Shown here: one piece after another, positions 1-64,000 of the stretch
How positions within the stretch are numbered: the stretch's first letter is position 1
Layout: the number at the start of each line of letters is the position of its first letter
Assembly: GCA_040954595.2 (NCBI GenBank)
Contig: CM082590.2
Span: 5,394,001-5,458,000 of the forward strand
DNA from: Balanoglossus misakiensis
Lineage: Eukaryota > Animalia > Hemichordata
DNA length: 64,000 nt
Direction: 5' to 3'
The notes under the pieces: model-generated
What the model was told of the DNA's origin: nothing
Seen by the model: only the letters and a program-made list of their open reading frames with translations
The model's database searches: none
Made by a program: the position numbers and the translations under genes

Positions 1-149
1 TCGAGCAGTGATGACTGTGTTCTAACCAGTACAACGGTAAATCCTGACACGTTAAGTAGCTTCATGACTGTGAGTATACACATATGTTCCACAGTAGATT
101 GCATCAGGGACACACTGCACTGTCTACAGGATCGCGCGTCAGAATAGTC

Positions 150-287
150 AAGTATCTAGTATCTAGCCGTATTTTGTCCGCTTTGCTTCCAAAACTACGT
201 CTAACTTCAATCATGCCACTGGCCAAATAAAACCCCATACATTGTTTTGGAAGCAAGGCGGACAAAATACGGCTAGATACTAGACTA
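150..287. repeat. Local inverted duplication (hairpin) inside an array unit
   Basis: CTAGTATCTAGCCGTATTTTGTCCGCTTTGCTTCCAAAAC (~156-196) is inverted at 244-283 (GTTTTGGAAGCAAGGCGGACAAAATACGGCTAGATACTAG). The same structure recurs at ~29360-29492. Confidence 0.8.
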
Positions 288-3231
288 GTGTCTGCATGGC
301 CATGGAAAAAGTTCTCAGAAATTCGGTAGATTTTCTATTTTCTGAGAATTTCCATTTGCCAGCCAACATCATAATTTTATCATGTCAATTAAATTCAAAA
401 TATAAATTCCTACATACAAACTAATAATTGGCAAATTAGCTAACTTTAGTCTTATTACACTTACCGCCGAGTTCTGAATGACACGCCGTCAAAGCCACTG
501 GACGTCGACCTGCATACACGGTCAGAATAGTCGCTGTATGACAGAGCAGACAGCTTTAAAGGAACCGCATTGATAACAGCGTCACTTTGCATGGTTTATT
601 GCTGTCCACCACTGCCTTGCACAAATGGAATTCAACTGAAACCACTCGACGTCATTTATTGCAACTAGTGTTTACCTTTACACACACAAAAAACCCTGCT
701 GTAAACTATCAGCATATAAAGTTTAAGTCTAAAGTCTTTTTCTTCTCTATAAAATGCAAGTATGAATTTTACCAGCTATTTAGTAATGCAAATTGTCCAT
801 TATTTTGTGCGTATATGTGTTGGAATGTATTAGCGTAGCGGGGGGGGGGGGGGCATCTCTTAAATATTTCATACGGTTTAATCTATTGGCTTTATGCGAA
901 TATACTTTGACGGAAACCACTCAACACACTTAATATATAGCACAGGGTGTTTGTTTAGTCGGCAGAAAAACACTCCACCACAATCAAGTAACATATAAAC
1001 ATTTTTCAACCAGATCACGATAACGTCAGGAATTATCGTGAGCTACACGTCATACAGCTGTTTGGCAAAATATTGTCGCAACCATGGCCCCTTTAGAGAA
1101 CAGTTTCTGAGTTGGCAAACGTGGCCGTGGTTTATTTCGCATTTTTTTAAATTCTTCATCAGGCAATTCAAGCGCTGGCGAAACGCAACCAATCAGAGCG
1201 TGCGTCTCATAAATGTATCGGAATGCAAATTTTAACCGTTTGATATAACAATACAAAATCTGAGAAGGAAATGACAGAATATATTTGTATGAGGCCATTT
1301 GTGTGTGCGGGCCATTTTTAAGACTAAATTTAAAACAGTTATTAGAGCCCTTGACAAGTGGTTTTTCCCCCTGCCAAGCACCCTTCTTATCAAGCTTCAT
1401 TCAATATTACATGAGCAAAACAGTTCAGCATTTCACCTTGGTGTTTGCAAATTGTTCCTTCACCCATATACCAAACCACTGTTCTCCAAACATGCTGCTC
1501 ATCATCCTATACACACTGAGAGAGCACCAAGTGTCCTTGACGCTATTTTTTGATATAGCTGTTTTATAGATAATTTTACCATAGGAAAACTATAGCTTGA
1601 GGTGAGCAACAATGCTGACTGAAAACGTAGGATGGGAACACTTTTTTCACTCTTCATGCTTAAATTCAAAATATACAAGAAATATGTTGTTTGACGGGTC
1701 CCATACAAAATGTAGAGCGGAATATAAAGTAAGGGTACCTGGAGGAACGATAGTCGATATAATCTCTACCACGTTGTTTCATGAGTCACTGGACTGACCC
1801 ATCAGAAGACTAAACTGGCCAGTTTATTACTTTTTGCCTTTAAAACACATCAACAGTTTTCAAGATTAGAAATTCCGGTACGCATAGATATTAACACTTG
1901 TTGATGTGGTCAGTGGGGGAAACATTGTAAATTATGTATTTTGATTGTTTGCTGTAACCCAGATTACAGCAATTATTAATTAGCAGTCAGAATCTTTCAG
2001 CAAAACAAACTCTGGAAAAGAAGTTTGCTGCCAGGGTTTTAAATGAACCACCCTTAACTATAAAATTTCGCACAATGGGGGAATTGAAGAGGTTTATCAA
2101 TCTAGAATTTGTAAAATGAGACATATTTGAAGCCCCATGAGCTGCCAAATTCCACATTCACAATAAAAGACATAAAATCTTCTCCCTATACCCCTATTAC
2201 AATTTGCACCATCAAGGCACACTACTTGCATACCACAATAGTTGTGTACTCTTTGTCTGGAGGAAGATTAAACAGGCATGTCACCCATTTAATATATTAG
2301 TTGTTCAAATTGCAACATCCATCCACAATATGGCATCAACAAAATGTTTATGTATACCTATAAGTTTAATCTTATTTAGATGGACCAATCTAAAGTTGGA
2401 AAGTAAAAACCTAAAAATAATGCAAAAAGTGGCAGCTCTTGAGGATTTAAAGAAGGGCAATTGACACATGACCCACAACACACGCACTGATAAGAACAGC
2501 AGTGTAAGAACCGGGTTGGCAAACATTTTTGGGCAAACATTGACCAGTTGTCATAAAACTGCCGGTCAATTTTATTGCTCTTATCAACATAGAATGGCCT
2601 TCACCTGCATCTGATTACATGTTGGAGTCAGTGAGACTCCATGTGTACCAGTGTCCAGTGTGTAATTGTTATCAGCACCGCTCAACTGCATTCATACTTT
2701 TTAAATTAAAACTAAAACTTTGACTATTGTTCCTATTAGCCAACATCGATTGAATTGTTGTTCACATCAGCGCGTTCACACTCACTCATGTACTATGTAA
2801 AGAAGAGTAAATGACATCCCTGTCCACACAAGAACACTATAAAAGTCATAAGTTTGTCCTTCCATTCATGAGGTTTCTGTAACTATTGTTCTTGATATTC
2901 CGATGGTTTAGTTTGAAGTTTATTGACATGCTGTCTGTTGAGCTTTGTGTCTTAAAGATTAAATACTGTTTGTTCTACTGGCTTTACGCGTATAGACTTT
3001 GACGGAAACCACTCACCACACTTAATGTATAGCACAGGGTGTTTGTTTAGTCGGCAGAAAAACACTCCACCACAATCAAGTAGCTACAAACATTTTTCAA
3101 CCAGATCGCGATAAAGTCAGGAATTATCGTGAGCTACAGCTGTTTGGCAAAATATTGTCGCAACCATGGCCCCTTTAGAGCAACAGTTTCTGAGTTGCCA
3201 AACGAGGCCGTGGTTTATTTCGCATGTCTTT

Positions 3232-4201
3232 AAAGGTCCAATGCCATGCCCTATACAACCACGCGTAAAATCACTATTTGGGTCTTGAAGTTTACGTATG
3301 TTACTATCTTGCAATGCGTTTTGCCCTCTGTGCTTAGATAACAAGCAAGTAAAAGTGGCGGGTGGGCGTGTACCCCTAACCCAACTCAGTCGAGTTTCTT
3401 CGGCTTTTCGAAGTTCAGTCGAAGGCTTATCTTGATGTGGACAAATAGTCTTTCACACCTTCGTAAATCCTCTGCCTGTAATGTGAGGCAAGGGCTTCTT
3501 TTGCTTTGAACACTGTTTATAGTCTTGTTCTCACTAAAAGTTTCGACACCAGTGCTATGCCAGTGTTTACCCTCTGCAAACACAGGGGATTAGCCCTCAG
3601 AATCTCTGTGCGTCCACACACTAAACTTTTGGCCACTGTTTTGAAATAAACACCGTCTAAATGGCCATGTTTAGCATCACGGCAACTAACAAAATTGAGG
3701 ACGTCGAGGACATTACAGCAACATGTTTCAGTTTCTATACCTGCATATGCGTTCTAGACGACTTGTTACAGCAACATGTTTCAGTTTCTATACCTGCATA
3801 TGCGTTCTAGACGACTTTGTGACAGTTTTGATAATGTTTAGAAGTAAATGAATGTTAATCCATAAATGGAAAATGCCTCAGCTTTTCGGTGATCAAGAGA
3901 ACCTTCTAAAAGTTGGTAGCAGACAGAAGTGTTGCAGACCTGGCAAACTGCGAATGGTTTGAAAACCACTCGCGTCCAGTGTGATTGACTTCACAATGGA
4001 AACTGACCAAAGACAATGGGCTATACCTAATAAACATACCCAAAAGTCACTGCAGGGTGGCGCTTTTGAACGGTGTTTGTTTATCTTTGCGTTCTCACTG
4101 CATATTTGCGTCGGAGCGCTGGCCCAGCACTGGCCCTGACCCGCCACCCATCACCGTCGCAAATTAACACCGGCCCAACACCGGTGTAAAGCGTTCTCAC
4201 T
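3232..4201. mobile_element. Unique insertion in the array, probable non-autonomous DNA transposon fragment
   Basis: Starts right after TTCGCATGTCTTTAA, where sister units continue into array sequence. About 1 kb is absent from other units and includes a ~50-bp tandem duplication at 3714-3815. No matching right terminus was seen. Confidence 0.45.
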
Positions 4202-7200
4202 TGTTTTTACGCGTATAGACTTTGACGGAAACCACTCAACACACTTAATATATAGCACAGAATGTTTGTTTAGTCGGCAGAAAAACACTCCACCACAATC
4301 AAGTAGCTACAAACATTTTTTAACCAGATCGCGATAAAGTCAGGAATTATCGTGAGCTACAGTTTATAACAGGTATTTGGCAAAATATTTTCGCAACCAT
4401 GGCCCCTTTAGAGCAACAGTTTTTGAGTTGCCAAAAGAGGCCATGGTTTATTTCGCATGTTTTAATTATACTAGTTAAGTATCTAGCCGTATTTTGTCCG
4501 TATTTTGCTTTCAAAATTATGTCTAGAGTCATGCATGCTACTACATGCCACTGGCCCAATAAAACCTGGGAATTGTGATGTAACTAGCGTCCCTCTGAAG
4601 TCAATCCCAGACTGTTTTTCCTAGGATTGGACAAATGATATACATGTGTGTAATTAAGGATGGGTAAAATAGTATATTGTATTTCAAAGGGTATATTTTT
4701 TAGAAAATTGGGCCAGGACTGGCATACATTGCAGGCCCAGTCAGACGAAATGGTGTCTACAGCACATTATATAGCTATGTCAGCCCAGCTGTCACATATA
4801 TTGTGATAGGCTGGCGCCATACCTGTGTCACTTTGAAGGAACTCATGTCGGGTCAGAGGTCATCATTCATTTACATTGCATGACTCCGGTCTGCCATGTT
4901 TATAGACGCATTATCAGAATGACTACAAAGTAACACAGGCATGTATTTCAACAGGTGTTTTATCTCAAGCTAGGACCTGCTGCTCATAAAAAGTTAGTTT
5001 ACAACAGATCAGCGAAAGAGGTTAAATACGTGTAACCAGAAAAATTGTAAATAAAATGTCGTCAGAGACCAGGACTTCTATGTTTTTTGTCACGCGTTGG
5101 ATAACCGCGCGTGTATTGAAAAAAAACATTAACTAGGTCGTAAGACGGATAAACGCCAACTTGATGTAGGTTAATTTAAGTTTACATATATAATATCCAT
5201 AAATGATAAGACCCACATTGACAAACAGTTTAAGACAGGTCTATCCAATTATTTTTATTTTCTTGTACTACTGTTGTCCTCCCTCAACGGCCTAACACGT
5301 GTAATGTAGATAAGCAATTTCTTGCAGTTATTATTGTCGTAGAGAATGGCAATCATCAACACCTTCATCTGACTTTATTTGGAGTCAGTGAGATTGGATG
5401 TGTACCAGTGTTAATTGTGTCATCTTTATCAGCACCGTTCATTCGCATTAATCCTTTTCGACAAGGATTTATTAAGACCAAGACCAGTATTCATAAAATT
5501 GTCAGCCAATATTGATTTTATTGCTGTTATCAGCACTCTCTCAGTGGTACGAAGTAAAGGAGTATGGGGGGATATTTGTGACATGACCACTATAAAATGT
5601 ATTCATAAATTTGACCTTTCAGCTATGATGTTTGGGACTATACGTACATCAAGAATTGTTGTTGTGGATATTCCGATCCGTGGAATCCGTTTTAAAATTA
5701 ATTGTCATACAAACAATCTATTCAGCTTGTAATCAGAAGAAATTTACTTTGGGTCTTAAAAATTAAATACATATATACTGTTTATTGATTTGGCTTTATG
5801 GCATACCGAAACCACTCAACACATTTTATAGCACAGAATGTTTTAGTTGGTAGAGAAATACTCCGCCATTCAAACACACAATCAAGCAGGATAGAAACAC
5901 TTCTCAACCAGATCGCGATAACGTCATGATTATCATGAGCTAGAATTCATACAGCTGTTTTGCATTCAACACATTGGCGTAAACTATTCCCCGCCCCCTT
6001 GTACAGTTTCTGCGTTGCCAGAAGAGACCATGTTTTATTTCTCATGTTTAGAATTAATCAATCATTCATCGGCCAGTTACAGAGTTGACGAAACGGAGCC
6101 AATCAGAATGTACGTCTCACAAATGTGTCCACATATAAATTAAACCGTTACTTGTCCAGTACTATTCTATTTCGACTATTCTATTTCTATTAATTCACTT
6201 ACCGCCGAGTTCTGAATGACACGCCGTCAAAGCCGCTGGACGTCGACCTGCATACACGGTCAGAATAGTCGCTGAATGACAGAGCAGACTACTTTAAAGG
6301 AACCGCATTGATAACAGCGTCACTTTGCATGGTTTATTGCTATCCACCACTGCCTTGCACAAATGGAATTCAACTGAAACCACTCGACGTCATTTATTGC
6401 AACTAGTGTTTACCTTTACACACAAAAAACCCTGCTGTAAACTATCAGCATACAAAGTTTAACTCTAAAGTTTTTTCTTCTCTATAAAATGCAAATATGA
6501 GTTTTACCAGCTGTTTTGTAATGCAAAATTTCCATTCTTTTGTGCATATATGTGTTGGAATGTATTAGCGGGGGGGGCATCTCTTAAAGATTAAATACTG
6601 TTTAATCTATTGGCTTTATGCGTATAGACTTTGGTGGAAACCACTCAACACACTTAATATATAGCACAGGGTGTTTGTTTAGTCGGCAGAAAAACACTCC
6701 ACCACAATCAAGTAACACACAAACATTTTTCAACCAGATCACGAGAAAGTCAGGAATTATCGTGAGTAACAGGTCATACAGCTGTTTGGCAAAATATTGT
6801 CGTCACAATGGCCCCTTTAGAGCACCACGTCTTCATTTTAAAATCTCGAATAAATTCAAGAATCCTTGTTGCATCATTTCCAACTTCCACAAACAAACTA
6901 ATAATTGTAACATCAGCTGACTTCAGTCTTGAACTGAATACACTCAACATAGATTTTTGAATGACAGGCCGTCAACGCCACTGAACACCAACCTGCATAC
7001 ACGGTCAAAAAAACTCACTGAATGACAGAGCAAACAACTTTAAAGGAACCGCACTGATAACAACACCGCTTTGCATGCATGCATGGTTTATTGCTGTTCG
7101 CCACTGCCCCGCACAAATGGAATTCAACTGAAACCACTCGACGTCATTTATTGCTACTAGTGTTTACCTTTACACACACAAAATACTCCTGCTGTAAACT

Positions 7201-10200
7201 ATCAGCATACAAAGTTTAACTCTAAAGTTTTTTCTTCTCTATAAAATGCAAGTATGAGTTTTACCAGCTGTTTTGTAATGCAAAATTTCCATTCTTTTGT
7301 GCATATATGTGTTGGAATGTATTAGCGTAGCGGGGGGGGGGGCATCTCTTAAAGATTAAATACTGTTTAATCTATTGGCTTTATGCGTATAGACTTTGGC
7401 GGAAACCACTCAACACACTTAATATGTAGCACAGAATATTAGTCTGAAGAAAAACACTCCACCACAATCAAGTATCTACAAACATTTTTCAACCAGATCG
7501 TGATAAAGTCAGGAATTATCGTTAGCTACAGCTGTTTGGCAAAATATTGCCGCAACAATGGCCCCTTTAGAGCACTACATCTTCTTTTTATTTTAAAATC
7601 TCGAATAAATTCAAGAATCCTTGTGGCATCATTTCTATCTTCCACAAACAAACTCATAATTGTAACATTAGCTGACTTCAGTCTTGAACTGAATACACTC
7701 AACATAGATTTCTGAATGGCACGCCGTCAAAACCACTGGACGTCGACCTGCATACACGGTCAGAAAACTCGCTGAATGACAGAGCAGAAAACTTTAAAGG
7801 AACCGCATTGATAACAGCGTCACTTTGCATGGTTTATTGCTGTCCACCACTGCCTTGCACACATGGATTTCAACTGAAACCACTCGACGTCATTTATTGC
7901 AACTAGTGTTTACCTTTACACACACAAAATACCCCTGCTGTAAACTATCAGCATAAAGTTTGTCTAAATTTACAGTCAGTCAGGAATTATCGTGAGCTAC
8001 AGGTCATACAGCTGTTTGGCAAAATATTGTCGCAACAATGGCCCCTTTAGAGCACTACATCTTCATTTTAAAATCTCGAATAAATTCAAGAATCCTTGTT
8101 GCAACTCCCACAAACAAACTAATAATTGTAACATTAGGTGACTTTAATCTTGAACTGAATACATTCAACATAGAATTCTGAATGACACGCCGTCAACGCC
8201 ACTGGACACCGACCTGCATACACGGTCAGAAAACTCGCTGAATGACAGAGCAAACAACTTTGATAACAACGCCGCTTTGCAAGGTTTATTGCTGTCCACG
8301 CCTGCCTCGCACAGATGGAATTCAACCGAAACCACTCGACAACATTTATTGCAACTAGTGTTTACCTTTACAAACACAAAATACCCCAGCTGTAAACTAT
8401 AAGCATAAAAAGTTTAAGTCTAAAAATGTTCTTCTCTATAAAAAAGAAGTATGAATTTTATCAGCTCTCTTGTAATGCATATTGTTGATTATTTTGTACC
8501 TAATTATGTTGGAATGTATTAGCATAGCGGGGGGGGGGGGTCTTCCCTGGAATTTGGAGATATTACAAAAATGGGGACGATAAAATTCAGCACAAATGGG
8601 GGGGGGAGTGATGAGGCTCTCAAATCTAGAATTTGTGAGGTTAGACATGTCCGAAGAAAGGAAATTGACACAAGACCACAATACACGCACTGATAAGAAC
8701 AGCGGTATAAGACCTAACATTGACCAGTTGTCAAAAAATGTCGGTCAATTGTATTGCTCTTATCAATAGCAATTTACTTTGGGTCGTAAAGATTAAATAC
8801 TGTTTGTTCTATTAGCTTTACGCGTACAGACTTTGACAGAAACCACTCCACACACACTATATATTGCACTAAGTGTTTGTTTAGTCGGCAGAAAAACACT
8901 CCACCACAATCAAGTAGCTACAAACATTGTTTTCAGCAAGATCGCGATAATCTCAGCTACAGGTCATACAGCTGTTTGGCAAAATATTGTCGCAACCATT
9001 GCTCCTTTGGAGCACAAGTTTCTGAGTTGCCAAACGAGGCCGTCGTTTATTTCGCATGTTTTTAATTATACTAGTTTAGTATCTAGCCGTATTTTGTCCG
9101 TATTTTGCTTTCAAAATTATGTCTAGAGTCATGCATGCTACTACATGCCACTGGCCCAATAAAACCTGGGAATTGTGATGTAACTAGCGTCCCTCTGAAG
9201 TCAATCCCAGACTGTTTTTCCTAGGATTGGACAAATGATATACATGTGTGTAATTAAGGATGGGTAAACTTTTTATTTGAAATTAGCCCCACCTTCACTA
9301 TAATCTAACGCCCAATCACCAGTGTTCACTTTATGTGATTGACTACAAGGGGGTGCTAGTTACATCACAACTCCTAGACTATTCCAGCGCTGGCGAAATG
9401 GAACCAATCAGAACGTGCGTCTCATAAGTGTATCGAAATGCAAATTTTAACCGTTACTTCGCCTTGCCGATTGGTATTATTTTTTTTCTACTGAAGATCG
9501 CTGTCCTGCGTGAGTGTTGCGTGATTGATGGTGATTGGCTGCTCTGTTTCGGCCTTGGTGTAAATAACAGTCGAGGAGTGACCGTGTATAAATGCATGTG
9601 CCCGTGCCCGCTTATTATCCGGAGACTTCAGTGGAGTCGCTAAGGTCTGACTGTCAAAAAGACACCGCTCGAACAAGTATGCAGTAAATCATGACATATT
9701 GAGTAGAATATTGTATTTCAAGGGGTATATTTTTTTAAATTGGGCCAGGACAGGCATACATTTCAGGCCCAGTCAGACGAAATTGTGTCTACAGCACATT
9801 ATATAGCTATGTCAGCCCAGCTGTCACATATATTGTGAAAGGCTGGCGCCATACCTGCGTCACCTTGAAGGAACTCATGTCGGGTCAGAGGTCATCATTC
9901 GTTTTTATTGCATGACTCCGGTCTGCCATGTTTATAGAATCACTGTCAGAATGACTACAAAGTAACACAGGCATGTATTTCAACAGGTGTTTTACCTCAA
10001 GCTAGGACCTGCTGCTCATAAAAAGTTAGTTTACAACAAATCAGCGAAAGAGGTAATACGTGTAACCAGAAAAATTGTAACTAAAATGTCGTCAGAGACC
10101 TGGCCTTCTCTGTTTTTTTTTGTCACACGTTGGATAACCGCGCGTGTATTGAAAAAAAATAACTGAAACATTAACTAGGTCGTAAGACGGATAAACGCCA

Positions 10201-13200
10201 ACTTGAAGAAGGTTTATTTAAGTTTACATATAATATCCATAAATCATAAGACCCACATTGACAAACAGTTTTAGACAGGTCAATCCTATTTTTGATTTCC
10301 ATCCCTGTACTACTGTTGTCCTCCCTCTTGTCGCTAACGAGTCAATCGGATTCAACGCCCTAACACGTGTAACGTAGATAAGCAATTGCTTGCAGTTATT
10401 ATTGTCATAGAGAATGGCCTTCATCAACACCTTCATCCGATTATATTTGGAGTCAGTGAGATTGCATGTGTACCAGTGTTAATTGTGTCATCTTTATCAG
10501 CACCGTTCATTCGCATTAATCCTTTTCGACTAGGATTTATTAAAACCAAGACCAGTATTCATAAAATTGACATGACCACTATAAAATGTATTCATAAATT
10601 TAACCTTTCAGCTATGATGTTTTGGACTATATGTACATCAAGAATTGTTGTTTTGGATATTCCGATCCGTGGAATCCGTTTTGAAATTAATTGCCATATA
10701 AACAATCTATTCAGCTTGTAATAAAATTAAATTATATTTGGGTCTTAAAGATTAAATACATATATACTGTTTATTTTTTTGGCTTTATGGCATACCGAAA
10801 CCACTCAACACATTTTATAGCACAGAATGTTTTAGTTGGTGGAGAAATAATCCGCCATTCAAGCACACAATCAAGCAGGATAGAAACACTTCTCAACCAG
10901 ATCGCGATAAAGTCAGGATTATCATGAGCTAGAATTCATACAGCTGTTTTGCATTCAACACATAGACGTAAACTATCCCCCCCCCATTGTTCAGTTTCTG
11001 CGTTGCCAGAAGAGACCATATTTTATTTCACATATTTAGAATTAATCAATTATTCATCGGCCAGTTACAGAGTTGATGAAACGCAACCAATCAGAATGTA
11101 CGTCTCACAAATGTGTTCACATATAAATTAAACCGTTACTTGTCCAGTACTATTCTATTTCGACTGCAGATCGCTGTCTTACGTGAATGTTGCATGATTG
11201 ATTTGGGGTTTTGTGCTACTCCGTTTCGGCTTTCTTGATAAGCTCAGTCGAGCAGTGATGACAGTGCTCGAAGAAGTACAACGGTAAATCCTGACACGTT
11301 AAGTAGATTCATGAGTGTGAGTACACATATGTTCCACAGTAGATTGCATCGAGGACACACTGTTCTGTCTACAGAATCGCGTGTCAGAATAGTCAAGTAT
11401 CTAGTATCTAGCCGTATTTTGTCCGCTTTGCTTCCAAAACTACGTACGTCTAACCACTTTGCAAAGTAAACACAAAGTGTCGCAATGCAATGTGAACTGC
11501 AATGTGAAGCAAATACGTCCACAGATTACAATGATCATTCATGGCAATACTGTTTTAGATGTTCAGGATATTAACTGAGAATTTACTTTTGCCAGCCAAC
11601 ATCATCTTTTTATAATGTCAATTAAATTCAAGAAGACTCGTGGCATCATTTCAAAATATTAATTCCTACATACAAACTAATAATTGGCAAATTAGCTAAC
11701 TTTAGTCTTATTACACTTCCCGCCGAGTTCTGAATGACACGCCGTCAAAGCCACTGGACGTCGACCTGCATACACGATCAGAATAGTCGCTGTATGACAG
11801 AGCAGACAACTTTAAAGGAACCGCATTGATAACAGCGTCACTTTGCATGGTTTATTGCTGTCCACCACTGCCTTGCACAAATGGAATTCAACTGAAACCA
11901 CTCGACGTCATTTATTGCAACTAGTGTTTACCTTTACACACAAAAAAAACCCTGCTGTAAACTATCAGCACATAAAGTTTAAGTCTAAAGTCTTTTTCTT
12001 CTCTATAAAATGCAAGTATGAATTTTACCAGCTATTTAGTAATGCAAATTGTCCATTATTTTGTGCGTATATGTGTTGGAATGTATTAGCGTAGCGGGGG
12101 GGGGGGGGCATCTCTTAAATATTTAATACGGTTTAATCTATTGGCTTTATGCGTATAGACTTTGACGGAAACCACTCAACACACTTAATATATAGCACAG
12201 GGTGTTTGTTTAGTCGGCAGAAAAACACTCCACCACAATCGAGTAACATATAAACATTTTTCAACCAGATCACGATAAAGTCAGGAATTATCGTGAGCTA
12301 CAGTTTATAACAGGTATTTGGCAAAATATTGTCGCAACCATGGCCCCTTTAGAGAACAGTTTCTGAGTTGGCAAAAGAGGCCGTGGTTTATTTCGCATTT
12401 TTTTTTATTCTTCATCGGGCAATTCAAGCGCTGGCGAAACGCAACCAATCAGAGCGTGCGTCTCATAAATGTATCGAAATGCAAATTTTAACCGTTTGAT
12501 ATAACAATACAAAATCTGAAAGGGAAATGACAGAATATATTTGTATGAGGCCATTAGTGTGTGCGGGCCATTTTTAAGACTAAATTTAAAACAGTTATTA
12601 GAGCCCTTGACAAGAGATTTTTCCCCCTGCCAAGCACCCACCTTATCAAGCTGCATTCAATATTACATGAGCAAAACAGTTCAGCATTTCACCTCGGTGT
12701 TTGAAAATTGTTCCTTTCACCCATATACCAAACCACTGTTCTCCAAACATGCTGCTCATCATCCACTACACACTGAGAGAGCACCAAGTGTCCTTGACGC
12801 TATTTTTTGATATAGTTGTTTTATAGATAATTTTACCATAGGAAAACTATACCTTGAGGTGAGCAACAATGCTGACTGAAAACGTAGGATGGGAACACTT
12901 TTTTCACTCATCATGCTTAAATTCAAAATATACAAGAAATATGTGGTTTGACGGGTCGCATACAAAATGTAGAGCGGAATAAAAAGTAAGGGTAACTGGA
13001 GGAACGATAGGCAATATAATCTCTACCACGTTGTTTCATGAGTCACTGGACTGACTCATCAGGAGACTAAACTGGCCAGTTTATTACTTTTTGCCTTTAA
13101 AATACATCAACAGTTTTCAAGATTAGAAATTCCGGTACTCATAGATATTAACACTTGTTGATGTGGTCAGTGGGGGAAACATTATAAATTATGTATTTTG

Positions 13201-13457
13201 ATGGTTTGCTGTAACCCAGGTTACAACAATTATTAATCAGCGGTCAGAATCTTTCAGCACAAAAATCTCTGGAAAAGAAGTTTGCTACCAGGGTGGAAAG
13301 AAATTAAAAGTTCCACCCTTAACTATAAAATTCCGCACAATGGGGGAATTGAAGAGGCTTATCAATCTAGAATTTGTAAAGTGAGACATATTTGAAGCCC
13401 CATGAGCTGCCAAATTCCACATTATTTCTCACAATAAAATACTTTAAATATTCTCCA

Positions 13458-14133
13458 TTTATCATACATGCAACGCCTGTATTTGGCACTTTCTATTGTT
13501 CTCGCCCCGAAGATATTTTACGGTATTACACTGAGCACGATATTTTACGGTATTACACTCCGCGTCTCGAACAATTTTTGAGAACGCGCGGCACGACAGT
13601 TCGCTGCGCGTGCGAGCGACGTACGGGGCATAGGACACTAGTGGAGAGGGGTGTTGTAAAATTCGGTTATTAGAAGCTGAAATAACGTTTTCAAAGCTGG
13701 CGGTTTTGCCATGTTGAATGAATCATTTTTACTTCTTCGAAATTCTCAATGCGAAATAATTGTTAACATGATATTTTGAAAGAGAACGTAGACAAGTTTA
13801 TTTAGAATGCGGATGTGCCCATCGTAATGAAAGCTGCCAACCCCCTTAAAATTATACTACGGCCCACACGTCATACGTCACAACATGGCTACTGCCGTGA
13901 TCCCAGCGCCTGGTTCAAATTTGAAATTGTTTTTCTCGGCGCATTTTCGCAAATCATACTGTTTTATAGGTAGGCATGTATGATAAAGGTGTTATTACAC
14001 GGATTTTGGTCGATAACGCGACGCATTCTCGTGATGTCCGTATTTCGACTCGTTGCGAAGCGCAACTCGTCAAAATACGGACATCACTCAAATACGACGC
14101 GTTATCGACCAAAATCCGTGTAATAACCCCTAA
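13458..14133. mobile_element. Non-autonomous element ending in a ~140-bp hairpin
   Basis: Absent from the sister unit at ~2180. Hairpin arms are GTTATTACACGGATTTTGGTCGATAACGCG (~13991) and CGCGTTATCGACCAAAATCCGTGTAATAAC (~14098-14127). No clear TSD. Confidence 0.7.
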
Positions 14134-16180
14134 ATATACCCATTACAATTTGCCCAATCAAGGCACACTACTTGCATACCACAATAGTTGTGTACTCTTT
14201 GTATGGAGGCAAATTAAAACAGGCATGGCACCATTTAATATATCAGTTGTTCAAATTGCAACATCCATCCATAATATGGTGTCGATATAAAGATGTTCTT
14301 GTATACCTATCAGTTTAAGCTTATTTAGATGGACCAATCTAAAGTTGGAAAGTAAAATCCTGAAAATAATGCAAAAAGTGGCAGCTCTTGAGGATTTAAA
14401 GAAGGGCAATTGACACATGACCCACAACACACGCACCGATAAGACTCAGTATAAGACCCACGATGGCAAACATTTTAGGCAAACATTGACCAGTTGTAAT
14501 AAAACTGCCGGTCAATTTAATGGCTCTTATCAACAGAGAATGGCCTTCACCTGCATCTGATTACATGTTGGAGTCAGTGAGACTCCATGTGTACCAGTGT
14601 CCAGTGTGTAATTGTTATCAGCACCGCTCAACTGCATTCATACTTTTTAAATTAAAACTAAAACTTTGACTATTGTTCCTATTAGCCAACATCGATTGAA
14701 TTGTTGTGCATATCAGCGCGTTCACACTCACTCATGTACTAAGTAAAGAAGAGTAAATGACATCCCTGTCCACACAAGAACACTATAAAAGTCATAAGTT
14801 TGTCCTTCCATTCATGAGGTTTCTGTATATTGTTCTTGATATTCCGATGGTTTAGTTTGAAGTTTATTGACATGCTGTCTGTTGAGCTTTGTATCTTAAA
14901 GATTAAATACTGTTTGTAATTTTAGCTTTACGCCAGTAGACTTAGACGGAAACCACTCCACGCTATATATAGCACAGAGTGTTAGTTTAGTCGGCAGAAA
15001 AACACTCCACCGCAATCAAGTAGCTACAAACATTTTTCAACCAGGTCGCGGCAGGAATTATGATCGTGAGCTACAGCTGTTTGGCAAAATATTGTCGCAA
15101 CCATGGCCCCTTTAGAGCAACAGTTTCTGAGTTGCCAAAAGAGGCCGTGGTTTATTTCGCATGGTTTTAATTATACTAGTTTAGTATCTAGCCGTATTTT
15201 GTCCGCTTTGCTTTCAAAATTATGTCTAGAGTCATGCATGCTCCTACATGGCCCAATAAAACCTTGGAATTGTGATGTAACTAGCGACCCTCTGAAGTCA
15301 ATCCCAGACTATTTTTCGTAGGATTGGACAAATGATATACACACATGTGTACTTAAGGATGGGTAAAATTTCAAATTAGCCCCACCATCACTATAATATA
15401 ACACCCAATCACCAGTGTTCAGTTTATATGATTGACTACAAGGGGACGCTAGTTACATCACAACTCCTACACTATTCGAGCGCTGGCGAAATGGAACCAA
15501 TCAGAACGTGCGTCTCATAAATGTATCGACATGTAAATTTTAACCGGTACTTTGCCATGCCGATTGGTATTATTTTTTTCTACCGCAGATCGCTGTCCTG
15601 CGTGAGTGTTGGGTGATTGATGGTGATTCGCTGCTCTGTTTCGGCCTTGGTATAAATCACAGTCGAGGGGTCGAGGAGTGACAGTGTGTAAATCCTTGTG
15701 CTTCAGTGGAGTCGCTAAGGCCAGACTGTCAAAAGGACACCGATTGAACAAGTACACAGTAAATCATGACACGTTGAGTAGAATATTGTATTTCAAGGGG
15801 TATATTTTATAAAATTTGTCCAATTTAGCCTCTACAGGCATAAGTGTGTGTATATTAGAAACAAAACACATTCAGACTATATTACAGTTCTGAATTCAAT
15901 CCCTTGTCCACGATCCTATACATGCAATGATGGAACAGGCATAACTCTCAGGCCCTGTCACGAAACTGTGTCTACAACACATTTTATAGCTACGTTAGCC
16001 CAGCTGTCACATATATTGTGATAGGCTGGCGCCATACCTGCGTCACCTTGAAGGAACTCATGTCGGGTCAGAGGTCATCATTCATTTATATTGCCATATT
16101 TAAAGACACATTGTCAGAATGACAACAAAGTAACACAGACATGCATGGATTTCAACAGGTGTTTTATCTCAAGCTAGGAC

Positions 16181-16953
16181 TGGTCTCGGTTACCCAGAGC
16201 CCTCTGCTTCTTCCGTTGGGCACTCCAGAAAGAGGGTCTGGGGAAACCCGGTAGACAAATCGCTATATTCCAAAATGGCGACGTCCTGCGCGCGAACCCA
16301 CGGCCGACATGTATGACATACGATAAAGAAAACATGCTGAGAAGTGCTAGACCTGCTAAAACTGTATACAAATTGAAAAGAGAGAGAGAAGTTTGGTAAA
16401 TAGTTTTCTAATATCGTCATATCATAATATCGTATCGAATATTAATCTCCCGTCATGCATCGCAGCTGTCCCGATTCCGCCTGGCGATTTGGCTGGTACC
16501 CTGCCTCGGTGACAAACACCAAAGAGGCAGGTAAACACAAACCGCCATATTTAGAATTGTGGAATCTGATTGGCTAATAAATGAACGTTCTATAACTTCC
16601 GGGCTACATTCAATCCGTCGCGTTTCTTGACATTCATTTTTACTCTTCCCAAATATACATATTTTTAAAAAAACAACAGTTTATGATGGAAGTGAAGCTA
16701 AAATCAATACAACTACTGACACAAATATTGGCTGGTATGCGCATTAGCCACTTCCGGGAAAGTGTAAAAAAACTAACACTTTTCAAAATGGCGGTCGGCG
16801 TTTATCTGCGTCTATCTTCGTGACGCGTCTTTTTGCCAAGTCACGTGAGACACAGTGTTCAGCGAACCTGGCGATTTGTCTACCGGGTTTCCCCAGACCC
16901 TCTTTCTGGAGTGCCTAACGGAAGAAGCAGAGGGCTCTGGGTAACCGAGACTA
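16181..16953. mobile_element. MITE with ~80-bp TIRs and 10-bp TSD (TAG..CTA termini; AcademH-like non-autonomous element)
   Basis: Left TIR T(G)GTCTCGGTTACCCAGAGCCCTCTGCTTCTTCCGTT..., right end ...GGGTAACCGAGACTA. AAGCTAGGAC is duplicated at 16171-16180 and 16954-16963. Sister units show the empty site ATCTCAAGCTAGGACCTGCTG. Confidence 0.9.
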
Positions 16954-18490
16954 AAGCTAGGACCTGCTGCTTATAAAATGTAGTTTACAATAAAGCAGCG
17001 AAAGAGGTAATACGTCTAACCAGTAACATTGTAAGTAAAAAGTCGTCATGAGAGACCGGGACTTCTCCCACACCACTGAAGATTACAATTATATCATCAC
17101 CATCAAAGTGTGGCATACATAATCTATCCCAGTACTATAATGGCGTCATGCTTGTTTTAAACTACCAAAATTATGTTGTTGTTTTTGACAGTGCGGGATT
17201 TGGGAGGATACTGGCTTTGCTCAGGACCAATCTTTATCTAATACATGCAACGCCTGTATTTAGTAATGTGTTACTATTCTAACTAAAGATATGAGCCCTT
17301 ATTTTAAATAGTGGAAATACAGAGACGGATTTTAACTGTTTGGCCGAAACTATTTTTGAGAAGTAACGTGCTTTATCAACACACTGTGTTGTATGATACC
17401 GAAACCAGATGCAACTTTGTTTTGTCAAATATATAATATAAGGCCGCATTATTTAACAATGACTCGAAAGTCGTCGATCAAAATCACACTGACGCACAAC
17501 GTGTGGCTAACGGACAGTACGCTTTTTCAGAACGTTCAGATCCTGGTCGCTCATAAATTTCCAATAATCAAAATAGTCCAAAAATCCACAGACTACAGAC
17601 TTTGGTCTTATGATTTCCCAGACTATTTCTGAAAACATACGTCAATGCTAACTAACAGTTGACATATCTTAGCCAGACTCCTCTGGAAGCAACTTGCTAC
17701 ACAGCGGAGCGATTAAGGGGTGGACGACCGTTCCCTTGCGAGCGACGCACGGGACAATGGACTCTAGTGGAAAGAGGGGGTAGTACTGTGGGGTTTTAAA
17801 TATTTGTCATCTTGCTGTCAAAATTTGCAGTCTTGCCATGTTGAACGTAACATTTAAACATCGCCAGGATTTCACTGTGCGAAATAATTGTAAATATAGG
17901 ATATTTTGAAAGAAAGCAGAATAAGTTTTTATTTTGAATGTGGATGTGACCATCAATACTAAAGCTGCCATCCCCTCTGAATAATTGTACAGCCTACGTT
18001 GATCACCTGATCAACACGTTACCAATATGGCTATACTCCCGTCACACGCAGGCGATAAGTTTACATTTCTGGCCGTTATTTTTTTTATCTCGGCGCGCGA
18101 ATCTTTTCAAAGCTTAGCGTATGCATGTATGTTTGACCGATATCGCGTTGCATTTTGGTAATATGACAATATTTTAACTCCTTGCTGCACAACTCAAAAT
18201 ATGAAAAAAATGTGGCTACATTACCTGAATACAACGCGATACTGGTAAAACTTGTTGTAATATCTCCTAAATCCCCATAATGTAATATGGACATGGGACT
18301 CGGAAGAAATGACAGTTGTAAAAGAAATGCTGGAGTGTCTAATGAATGTGTCGTTTAGGATAGACTCAGAAACGCGACAACACCCACTTTGCAATGTAAA
18401 CAAAAATGTCGACATGCACTGTGAACTCGCACCTATAAAACAAAGATAAGGCAAATGCGTCCAACATGAATAATGCTCGTTCTTTAAAAT

Positions 18491-18948
18491 AATATGAGGT
18501 TATTACGAAAATACCGCAAAGTATGCACGAGGACATTAGCGCCAAGTATCACCCGACGCGTAGCGGAGGGCGATGCGCTGCGCTAATGTCCGAGTGCATA
18601 CTTTGCGGTATTTTCGTAATAACCTTATTATTATACATCTTACATCTCCGTTAGTTCTTGTGTTGCATGTTACTTGGCTTTCAAAACGCCAAAAATGCCG
18701 CTACAATCGATCGAAAACCGCTCAGTTGACTCAGTGAGCAGCCATCTTTGTTTTTTGTTTACGTGTGCGCACGTGCGTTGGAGTGGGGGCGCCTTGAAAC
18801 CGTCCGCATAACAACGCATACCTGTACACGGTGAGTTGGGGCGCCTTGAAACCTAAAACTTATTTAACGCGCGTTCCGTACGTACCGTTCCGTACGGCTT
18901 TTTATTGCACGCCAAAATCTATTGTTCTCGGCACTAGATGTATAATAA
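18491..18948. mobile_element. Hairpin-ended non-autonomous element with a subterminal inverted repeat
   Basis: Hairpin 18497-18625 (AGGTTATTACGAAAATACCGCAAAGTATGCAC...GTGCATACTTTGCGGTATTTTCGTAATAACCT), then TTATTATACATCT, whose reverse complement AGATGTATAATAA ends the element. The empty site is visible at ~21650. Confidence 0.8.
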
Positions 18949-19513
18949 TGTTTTAGATGTTCAGGATTTTAATTAAGAATACCTCTTGCCAACCTTCGTC
19001 TTCTTTTTATAATGTCGAATAAAATCATAGTCTTGTTGCATAATTTCAAAACTCGTATAAAAAAATCATTATTTTAAAATTATCTAACTTTAGTCTTGAA
19101 CTCAATACTCTCTACACATAGATTTCTGAATAACACGCCGTCAAAGCCACTGGATGTCGACCTGCATACACGGTCAGAAAAGTCGCTGAATGACAGAGCA
19201 GACAACTTTAAAAAAACCGCATTGATAACAACGCCACTTTGTGTCATCTACCGCAGTCCCCTATTGCCTGGCACGAAAGGAATTCAGTCGAAACCACTCG
19301 ACGTCAATTATTGCAACCACTGTTTATCTTTACGCGCAGAAAAGTACCCCAGCTGTAAAATATAAACATATAAAGTCTGAATTTGTTTCTCCCTATAAAT
19401 GTATTTTATACCCATCAGCTGTCTTGTAGTGTTAATTGTTGATTCGTGTACACATACATATGTTGGAATGTACCAGCTTTGCCGGGAGCATGTGTGGAAT
19501 TAATAACTTAATG

Positions 19514-21261
19514 TTAAGTAGTGCGTAAAACGGATAAACGCTGAGTACGTTCAAGGTGGCATTGCATGAAAAGTTGTGACTTTTGCCAAAGTTTACTTTT
19601 TTACATAAATCGGTAGGTCTAATACTGATCCACATTCTGACAAATGCGTCTTGGCGGAAATGGTGCATAATCACTTTATCTGAATGAGTCCTCAGCTTAA
19701 GAAATAGTTGTCGAAAATGCAAATTGCCGTTTTTCTCAGTTTTCATTTTCGCTGCTTTTGACAACTTCAGAAGAATTTAGCTTCGCTCTGCGTTGGCCGA
19801 ATTTGCTCAAATTTTAACAGGGGATTGTGTATGACCCATCTAACAATACGAAATATATTTAGTCGATAAAGTGTCCCTGGCGGGAATAAACTCTGATTCA
19901 ATACAACTCACCGTGAATTTGATCAAATTTCCTAAAAATCTAACTTTCAAACGCTGTTACTCCTCAATCGAAGCAGATAACGCAAAACTGAATTTTCGTT
20001 TTTTTAACGTTTTGAATGACATATTTAGATGCATGATGCATGATCAACTTTTTACCTAATTTCAATTGAATGACATAATATCAAAAAATGTTTGTTTTTA
20101 ACCCCAAAACGCCACCATTTTTGAGGGTCATTAAAATGTGCAACTCAAACAAAAGTTCAAAAACTCAGCTACCAGAATATGTATGGTTTATATGGGTTTT
20201 AAAGTTGTCTTTGATGAGAAATAGGCGCCAAAGATTACAAAATAAACATCACCATAAATGTGTGGCATACAGAATCTATCCCAGTACTATGGTGACGTCA
20301 TTCTAAAACGCATGCTTGTTTTAAACTACCAAAATTATCTTGTTGTTTTTGATAGTGCGGGATTTGGAAGGATACTGGCTTTGCTCAGAACAAATCGTTA
20401 TCATACAACGCCAGTATTTACTAATGTGTTAGTATTCTAACTGAATATGAGCCAGTATTTTCACTAGTTAAAACATAGAAACGGGTTTTAACTGTTTGGC
20501 TGGAACTATTTTTGAGGAGTAACGTGCTTTATCATCACACTATGTTGTATGATATCGAACTCAGAGCAATTTTGTTTTATCATAGATATAATATAAGGCC
20601 GCATTATTTCACAATGACTCGAAACTCGTCGATCAAAATCACACTAACGCACAACGTGTATGTTGTTGTAGCTAACGCGCAGTACACTTTCAGTACGTTC
20701 AGATCCTGGTCGCTCATAAATTTCCAGCTGTATAGTCCAAAAATCCACGGACTACAGACTTTGGTCTTATGATTTCCCAGACTATTTCTGAAAACATACG
20801 TCAATGCTAACTAACAGTTGACATATCTTAGCCAGACTCCTCTGGAAGCAACTCGCTACACAGTGGAGCGAATAAGGGGTGGACGACCGTTCCCTTGCGA
20901 GCGACGTACGGGACAATGGACTCTAGTGGAAAGAGGGGGTAGTACTGTGGGGTTTTAAATATTTGTCATCTTGCTGTCAAAATTTGCAGTCTTGCCATGT
21001 TGAACGTAACATTTAAACTTCGCCAGGATTTCACTGTGCGAAATAATTGTAAATATAGGATATTTTGAAAGAAAGCAGAATAAGTTTTTATTTTGAATGT
21101 GGATGTGACCATTAATACTAAAGCTGCCACCCTTTTGAATAATTCTACAGCCAACGTTGATCACCTGATCGACATGTTACCAACATGGCTATACTCCCGC
21201 GACCCCAGGCGATAGTTTCAAATTTCTGGCCGTGAATTTGTTTATCTCGGCGCACTATCTT
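19514..21261. mobile_element. Probable non-autonomous DNA transposon (Kolobok-like, TTAA-flanked); partial copies at ~17105-18100 and ~24098-25398
   Basis: The left end TTAAGTAGTGCG..GGATAAA imperfectly matches the reverse complement of the right end TTTATCTCGGCGCACTATCTT. The interior is unrelated to array modules and is duplicated with them. Confidence 0.45.
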
Positions 21262-22999
21262 CGCTAGGCTTAGCGCTTTTTAAAGGTTTGCATGTATGTT
21301 TGACCGATATCGTGTTGCATTTTGGTAATATGACAATATTTTAACTCCTTGCTGCACAACTCAAAATATGAACAAATGTGGCTACATTACCTAAACACAA
21401 CGCGATACTGGTAAAACTTGTTGTAATATCTCCTAAATATTAATCCCCATAATGTAAAATGGAAATGGGACTCGGAGCAAATGACAGGTGTACAGGAGAT
21501 GTTGGAGTGTCCAAGGAATATGTCGTTTAGGATAGACTCAGAAACGCGACACCACCCACTTTGCAATGTAAACAAAAATGCTGACATGCACTGTGAACTC
21601 GCACCTATAAAACAAAGATATTGCGTCCAACACGAATAATGCTCGTTCGTTAAAATAATGTTTTAGATGTTCAGGATTTTAATTAAGAATACCTCTTGCC
21701 AACCTTCGTCTTCTTTTTATAATGTTGAATAAAATCATAGTCTTGTTGCATAATTTCAAAACTGGTATAAAAAAATTATTATTTTAAAATTAGCTAACTT
21801 TAGTCTTGAACTCAATACTCTCTCCACATAGATTTCTGAATAACACGCCATCAAAGCCACTGGATGTCGACCTGCATACAAGGTCAGAAAAGTCGCTGAA
21901 TGACAGAGCAAACAACTTTAAAGAAACCGCATTGATAACATCGCCACTTTGTGTGGTTCACTGCTCACCACTGCCTCGCACAAATGGAATTCAGTCGAAA
22001 CCACTCGACGTCAATTATTGCACCCACTGTTTATCTTTACGCACAGAAAAGTACCCCAGCTGTAAACTATAAACATATAAAGTCTGAATTTGTTCCTCCC
22101 TATTAATGTATTTTATACCCATCAGCTGTGTTGTAATGTTAATTGTTGATTCGTGTACACATACATACGTTGGAATGTACCAGCGTTGCCGGGAGCATGT
22201 GTGGAATTTCAGTTTAAAGAAAACATGAGAATGACTATAAAATTCAGCACAAAGAGGGAACTGAAGAGGCTCTCCAATCTAGAATTTTGTGAGGCGAGAC
22301 ATGTTTGAAAGGCAATCGACACATGCCCCACAACAAATGCACTTACTAGAACATCAGTAGAGGACAAACAGTTTTAGTCAGGTCAGGCCAATTTTTGACT
22401 TCCATCCCTGTACCATGTTGTCCCCTCTCTGGGCGCACACCAAGTCAACCGGATACAACGCCCTCACATGTGCAACGAATGTAATTTTTTTTGTTAGACA
22501 ACTACTTGCAGAATCTGGCCTACACCTTCATCTGATTACATTTTGAGTCAGTGAGACTCCACGTGTACCAGTGTTAATTGTGTCATTTTTATCAGCACCC
22601 TTCATTTGCATTAATCCTTTTGACCACAATTTATTACCTCATTCATCTTTTTGACTATATTGATTAAAACATAGACCGGCCACTATTCATTTTACGGCAG
22701 CATTTTGTGCGTTGCCAAAATTGGTCGTGGTTTAATTCGCACGTGTATAATTATTAATAGGACAGTTCCAGCACTGGCGAAACAGGGCCAATCAGAACGT
22801 GCGTCTGATAAGTGTATTCAGTAAATTAAACTGTCACTTTGCCTACAGCCGAGTATTTTTATTTATACTTCAGAGCATGTGAGTGTTGGCTGATTGATGA
22901 TGATTCGCTGCTCCGTTTCGGTGATGGTGTAACGAACAGTCGAGGAGTGACCGTGTGTAAATCCTTTTGCTCGTGTCCGCTTATTATCCGGGGACTTAA

Positions 23000-23439
23000 A
23001 CCCCGGTGCGGGGTATAAAAGACCCCCCAAATCAGTGGCGAAACTTAATGCCGTTTGACTGACAACAGACAACACCAACGATCTTGGCTCTATGAAAATC
23101 GGCCCAAACAGGTCCAAGCATAAATAATTACACCACACAACGACAGTAGTTGGCTTTTTAAACACACACAACATAAAGTTATCGACGAAAAAGTACACGA
23201 GCTTATGAAACAACGATGATTTTGGGAGAAATCTGGTTTCAGTGCTTTTCAGAAGCGTCCCTGGGAAACAATAACCACGCCATTCAAACAGTTGTCAATC
23301 GCGTGGAAGTGTGAAGTGTTCAATTATTTTCTGTGTACATGAGAGCAATTACACAGTCATTATGCACGACGACCACTCCCAAATAAACAACTATACAAAC
23401 ACACGTTAATCCGAACCCCAGGACTTTCCGCACCGGGGT
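23000..23439. mobile_element. MITE with TTAA TSD (piggyBac/Kolobok-type target)
   Basis: TTAA(22996-99) ACCCCGGTGCGG ... CCGCACCGGGGT TTAA(23440-43). Sister units read GGAGACTTCAGTGGAGTC with no insertion. Confidence 0.85.
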
Positions 23440-26400
23440 TTAAGTGGAGTCGCGAAGGTCTGACTGTCAAATGGACACCGGTCAAACAAGTACACAGTAA
23501 ATCATAACATGTTGATTTGAATATTTTATTTCAAGGGGTTAATTTTAGAAATGTTGGCCAATTTTGAATCTATAGGCATAATTGTGTGTATACTGGTAAA
23601 ATCATTTACACTATATTACAGTTCTGTATTCAAAACCCTGTCCACGATCCTATACAAACAGTGATACATGCAGTGATAGAACAGGCAGAAATTTCGGGCC
23701 TTATCACGAAACCGTGTCTACAGCACATTATATAGCTATGTCAGCCCAGCTGTCACATATATTGTGAAAGGCTGGCGCCATACCTGCGTCACCTTGAAGG
23801 AACTCATGTCGGGTCAGAGGTCATCATTCATTTGTATTGCATGACTCCGGTCTGCCATGTTTATAGACACATTGTCAGAATGACTACAATGTAACACAGG
23901 CATGTATTTCAACAGGTGTTTTATCTCAAGCTAGGACCTGCTGCTCATAAAAAGTTAGTTTACAATAAAGCTGCGAAATAGGGAATACGTGTAACCAGTA
24001 AAATTTTAAATAAAATGTCGTAATGAAAGACCGGGAATTCTCTGTTATTCGTCACACGTTGGATAACCGCGTGTGTCATGAAGAAATTAACTTAACGTTA
24101 AGTAGTGCGGATAAACGCTGAGTAAGTTCAAGGTGGCATTGCATGAAAAGTTGTGACTTTTGCCAAATTTTACTTTTTTACATAAATCGGTAGGTCTAAT
24201 ACTGATCCACATTCTGACAAATGCGTCTTGGCGGAAATGGTGCATAATCACTTTATCTGAATGAGTCCTCAGCTTAAGAAATAGTTGTCGAAAATGCAAA
24301 TTGCCGTTTTTCTCAGTTTTCATTTTCGCTGCTTTTGACAACTTCAGAAGAATTTAGCTTCGCTCTGCGTTGGCCGAATTTGCTCAAATTTTAACAGGGG
24401 ATTGTGTATGACCCATCTAACAATACGAAATATATTTAGTCGATAAAGTGTCCCTGGCGGGAATTAACTCTGATTCAATACAACTCACCGTGAATTTGAT
24501 CAAATTTCCTAAAAATCTAACTTTCAAACGCTGTTACTCCTCAATCGAAGCAGATAACGCAAAACTGAATTTTCGTTTTTTTAACGTTTTGAATGACATA
24601 TTTAGATGCATGATGCATGATCAACATTTTACCTTATTTCAATTGAATGACATAATATCAAAAAATGTTTGTTTTTAGCCCCAAACCGCCACCATTTTTG
24701 AGGGTCATTAAAATGTGCAACTCAAACAAAAGTTCAAAAACTCAGTTACCAGAATATCTATGGTTTATATGGGTTTTAAAGTTGTCTTTGATGAGAAATA
24801 GGCGCCAAAGATTACAAAATAAACATCACCATAAAAGTGTGGCATACAGAATCTATCCCAGTACTATGGTGACGTCATTCTAAAATGCATGCTTGTTTTA
24901 AACTACCAAAATTATCTTGTTGTTTTTGATAGTGCGGGATTTGGAAGGATACTGGCTTTGCTCAGAACAAATCGTTATCATAGAACGCCAGTATTTACTA
25001 ATGTGTTAGTATTCTAACTGAATATGAGCCAGTATTTTCACTAGTTAAAACATAGAAACGGGTTTTAACTGTTTGGCCGGAACTATTTTTGAGGAGTAAC
25101 GTGCTTTATCATCACACTATGTTGTATGATATCGAACTCAGATGCAATTTTGTTTTGTCATAGATATGATATAAGGCCGCATTATTTCACAAAGACTCGA
25201 AACTCGTCGATCAAAATCACACTAACGCACAACGTGTATGTTGTTGTAGCTAACGTGCAGTACACTTTCAGTTCGTTCAGATCCTGGTCGCTCATAAATT
25301 TCCAGCTGTATAGACCAAAAATCCACGGACTACCGATTTTGGTCTTATGATTTCCCAGACTATTTCTGAAAACATACGTCAATGCTAACTAAAAGTTGAA
25401 ATAATGTTTTAGATGTTCAGGATTTTAATTAAGAATACCTCTTGCCAACCTTCGTCTTCTTTTTATAATGTCGAATAAAATCATAGTCTTGTTGCATAAT
25501 TTCAAAACTCGTATAAAAAAATTATTATTTTAAAATTAGCTAACTTTAGTCTTGAACTCAATACTCTCTCCACATAGATTTCTGAATAACACGCCATCAA
25601 AGCCACTGGATGTCGACCTGCATACAAGGTCAGAAAAGTCGCTGAATGACAGAGCAAACAACTTTAAAGAAACCGCATTGATAACATCGCCACTTTGTGT
25701 GGTTCACTGCTCACCACTGCCTCGCACAAATGGAATTCAGTCGAAACCACTCGACGTCAATTATTGCACCCACTGTTTATCTTTACGCACAGAAAAGTAC
25801 CCCAGCTGTAAACTATAAACATATAAAGTCTGAATTTGTTCCTCCCTATAAATGTATTTTATACCCATCAGCTGTGTTGTAATGTTAATTGTTGATTCGT
25901 GTACACATACATATGTTGGAATGTACCAGCGTTGCCGGGAACATGTGTGGAATTTCAGTTTAAAGAAAAAATGAGAATGACTATAAAATTCAGCACAAAG
26001 AGGGAACTGAAGAGGCTCATCAATCAAGACTTTGTGAGGCGAGACATGTTTGAAAGGCGGTTGACACATGACCCACAACACACGCACTGATAAGAACAAC
26101 AGTATAAGACCCACGTTGACAAACAGTTTTAGACAGGTCAGGCCAAATTTTGATTTCCATCCCTGTACTACTATTGTCCCCCCCTCTGGGCGCAAACCAA
26201 GTCAATCGAATTCAACGCCCTAACACGTGCAATGTAGACAACCGTTTCCTTGGCAATTGCTTGCAGTTAATATTGTCGTAGAGAATGGCCTTCATCACTA
26301 CCTGCATCTTAACATTTGGATTCGGTGAGACTCCAAGTGTACCAGTGTTAATTGTGGCATCTTTATCAGCACCGTTCATTCGCATTAATCCTTTTCGATT

Positions 26401-29400
26401 AAGATTTATTGAAACCTAGACCAGTGTCCATAAAGTTGTCAGCCAATATTGATTTTATTGTTGTTATCAGCGCTTTCTCAGTGGTACTAAGTAATGGAGA
26501 CTACTATAAAACGTATTCATAAATTTGACCTTTCAGCTATGATGTTTGGGACTATATGTACATCAAGAATTGTTTTTGTAGATATTCCGATCCATTTGTT
26601 TGTTTGGAATTAATTGTCATACATACAATCTATTCAGCTTGTAATGAGAAGCAAGTTAATTTGTGTCTTAAAGATTAAATACACGTACTGTTTATTGTAT
26701 TGGATTTAGCTAACTTTAGTCATATTACACTTAACGCCGATTTCTGAATGACACGCCGTCAAAGCAACTGTACGTCGACCTGCATACACGATCACAAAAA
26801 TCGCTCAATGCCAGAGCAAATAACTGTACAACAACCGCATTGATAACAGCGTCACTTTGCATGGTTTATTTCTGTTCACTACTGCCTTGCACAAATGGAA
26901 TTCAACCAAAACCACTCGCTTTGGTTTATTTCGCATGCTTTTAATTCTTCATCGGGCAATTCCAGCGCTAGTCTAGCATCTAGCCGTATTTTGTCCGCTT
27001 TGCTTTCATAATTATGTCTAGAGTCATGCATGCTACTACATGCCACTGGCCGAATAAAACCTGGGAATTGTGATGTAACTAGCGTCCCTCTGAAGTCAAT
27101 CCCAGACTGTTTTTCCTAGGATTGGACAAATGATATACATATGTGCAATTAAGGATGGGTAAAATTTTTATTTCAAATTAGCCCCACCATCGCTATAATC
27201 TAACGCCCAATCACCAGTGTTCAGGTTATGTGATTGACTACAAGGGGATGCTAGTTACATCACAACTCCTAGACTATTCGAGCGCTGGCGAAATGGAACC
27301 AATCAGAACGTGCGTCTCATAAATGTATCGACATGTAAATTTTAACCGGTACTTTGCCATGCCGATTGGTATTATTTTTTTCTACCGCAGATCGCTGTCC
27401 TGCGTGAGTGTTGGGTGATTGATGGTGATTCGCTGCTCTGTTTCGGCGATGGTGTAAATAACAGTCCAGGAGTGACCGTGTGTAAATGCATGTGCCCGTG
27501 TCCGCTTATTATCCGAAGACTTCAGTGGAGTCGCTAAGGTCTGACTGTCAAAAGGACACCGCTCGAACAAGTATGCAGTAAATCATGACATATTGAGTAG
27601 AATATTGTATTTCAAGGGGTATAATTTTTTGAAAATTGGGCCAGGACAGGCCTAAATTGCAGGCCCAGTCAGACGAAATTGTGTCTACAGCACATTATAT
27701 AGCTATGTCAGCCCAGCTGTCACATATATTGTGAAAGGCTAGCGCCATACCTGTGTCACCTTGAAGGAACTCATGTCGGGTCAGAGGTCATCATTCATTT
27801 ATATTGCATGACTCCGGTCTGCCATGTTTATAGACACACTGTCAGAATGACTACAAAGTACCACAGGCATGTATTTCAACAGGTGTTTTATCTCAAGCTA
27901 GGACCTGCTGCTCATAAAAAGTTAGTTTACAACAAATCAGCGAAAGGGTTAAATACGTGTAACCAGAAAAAACTGTAAATAAAATGTCGTCATGAGAGAC
28001 CGGGACTTCTCTGGGTTTTTTTGTCACACGTTGGATAACCGCGCGTGTATTGAAAAAACATTAACTAGGTCGTAAGAAGGATAAACGCCAACTTGAAGTA
28101 GGTTAATTTAAGTTGACATATAATATCCATAAATTATAAGACCCACATTGACAAACAGTTTTAGACAGGTCAGTCCAATTTTTTATTTCCATCCCTGTAC
28201 TACTGTTGTCCTCCCTCTTGTCGCTAACGAGTCAATCGGATTCAACGCCCTAACACGTGTAATGTAGATAAGCAATTGCTTGCAGTTATTATTGTCATAG
28301 AGAATGGCCTTCATCAACACCTTCATCCGATTATATTTGGAGTCAGTGAGATTGCATGTGTACCAGTGTTAATTGTGTCATCTTTATCAGCACCGTTCAT
28401 TCGCATTAATCCTTTTCAACTAGGATTTATTTAAACCGAGACCAGTATTCATAAAATTGTCAGCCAATATTGATGTTATTGCTGTTATCAGCGCTCTCTC
28501 AGTGGTACGAAGTAAAGGAGTATGGGGGATGTTTGTGACCTGGCCACTATAAAATGTATTCATAAATTAGACCTTTCAGCTATGATGTTTGGGACTATAT
28601 GTACATCAAGAATTGTTGTAGTGGATATTCCGATCCGTGGAATCCGTTTTGAAATTAATTGTCATACAAACAATCTATTCAGCTTGTAATCAGATTAAAT
28701 TTAATTTGGGCCTTAAAGACTAAATACATATAAACTGTTTATTGATTTGGCTTTATGGCATACCGAAACCACTCAACACATTTTATAGCACAGAATGTTT
28801 TAGTTGGTAGAGAAATACTCCGCCATTCAAGCACACAATCAAGCAGGATAGAAACACTTCTCAACCAGGTCACGATAACGTCAGGATTATCATGAGCTAG
28901 AATTCATACAGCTGTTTTGCATTCAACACATTGACGTAAACTATTCCCCCCCCCCCATTGTACAGTTTCTGCGTTGCCAGAAGAGACCATGTTTTATTTC
29001 TCTAGAATTAATCAATCATTCTTCAGCCAGTTACAGAGTTGACGAAACGGAGCCAATCAGAATGTACGTCTCACAAATGTGTTCACATATAAATTAAACC
29101 GTTACTTGTCCAGTACTATTCTATTTTGACTGCAGATCGCTGTCTTACGTGAATGTTGCATGATTGATTTGGGGTTTTGTGCTACTCCGTTTTCTTGGCA
29201 AGCTCAGTCGAGCAGTGATGACTGTGTTCTAACCAGTACAACGGTAAATCCTGACACGTTAAGTAGATTCATGAGTGTGAGTACACATATGTTCCACAGT
29301 AGATTGCATCAGGGACATACTGTACTGTCTACAGGATCGCGCGTCAGAATAGTCAAGTATCTAGTATCTAGCCGTATTTTGTCCGCTTTGCTTCCAAAAC

Positions 29401-32400
29401 TACGTCTAACTTCAATCATGCCACTGGCCAAATAAAACCCCATACATTGTTTTGGAAGCAAGGCGGACAAAATACGGCTAGATACTAGACTAGTGTCTGC
29501 ATGGCCATGGAAAAAGTCCTCAGAAATTCGGTAGATTTTCTATTTTCTGAGAATTTCCATTTGCCAGCCAACATCATAATATTATAATGTCAATTAAATT
29601 CAAAATATAAATTCCTACATACAAACTAATAATTGGCAAATTAGCTAACTTTAGTCTTATTACACTTACCGCCGAGTTCTGAATGACACGCCGTCAAAGC
29701 CACTGGACGTCGACCTGCATACACGATCAGAATAGTCGCTGTATGACAGAGAAGACAACTTTAAAGGAACCGCATTGATAACAGCGTCACTTTGCATGGT
29801 TTATTGCTGTCCACCACTGCCTTGCACAAATGGAATTCAACCGAAACCACTCGACGTCATTTATTGCAACCAGTGTTTACCTTTACACACACACAAAACC
29901 CTGCTGTAAACTATCAGCATATAAAGTTTAAGTCTAAAGTCTTTTTCTTCTCTTTAAAATGCAAGTATGAATTTTACCAGCTATTTAGTAATGCATATTG
30001 TCCATTATTTTGTGCGTATATGCGTTGGAATGTATAAGCGTAGCGGGGGGGGGGGGGCATCTCTTAAAGATTTAATACGGTTTAATCTATTGGCTTTATG
30101 CGTATAGACTTTGACGGAAACCACTCAACACACTTAATATATAGGACAGAATGTTTGTTTAGTCGGCAGAAAAACACTCCACCACAATCATGTAACGTAC
30201 AAACATTTTTCAACCAGATCACGATAAAGTCAGGAATTATCGTGACCTACAGCTTATACAGCTGTTTGGCAAAATATTGTCGCAACAATGGCCCCTTAAG
30301 AGCACTACATCTTCTTTTTAAAATCTCGAATAAATTCAATAATCCTTGTGGCATCATTTCCAACTACCAAAACAAACTAATAATTGCAACATTAGCTAAC
30401 TTTAGTCTTGAACTCAATACACTCAACATAGATTTCTTAATAACACGCCGTCAACGCCACTGGACACCGACCTGCATACACGGTCAGAAAACTCACTGAA
30501 TGACAGAGCAAACAACTTTAAAAGAACCGCACCGATAACAACGCCGCTTTGCAAGGTTTATTGCTGTTAACACCTGCCTCGCACAAATGGAATTCAACTG
30601 AAACCACTCGACGTCATTTATTGCAACCAGTGTTTACCTTTACACACACAAAATACCCCTGCTGTAAACTATCAGCATAAACTTTGTCTAAATTTACAGT
30701 CAGTCAGGAATTATCGTGAGCTACAGGTCATACAGCTGTTTGGCAAAATATTGTCGCAACAATGGCCCCTTTAGAGCACTACATCTTCTTTTTAAAATCT
30801 CGAATACATTCAAGAATCCTTGTTGCATCATTTCCAACTTCCACAAACAAACTCATAATTGTAACATTAGCTGACTTCAGTCTTGAACTGAATACACTCA
30901 ACATATATTTCTAAATGGCACGCCGCCAAATCCACTGGACACCGACCTGCATGCACGGTCAGAATAGTCGTTGAATGACAGAGCAGAAAACTTTAAAGGA
31001 ACCGCATTGATAACAGCGTCACTATCCATGGTTTATTGCTGTCCACCACTGCCTTGCACACATGGATTTCAACTGAAACCACTCGACGTCATTTATTGCA
31101 ACTAGTGTTTACCTTTACACACACAAAATACCCATGCTGTAAACTATCAGCATAAAGTTTGTCTAAATTTACAGTCAGTCAGGAATTATCGTGAGCTACT
31201 GGTCATACAGCTGTTTGGCAAAATATTGTCGCAAACATGGCCCCTTTAGAGCACTACATCTTCATTTTAAAATCTCGAATAAATTCAAGAATCCTTGTTG
31301 CAACTCCCACAAACAAACTAATAATTGTAACATTAGCTGACTTTAATCTTGAACTGAATACACTCAACATAGAATTCTGAATGACACGCCGTTAACGCCA
31401 CTGGACACCGACCTGCATACACGGTCAGAAAACTCGCTGAATGACAGAGCAAACAACTTTGATAACAACGCCGCTTTGCAAGGTTTATTGCTGTCCACGC
31501 CTGCCTCGCACAGATGGAATTCAACCGAAACCACTCGACAACATTTATTGCAACTAGTGTTTACCTTTACAAACACAAAATACCCCAGCTGTAAACTATA
31601 AGCATAAAAAGTTTAAGTCTAAAAATGTTCTTCTCTATAAAAAACAAGTATGAATTTTATCAGCTCTCTTGTAATGCATATTATTTTGTACCTAATTATG
31701 TTGGAATGTATTAGCATAGCGGGGGGGGGGTCTTCCCTGGAATTTGGAGATATTACAAAAATGGGGACGATAAAATTCAGCACAAATGGGGGGGAGTGAT
31801 GAGGCTCTCAAATCTAGAATTTGTGAGGTTAGACATGTTCGAAGAAAGGAAATTGACACAAGACCACAATACACGCACAGATAAGAACAGCGGTATAAGA
31901 CCTAACATTGACCAGTTGTCAAAAAATGTCGGTCAATTGTATTGCTCTTATCAATAGAAAATGGCCTTCTTCTGCATCTGATTACATGTTGGAGTCAGTG
32001 AGACTCCATGTGTACCAGTGTCCTGTGTGTAACTGTTATCAGCACCGCTCAACTGCATTCAGACTTTTTAAATTAAAACTAAAACTTTGACTATTGTTCC
32101 TATTAGCCAACATCGATTGAATTGTTGTTCATATCAGCGCGTTCACACTCACTCATGTACTAAGTAAAGAAGTGTAAATGACATCCCTGTCCACACAAGA
32201 ACATAAGTTTGACCTTCCATTCATGAGGTTTCTGTGACTATTCTTTAGGTATTGTTGTTTTCGATATTCTGGTGGTTTAGTTTGAAGTTTATTGGTATAC
32301 TGTCTGTTCAGCTTGGTATGTACAGGTACGTATCAGAAGCAATTTACTTTGGGTCGTAAAGATTAAATACTGTTTGTTCTATTGGCCTTACGCGTATAGA

Positions 32401-35400
32401 CTTTGACGGAAACCACTCAACGCACTTAATATATAGCACATGGTGTTTGTTTAGTCGGCAGAAAAACACTCCACCACAATCAAGTAGCTACAAACATTGT
32501 TTTCAGCCAGATCGCGATAATCTCAGGTGAGCTACAGGTCATACAGCTGTTTGGCAAAATATTGTCGCAACCATGGCCCCTTCAGAGCAACAGTTTCTGA
32601 GTTGCCAAACGAGGCTGTGGTTTATTTCGCATGTTTTTAAAGTCTAGGGCCGGTCAAAATGTTTATATTTATTTAAACAGGAATAAACGATGTCATGTCC
32701 ACGAATACTCTTTTTCCTCAAAGAGGGCAAATCAAAATCCAAAAATATTGGGCCGTGTGTAAATGCACATTATCGTAAAGGGGCATGCATGCGATAACAG
32801 AAAAAACATGGAGACTAATGTTATAAACTAAAAAACTAATAAACTAAAAAAATCAACATCAATCTAGAATTTGTGAGCTGAGACATGTTTAAAGAAGGGC
32901 AATTGACACGTCACCCACAACAAACGCACTGATATGCACAACAGTATAAGACCCACGTTGATAAAAGTTTAGACGGTTCAGCCTAAGTTTGGATTTCTAA
33001 TCCTGTACTACTGTTGTCCTCCCTCTTGTCGCTACAAAGTCAATCGGATTCAACGCCCTCCTATGTGCAACGAAGATTAATGTTTTTATTAGTCAACTGC
33101 TTGCAACAGTATAAGACCCACGTTAGCAAATATTTTTAGGCAAACATTGGCCAGTTGGCATGAAACTGTCGATCAATTTTATTGCTCTTGTCAACAGAGA
33201 ATGGCCTTCACCTGCATCTGATTACATGTTGGAGTCAGTGAGACTCTATGTGTACCAGTGTCTAGTGTGTAATTGTTTTCAGCACTGCTCAACTGCATTT
33301 AGACTTTTTAATTGAATTTGAATATTGTTCCTAATTACCAACATCGATTGAAGTGTTGTTCATATCAGTGCATTCACACTCACTCATGTACTAAGTAAAG
33401 AAATGTAAATGACATCCCTGCCCACACAAGAACATACATGTAAGTTTGGCCTTCCATTCATGAGGTTTCTGTGACTATTCTTTAGGTATTGTTGTTCTAG
33501 GTATTTTTTTTGGATAATCCGATAGTTTACTTTGAAGTTTATTGACATGCTGTCTGTTCAGCTTGGTATGTACAGGTACGTATCAGAAGCGATTTACTTT
33601 GGGTCTTAAAGATGAAATACTGTTTGTTCTATTGGCTTTACGCGTATAGACTTTGACGGAAACCACTCAACACACTTAATATATAGCACAGGGTGTTTGT
33701 TTAGTCGGCAGAAAAACACTCCACCACAATCAAGTAGCTACAAACATTTTTCAACCAGGTCGCGTCAGGAATTATGATCGTGAGCTACAGCTGTTTGGCA
33801 AAATATTGTCGCAACCATGGCCCCTTTAGAGCAACAGTTTCTGAGTTGCCAAAAGAGGCAATGGTTTATTTCGCATGTTTTTAATTATACTAGTTTAGTA
33901 TCTAGCCGTATTTTGTCCGCTTTGCTTTCAAAATTATGTCTAGAGTCATGCATGCTACTACATGCCACTGGGCCAATAAAACCTGGGAATTGTGATGTAA
34001 CTAGCGTCCCTCTGAAGTCAATCCCAGACTGTTTTTCCTAGGATTGGACAAATGATATACATGTGTGTAATTAAGGATGGGTAAAATTTTTAATTAGCCC
34101 CACCTTCACTATAATCTAACGCCCAATCACCAGTGTTCAGTTTATATGATTGACTACAAGGGGGTGCTAGTTACATCACAACTCCTACACTATTCGAGCG
34201 CTGGCGAAATGGAACCAATCAGAACGTGCGTCTCATAAATGTATCGAAATGCAAATTTTAACCGTTACTTTGCCATGACGACCATGCCGATGGTTATTAT
34301 TTTTTTTCTACCGCAGATCGCTGTCCTGCGTGAGTGTTGGGTGATTGATGGTGATTGGCTGCTCTGTTTCGGCGATGGTGTAAATCACAGTCGAGGAGTG
34401 ACCGTGTGTAAATGCATGTGCCCGTGTCCGCTTATTATCCGGAGACTTCAGTGGAGTTGCTCATGTCTGACTGTCAAAAGGACACCGCTCGAAAAAGTAT
34501 GCAGTAAATCATGACATATTGAGTAGAATATTGTATTTCAATTTTTTTAAAAAATTGGGCCAGGACAGGCATAAATTTCAGGCCCTGTCACGAAACTGTG
34601 TCTACAGCACATTATATAGCTATGTCAGCCCAGCTGTCACATATATTGTGAAAGGCTAGCGCCATACCTGCGTCACCTTGAAGGATCTCATGTCGGGTCA
34701 GAGGTCATCATTCATTTATATTGCATGACTCAGGTCTGCCATGTTTATAGACACACTGTCAGAATGACTACAAAGTAACACGGGGATGTATTTCAACAGG
34801 TGTTTTATCTCAAGCTAGGACCTGCTGCTCATAAAAAGTTAGTTTACAACAAATCAGCGAAAGAGGTTAAATACGTGTAACCAAAAAAATTATAAATAAA
34901 ATGTCGTCATGGGAGACCGGGACTTCTCTGTTCTTTGTCACACGTTGGATAACCGCGCGTGTATTGAAAAAAAATTAACTTAAACATTAACTAGGTCGTG
35001 AGACGGATAAACGCAGGGTCTATGGACAGGTCAATCCACTTTTTGATTTCCATCCCTGTACTACTGTTGTCCTCCCTCTTGTCGCTAACGAGTCAATCGG
35101 ATTCAACGCCCTAACACGTGTAATGTAGATAAGCAATTGCTTGTAGTTATTATTGTCATAGAGAATGACCTTCATCAACACCTTCATCTGATTATATTTG
35201 GAGTCAGTGAGATTGCATGTGTACCAGTGTTAATTGTGTCATCTTTATCAGCACCGTTCATTCGCATTAATCCTTTTCGACTAGGATTTATTAAAACCGA
35301 GACCAGTATTCATAAAATTGTCAGCCAATATTGATTTTATTGCTGTTATCAGCGCTCTCTCAGTGCTACGAAGTAAAGGAGTATGGGGGATGTTTGTGAC

Positions 35401-37715
35401 ATGACCACTATAAAATGTATTCATAAATTAGACCTTTCAGCTATGATGTTTGGGACTATATGTACATCGAGAATTGTTGTTGTGGATATTCCGATCCGTT
35501 GAATCCGCTTTGAAATTAATTGTCATACAAACAATATATTCAGCTTGTAATTAGATTAAATTTAATTTAGGTCTTAATGATTAAATACATGTATACTGTT
35601 TATTGTATTGGCTTTATGGCATTCCGAAACCACTCAACACATTAAATATATAGCTCAGAATGTTTATTTAGTTGGTAGAGAAATACTCTGCCATTCAAAC
35701 ACACAATCAAGCAGGATAGAAACACTTCTCAACCAGGTCGCGATAACGTCATGATTATCATGAGCTAGAATTCGTACAGCTGTTTTGCATTCAACACATT
35801 GACGTAAACTATTCCCCACCCCTTGTACATTTTTTGCGTTGCCAGAAGAGACCATGTTTTATTTCTCATGTTTAGAATTATTCAATTATTCATCGGCCAG
35901 TTAAAGAGTTGACGAAACGGAGCCAATCAGAATGTACGTCTCACAAATGTGTTCACATATAAATTAAACCGTTACTTGTCCAGTACTATTCTATTTCGAC
36001 TGCAGATCGCTGTCTTACGTGAATGTTGCATGATTGATTTGGGGTTTTTTGCTACTCCGTTTCGGCTTTCTTGATAAGCTCAGTCGAGCAGTGATGACAG
36101 TGCTCGAACAAGTACAACGGTAAATCCTGACACGTTAAGTAGATTCATGAGTGTGAGTACACAGTAGATTGCATCGAGGACACACTGTACTGTCTACAGA
36201 ATCGCGTGTCAGAATAGTCAAGTATCTAGTATCTAGCCGTATTTTGTCCGCTTTGCTTCCAAAACTACGTACGTCTAACCACTTTGCAAAGTAAACACAG
36301 TGTCGCAATGCAATGTGAACTGCAATGTGAAGCAAATACGTCCACAAATTACAATGATCATTCATTGCAATACTGTTTTAGATGTTCAGGATATTAACTG
36401 AGAATTTCCATTAGCCAGCCAACATCATCTTTTTATAATGTCAATTAAATTCAAGAAGACTCGTGGCATCATTTCAAAATATTAATTCCTACATACAAAC
36501 TAATAATTGGCAAATTAGCTAACTTTAGTCTTATCACACTTACCGCCGAGTTCTGAATGACACGCCGTCAAAGCCACTGGACGTCGACCTGCATACACGG
36601 TCAGAATAGTCGCTGAATGACAGAGCAGACAACTTTAAAGGAACCGCATTGATAACAGCGTCACTTTGCATGGTTTATTGCTGTCCTCCACTGCCTTGCA
36701 CCAATGGAATTCAACCGAAACCACTCGACGTCATTTATTGCAACTAGTGTTTACCTTTACACACACAAAAAACCCTGCTGTAAACTATCAGCATATGCAG
36801 TTTAAGTCTAAAAAAATTTCTTCTCTATAAAATGCAGGTATGAATTTTACCAGCTGTTTTGTAATGCAAATTGTCCATTCTTTTATGCATATATGTGTTG
36901 GAATGTATAAGGGTAGCGGGGGGGGGGGGGCATCTCTTAAAGATTAAATACTGTTCAATCTATTGGCTGTATTCGTATAGATTTGGCGCAAACCACTCAA
37001 CACACTTAATATATAGCACATAATGTCTTTTAGTCGGCAGAAAAACACTCCACCACAATCAAGTAACATACAAACATTTTTCAACCAGATCGCGATAAAG
37101 TCAGGAATTATCGTGAGTTACAGGTCATACAGCTGTTTGGCAAAATATTGTCGCAACAATGACCCCTTTAGAGCACATCTTCTTTTTGAAATCTCGAATA
37201 AATTCAAGAATCCTTGTTGCACCATTTCCAACTTCCACAAAAAAACTCATAATTGTAACATTAGCTGACTTCAGTCTTGAACTGAATACAATCAACATAG
37301 ATTTCTTAATGACAGGCCGTCAACGCCACTGGACACCGACCTGCATACACGGTCAGAATACTCGCTGAATGACAGAGCAGACAACTTTAAAGAAACCGCA
37401 TTGATAACAGCGTCACTTTGCATGGTTTATTGCTGTCCACCACTGCCCCGCACAAATGGAATTCAACTGAAACCACTCGACGTCATTTATTGCAACCAGT
37501 GTTTATCTTTACGCACAGAAAAATACCCTAGCTGTAAAATATAAACATATAAACAATTTTTAAGTCTGAATTCGTTCCTCTCTATAAAGTATAAATTTTA
37601 TATCCGTCAACTGTCTTGTAATGTTAATTGTCGATTCGGGTATAGAGACATATGCTGCAATGTACTAGCGTAGCGCGGGCATGTGTCGAATTTCAGATAT
37701 AAGAAAACAACTGAG

Positions 37716-38905
37716 ATTATTATATATAATCCCATGATATTTTTATTTGTTTGAAGTCATCGTATAAGAGTGATTTTCGCTGGGATGAGCCGTGCAACTT
37801 CCAGCCGTAGGCGTAGAAGTTGTACGACTTCGCGAAAACCACGAGTATAACATGACGTCAAACAAAGAAAAACATCACGGGATTATATATTTATCACATG
37901 AACAGTCTTCTAATTTTTCGCTAGAAGAGGTAGGATAAAAATATTCCAATATCTTGCTGAAATATTCGAGCGACCTTGTAGTTTATTTAGCGGGATTACG
38001 TTCTTTCCCCTGTGCAACGATCTGTTACCCTCACAAGATATGCTAATGATGGAATCACTTTCATTCATAAAGTGAAATCGACTTTCAAGTTTTATACACC
38101 TTGCGTCTTGTCTGTAGTCAGGCGGAGTAATACACTGTTTTATAGTTGTAACGCGACACTTGTCGCACTAATACATTGTTCTTGCCCAGTGCGCTTACAC
38201 TGGACAGAAACACAATGACCGGTCGGAAATAAGTCAAATTTTGACGGGTAGTTTTGTTATACAGTTAAGTTAAACGTAGCATGACGGAGGTTTATAAAAA
38301 ACTATCAATCAGATTCGCGGAGTCAGTCACATGGGCCAACTTTGATACATTTTGCCTGTCAATCATCGTCTCGCGATGTGTACGTGTAAACACAACGTCC
38401 TAGCAAGTCATCGCGTCGAGTTCGTAGAGTTGCTGTTTGACGCTTCATGCAAAACTTTATGAAAAAAAAACACAAGTCTATTGCCATATATCCCCAAACC
38501 GTCAATGTGACAGGATATTAAAAACATTAGTCCAGGAACGGTGTTCAAGGTTGCGTTTGCGTCGGCCTGGCTAGTCAGCGCCGTTGTGTTTCCGCAGAAA
38601 TACAAGCCTCGTACAGATCTCAGCCTCGGACCCCAGACAAATGTTTTCGACTCTTTAACAAATGAACTGCGACGTTATTCCACGTGTTGTACATTTTGTT
38701 GACCGGTGGACCGAATACATAGTTTTAGTTGTCCCGTTCAGCTGACTCGAAACCATTTTCATAACTTCCGTAAGCCTAATATCAAGTCTGCTGGCTCGCT
38801 CGGGACCAGGCTCGCTAGCTGCAAGCACACATCCACGATCGTAGCGTCGACTTTTCAAATTCTACCTTTCTCATATTGATTTTACCCAGCGATATTCTCA
38901 TGGAA
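37716..38905. mobile_element. Hairpin-ended non-autonomous element
   Basis: Imperfect hairpin ~37722-37890 centred on GCCGTAGGC. It interrupts an array unit that is continuous at ~25950-25990. Confidence 0.6.
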
Positions 38906-39763
38906 CCGTCATTTCACAGCACAAAGAGGGAACTGAAGAGGCTCATTAATCAAGAATTTGTGAGGCGAGACATGTTTGAAGGGCAATTGACACATGACCC
39001 ACAACACACGCACTGATAAGAACAACAGTATCAGACCCACAATGACAAACAGTTTTAGACAGGTCAGGCCAATTTTTGACCATGTTGTCCCCTCTTTGGG
39101 CGCACACCAAGTCAACCAGATACAACGCCCTCACATGTGCAACGAATGTAAATGTTTTTGTTAGGCAACTGCTTGCAGAATCTGGCCTACACCTTCATCT
39201 GAATACATTTGGAGTCAGTGAGACTCCATGTGTGCCAGTGTTAATTGTGTCATATTTATCACCACCGTTCATCCACATTAGTACTTTTGACTAAAATTGA
39301 TTAAAACATAGACCAGCCACTATTCATTCTTATCAGCGCTCTCCCACTGGTACTAAGTAAATGAGTATGGAGGACATCCGTTCCATCACATTACCACTAC
39401 AAAATTAATTCATATATTTGACCTTCCAGCTATGATGTTTTGGACTATATACATCAAGTATTGTTTTTGTTGATATTCCAATCTGGTGATTTGTTTTTGA
39501 ATTACTTGTCATACAGCCTATTCAGCTTGTAATCAGAAGCAACTTACGCTAGGTCTTAAAGATTAAATACTGTTTGTCCTATCAGATTTATGGCATTTGA
39601 AACCACGCAACACATTCAATATGTAGCTCAGAATGTTTGTTTAGTTGGTAGAGAAATACTCCACCATTCAAACACACAATCAAGCAGTATAAAGAAACAC
39701 TTCTCAACCAGATCATGATAAAGTCAGGATTATCATGAGCTAGAATTCAAACGGCTATTTGCC

Positions 39764-40139
39764 ATGGATTTACAACAACAAACACAAAGTTGGGTTCGGC
39801 AGTTAAGGCAGTGATTTATTGAACAATAAACTGTCAACAGTAAAGAAGTACACCAAATATCATAGACGAGGAACCAGAAAAGGATTAGCAAGCTGAAGGA
39901 AACAGGCAGAGAGAAAACCACAAACGACATGGAAATGAGCATGAGAAAGTGGGAACAAACAAGATGGGGATGAGGTGGATAGGTGACAAAATGAAACAGC
40001 TCCCAAGATGGCTGGAAGCCAACGTGAGGCTTATCTTACTGAGATGTGATAGAGGGCACTAGACCAAGCTGATGATGTTGCGATATATACTAGTATTGAG
40101 AATATGGAACAGAGTTGTAAATTACACAAAATTATTACA
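39764..40139 (-). mobile_element. Possible solo LTR inserted in an array unit
   Basis: Foreign ~375 bp. The minus strand begins TG, ends CA, and has a TATA-like run and AATAAA. The TSD is not clean. Confidence 0.3.
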
Positions 40140-41356
40140 CCAATACATCGTCTTAAACCACGGCCCCTTTACGGCAACATTTTCTGCGATGCCAGAATAG
40201 GCGGTGGTTTTATTCGCAGTTTTATAATTATTAATCGGTCAGTTCCAGCACTGGCGAAACTGCGTCTCATTAATATATCCTCATGAAAATTAAACTGTCA
40301 CTTTGCCTACAGCCGAGTATTTTGATTTATACTTCAGATCGCTGTCCTGATTGAGTGTTGGGTGATTGATGGTGATTCGCTGCTCTTTTTCGGCCTTTGT
40401 GTAAATCACAGTCGAGGAGTCGAGTAGTGACCGTGTGTTTATGCATGTGTTCGTGTCCGCTTATTATCCGGAGACTTCAGTGGAGTCGCTCAGGTCTGAC
40501 TGTCAAAAGGACACCGCTAGCACAAGTATGCAGTAAATCATGACAGGTTAAGTAGCTCCATGAGTAAACACAAGTACTACATTAGATTACATCTGAAACA
40601 CATTGCACTGACTACATGATCATGTGTCTGCATGGCCACACAATTGTCAATTTACATACATGTAAAAACGAATAACCTTGAAACGTTGAACACACATGAA
40701 ACATACGTAGTGCATGGAAAAGCTAAAACAACTTCATTTTGGCTAATTGTAATCAACAAAATCACGAAATGGTGAAATAGTGAAATGATTAAATAAAGTA
40801 ACCGAACAATGGAGAACTTTATAAACAAAGAGAGAAATAAAGCCGAGAAACAACAAAACGGACGGTCGACAGGATGCACTGTATTTAACTCTTGCCATCG
40901 TCCCCTTATACAGCGCCCCCATGTGGCTAAGGGAATTGAAAGAAATTACAGGGTGTGTGAAGAACAGGCTCCATGGATAATTAAAACACCCGCACAGTAA
41001 GCACAATTTCTGGATGCAGGAGGAAAATAGAACAAAAGAATAATCATTAATCATATGATGAAAATCCGACATGTCTAGATATTCTCGTCAAACCAACCCA
41101 TCCACATAATAAACCGACTGAGCTTTGCATGTTCACACAATTGAGTGCAAAGAAAGCTAACAGAAGACCGGTAGATACTGTAAGTGTTGACTCAAAGCGT
41201 TGGACACAAGGACCGAACCTTACACCGAAATTCTCATACTGAATGTGATAACATATACATGTACCACTCCCATTCATGTGAATTGGAATATATACGAACA
41301 GAACAATATTAAAACACCCACATTTAGAAACATTTAGACATTTTGTACGCAGCAAA

Positions 41357-41917
41357 TGTTGAATGACGTGAAATGTGTGTTATTGAATTGCTATTCCATG
41401 TGAATTATTATTTTGCATGGTGTTTTTCTTTGGCTTCATTTGCGTGGTGGTGTTGCCATGGTGACCATTACTGGGCTGACTTGTCTGGCAAGCTAGAGAT
41501 GGAGGGGTTTCCCCATCTCTCCCCTGGTGAATCAATCACCAATCAGAAGTGCGTTCTGGGTCACGTGATGAGCCTGTCTATCATGTATATTTGAGGGGGG
41601 AATTAGCGTGGATCTGTTGAAGGAGGAACCTCAAGTTTCAGTTGTGTGCAACTTTACCTGATTAGTCCAGTTTTATCCCTATCGGTTAGCCAGCCCCGGG
41701 TCACCGATCGGAGATCTAAGACGTGTTTACCTTAGCAGCTCGGTGTGGGCCGGTATCTTCATCAAGACGCCTGCTTTCCGCGTTCTGACGAGTTCTGACC
41801 GCTGTGTTTAGAGACAGCGCTGTTTGTGAGAGGCTCACTCCGGTCCGCCTGCGCCCTACCAGTTTTCCGAGGTATACCGTTCGGGTTTCCGTCACAATTG
41901 GTGGCATCTTCGGGATT
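41357..41917 (+). mobile_element. LTR end followed by a tRNA primer-binding-site-like sequence (truncated LTR retrotransposon)
   Basis: ...CCGTCACA (ends 41896), then AT, then TGGTGGCATCTTCGGGATT (41899-41917), which has the TGG-start, GGGAT-end form of a PBS. The LTR start is uncertain. Confidence 0.4.
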
Positions 41918-41971
41918 GTTAGGGCAACTTTGGTTCAGCTAAGCCCCTTTCGAATATTCGCTAAGGTCTGG

Positions 41972-42053
41972 ATCATCATCATCAATCATCAATCGAAGGG
42001 ATTTATAGAGCGCCAAACTCCACTGCAATAGTGTTCAATGGCGCTTTACAATG
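41972..42053 (-). mobile_element. LINE (L2/CR1-like) 3' tail
   Basis: The minus strand reads TGTAAAGCGCCATTGAAC...GGCGCTCTATAAAT followed by a (GAT)n-like tail, the stem-loop plus short-repeat tail typical of L2-type 3' ends. Confidence 0.5.
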
Positions 42054-43211
42054 TCAAAAATCCACGTTGTTTTCAACAGTAACGTTGATTCCCGGGTTCG
42101 AGAGAACAGACGCAAATTCTGCTGTCATTTCTGGGTCGAAGTAGACATTTGATCGTTTCCCCAGGGACAGTTGGTCGAAATACTACGGATGAACGTGATA
42201 TCGGTAGACAGTGAGATACAGTGGAACGATCAATTTGTGATATGGCACAACAACTTCAAACATTTATACAAACGTTTGGGGAAATGGAGTGACCGTGGTT
42301 GAAACAAGTTTAGTTTGTGTCCATAGTACGCCTAAGTGACGTACCAATGACTGGTGCGCCCTCAACGGTCGATTATTTTGTCGCAAGGTAAATTAACCAA
42401 CGTTATGGTACAGATTCTCACACTCCAGATTTTTCTCACACTCCAAATCGATCCCACACTCTGTGTTAATGCGCACACAGACAACTGTTATCTGACACGA
42501 GCTCTGATTGGATAATGATATTCGTACCCCTCAGAACGAGCAAATATTCTCGTGTGGGACAAAAAATCCCCAACTGGTGTGAGAAATATGATCCCAGGTC
42601 CTTGGGAGTGTGAGATTCTATTTTTCCCTTTGACTGTTGAGGGTTTACTGAAGCTAGAAGAGAAAGCTTCTTTCTCCAAAAGAACTTGCAACTGGACACC
42701 AAAGTACAAATTATTATACAAAGAATTTAATGGATTGATTTTACGTTATTCACCTCAACATGAGTAAATTGAAAGGTATAGAAAGTTCAAGTGCGAAGGA
42801 AGAACCACACATCCGAGAGGGCAGTAAAGAACATTCTACAAACATTACTCTGTAGTGAGAGGACAGATAAACTGCAAACACCTTTACAGTGTATGTCCCC
42901 TGACGTTTTATTACTTAGTATATTTTCAAACTAGTTGGAAAATGCCTCGCCCCTTCATCCAGAGAGCAGAGATTCTTCTCTGTCCATGTTATGCCAGACA
43001 GCTGATACGTCACCCTATTAACAGAATCCGGCGCAACCCACCAGATAATGGTGCAATCCAAGCTGCCTCTGCCGTCCCTTCACTATAACCGACTACAGAA
43101 TGACAATCAAAAATGCTTCACCGATAACACTTTTGAGTGTATTGGTCAAAGAGGTTCTACATAAATGTTTTAAGTGGCTCTTCTTCGAGATGGAATGGTT
43201 TTGTGTGAATA

Positions 43212-43310
43212 TAGTCTCTGTTACCCAGACCCCCCTGCTTCTTCCGTTGGGCACTCCAAAAAGAGGAGAGCCCAACGGAAGAAGCAGGGGGGTCTGGGTA
43301 ACCGAGACTA
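43212..43310. mobile_element. 99-bp TIR-only derivative of the 16181 MITE family, 9-bp TSD
   Basis: TAGTCTCTGTTACCCAGACCCCCCTGCTTCTTCCGTTGGGC...GCCCAACGGAAGAAGCAGGGGGGTCTGGGTAACCGAGACTA, with GTGTGAATA at 43203-43211 and 43311-43319. Confidence 0.9.
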
Positions 43311-44562
43311 GTGTGAATATAGCATTGGCGCGCGAAGCGATCGAAACTTCCGCATTGAACGAGTCCTCCTACCCAGCGTTCCCGGATGTCATTGCCTGAG
43401 CATGCGTAGAAAATGTCGAGACAATCTGTCGCGCGACAGCGTACATGCCCGATTTGCTCGAGCGAACTAATTTTGGCTGTTCGGAGTTTTTCCACGTATT
43501 TCCTTCTAAAGTGGAGAGTGTGGTTCCGTCCGACCTCAGACATTTGCCGAGTGTGTTCAAGATTGGTTTATAAACGAACCAGATGTATTATTTGTGATTG
43601 AATTAGGCCTTTGCCCGCTGTCGCGTTGTACTCTGCTGCGCTAGCCGCCCTATATACTAGCTACAGGGAAGTGTGTTACGATGTACTGTACACAGGCACT
43701 CAAGACGATCGCTTCGCGATGGGGGGCTGCCGTTCGCAATGGGGTGGGGGTGGGGGGGGGGGGCTTCAGTACCCCTAAATATAAAAGGAGGTACGAAACG
43801 CCAGGCCAGGACAGGCCAGGATACTGACGAGAGCACAATGTTCAAGCGGGGATTTCGCTGAGAAAATTTCATTAAAACTTACCAAAATGCGGCGGGTAGA
43901 AGCTAACAAGTATATGTTTTGTGATCCATAGCAAAAAAAAACTCAATTTAAAGGCAAACTGCTCGAAATGTGGAGGTTTCGAGCGCGGTTCGAGCGACAC
44001 TTTCAACAGTGGACATTGTCGATGTCAGTATGGTCGCGGTCACTGAGGTTAGAGGTCAACTAATCGAGCCCTGGCTCCTGATTGGTCGAGAGCCTCAGTG
44101 ACGTAAATTTTGAATACGTCTTATGTTACAGGGGGTGCAGCCCTCATATTTGACTGAGAAGTCATCCATTGAAAAGCCATTCGCTCCTCGCCATCCGCCA
44201 GGACGAGTATGAAAAATTAAGTAGTGATTTGCTACGTGAATTGAATAAGTAAGAAGCGGTTTCATATCATTTGGGGGGGGGGGCCTGGTGGTGGAGCCAT
44301 TGTCAATTTTGAAGTGTTGGGTTACATCATTTTCTTATTTTTTTCGACTTGCCCTTCGGACACAGGTCAACAGCATGCCGGGAAAACCAGTAGTTTTTTC
44401 TGACAATAAAAAACACGGGACATGCACACTGGGTACTTTCACGGACACCTTTAAAAGTTCTTAAGGACTATTATTTTTCTGAAATGATGTCCCTGAAGCA
44501 CGTACTGCCTTAAATCCAGCATTACTAGTATTTCATGTTTTTCAGAGTTATGCTTATCTTTA

Positions 44563-44587
44563 CATAGACCTTTCTCTAGGGTCTATG
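44563..44587. mobile_element. 25-bp mini-element with 8-bp TIR CATAGACC and 7-bp TSD (P-superfamily-like footprint)
   Basis: ATCTTTA-CATAGACC-TTTCTCTAG-GGTCTATG-ATCTTTA. CA..TG termini with a 7-8 bp TSD are typical of the P superfamily. Confidence 0.7.
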
Positions 44588-45075
44588 ATCTTTAAACCTC
44601 CATTAGCTTTAACTTTTGCTAGTTGTACATATAACTGTGGGTGGGTGGGTTTAAGTTTATAATATATCCGTTACAGTCTATTGCTCAAATAATACATCAT
44701 TGAAAACATGCAACACAAACACAGAGAGAAATCTGCAGCTGCTTTCATATATTTATTGATCGTAATTAACATATTCGAAAACACATTATGACCAGTGATG
44801 TCATTGCACCAATAAATGTACATGTACACCACATTTCAGTAATTATTATATATTATCTACTAGCCATGAAGACATAAACTACCATCACATTTCTAAATCG
44901 CAACATTTAATACAATTCTATAGTATGTCTGTAGAGTCCATTAATCGTCTGAGTTACGTTGTCATCCGTAGATCCAAGTTAATGGTCAAAAAACAATCCG
45001 ACTGTAATTTAATGTGTTGATGTAACTCTTCTCATTTCGAGAAGGAATAAATGAACAACAACAGGGGTGAAGCGC

Positions 45076-46688
45076 TCAAATTTGACTTATTTTCTGAACC
45101 TTTAAAGGTTTGGGTGTAGTGAAATTAAAAGGCTGTGCCGCCCTTATACCAGCATTGGCTTTCTTAGCCGACGTACGGCTCGTTTGACTGAGCAAAACAC
45201 TGTTCACCCCCTTGGTATATTGGAGGTACGTAGGGTTGGTGTTCGAGCCGTTATGATTCGTCCTCTGCTGGCAGAAAAAGTTCTCAACGACGTCACTGTT
45301 GAGTCGACTCGGGAGTGTAGTCAGCGACTTAGCCGCCCTCTTCTCACAAATCTCGACGACTGCGGTCAGGCAGAACACAATGTCTTCACGTGTCTCATGT
45401 GACATCAGTCTTCTGGCCCTCTTGCTTTTGGTTGTTGTCTCGTCTGCCAACTCGTCTTTCTCCCACGATTGGAACCAATCTCTTGCCACGAGTAACTGCA
45501 ACAGCCTCCCATCATCACACCCTTTTACTTCCCTGTCGTCATTGAAAAATGACGCGATTTGACTGGTGTGGCGTAAGAATTCGATTGTGCCATTCAGTCG
45601 TGCCTGGCTATATCTGGATCGGGAAGACTTTGCTGGAAGCAAACCATTAGGTGGAGCATTTCACTGTCGAGGACCTGCTCAGCGAGATGGTTTCGCATTC
45701 CCGGGAAAATGTGTTCGGTTGTTAACCTGTGGTTGATTCTACACATTTCCGGGTTAACTTCTGTGTCCCACTTGTAGGCATCGCGCCAGTGTTGCCATTC
45801 AATATAAACACCATTCCATCGCAAATGCCTGGGATAGGTATCGCCTTCACCACTCTTCAGTACACTGTTCCTTAGTCTCTTAATTACATGTTTTGGATCC
45901 ATACACATTATAACGGTGTCAGAAGGACTGCAGAGGCGGTTCGGGGCGTGCATCTTTTCATCAAGTGGGTTTCCGTTGAAATTCATTTTCAGGAAAGAAC
46001 GATTTGCTGCGGCACCATCGAACATTGCTAAATCAACAGTAAAGCCCCAGTCTGTTAATTTATCAACAGCTTCCCAAAATAGAACGTAAAGATGATAGGC
46101 CTGAACTTGGCGAGTTGGAAAGTGCGCAAATAGGAAGGTGAAACCGGTAAAGCCCAGAAATTGAAATTGTAGAGTATGATTCGCAAGTACTCCTTTCTTG
46201 TATCCAGCCTTCATCACATCCATACTGGTACATTCGTCTCCGAGGTCTACATCACCAACTAGTTTACTAATGCCACCTCTGGTGTCAATCTGTAGATCCT
46301 CCTGGATGGCCATCTCATCTAGTATGATACCACCCGAGCCTCCAGATGGGAGGATGCTTTTCTCTGCAGCCGTGTCTTTCATCCACTGAAATATGTCGTC
46401 ATGAAACCCAGATTTTTTATCGATTCTGTTCTTGTACATCTGCAGACGTCTAGGGGAGGGGAGTAGAAGATGGCCGCTTTTCCTTATGTCTTCATAGCCC
46501 TGTGGCGTTCTAAGCCACAACTGTAGGCCGAATTTTATTGCATCTCTATCCCACCTTCTGCTGGTTGGTTTCACTGTGCTATTTTTAACCATCGACGAAA
46601 TCAGGCTGACTGCATTTTCTGGCAGGGTTTGCAGCACTTCACACAAACTATCACTTTTCGTTTCAGTGCCAGTCATCTTGCCAGTATC
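45076..46688 (-). pseudogene. P-element-superfamily (THAP9-like) DDE transposase, main exon, frameshifted at ~45605
   Basis: Motifs: RRW..GY..IR...LLLPSPRRL, IILDEMAIQEDL (first D), MFDGAAANR (second D), DPKHVIKRLRNS (DxxH), MRNHLAEQVL, and in the second frame RLNSDVVENFFCQQR..NGSNTNPT (catalytic E). The acceptor CTAATCTTTCTACATATTGCAG (with a CTAAT branch point) ends at 46689. Confidence 0.92.
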
Positions 46689-47386
46689 CTGCAATATGTA
46701 GAAAGATTAGGTGTTAAATTATGTTGATGTACATACTATATTAGCACATATAAAACATCGTGATTTCTCTATGGTAGTGATTTTTCTCGGCGTTTACATA
46801 TTATGTTCCATCGCCATTTGTCTTTTGTAAATTTACAAATACCATTATGGTTGTAGCGTTGCCCCCCCCCCCCCCCCCCCCCCGCCAAATGCAATAAATA
46901 AAATAAAATACGAACATACAACTTTTACTAGTATTATCTCACGGGTTTGTACGGCCGGAATTTATGGTGTAGACCCATGAACTTGAACTTTGCAGAAAAT
47001 GCACTTCAAGTTTTTTCGCTCACAAACATAACTTTCAATTTGGGTGAGAATATACATTTTCCTTCCGTGAGCGGGCGATTTTTCCTGATCTTTTGCGCCG
47101 CGGATCACGATATTCAACATGTTTGATATTTTTTTTCCTCGCGAGGAAAATTACTCAAGTCCACCGCACACGAGAGAAACTTGCTGAGCAAAATTCCTCG
47201 AATGACTTTTTGCTCAGCTTATTTCTCTCGTGTGCGGCAGCCTTTACCGATTGGCCGCGATCACATCATAACATGATCCGTTGATTACGCAGTTGATCCG
47301 TTTCCGATCTCCGTGTCCGATTCCGAGTTTTGAGCATCTATAGTATTTTAAAGATTTTTGACAAATTCACTGGACTCAAGTACACA

Positions 47387-47584
47387 ATGGATGCTATAAA
47401 CCTCTTGAATTTCGGACACAATATCCTGATAACAGGCCAAGCCGGTACAGGAAAAACTACTCTCGTCAAGAATATTCACAACCGTTATTCTGGAAAAAAG
47501 AGCATCTACGTGACAGCCTCCACTGGGATAGCAACTTTGCAGTACCCTCGGGCAATGACTGTACATGCTTGGGCAGGCTTGCGG
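47387..47584 (+). CDS. PIF1-family helicase exon 1 (Walker A, motifs Ia/Ib)
   Basis: NILITGQAGTGKTTL, VTASTGIA, TVHAWAG; donor CGG|GTAAGT. Confidence 0.9.
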
Positions 47585-47725
47585 GTAAGTTTTCATGATT
47601 GGTTTCACCAAAGCGTACTTTCGAAAGATTTCATCAAAACTGAACATGACAAAGTCCCAATGATCGCCAATGATGTCCACGGATGCGGGGGCCTCTTTGG
47701 ACAATAAAACCGATGTAAGGGTGAG

Positions 47726-49186
47726 ACTAAAACAAAGGAAAGCGAAGGACACGATTATCTGTATGCTTAAGGGCGAAGGACAGTAATATCTCCATATTTT
47801 AGGGCGAAGGACATCATTATCTCTATACGAAATGGTGAAGAACGGCATCTTTTTACTGAAGAGCGAATTTTGGACGAACAAATTCACGTGTATTTCCTCT
47901 AAGGCAGTGTTTGTTTATAACAGGTGTTTCGTGTAAACAGGACACCCTAGTTAAGATCTTGACAGTGATATCATAAACTCTGATCACATATATGACCTGG
48001 ATGTGTACTAACACAAAGTCTCCGGATGACTCATTTATTAGCCAATAACAATCTAGCTTTTATAAACTTTCCCGCCAAGATGAGCTATATAACATGTCGC
48101 TAATTCCTTTTCATTAGTACTTGTTTTGAGACCACTTTGGAGCACTTTCTGGGGATTGACTCTGAATGCATCCGGTCTTTCCACTTCTCTCATTTGAGTT
48201 GACACACTTTTCTGTAGCATACCAGCTTACGTAGCTATAGTAATGAAGTAGTAATAAAGTAGTTTGAATTGATTTGAAGTCTTCGTCTCCGCCATAGACT
48301 CTGTATACAAATCCCCAGACCACACAGACAATTCCCCCATGCACAGTTTTTTTTATTTTATTTGTCTATTCTATTCCGATGTTCAAGTGGGGTAATAAAG
48401 TACTACAAAACTATTTTCCTCCGTGGGAATGAGACAATGATGTCCTTCCGCCTAAAATATAGAAATATTACTGTCCTTCGCCATTTAGTATAGAGATAAT
48501 GTTATCCTTCGGCCTTTACCGTAGTTGCCCGGGTAAGAACCCCTGCTCGGACAAACTCCCCCCCCCCCTGGTTTTAGGGCCCATTTGTAGATCGAGGCCA
48601 TATCCGGTCTAAAGCCCCCCCCCCCCCCCCCCCGGCCGAATATCCATTAAATTCTTGGAAATTTAATAAAGTGCAATGCAAAAAAGGCGGATTTTCATCC
48701 CCAAAGTCACTAAAAGTGAAAAAAAAAATGTATGATGATTTACTTTCGCGCTGATTATCGTACCCACCGCGGCCGACTGGCCACGCTGAGTTATATATAG
48801 CCGCTCTAGAAAACATGACCTCAGACAGGTCCCTCGGGACCGTGCCTCGAATTCAACGATCACCTAGATGGACGCGCTGCCGCGTGTGAGGTCACCGGGG
48901 AGCTTTCCAAAGCGGCCGCGTGGAGCTGCTTCAGTCCGTCCTCGACGCGAAACACCCAACATTGGAAGTTACCGACTTGGACTCGGAGAATGAACCACTC
49001 AAAAATGTGCATAAAAGTCGAGGTGGCCATCCCTCATTTGCATAAATCTCGAGGCCATATCCGGGCTAAAGCCCCCCCCCCCCCCTGTTTTTTCGCTAAT
49101 CTGTTGGCCCAGCACCCGGGGCTCTTACCCGGGCAACTACGGTATTACTGAGATAATGCCGTCCCCTGCTTTCCTTCGTTTTAAGT
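47726..49186. mobile_element. TIR element with repeated GCGAAGGACA subterminal motifs, in PIF1 intron 1
   Basis: Left ACTAAAACAAAGGAAAGC plus three GCGAAGGACA (47726-47820). Inverted TGTCCTTC repeats at 48440-48512 and the right end GCTTTCCTTCGTTTTAAGT. Confidence 0.65.
48519..49142. mobile_element. Tc1/mariner-pogo-type MITE with TA TSD, nested in the previous element
   Basis: TA-CCGTAGTTGCCCGGGTAAGA ... TCTTACCCGGGCAACTACGG-TA; internal direct repeat TCGAGGCCATATCCGG.CTAAAGCCCCC at ~48592 and ~49049. Confidence 0.88.
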
Positions 49187-49251
49187 TATGTTCGATGTGA
49201 TGTCGAATCTTGTGGTTAACTTTATCCTTTTTCATAATTATTTCAATGAAG

Positions 49252-49357
49252 GATGGAATATATCTTACGCGAGTTGCTAAACACGGATCCCGCTTTTTAT
49301 GCTGCGAAGAATAGGATTTTGTCCACGGATATACTCATAATTGATGAGATATCGATG
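49252..49357 (+). CDS. PIF1-family helicase exon 2 (Walker B)
   Basis: RILSTDILIIDEISM then donor GTAAAT; frameshift near the exon start. Confidence 0.85.
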
Positions 49358-49511
49358 GTAAATATGAATATTGAAGCTTGCACTAGTTGTATTACGTTTT
49401 TATTATAAAGAGTCACAAGCTGCAAATTTTAGAGTTTTTATACACCTGCACATGTGTCGGTTTTATGATCATTTATGCATTATAAATAATATGCTGTACA
49501 TAATTCCGCAG

Positions 49512-49941
49512 ATAAGCAAGAAAATATACGAGCGAGTTGATGAAATCTGCAGAAAAATCAGAGGGTCAAGAGATTACTACGGTGGCATACAAATTGTTGC
49601 ATGTGGTGACTTCTATCAATTGCCGCCAGTAGCTAACCCACGATATGAAGACAGCAGTGAATTCTGTTTCATGTCGCACCTGTTCCGTCACCTGCATCAT
49701 ATAAACCTGCAGCAAGTACATCGACAAACAGATCCCCTTATGGTAAAAGCCGTACGAGAAACCGCCATAGGAAGTGTAAGCGAAGACACAGATAAATTGC
49801 TCAGGAGTCTCTCCCGGCCATTTCAAGATTGTGCCAGAGCAACCCATGTATTCCCAACCAATTTGGAAGTTGAAATGTTCAACGCAGAAAGACTTTTTGA
49901 AATGCCGGGAGATATGAAGACGTACGAGTCTAAAGATGAAG
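49512..49941 (+). CDS. PIF1-family helicase exon 3 (motifs III, IV)
   Basis: YGGIQIVACGDFYQLPPV, LQQVHRQTD, FPTNLEVEMFN; acceptor CCGCAG; non-canonical GC donor G|GCAAGT. Confidence 0.9.
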
Positions 49942-50308
49942 GCAAGTGAACATACGACCGTAGTTCATATCACCCCTCCCGTAACTTAAAAAACACGCAA
50001 AAGTGCATTCCAGATAAACCCCAGAAAATTAGTAACACAGTACGAAGGATGGGGAGTAAAATGACCGACATTATTTAGGAGCATTGGATGGTCGAAATAA
50101 ATATTTAGCCAAAACTTTGCAAAGTAAGCCTAATATTTGACTTGAAGACCCACGTGAGATTGATAAAACCAAATTGTTTACTTGAGTTTACGTTCGGTGG
50201 GTAGATTTTGCAACTAATTTGAATTGTCGCCCGTGTTTTCGTTTTGGTGTACTATATGAATGAAATATCGAAGATAAAATTTAAACATGTAACTGTTTTC
50301 ATTTCCAG

Positions 50309-50580
50309 GTGATAAACGATATCTCTAGTGTATTCAGATGTCAAGGCTGCTTGAAAGTTGGTGCGCCTGTAATGTTAATACGAAATCTGAGCCCGACGAT
50401 GGTAAACGGATTACAAGGTGTAGTTCGATAACGTAACCGTGTTCTTTGAAAATGGAATCGTACAAAAGGTGGAGGCCCACAATTTCGGTGTGTATTTACT
50501 TGGCCCAAAATCCACTGTGGCAAGTAGGACACAGATACCCCTCAAACTGGCATTCGCTCTTACTTTCCACAAAGCGCAAG
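50309..50580 (+). CDS. PIF1-family helicase exon 4 (degenerate; motif V)
   Basis: LKVGAPVMLIRNLSPTMVNGLQGVV and RTQIPLKLAFALTFHKAQG, with stops and frameshifts; TTTCCAG acceptor and G|GTAAAC donor. Confidence 0.88.
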
Positions 50581-50858
50581 GTAAACGGGTTTCTTATATG
50601 TGACGTACGTGTGTGAGTGTGTGTGTGTGTCTTACAGAGACCCTGGAGCGAGAGGATCTGTACGGTATGCGTGTTTCATATACTTTTACTATGAAACAGT
50701 AAGCCTTCGTTTCACCGATACAGTTGTAGCTTTATCAGCAAAACGGAAACTTGAAATTTTATCCAGTGATCTGGACAAATAGTACCGTAACGATATTTTC
50801 AAAGGACAAATTGAATTTCTTAAAGATATTTCCCTGTGCATTTATGTAGGTGGTTTAG

Positions 50859-51071
50859 GTCAGATACTTCAGCGAGTACAGGTTGATGCAAAGAAAGTGT
50901 TCCAGCCAGGACAATTAAGCGTTGGGCATGGAAGAGTGAAGTCGTCGGACGACCTCCGGGTAGTCAACTACCATAAATCGAGATGTTTACCACCCAGAAA
51001 GACCGTGTTTGATTTTTATGTAAGGAAACAACTACTTATACTGGATGACCTTTCTTGTTGTCATAAATCCG
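50859..51071 (+). CDS. PIF1-family helicase exon 5 (motif VI)
   Basis: GQILQRVQVDAKKVFQPGQLSVGHGRVKS corresponds to the F..GQ.YVALSR motif. Confidence 0.8.
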
Positions 51072-51392
51072 GTAGGTGGTTAAATAGTCAAGTTATCTGC
51101 AAAATGTATTTGCAGTCAAAAACAGACCCCGTAGCGAAATAGACAAGATGGGCGTGGACAGAAATTTTCGGCAAAGATCAAAGAAAACAACCGTGACATC
51201 GTCCAACATATGGCCTCCGTTCAGTTGGGATTGCAGTCGATGGTCAATAATCGATTTGTTTTTTCATCTGTCATTACGAAATGAAGCATGTTGCAAATGA
51301 ATCATACATTTAACACCAAAACCAAAGGTGTCATACATGTTCTTTAACAGTGTATTCGTAATTCTACCTTATCCTGAATGTTTTGTTTAAAG

Positions 51393-51539
51393 AAGATCAG
51401 ACTGAAGAAATAGATGATGATAACAAAGACCCAGGCGATGATGGCGCTATGGCAACACCCATTGTAGAAGACGGTAGTAGTGACGATGACAGTGATTTTA
51501 ATGATAAAGAACTGCAGGAAATTGACCTCCTGATGCAAG
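51393..51539 (+). CDS. Acidic linker exon 6
   Basis: EDQTEEIDDD...SSDDDSDFNDKELQEIDLLMQ; phase-1 AG acceptor and GTAATC donor. Confidence 0.6.
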
Positions 51540-51683
51540 GTAATCGAAAGCGATTTTTAGATCATAAAAATGTTACAGATTTTAGGTATTTTCGTATTGT
51601 AATATCATAAATTAGAAGAGTGCCTGGCTTCTTTTATTGTTCGACCCATATATAAAATTCATTATGGTAATTTCGTAATTCAG

Positions 51684-52947
51684 AAACTGGAGACATTCAA
51701 GTTGGCAGCCAGCAGCAATCGGTTGCTGGCGGCAGTTCCGATGACTCGCTCGGAACAACATCGAATGCTGGGCCAACTTGGAAGGATTCCGAGGCTGAAA
51801 CGCCTGCACTACAGCATAAAGCAAGCGAAATTAACGGTCGAGATGTGGTACTCAACCTCCAGTCCAAATTAACGTCGAACACAGAAAGAAGAAAAAAGAA
51901 AAGGGAAATTATGACCCGGTTGTTATTACGGGAAAACGAAGGCAAATTGCAATTTTTTTGTAATTTTATTACATCAAATATATATTGAGCAAGGTACAAT
52001 CTCTGGTAGAGCCGGACATAAAGGAGTTGACCTCTCCCCTCAAGACATATGATCGGTTTGTTAAATCCGATGAGTTCAACAATTCAGTCTGTGATCTCCT
52101 GGGACACCAACCGAACACGGACGAGTATGGCAGTGTAATGAACATTGCTGATGCACTCAGAGCAAGGGTGTTCAAACACGTAGAAGAGAAAATTCTACGG
52201 GATCAGGTAGAGAAAGTAGACATTCCGAGATCAGCGACATTCCGATCATCAGAAAGTGGGTTGGGAAAGCTGCGGTATCTGGGTGGCCGTTGTGTTGCCA
52301 AAGAAAAATATTCAGTCACTGCTGAATTGAGAAGAAATTTGTCTAGTGACCATGCTAAGTACGAGAAATGCAAAGCAACACTGGGTTTGTTAAGTATGTT
52401 AGAAGCTTCAGAGTCTGAGCTTCTCGAAACATCGTCTGAAAAATCTAGCTTGGAAGAGACAGTCAGGCGACAAAACATAAGACGGTCGCTTCAGCATATT
52501 TCTGACAATGCCTTTGACTTTTTTTGTCAAGTAGAAAGACGACGTGTGCAGTTGGAAAGCTTTGAAGCAGTCAATGTCTTTGGGGGCAAAGTTATTAGTC
52601 ACGCCGAAAATAAGTTGCTCGGTGACGTAAATTTGCAGAGTGCTTGGAAACGCCTGTTTGTTGACATAGAGTCTGGAGTAATAGTCGAATTGTTCAATGA
52701 TATTGTTCGGCGATATTTCCGCATCGCAAATAATCAATATAGGAAATCGCTGCTACATAAAATTGGTCGTGCAAAATCGTCAGCCCATCGCGTGGAAATC
52801 CAAAAAAGAAAAGCGATAAATGTCTCTACAACACAGTCAGTCACGGCCACCCAGTCGGCAAGTGCAGGACGGGTTGGGAAAGGGAAGGGCAAAGGAAAGG
52901 GTAAGGGAAAAACCATCAAGAAGAAGAGAGGGAGTTCAGAGAGCTAG
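51684..52947 (+). CDS. Exon 7: unknown helical domain plus GK-repeat basic tract
   Basis: Open frame from acceptor TTCAG|51684, an AT-slippage frameshift at ~51980, then the 320-aa ORF 51985-52947 (GKLRYLGGRCVAK..., GKGKGKGKGKG). Confidence 0.75.
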
Positions 52948-53112
52948 TGTTGCATGTGTGGGGATTCGTACGTCAGTGGAGAAGCGTGGATTCAGTGTGA
53001 TGCTTGTCTTGGGTGGCTGCACCAGGAATGTTCTGGTTTATCCCTCACTGAGTACATGGGACACGCAAATGATAGTGACCTTCCATTTAAATGTATGAGG
53101 TGTGGGGAATGA
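52948..53112 (+). CDS. C-terminal PHD finger (C4HC3), in frame after a premature TAG
   Basis: CCMCGDSYVSGEAWIQCDACLGWLHQECSGL...PFKCMRCGE*, in the same frame as the 51985-52947 ORF. Confidence 0.88.
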   Translation, partial: CCMCGDSYVSGEAWIQCDACLGWLHQECSGLSLTEYMGHANDSDLPFKCMRCGE

Positions 53113-53302
53113 ACTCCACTGTTGGTTTACATTTTGCACTGCCGATACATTTTATTTATTCACTGTATTTCATATTTTCAAGAAATTAAAGTCTTCTGTT
53201 TATGAAATGTACCATATGATCATATTAGTCTCTCCGGGATTCTACATCCACTATAGAACTATACGTAACATGCAAATCAATAATGTTCGATGCATTTGCA
53301 TT

Positions 53303-53771
53303 TAAATAATAACACATGATAGCGAGGGCAATATCACGATTTGAAGCCTGCACGAGGGATGGTGATCACCAGCCCGAGGGCAGACTTCAAATCGTGATGA
53401 TACCCGAGCATCATGTGTTATTAATTTTATTACGCCGAACATTTGAACGTACATACACTGTAGAATTGAAGAACGTAGGGTTGCGTCCATGTCGTACGTT
53501 GCTGACAATGTAAAATGTCTTGATCTCCCAAGAACTATACCTACTTCGAACTCAGATAATTTTGAGGATACTGCGCTGTTGGTTGCTATTTTGGTGTATT
53601 TACTGCCCGTTTGCAGTAAAATGTCGTCCAGTTGAACAGGTGTTAAGCCTATGTGTCGCTTTGAAGCCATAGATGCGGGAGTTGACTGATCATGGAGGAA
53701 GCCATTGAACGACAGTTTGGAACGCGCAGAAGTCGATAACGAATACGGTATAATACGTGAGGTGTAATAAT
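53303..53771 (-). mobile_element. Hairpin-ended non-autonomous element; second copy at 60340-60955 (+)
   Basis: Shares ATGGCTTCAAAGCGACACATAGGCTTAACA..GTTCAACTGGACGA.ATTTTACTGCAAACGG and both ends with the 60340 copy; hairpin at ~53308-53422. Confidence 0.85.
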
Positions 53772-53791
53772 CTATGATATGTTAGTCTTAC

Positions 53792-54130
53792 CTGTTGGGA
53801 CACTTTGTTGGTTGTTTTTTGGCTGACGTAGTCGTACGTTTTTTGGCATCTTCGGCAAGTACGGCCATAACTGGTCACAGGAAGGAGGAGGGAACAGCGA
53901 ACATCCCTGATGATCTGCTTGTAGTTACCAGCCGCAGTTTCACCGTGATTAGTCTCAACAGTAATGGTTTTGGCGAACATGATATGATCATGGCTGCGCT
54001 TGGGAACACCTGTGCAGATATGCACTCTTTGAAGAAAGACATTCATGATTTTTAGACTTTCTGTTGTAGCAGGTATGTGCTGTGGAGATCCATGTTGTTC
54101 CAACGGAACTGTTTTACCATCAACAATCAC
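53792..54130 (-). pseudogene. Upstream Cys-rich exon of the same P-type transposase (5' truncated)
   Basis: Encodes HICTGV...IRDVRCSLLLP...TCRRCQK, a pattern I recall from N-terminal regions of invertebrate P-type transposases. It ends CAG|GTAAGA in phase 0, matching the phase-0 acceptor at 46689. Confidence 0.65.
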
Positions 54131-54262
54131 TAGAGGGCGCTGTCATTTTGGATCCATATCAGAAAATGGCCGCCATGGGTCAATGCATAAGTGTACCAAG
54201 TTTCATGCTTTTAACCCAAAGTGCACAATTATACCAAAATTTGGGGTTTAGCTCCTGCACTA
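54128..54262 (-). mobile_element. Academ-like transposon terminus abutting the transposase exon
   Basis: The minus strand starts TAGTGCAGGAGCTAAA...AATTGTGCACTTTGGGTTAAAAGCATGAAACTTGGTACAC, resembling TAG-starting Academ termini as I recall them. It contains CACTAGAGGGCGC. Confidence 0.5.
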
Positions 54263-54979
54263 TAATATTGATCGCACCTGTGATGACAAATGAATTTACT
54301 CCTCTGCGGTGATAATTCTCCTGTCTAATTTCGGCCAGTAACAAAACTGGATCAGGGAAGCAGACTAAATTTTTTTTTATTCACTATTAAACTTAGATGT
54401 GCACTTTCATTGAGTGTTTTGACTAATTAAGTACAATTGACAGGCTTAAGCTTTTTATAATGATTTTAGAATCTTGCTTGGCATAAGCCTATTTATTATT
54501 CATTCAGTACACAACTTGCACTATCTTTATCCTAAAACTCTGGTAAACAATCATATCATAACTTTGGCAAGTAAACAACTCACCATACACATTTTAGATT
54601 TTATTGTAGACTGAATGAAAGTTTTAATACCCTGATCAGTTTTATCTGCTACAAATACTGATTTTGTGTCTAACGGGGTAATCTGGGGAATCTTTGGGCC
54701 TGACAACGCGTGTTATACTATTCCACTGTCTGAAAGAAAAAATCTGGAAGAAAGGCACATCAGCCTGCCTGCAGATCATGATATTAATCCAATATATTCT
54801 TTACAGCAGCTACAAATAACTAACATGTCATGCACACATTGTCTTGATGGTGTTAACAATGATATTGACAATATCTTATCCCGCTAAACAGATCAGCAAG
54901 TTCTGCAAGTTGGAACCATCAGCAGTCTACCAGGCAACCAATCCACCAGACCTGCTCAGTCAGCAAGTTTCGCCAATGC

Positions 54980-55330
54980 ACACAAATACATCAACATTAG
55001 CATCACACCAAGCACAAGACTGACTTCGGACACATATCGGCTATATCAACTTTTGTCATACCCATGGTTTCCAAGCATTGCCACGTTACATCACAATAAG
55101 TGACGACTATTCAACCTGTTCATGACCCACTTGGCAACAAACAAACATAACTATCGAATGCACTTGACATCAACCACCTGCCTATGTACCCAACGTGCAT
55201 CATAACACAACCCATAGCTTCAGATTGAGTGGAGCGGCCATAACAGTAGCAGAATTATCCTACTGGACTGGTTGATAAAAGCCTTGGGTAGATGGAGAAG
55301 CGACTCCAAGCATACATCAACACCCAAGAC
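54980..55330 (+). pseudogene. Internally deleted tyrosine recombinase remnant (DIRS/Ngaro-type)
   Basis: Fragments HSFRL..GAAIT.A...DWLIKALGRWRSDS..AYI (H-x-x-R, LGRW and Y region) and upstream PSTR..Y...YINFC. Confidence 0.65.
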
Positions 55331-56282
55331 TGTAGTGTATTCTGACCATTCAATACACTTTTATAGCCTAGGGATTTTCTTATTCTAGCCATGTGTAGCA
55401 AACTAGACAGGAACACTTTCTAATCAGAAACTTTTACTTCAGTCATATTACTAGAGACATTTTCTTACATGTTTTGACATTTATCATTGACTCTAACTTT
55501 GGGACTTTATCAGAGTAGATATTGTATTTATTTGGTTTCATCGAGTAGCATGTAGTTCACCTCAAATTGCATGGCACAGACTCTACTTAGATACCACAAT
55601 GTCTTCGCCTAAGGCATGGCGAGTCAAACAACCGACTCCTGTCATGGGGATATCATCTATGACGCATGCTTGTAAGTCGCCGCTGGTTATAAGCTATACT
55701 CCGGTACCACGTGTCTCACGTCATGATGCAATTCAAACAGGTGAATTGCATTATAAGGTTGTTTACTATGACACCTGCTTGATTTTTATCCCACCACTTG
55801 CCTCACATCTCATTTATTAAGCAACAATTGATTTGTTACATTTTCAACCTCCTGAAATTCCAATTTTTTGTCATATTGGTGGTGGTTTTCATTATTTCAA
55901 ATCTACAGTGACTGGTGAATCTTTCCAAATAAAGGTGATGTTAACTGTCAAAGCTTGATTATTCTAATACCCTTTTTATGGATTACAGGCAAAGAAGCAT
56001 TAAACCTATTCTGATGACATTTCACTGGCTCCCAGTAATGTATATGATCAAGTTCAAGATTTTAAAACTGAAAATCAAACAATATCATATATGCCTTACC
56101 TGCTGCGGTACATGTAATATTTAGTATATAGGGCAGACTACTCAACCTTTCCACACAAGAATGAATGGACATCATTCCAATTCTAAACAAATATAAAAGA
56201 CAGATCTGCTGGTGGTGTAGTTGAGTTTCATCTTGTGGCGATCATCAGACAAGTGTAGTTGTCTGGTGATCGCCACTCTGCA

Positions 56283-56410
56283 TGCATACATGGATACATA
56301 CATACAGACACTGCAGACGTAAAGACATACATATGTAAATGCATACATACAGATACATACATACAGACATACATATACATACATAGATACATACATATAC
56401 ATACATACAT
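56283..56410. repeat. Degenerate (TACA)n microsatellite
   Basis: CATA/CAGA tetramer runs. Confidence 0.9.
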
Positions 56411-56454
56411 AGTAGAGTGTGCAAGGGAACTAAGGCTGTTTTGACATAGGCGGT

Positions 56455-56502
56455 GTATTACTGTTCAGTTTCGTGTAAGCGGGGCCTACACTCGTCAGAT
56501 AC
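56455..56502 (-). ncRNA. Minimal type I hammerhead ribozyme (mirror copy)
   Basis: Exact reverse complement of 56520-56567 within the palindrome. Confidence 0.85.
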
Positions 56503-56519
56503 TGATGCCTCAGGCATCA

Positions 56520-56567
56520 GTATCTGACGAGTGTAGGCCCCGCTTACACGAAACTGAACAGTAATAC
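56520..56567 (+). ncRNA. Minimal type I hammerhead ribozyme
   Basis: GTAT-CTGACGA-GTGTAGG/CCCCG/CTTACAC-GAAA-CTG/AA/CAG-TA-ATAC: complete CUGANGA and GAAA core, stems I-III, GUA cleavage triplet. Confidence 0.85.
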
Positions 56568-56678
56568 ACCGCCTATGTCAAAACAGCTTTAGTTCCCTTG
56601 CACACTCTACTATCAAGCTCTGGATTTACACCATCGAGCACTCTGCCAGCAGTACTTGCAACGAACTCCCAAATCGTA

Positions 56679-56679
<1 letters not shown>

Positions 56680-56709
<30 letters not shown>

Positions 56710-56765
56710 CATACATACATACATACATACATACATACATACATACATACATGTACATACATACA
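56680..56765. repeat. (TACA)n microsatellite
   Basis: Near-perfect TACA run. Confidence 0.97.
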
Positions 56766-56941
56766 TCATCATGGGCATGGAACAACACCATGGGCAGCTA
56801 CGATGCCATCAGAGCTTGTCAGTACTTTCCTGCTTCAACAGATCACCAAAAAACATGTTAACTGCTTCAGCCTTTACATGGACGACAGCCTCTGAATCAT
56901 CCAGATTCAGCGTGACAAGTGGAATGTAAAATGAAGAACCG

Positions 56942-57318
56942 TGTAACTGCCAGACACCCATGAACAATCAAATCTCAGCATGGCCTGACCGAGTCAGTCA
57001 TATACTAAGCCATGGTTTCAACACAGGACCTTCAAAACCGGCTTCAACAACCACAAAGACTACTTCAAAAACCACGCCAAAAAGAACAGCACAGAACTTA
57101 GTAAATATATCTGGAAATTAAAGGATGAAAACATAGGACACAAAATCACATGAAAACCCCTAAAACAAGCTAGCCCCTACACACCTATTAGCAATAGATT
57201 CAATCTATGCCTTTGGGAGAAATATTTTATCATAAGCAAAACAAAACAGGCCACCCTCAATAAACTCGTCAGCTAGCACATCGCCACTCCAGCAAATTCC
57301 TCCTAAAGAATTTCATAA
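56942..57318 (+). pseudogene. Penelope-like element GIY-YIG endonuclease C-terminal remnant
   Basis: FKTGFNNHKDYFKNHAKKNSTELSKYIWKLKDE..., [20 protein letters not shown]..., TLNK...H.SKFLL, the typical Penelope endonuclease ending. Confidence 0.85.
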
Positions 57319-58720
57319 CCTACCTGATTAATACTACCCGCCCAAATCCACTCATTATTCACTGCCTTTCAAAATTAGGCCCATTGGCATACCTATAATC
57401 TGTACCTTTTATGAGTGTCTGGATTCGCTCATCAGCAGATTAAACTGGTTACTGAGTCCAATGACTAATGAAACAACATTGTAGACAACCTGTTTCTGTT
57501 TGTATCTCTGATTCCCTACCTACCTATCTATGTCTGTCTGTCAGTCTGCCTGCTTGCCTACCCGTCGTCTGTCTTTGACTCAGGGAGAGTGATTGACAAA
57601 GAGAGGGGAAGGGGGAGGGAGGGAGAAAGAGAGAAAGAGAGCTGTTCTTTGGATATTGCGCCAACAGGAAGATGTACAGATTGACAAACACATATTGTAC
57701 TACTATTATAGTAATAATAATAATAATTATATAATTTATTTACAGAATGACAAGCATGGACAAAAGTACAAATAACTATAAATTGAGATCATAGTAAAAT
57801 GTGAATGGTCCAGAAATTAGTGTATATCCTGAATGAAGGTTTGCCCCTTTATAGTACAGGCTACTTCATGTGCTCATCATTTATGTTGGCATGGGAATTA
57901 TTAAAGACCCTTTTAACTTTTCTATTTTTATTCTTTGTTATCAGCTTTTCTATGGTTTTCCAAAAAAGACCCCTGTTATGCATTGCTGTATTGCAACCAT
58001 GGAGGAATAAAGCATACTGTTGCAAATGCTTTGAAAGTCATGAAAGTCCTGCTTCAATAATGGGATAAAATCATGAGACATTCTGAACATATTTGCAGAC
58101 TGTTTGTGCTCGATTGTGCTGTTTTGGCCTTTGTTTCGCATGTAACTGTGTTGTGCCTGCATAGCCAGTTGAAACAAAAAGGTATGAGTAGTTGCTGACA
58201 GTCTATCCACCATGTTGCAACTGTAAATTAAAGAAAAAATACCAATTTAAGCCAAAGAGGTACCAGTAATTTCTACAAAATGCAGCTAAGAAGTATAATG
58301 AAATGTACATGACTAAATGTACATGTTTTAATTTCAAGCCAAATTGTCCAACAATGATTTTCAGTAAGTTGAGAATTTACTCCAAACCCAATGTGAAATG
58401 TAGTACTTCTTTTGTAGTCATGTTCACCAGCATAAATAAAAAAGAGTGTTGATTAAAGTAACCATGAACATTATAAAAGTAAAACTTAACAAAAGTTATG
58501 AATGTAAACAAACTCGGGACAATGAATGTAAATATCAAGCATTAAACATGAATCAGATGACAAAAAGTGACAAAGTAGGCATCGCGCATGACAAAGTGGC
58601 TCTCGTGTTTACATTCATCGTGGCCATGTTGGTTTGCGTTCATAACTTCTTTTTCTGACGCTGTTTCGTTAAGAAAATGACATTGATATGCCACAAAAAC
58701 AATTGTTGATATAATATAAT

Positions 58721-58862
58721 AGCAATAACCCCTGCCTCAGTCGGGTATACACTCGATTTGGGTACAATTCGCTCGATATAGCACTCGCCTGACGGCTCGC
58801 GCTATATGTCTCGAATTGTACCCAAATCTTGTGTATACCCGCCTGCGACGAAGGTTATTGCT
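58721..58862. repeat. Isolated ~140-bp hairpin of the hairpin-ended element type
   Basis: AGCAATAACC...CGGGTATACAC.CGATTTGGGTACAATTCG / CGAATTGTACCCAAATC.TGTGTATACCCG...GGTTATTGCT, centred on GCCTGACGGC. Confidence 0.8.
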
Positions 58863-60339
58863 TAATTAATTAATGCACAATTTTTCACTTTTATGATGAG
58901 ATCACAAGACCTGGCCAATTGACCTATGCACAATTTTTCCAGAAACATTTAAATATAATCAAAAACATCAGCCAAATAGCAAAAGTTTGTATCTTTGCTA
59001 TACCCCCCCCCCCCCCAAGATTTACCCTTAATGGCAAACTTCACTGCCTTGACCACAGGGACACAGAAGTGCATGGCCAATAATTAACATATGTCACTAC
59101 GGTGTTTTCCTGTTGAAATATGAAAAATAAAATACCTTATTTTATGGAAAGCAAAACACCTTTGTCTTTGTGTTTGTCTTGTGACTACCAGAATGTTTGT
59201 TTGCATTGCCTAATGTGATATGCCCTCAGGTACCAGCCTTTGTGACCTCTGTAATGCAACATGTCCTTGTATGGACATGACACACAAGTACTTTTGTTCT
59301 GTATTGTCCAAAAACACAAGCACCACACACACCTCTATTTGTGGGCTTCTGTTAACAGAAGGATGCAGCAGATTTCCCTGGGAAATAATGTTTCAAATTG
59401 AGAAAATGTGATCTGGTCTTTATTTACCTGGCCTAAAATCAATTTATGATGAATTACAAGTTTGTCAATACTATTTTTAAAATTTTCAACCAAGGGTATG
59501 CAAAAGTTATTAAAACATTATGCTTTTTGCAATTGGAGTGATCCAACAGGTGAAAGCTACACATCAGTGAGACTTATGGGTAACCTCATTTACTGTGCAT
59601 TGATTGGCCGACAAACCCTCATGGTAATTGGCTGATAACAAATGAACAAGTAAAGTCCCTCCCACCAAAAAAACCAGGTCAGTTCTAGTTGCAAATTCTT
59701 TCCCAGGTCTATCTGAGAACAAGCAGGTCATTTCCTTCACAAGGGTACCAAGCAGACATTGCTTTGTTAAGCAAATGAGCATCTTTGTTTCAACGGCAGC
59801 CAACATCCTGTATGTAACTGATTCTCATACAAGTGGTTTGTGGGATACAGGAAGTTCGGAAGAGTATGCAAAACAGTAGGAACTGACAGACTCCCTAGAA
59901 TCACCATCAGATGAAATGTTTTCCCTTCTCAATATGCCTAAAGTTTCTGCCGTTTGCTAGCCATCATGCATGAAAACACCCTGCAAACAAATGTATGTCT
60001 TTACTTGCAATTTTATATTCCTGAGGTTTTAACCTACATTTTCTATGCACACAGGGTACTTCATGAAAGAGTAGATTCTAACAAAAATAAAGCGTTTAGG
60101 AATTTGTTAAATGCCTTTATTTAAATACTCCCAGGTTCTAGCAAAAGTATTAATGTTCCAATCTGTGTTTATTACCAAAGTGGAGAACAAGTTCCCAGAA
60201 ATTAATTATCTGGTGATAATTTCAGGTAATATGCTTTCAGATCATCTTAGCAAAATTAAAATTAATAAATGTATTTCCAAGCAGGAACATTTTTCATCAG
60301 GTGTTCATATTTTCAGGCATAGACAATACTTGTAAGGTT

Positions 60340-60955
60340 TATTATTACACTTCACATATTATGTCGTATTCGTGATTGGCTGAGATGTACTCATGTGACA
60401 TAGAGAAAAAAGTGATGTAACATGGCAAGAGTTGATAAAGCCCTGTTGATATTGCCCGCTTGGTTGTTTTGGTGGTCTGCGCGTGACTTCTGTCGTTCAA
60501 TGGCTTCCTTCACGATCAGTCAACTCTTGCATATATGGCTTCAAAGCGACACATAGGCTTAACACGTGTTCAACTGGACGATATTTTACTGCAAACGGAC
60601 AGTAAATACACCAAAATTGCAACCAACTGCACAGTATCCTCAAAACTATCTGAGATCAAAGTAGGTATATATATCTACAGTTCTTGGGAGATAAAGACAT
60701 TTTAGTTCACTGCAATGTACAATGTTCTTCTATGCTGTATGTTCAAATGTTCGGCGTAATAAAATTAATACCACAAGTTGCTCAGGCATCATCACGATTT
60801 GAACCCTGCCTTAGGGCTGGTTCTCTCTGACCACAATATTGATGATACCCTTGCCTGAGGCTCGGGCATCATCAATATTATGGTCAGAGATCACCTTCCC
60901 TCTTGAAGGCTTCAAATCGTGATGTTGCCCTCGCTATCATGTGTTATTATTTAAT
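60340..60955 (+). mobile_element. Hairpin-ended non-autonomous element (same family as 53303-53771)
   Basis: Starts ATTATTACAC, ends with a long hairpin (~60780-60950) centred on GCCTGAGGC. Confidence 0.85.
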
Positions 60956-63253
60956 TAATAAACCTTATATTTCAAACACGTCACTTGCATTTGTCTTCTA
61001 TCATCAGTCAAACTTTCACACATGGCAGTCAGAATTTGAGGAGAACCCCACAAAAGTAACGATTAAAGAATGATGCAAAAAAAGATTAACACAGATCTTC
61101 ATCACATTTTAATCAGATTGCCTGGATCTCTAACGTATCATGATCTTTTAAAACTTTGATGACCTTTTTTTGTCATGTTAACATTCCTTTTATAATCAAG
61201 AGATGAGCACTTTAGCTCAAACTTTTGAAAAGTCTTTTAATAGTTGGAATAGTTGGGCCACACTTTATGAGCACATATGGTGTCTTGATTTTTTATAAAT
61301 TGACAAGTCAAAATGACAAAAGATAATGCATAAAATGACAGCTGACCAGAGACTTATGGTTGAAATTTCATCTACTTTGTATGAAGAAAAGAAGGAATTC
61401 TTCTGCATGTGTAAGTAAATGATTGTAATTTAAGTATGGGCATGTGTACATGTATGATATGTTACTGAATATCACTTAGAATCAAATATTTTGAGGGGCA
61501 AACTGTGTTGAGCATTTAGACTTGTTTGGGTATGAAATGAGGGGGGGGGGTGGTTATCAGCTTTGGTTGCCAATGAGAAGATTACAGGGACTCTATTGTA
61601 ATTTCCAACTACTTTTTGCTCTAAGTACCAACCACACTATCTGTTCCTCTCTATAGAATCATTGAAAATGTCCAGTTTTCTCATGTCAACAAGTCATGCA
61701 TAAGCGCGACAACCATTGTTATTGTGGACAAATGCATCAAATTCTGTACTTTGGTATACAGAAAAATAGCTAAAACTTACAGATATTACAGTTTTAACTT
61801 GTACCGGTATATGGAACTCATACCACTCTCACTGACATGTGAACAAGTTCTTCCAGATCAGAGCTATTTTGCCACAGAGCCGTCAGTGTCTACACTTCTG
61901 CAATGTGTTTGTTTTCTGAGACATTTTATTATTATAAATTAATTTTAACTGCATTAATACTTCATATTTTTTTATAATAAAAACTACCTGAAGGAAGCAT
62001 TGACATAAATCTGTGTCCCTTTCCATGGAGTAAAGTTGGACTTGAGGGGTCCTACATTTTCAGATGGGGTGTGCAATTTTGATACTTCAGCTTCCTCTTT
62101 GTTTTTAAATTGATACAAATGATATACTTTAAGTTTCCTACATTAGAAAGTTGTCTTCACACATGTACTGGGGTATATATAGTGAAACTACACCAAGCTA
62201 GAAGTCATTTGCTCAAAAATTTTGGCAGAAGAAGGGTGTCCTTGTGTCTGAAGAGCTATTGGTCTTGGGTCTCCATATTGCCTCCAGAAGACTATTTGGC
62301 TAACCAGGTAAGCCTTCAAATGTTGATGATGATAACTTTAGAGTCATGTATAATATGCACACCACAACCAAGTGTTTTATGTTTCTTATAGTTTTGATCA
62401 CTAAACGATTGTTTTTATCAAGCACCATCTATTAGTGATATTTCCAGCTTTGAAATTATTGGAAAATTGCAGGGGGGGGGCACTGATTAAATATCATAAG
62501 ATTAGAGGCACTTGAGCTGCAACTTTTGGGATTATTATGTATTATAAACCCTAAGTATGAGTGCATATGTAAGTTTTAACCAGATAAATAATAAAGCTTT
62601 GCCACAAAGGAATATGGCCGGCCTCTTGGGAAAATGCAAAAAATGTTGCATTCCCAATCATAAAACTTCATTGACAAAGCATAATCTCGTCCACTAGAAC
62701 TCATGGAAGTAAATGCACTCCGCTGAGACATTACATTTTTATTTTGCATTGCATTTTTTAAAATTACAGGAATTTTTGGTATACTTGGAATTTTGATACA
62801 ATATCATTAAATAAACATAATTAAAAGCATTACTGAGATTATTTAAAGATTAATTTTTTTATCCAGTTGCACCTCATGGCATTTTAAGGGAACAAAGTCG
62901 CTATCAATTTCCCAGGCAACATGTCTTATTTTAATAATAAGATGATCGATTGTTGGTTTGCAAAGTATATTCACTTAAAAGTAACATTTTGTCAAAGATT
63001 ATTTTTGTTTTTATTCAAAAGAATGAATATTGTAAGGTAAATAGATAGGAACACAATGACTTACCTGCACCATTCTTTCACACAGTGCGTCGCAATAAGA
63101 ATAGGCTAGTCCCCTGCAAAGAAAGAGTGATAGTTACCTTGTGAATTGTACTACATTTGGTTTTAATGTTGCCAAGTTTGTCTCTTGACCCAGTTGCTAC
63201 TTACATTATTTTTGTGTACTTAATTATGATTCCTTCTTGTTTCAGTGTGAGAA

Positions 63254-64000
63254 ATGCGTGGGAAAAAGCGAAAATTGGATGACAAACATCAAGTCAACAT
63301 TACAGGTAAAGGAAATTCATTGTATAATGGCATGGCATTACTATCAAACCATATATTCCCTAATGATAATTCATGAATATGTTGTAGCAAAACATTTTAA
63401 AAAATAAACTTTTGCAACCATTCTTGTCTCAGCGGCTTACACTAATAATGCTTCAACTGAACAATTCATCAGAATCTAAATTGATTATCGCTAGTTCTTT
63501 TCACTATAAGAAAACAAATTGACCCATTTCAGCTCCCAAAAGAGGGAAGATAAAGCCACAACTTTACTGCAAGTGTCAAAAACCAAATGACAAAAATAAA
63601 CCCATGATTGGTTGTGATGGATGTGATAACTGGTTCCATCCAAGATGTGTAGGAACAACCATGAAAGATGTAAAGAAGATCAAAACATATTTTTGTCCTG
63701 ATTGCACAAAAATGCAAGAAAAACGCACAGAGAAAACCACAAAAATGAGTTGTGAACATCCCAAAACCAATACTTCTGATGAAAAAATTACAAACGATAT
63801 CCCTCAAACAAAAACGGCAGAAAACAAGACAGAAAACAGAGAAAATAGCTGTGAAGCAGTACATCCTAATCCCATGAAATCAGAGCCCTTTGGAAGAAGT
63901 GGTTTTTCTATGATCATCGATTGCCAATTTACCTATGCAGGATGTGATGGAAAAATAAAGGGACTGTTGCAAGGACAGGATAGTACCACATTCACAGATA
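63254..64000 (+). CDS. PHD-finger protein, 5' part (coding exons 63254-63305 and 63533 to beyond 64000)
   Basis: MRGKKRKLDD...NIT|APKRGKIKPQLYCKCQKPNDKNKPMIGCDGCDNWFHPRCVG...YFCPDC. Phase-1 G|GTAAAG donor and TTTCAG acceptor; the frame stays open to the window end. Confidence 0.8.

Follow-up and report, generated by a model that had tools for sequence, protein, structure and literature searches.

The window, that is, the whole 64,000-nt stretch of Balanoglossus misakiensis DNA that was analysed, contains a decayed P-like transposon with two genes on opposite strands. Transposase exons at 53792-54130 and 46688-45076 on the minus strand flank a 7.1-kb intron, in which lies an antisense, eight-exon gene encoding a PIF1 helicase, a middle domain (domain X) and a PHD finger. 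This copy is dead and 5'-truncated, with frameshifts or stops in both genes, in agreement with the similar moderate decay of the two described in an earlier note on this DNA. The features are as follows.

43691..43730, plus strand: probable left terminus (CACAGG...), the element's 3' end relative to the transposase
45076..46688, minus strand: transposase exon 2, with HTH and RNase H (DE..D..DxxH..E) carrying a GTP-binding-type insertion
46689..53791, minus strand: transposase intron, phase 0, 7.1 kb, housing the helicase gene
47387..47584, plus strand: helicase exon 1, with ATG, Walker A and motif Ia
48517..49142, no strand: MITE-like insertion with 27-bp inverted ends (inverted repeat I17) in helicase intron 1
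49252..49357, plus strand: helicase exon 2, with Walker B; frameshift near its start
49512..49941, plus strand: helicase exon 3, with motifs III and IV; GC donor
50309..50580, plus strand: helicase exon 4, with 2B domain and motif V; frameshifts and stops
50859..51071, plus strand: helicase exon 5, with motif VI and the CC end of the helicase core
51393..51539, plus strand: helicase exon 6, acidic linker (acidic tract also in homologues)
51684..51941, plus strand: helicase exon 7 (boundaries inferred)
52010..53112, plus strand: helicase exon 8 (start inferred), with helical region, CTD-like domain, Gly/Lys tract and PHD finger
52240..52780, plus strand: domain X core (KLRYLGG ... RRQN ... FDFF ... 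NQYR), limits approximate, from alignment and the predicted fold of the L016 orthologue
53297..53770, no strand: high-copy MITE-like insertion between helicase 3' end and transposase donor
53792..54130, minus strand: transposase upstream exon, Cys-rich domain, truncated 5' (profile positions 139-244, E 6.3e-11)
54128..54282, minus strand: piece of a high-copy repeat ending CCTGTG (P-like end), with loose ends at 54128

The transposase lacks a C-terminal domain

Pfam analysis of the exon at 45076-46688 revealed TNP-like_RNaseH_N (E 7.7e-11), and alignment with 14 full-length homologues gave identities of 38-45%. A profile of the homologues matched the P transposase structure (PDB 6P5A) with E 6.3e-8. 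Exon 2 picks up this profile at position 259, downstream of the segment covered by the upstream exon. The donor (CAG/GTAAGA at 53792) and acceptor (TTGCAG/GAT at 46688), as read from the sequence, are both phase 0, bearing out the P-like minus-strand exons with phase-matched splice signals that had been proposed. The reading frame of exon 2 is shifted near 45600-45660, and 12 bp are deleted at 45695. The window copy lacks profile positions 1-138, which form an RFX-like domain: the high-copy repeat cuts in from 54128 and occupies the place expected for the 5' exon with that domain and for the genuine right end.

At E<=1, Pfam detected PF21787 in 14/14 homologues, PF21788 in 4/14 and PF21789 in 3/14, and the catalytic D, D, DxxH and E are kept in 25/25 aligned rows. 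Exon 2 terminates without a C-terminal domain (CTD). In all 14 full-length transposases the tail after the catalytic Glu is 48-85 aa long, and a Y[IVL][ASG]G motif was found in the tail of none of the 25 aligned rows. Pfam detected no THAP domain in the 14 homologues and RFX_DNA_binding in two of them, and the homologue profile matched an RFX5 structure in the PDB (E 0.0026). Judged from these matches, the N-terminus of the lineage transposase is RFX-like, not THAP. The suggested P/THAP9-like transposase stands, with an RFX-like in place of a THAP N-terminus.

The antisense PIF1 helicase-PHD gene

Two plus-strand PIF1 matches were detected in the window by Pfam (E 1.2e-10 and 1.3e-12). The gene was read from the sequence as eight exons with GT/GC-AG sites (exon 7/8 boundaries inferred) and encodes Walker A (GQAGTGKT), Walker B (IIDE) and motifs III (GDFYQLPP), IV (HRQ), V (HKAQG) and VI (VGHGRVK in the window). 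The PHD finger, at 52948-53109, lies downstream of a stop codon at 52945, a position that has a different base in contigs of runs X1 and X2. The multi-exon PIF1-PHD gene within the transposase intron is thus as the earlier note had described it, with motifs from Walker A to VI.

Walker A, Walker B and motifs III-V are conserved in the loci covering them, which indicates that the ATPase is under selection; the motifs do not show which step it serves. The best Pfam family of one lineage member was PIF1, a superfamily 1 helicase (E 2.4e-30), while DEAD reached only 6.9e-5, below the cut-off. Full-length partners start at the helicase core, ~0.2-0.5 kb from the terminal inverted repeat (TIR) in loci L006, L009 and L021, and no Rep family is present in the Pfam lists shown.

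Termini and insertions of the window copy

At the left terminus, 7 contigs diverge immediately before 43691, continuing in dissimilar sequence (agreement 0.47), and the first 6 bases are identical to the TIR of L009; the element therefore probably stretches left to 43691. The terminus has a single match in the 64,000-nt window, with neither a partner TIR nor a matching right end there. The CCTGTG end at 54282 was considered as the partner and rejected, as it shares only 6 matching bases and has no target site duplication (TSD). When the window was scanned for TIRs and TSDs, no convincing pair emerged around the element as a whole, and there were no termini or TSD belonging to the helicase gene alone, a possibility that had been raised against co-residence.

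Both MITE-like insertions are missing in other contigs. For that at 48517..49142, the joint 48516>49143 is present in runs X1 and X2, and for that at 53297..53770, of which a second, inverted copy lies at 60341-60957, the joint 53296>53771 is present in one contig (X1). Contig depth is alike over both genes and higher than in the flanks (X1, ~180-350 against 53-81, depth not being equal to copy number). The three contig runs, including X1 and X2, represent one sample. In another contig, too, the 3' region of the helicase gene is connected with the upstream exon of the transposase, showing that the nested layout is not unique to the window copy.

A two-gene lineage

The best 80 of 132 confirmed loci, picked by transposase motifs so that helicases without a transposase fall outside the count, were searched for the partner gene. 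Helicase-gene pieces were found at 38 of these 80, and all 99 piece matches are antisense to the transposase. Where the transposase end is reached and at least 1 kb lies downstream, the helicase is present at 28/31 loci among the best 80 of 132, or in 21/23 clusters at 90% identity; L017, L040 and L068, the other three, have no helicase within 1.4-1.9 kb. In L006, L009 and L021, TIRs of ~120-260 bp bracket both genes. The ends of L009 read CACAGG...CCTGTG with a perfect 8-bp duplication on both flanks; as the only locus with both flanks it provides the single TSD seen, and the contigs of L006 and L021 end short of the TIR tips. Of the shared TIRs and 7-8 bp TSDs that the earlier note had proposed to define, the TIRs were recovered in these three loci and a TSD in one.

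Trees of transposase and helicase, built from 15 loci, share 8/12 splits (against a mean of 0.23 and at most 4 in 5000 relabellings), with a patristic rho of 0.79, in line with the congruence that the earlier note had proposed to check. These trees omit 11/26 cluster representatives with fewer than 400 helicase columns; a plain Mantel test on all 26 gave a weak correlation (rho 0.24, with 47/2000 permutations as high). Host kinship could likewise make the two trees alike. Among viral contigs, 42 pattern matches yielded 0 relatives. In L016 the transposase and domain-X reading frames are open.

The proposed two-gene P-superfamily lineage with an opposite-strand PIF1-PHD partner is real. A search of published papers found no description of a P-superfamily element with a PIF1 helicase partner.

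Gene layouts and the origin of nesting

None of the 24 linker-spanning loci carries the helicase inside the transposase linker, and no gap there exceeds 854 bp; in L003, L006 and L007, the nearest relatives, the intron at that place is small (~240-320 bp) and empty. L004 is a candidate for the window layout, with its acceptor in the same position and no upstream exon up to 1.8 kb away. The layout is tail-to-tail at 28/38 linked loci. Reverse nesting, with the transposase in a helicase intron, was shown at 3 loci and inferred at 7, and uses two different helicase introns, one after motif VI (L001/L009) and one earlier (L016). Nesting is thus seen at least three times, once as in the window and in two reverse types. 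In both trees the window groups with L006 (support 100 and 90). Because this sister is tail-to-tail and the intron of L003, L006 and L007 is small and empty, the helicase-in-transposase-intron nesting is derived, a quirk of the window's family and not a lineage trait; the earlier expectation of a nested-antisense design, with helicase copies in the same intron elsewhere, was not upheld.

On this reading the helicase gene entered the older, small transposase intron of the window's family, the probable route being duplication of the element (e.g. insertion into its own copy) followed by loss of redundant blocks. Reverse nesting in other branches would be an outcome of the same process. The three gene layouts form a rare natural series on the origin of nested genes.

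Domain X is predicted to resemble the missing C-terminal domain

A structure model of domain X was built from the L016 protein (pLDDT 84.6) and compared with 48,161 chains. The top match was 6p5a_B, P-transposase residues 617-734 (Z 10.8, rmsd 3.0, 118/118 aligned; runner-up Z 7.0), and a model of the core alone gave Z 10.2 and rmsd 3.1 over 118 aligned residues, the fold being helical, the identity 12-13%, and Z below ~13, by the tool's own caution, being attainable by a common arrangement. Both models derive from this one protein. Foldseek did not find the P-transposase CTD with either model, the domain X profile gave 0 matches to PDB sequences at E<=10, Pfam named no family for 14 domain X rows, and the best ESM Atlas match (0.85) was under its lead threshold.

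At E<=1e-10, domain X has matches in 865 protein clusters. Of the top 150 X proteins, 39 extend 250 aa or more upstream of the domain, and 38 of these have PIF1 there; PHD ends occur in 63 of the 150, many of which are fragments. The remaining one of the 39, P0127, has a transposase-type RFX and Cys-rich N-terminus fused to X, without helicase. On the strength of the structure model, domain X is a predicted homologue of the Drosophila P-transposase CTD. Many mollusc, coral-like and hemichordate proteins bearing the annotation 'ATP-dependent DNA helicase PIF1' are probably encoded by transposons of this lineage, not by host genes or Helitrons.

A proposed split, helicase-assisted P transposase

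Our preferred reading, which we hold to be rather better than an even bet, is that the window contains a decayed two-gene P transposon, whose CTD-less transposase and antisense PIF1-PHD protein with a predicted CTD likely worked in one cut-and-paste complex. The two proteins are likely one machine because the transposase lacks a CTD and its partner is predicted to carry one. In Drosophila, the P strand-transfer complex has the CTD as one of its structural components (PMC7776569), lying in 6P5A between RNase H and the GTP-binding domain of the other subunit, and domain X would accordingly be placed to dock the helicase at the CTD's spot. ATP-driven unwinding could facilitate opening of the target or of the long TIR ends, and may also take the strand-transfer complex apart; according to PMC7776569, the disassembly of P-type complexes has not been investigated. 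The PHD finger may read chromatin, and the RFX-like N-terminus likely substitutes for THAP as the end-binding domain.

Two alternatives concern the architecture. An independent helicase element, be it a piece of a Helitron or a PIF1 gene of the host, could have inserted once into a P transposase intron: no other locus seen has the window layout, and Helitrons typically carry PIF1 (PMC8788227), but the helicase has no termini or TSD of its own in the window scan, there is no Rep domain, the protein starts at the helicase core close to the TIR in L006, L009 and L021, and linkage and trees point to long co-residence. This explanation is refuted unless the contigs are misassembled, and we consider it exceedingly improbable. 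Scarcely more credible, and largely refuted, is nested-antisense architecture as the lineage's defining functional design, for example for mutual transcriptional control. Such a design would suit the recurrence of nesting at least three times and in both directions, and the contig sharing the link between helicase 3' region and upstream exon; against it stand the 24 linker-spanning loci, none with the window layout, the tail-to-tail arrangement of 28/38 linked loci, and that of the sister element L006.

The other two concern the function of the helicase. It could act after excision or integration as an accessory and not as a transpososome subunit, with X tethering it to element DNA or the break and PIF1 driving templated gap repair, which would restore the donor and raise copy number. 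Pif1 helicases support D-loop-driven repair synthesis, and all linkage evidence fits equally well with this role. Repair of the P-element donor break proceeds through either homologous recombination or end joining, and a host helicase takes part (PMC7776569). Against this role, the Drosophila CTD is structural in strand transfer, according to the same paper. The proposed gap-repair role leaves unexplained both the absence of the CTD from every lineage transposase and the predicted CTD fold in the partner, and we rank it second among the mechanisms, at perhaps one chance in several. Less probable still, and in our view unlikely, is a real split in which the motor is incidental to catalysis: only X would be needed, as a CTD in trans, and PIF1 and PHD would choose targets such as open chromatin, forks or G-rich DNA. 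P0127, with X and no helicase, the PHD ends of 63 proteins among the top 150 with X (many of these fragments), and the preference of P elements for promoters and replication origins (PMC7776569, in part) are consistent with targeting, whereas conservation of the helicase motifs argues that the ATPase is under selection, though without indicating the step.

The broader form of the split-transposase reading is evenly balanced in our judgement: a large, old, undescribed P branch in which the transposase is split into two obligate subunits, with a PIF1 motor and PHD reader on the DNA-gripping C-terminal half, and the antisense genes were repeatedly shuffled into each other's introns in both directions. 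If true, this would be a eukaryotic transpososome of the cut-and-paste kind that includes an ATP-driven helicase among its own subunits. Several DNA-transposon lineages carry helicases, for reasons that a natural CTD-on-PIF1 split would make testable. Intact candidates such as L016 might yield a 9-12 kb two-component vector.

Comparison with known systems

ProtoRAG is a two-gene TIR element with a tail-to-tail layout, and RAG2 ends in a PHD finger. ProtoRAG/RAG1-RAG2 and, in the accounts available, PIF/Harbinger resemble the present lineage in being TIR elements with two genes and in requiring a second protein. That partner contains no helicase and is not a split-off transposase domain, and the transposases belong to unrelated families. 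Helitron RepHel likewise includes a transposon-encoded PIF1-family helicase, but has an HUH Rep, whereas the present lineage has no Rep and instead a DDE partner, TIRs and a TSD (PMC8788227, in part). AcademH and KolobokH/Kolobok-1_CCri are also TIR elements with a DDE transposase and a helicase, which in Kolobok-1_CCri is on the complementary strand, as here. They use RecQ or other helicases of superfamily 2 and not PIF1, their transposase superfamilies and TSD lengths differ, and no transposase domain moved onto the helicase is reported in the available portions of the sources (PMC10045372, PMC9587614, PMC10799480). Neither the pairing nor the proposed split, with the CTD moved to a PIF1 partner, was found described in the published papers searched.

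The closest likeness is to the Drosophila P element and THAP9/Pdre (PDB 6P5A; PMC7776569, in part), which share the HTH, split RNase H, GTP-binding-type insertion and DxxH, as well as CA...TG termini, an 8-bp TSD (one relative) and introns in the transposase gene. The P-superfamily ends are seen in L009 (CACAGG...CCTGTG) and at the left end of the window copy (CACAGG), and the structure model predicts the CTD fold of P transposase in the lineage's partner protein. By the same partial account (PMC7776569), P/THAP9 elements have one gene, a THAP domain and TIRs of 31 or 13 bp, in contrast to the two antisense genes, RFX-like and Cys-rich N-terminus, TIRs of ~120-260 bp and 9-12 kb elements found here, and their CTD is on the transposase, whereas that predicted in this lineage is off the transposase and fused to PIF1 and PHD.

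Transposase and helicase genes of the element

The window is eukaryotic DNA with a GC content of ~39%. Its transposase has 14 longer homologues (671-841 aa, 38-45% identity), of which two belong to Ptychodera flava, and a profile built from these 14 recovered exactly three pieces in the window. The transposase features are as follows.

46688-45076, minus strand: transposase core ORFs, P/THAP9-type (PF21787, E 7.7e-11)
54142-53693, minus strand: profile positions 139-244 (E 6.3e-11)
Profile positions 259-607 and 611-785: the remaining two transposase pieces found by the profile search

The intron is in phase 0 at its splice donor (53792) as well as at its acceptor (46688). Between the transposase exons, the plus strand carries a gene of eight exons that encodes all PIF1 motifs, a middle domain here termed X and a PHD finger, and a PIF1-X-PHD protein of the same make-up was found in Pinctada, Mytilus and Crassostrea records. 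These findings confirm as real what the earlier note saw, transposase exons around an antisense PIF1-PHD gene. A separate PHD-finger exon (YCKC...MIGCDGCDNWFHPRC...CPDC) lies outside it at ~63550-63750 on the plus strand.

Linkage of the two genes across loci

Scanning of metagenome contigs yielded 132 confirmed transposase relatives; the counts below are from the best 80 of these. Helicase-gene pieces were present in 38/80 loci, and all 99 piece matches were antisense to the transposase; the 42 loci with no such pieces were mostly short contigs. Among the 31 informative loci, which reach the transposase end and at least 1 kb beyond, the helicase was found in 28 and was missing from three (L017, L040, L068); after clustering at 90% identity it was found in 21/23 clusters. 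Domain X by itself matched 1532 protein clusters at a cut-off of E<=0.001, and 865 of them at E<=1e-10, indicating that the lineage is large.

In L006, L009 and L021 the two genes lie together between long inverted repeats, and L009 has CACAGG...CCTGTG termini with a perfect 8-bp target-site duplication (TSD), described as a P hallmark in PMC7776569. The two phylogenies agree at most splits. Transposase and helicase trees were compared for those 15 of the 26 representatives that have 400 or more helicase columns; they share 8/12 splits (relabelled mean 0.23), and their patristic distances correlate at 0.79. A cruder Mantel test that took in all 26 gave a weak correlation (rho 0.24). Discordant splits had support of at most 86 in the transposase tree and 50 in the helicase tree, and part of the congruence may owe to related hosts.

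Gene layouts and origin of the nesting

The proposal that helicase nesting in a transposase intron is the lineage's design did not hold. The two genes lie tail-to-tail in 28/38 linked loci, and 0/24 loci spanning the linker at the window's intron exceed 854 bp there, versus 7.1 kb in the window. In three of the 38 (L001, L009, L016) the transposase instead occupies an intron of the helicase gene and is flanked by helicase exons, two different introns being involved; the same nesting is inferred for seven further linked loci. Since the window pairs with the tail-to-tail locus L006 in both gene trees, and the linker holds a small empty intron in L003, L006 and L007, the helicase entered a pre-existing intron in the window's family, where the nested layout is derived. 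Each nested layout is the tail-to-tail arrangement with neighbouring blocks swapped; losses from a dimer, tandem or self-inserted, would produce such swaps. The window contributes a third layout and evidence for its derived state.

The transposase closest to the window among the best 80 of 132 (L004:1-1845, about 50% identity) has a splice acceptor at the window's position; its upstream exon was not found within 1.8 kb, an interval that yielded no helicase piece either. L004 is a candidate second large-intron case.

Decay and ends of the window copy

The window copy is dead, because both genes carry frameshifts and stops. It also lacks the RFX-like winged helix at profile positions 1-138 (match to the RFX5 structure, E 0.0026; Pfam RFX in 2/14 homologues), and a high-copy repeat beginning at 54128 takes its place. 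Contigs from X1 and X2, sequencing runs of one other sample, lack the insertions 48517-49142 and 53297-53770, have 12 extra bases at 45695 and differ in base at the stop codon at 52945; less decayed relatives therefore exist. In one X1 contig 53296 is followed directly by 53771, so that in a different copy or allele the helicase 3' region adjoins the upstream transposase exon, and one X2 contig continues from transposase exon 2 into the intron (46419-47031). None of the contigs listed covers the whole element. Seven contigs diverge from the window exactly before 43691, the start of CACAGG and the probable left end of the element; no right-end partner was found in the 64-kb window.

Other repeats are present. 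A 25-bp mini element at 44563-44587 (CATAGAC...GTCTATG ends, perfect flanking 7-bp duplication) has the appearance of a footprint or of a minimal MITE of P-like type. A very high-copy, 99-bp palindromic element at 43212-43310 has a perfect 9-bp duplication and TAG...CTA ends, an AcademH-type terminal motif. It may be an AcademH-type MITE, since AcademH TSDs are 9-10 bp. Degenerate repeats, tandem and interleaved, make up a large block at positions 1-40600; their units measure about 475 bp, 750 bp or more and are 80-96% identical, and the block has no long ORFs. A near-perfect 205-bp palindrome lies at 56409-56613, while 58698-58885 holds a 190-bp hairpin element of very high copy number.

Domain X and a possible mechanism

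All 14 full-length transposases stop 48-85 aa past the catalytic Glu, the point after which the Drosophila P transposase has a helical C-terminal domain (CTD), according to PMC7776569. In chain 6p5a_B this CTD is resolved over residues 617-734. The domain X motif K-I-R-Y-I-x-G shows a resemblance to the CTD, which was tested by structure comparison. When a model of the L016 domain X region (pLDDT 84.6) was searched against 48,161 chains, 6p5a_B was the top match (Z 10.8, rmsd 3.0, 118/118 residues aligned) and the sole chain at Z>=8, the runner-up having Z 7.0; the 232-residue X core gave Z 10.2, rmsd 3.1 and 118 aligned. Homology of domain X to the P-transposase CTD is likely rather than certain, given that both models come from a single protein with a helical fold and that the match was missed by Foldseek, PDB sequence search, Pfam and Atlas. 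A small helical domain following X in the L016 model (residues 351-422) is similar in fold to the N-terminal domain of Rho and the C-terminal domain of T4 endonuclease VII (Z 5.6-5.7, under the reliable range), and is absent from the window and L006.

Among the top 150 X proteins, PIF1 lies upstream of X in 38/39 with long N-termini. The exception, P0127 (574 aa), fuses the transposase RFX-like and Cys-rich N-terminus directly to X with no catalytic core, and X is therefore tied to transposase architecture. P0127 is possibly a repressor-like or partner protein of related layout.

Alongside the observed anatomy, gene linkage, ends and short transposase tail, domain X has a predicted CTD fold, and we lean towards a helicase-assisted transposase whose CTD is supplied in trans. 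Domain X would carry PIF1 to the bound DNAs, PIF1 would open long ends or target and dismantle the product complex, and the PHD finger would read chromatin. That the helicase serves gap repair, a role raised in the earlier note, is unlikely, and a motor for targeting only is more doubtful still.

Relation to known systems

Its catalytic core, termini and TSD place the element in the P superfamily. It is not a canonical P/THAP9 element, because its lineage has no THAP, no fused CTD and two genes, whereas canonical elements combine THAP and a fused CTD in a single gene. No description of a P element carrying PIF1 was found in the literature searched, whose coverage has gaps; a catalogue entry for such families (Repbase, Dfam) quite possibly exists. 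The portion of PMC9646362 consulted mentions pearl-oyster transposons with PIF1 domains and does not mention a pairing with P. Helicases are known in the DDE transposons AcademH and KolobokH, where they are RecQ or other superfamily 2 enzymes (PMC9587614, PMC10045372, PMC10799480), and PIF1 is the helicase type of Helitrons (PMC8788227).
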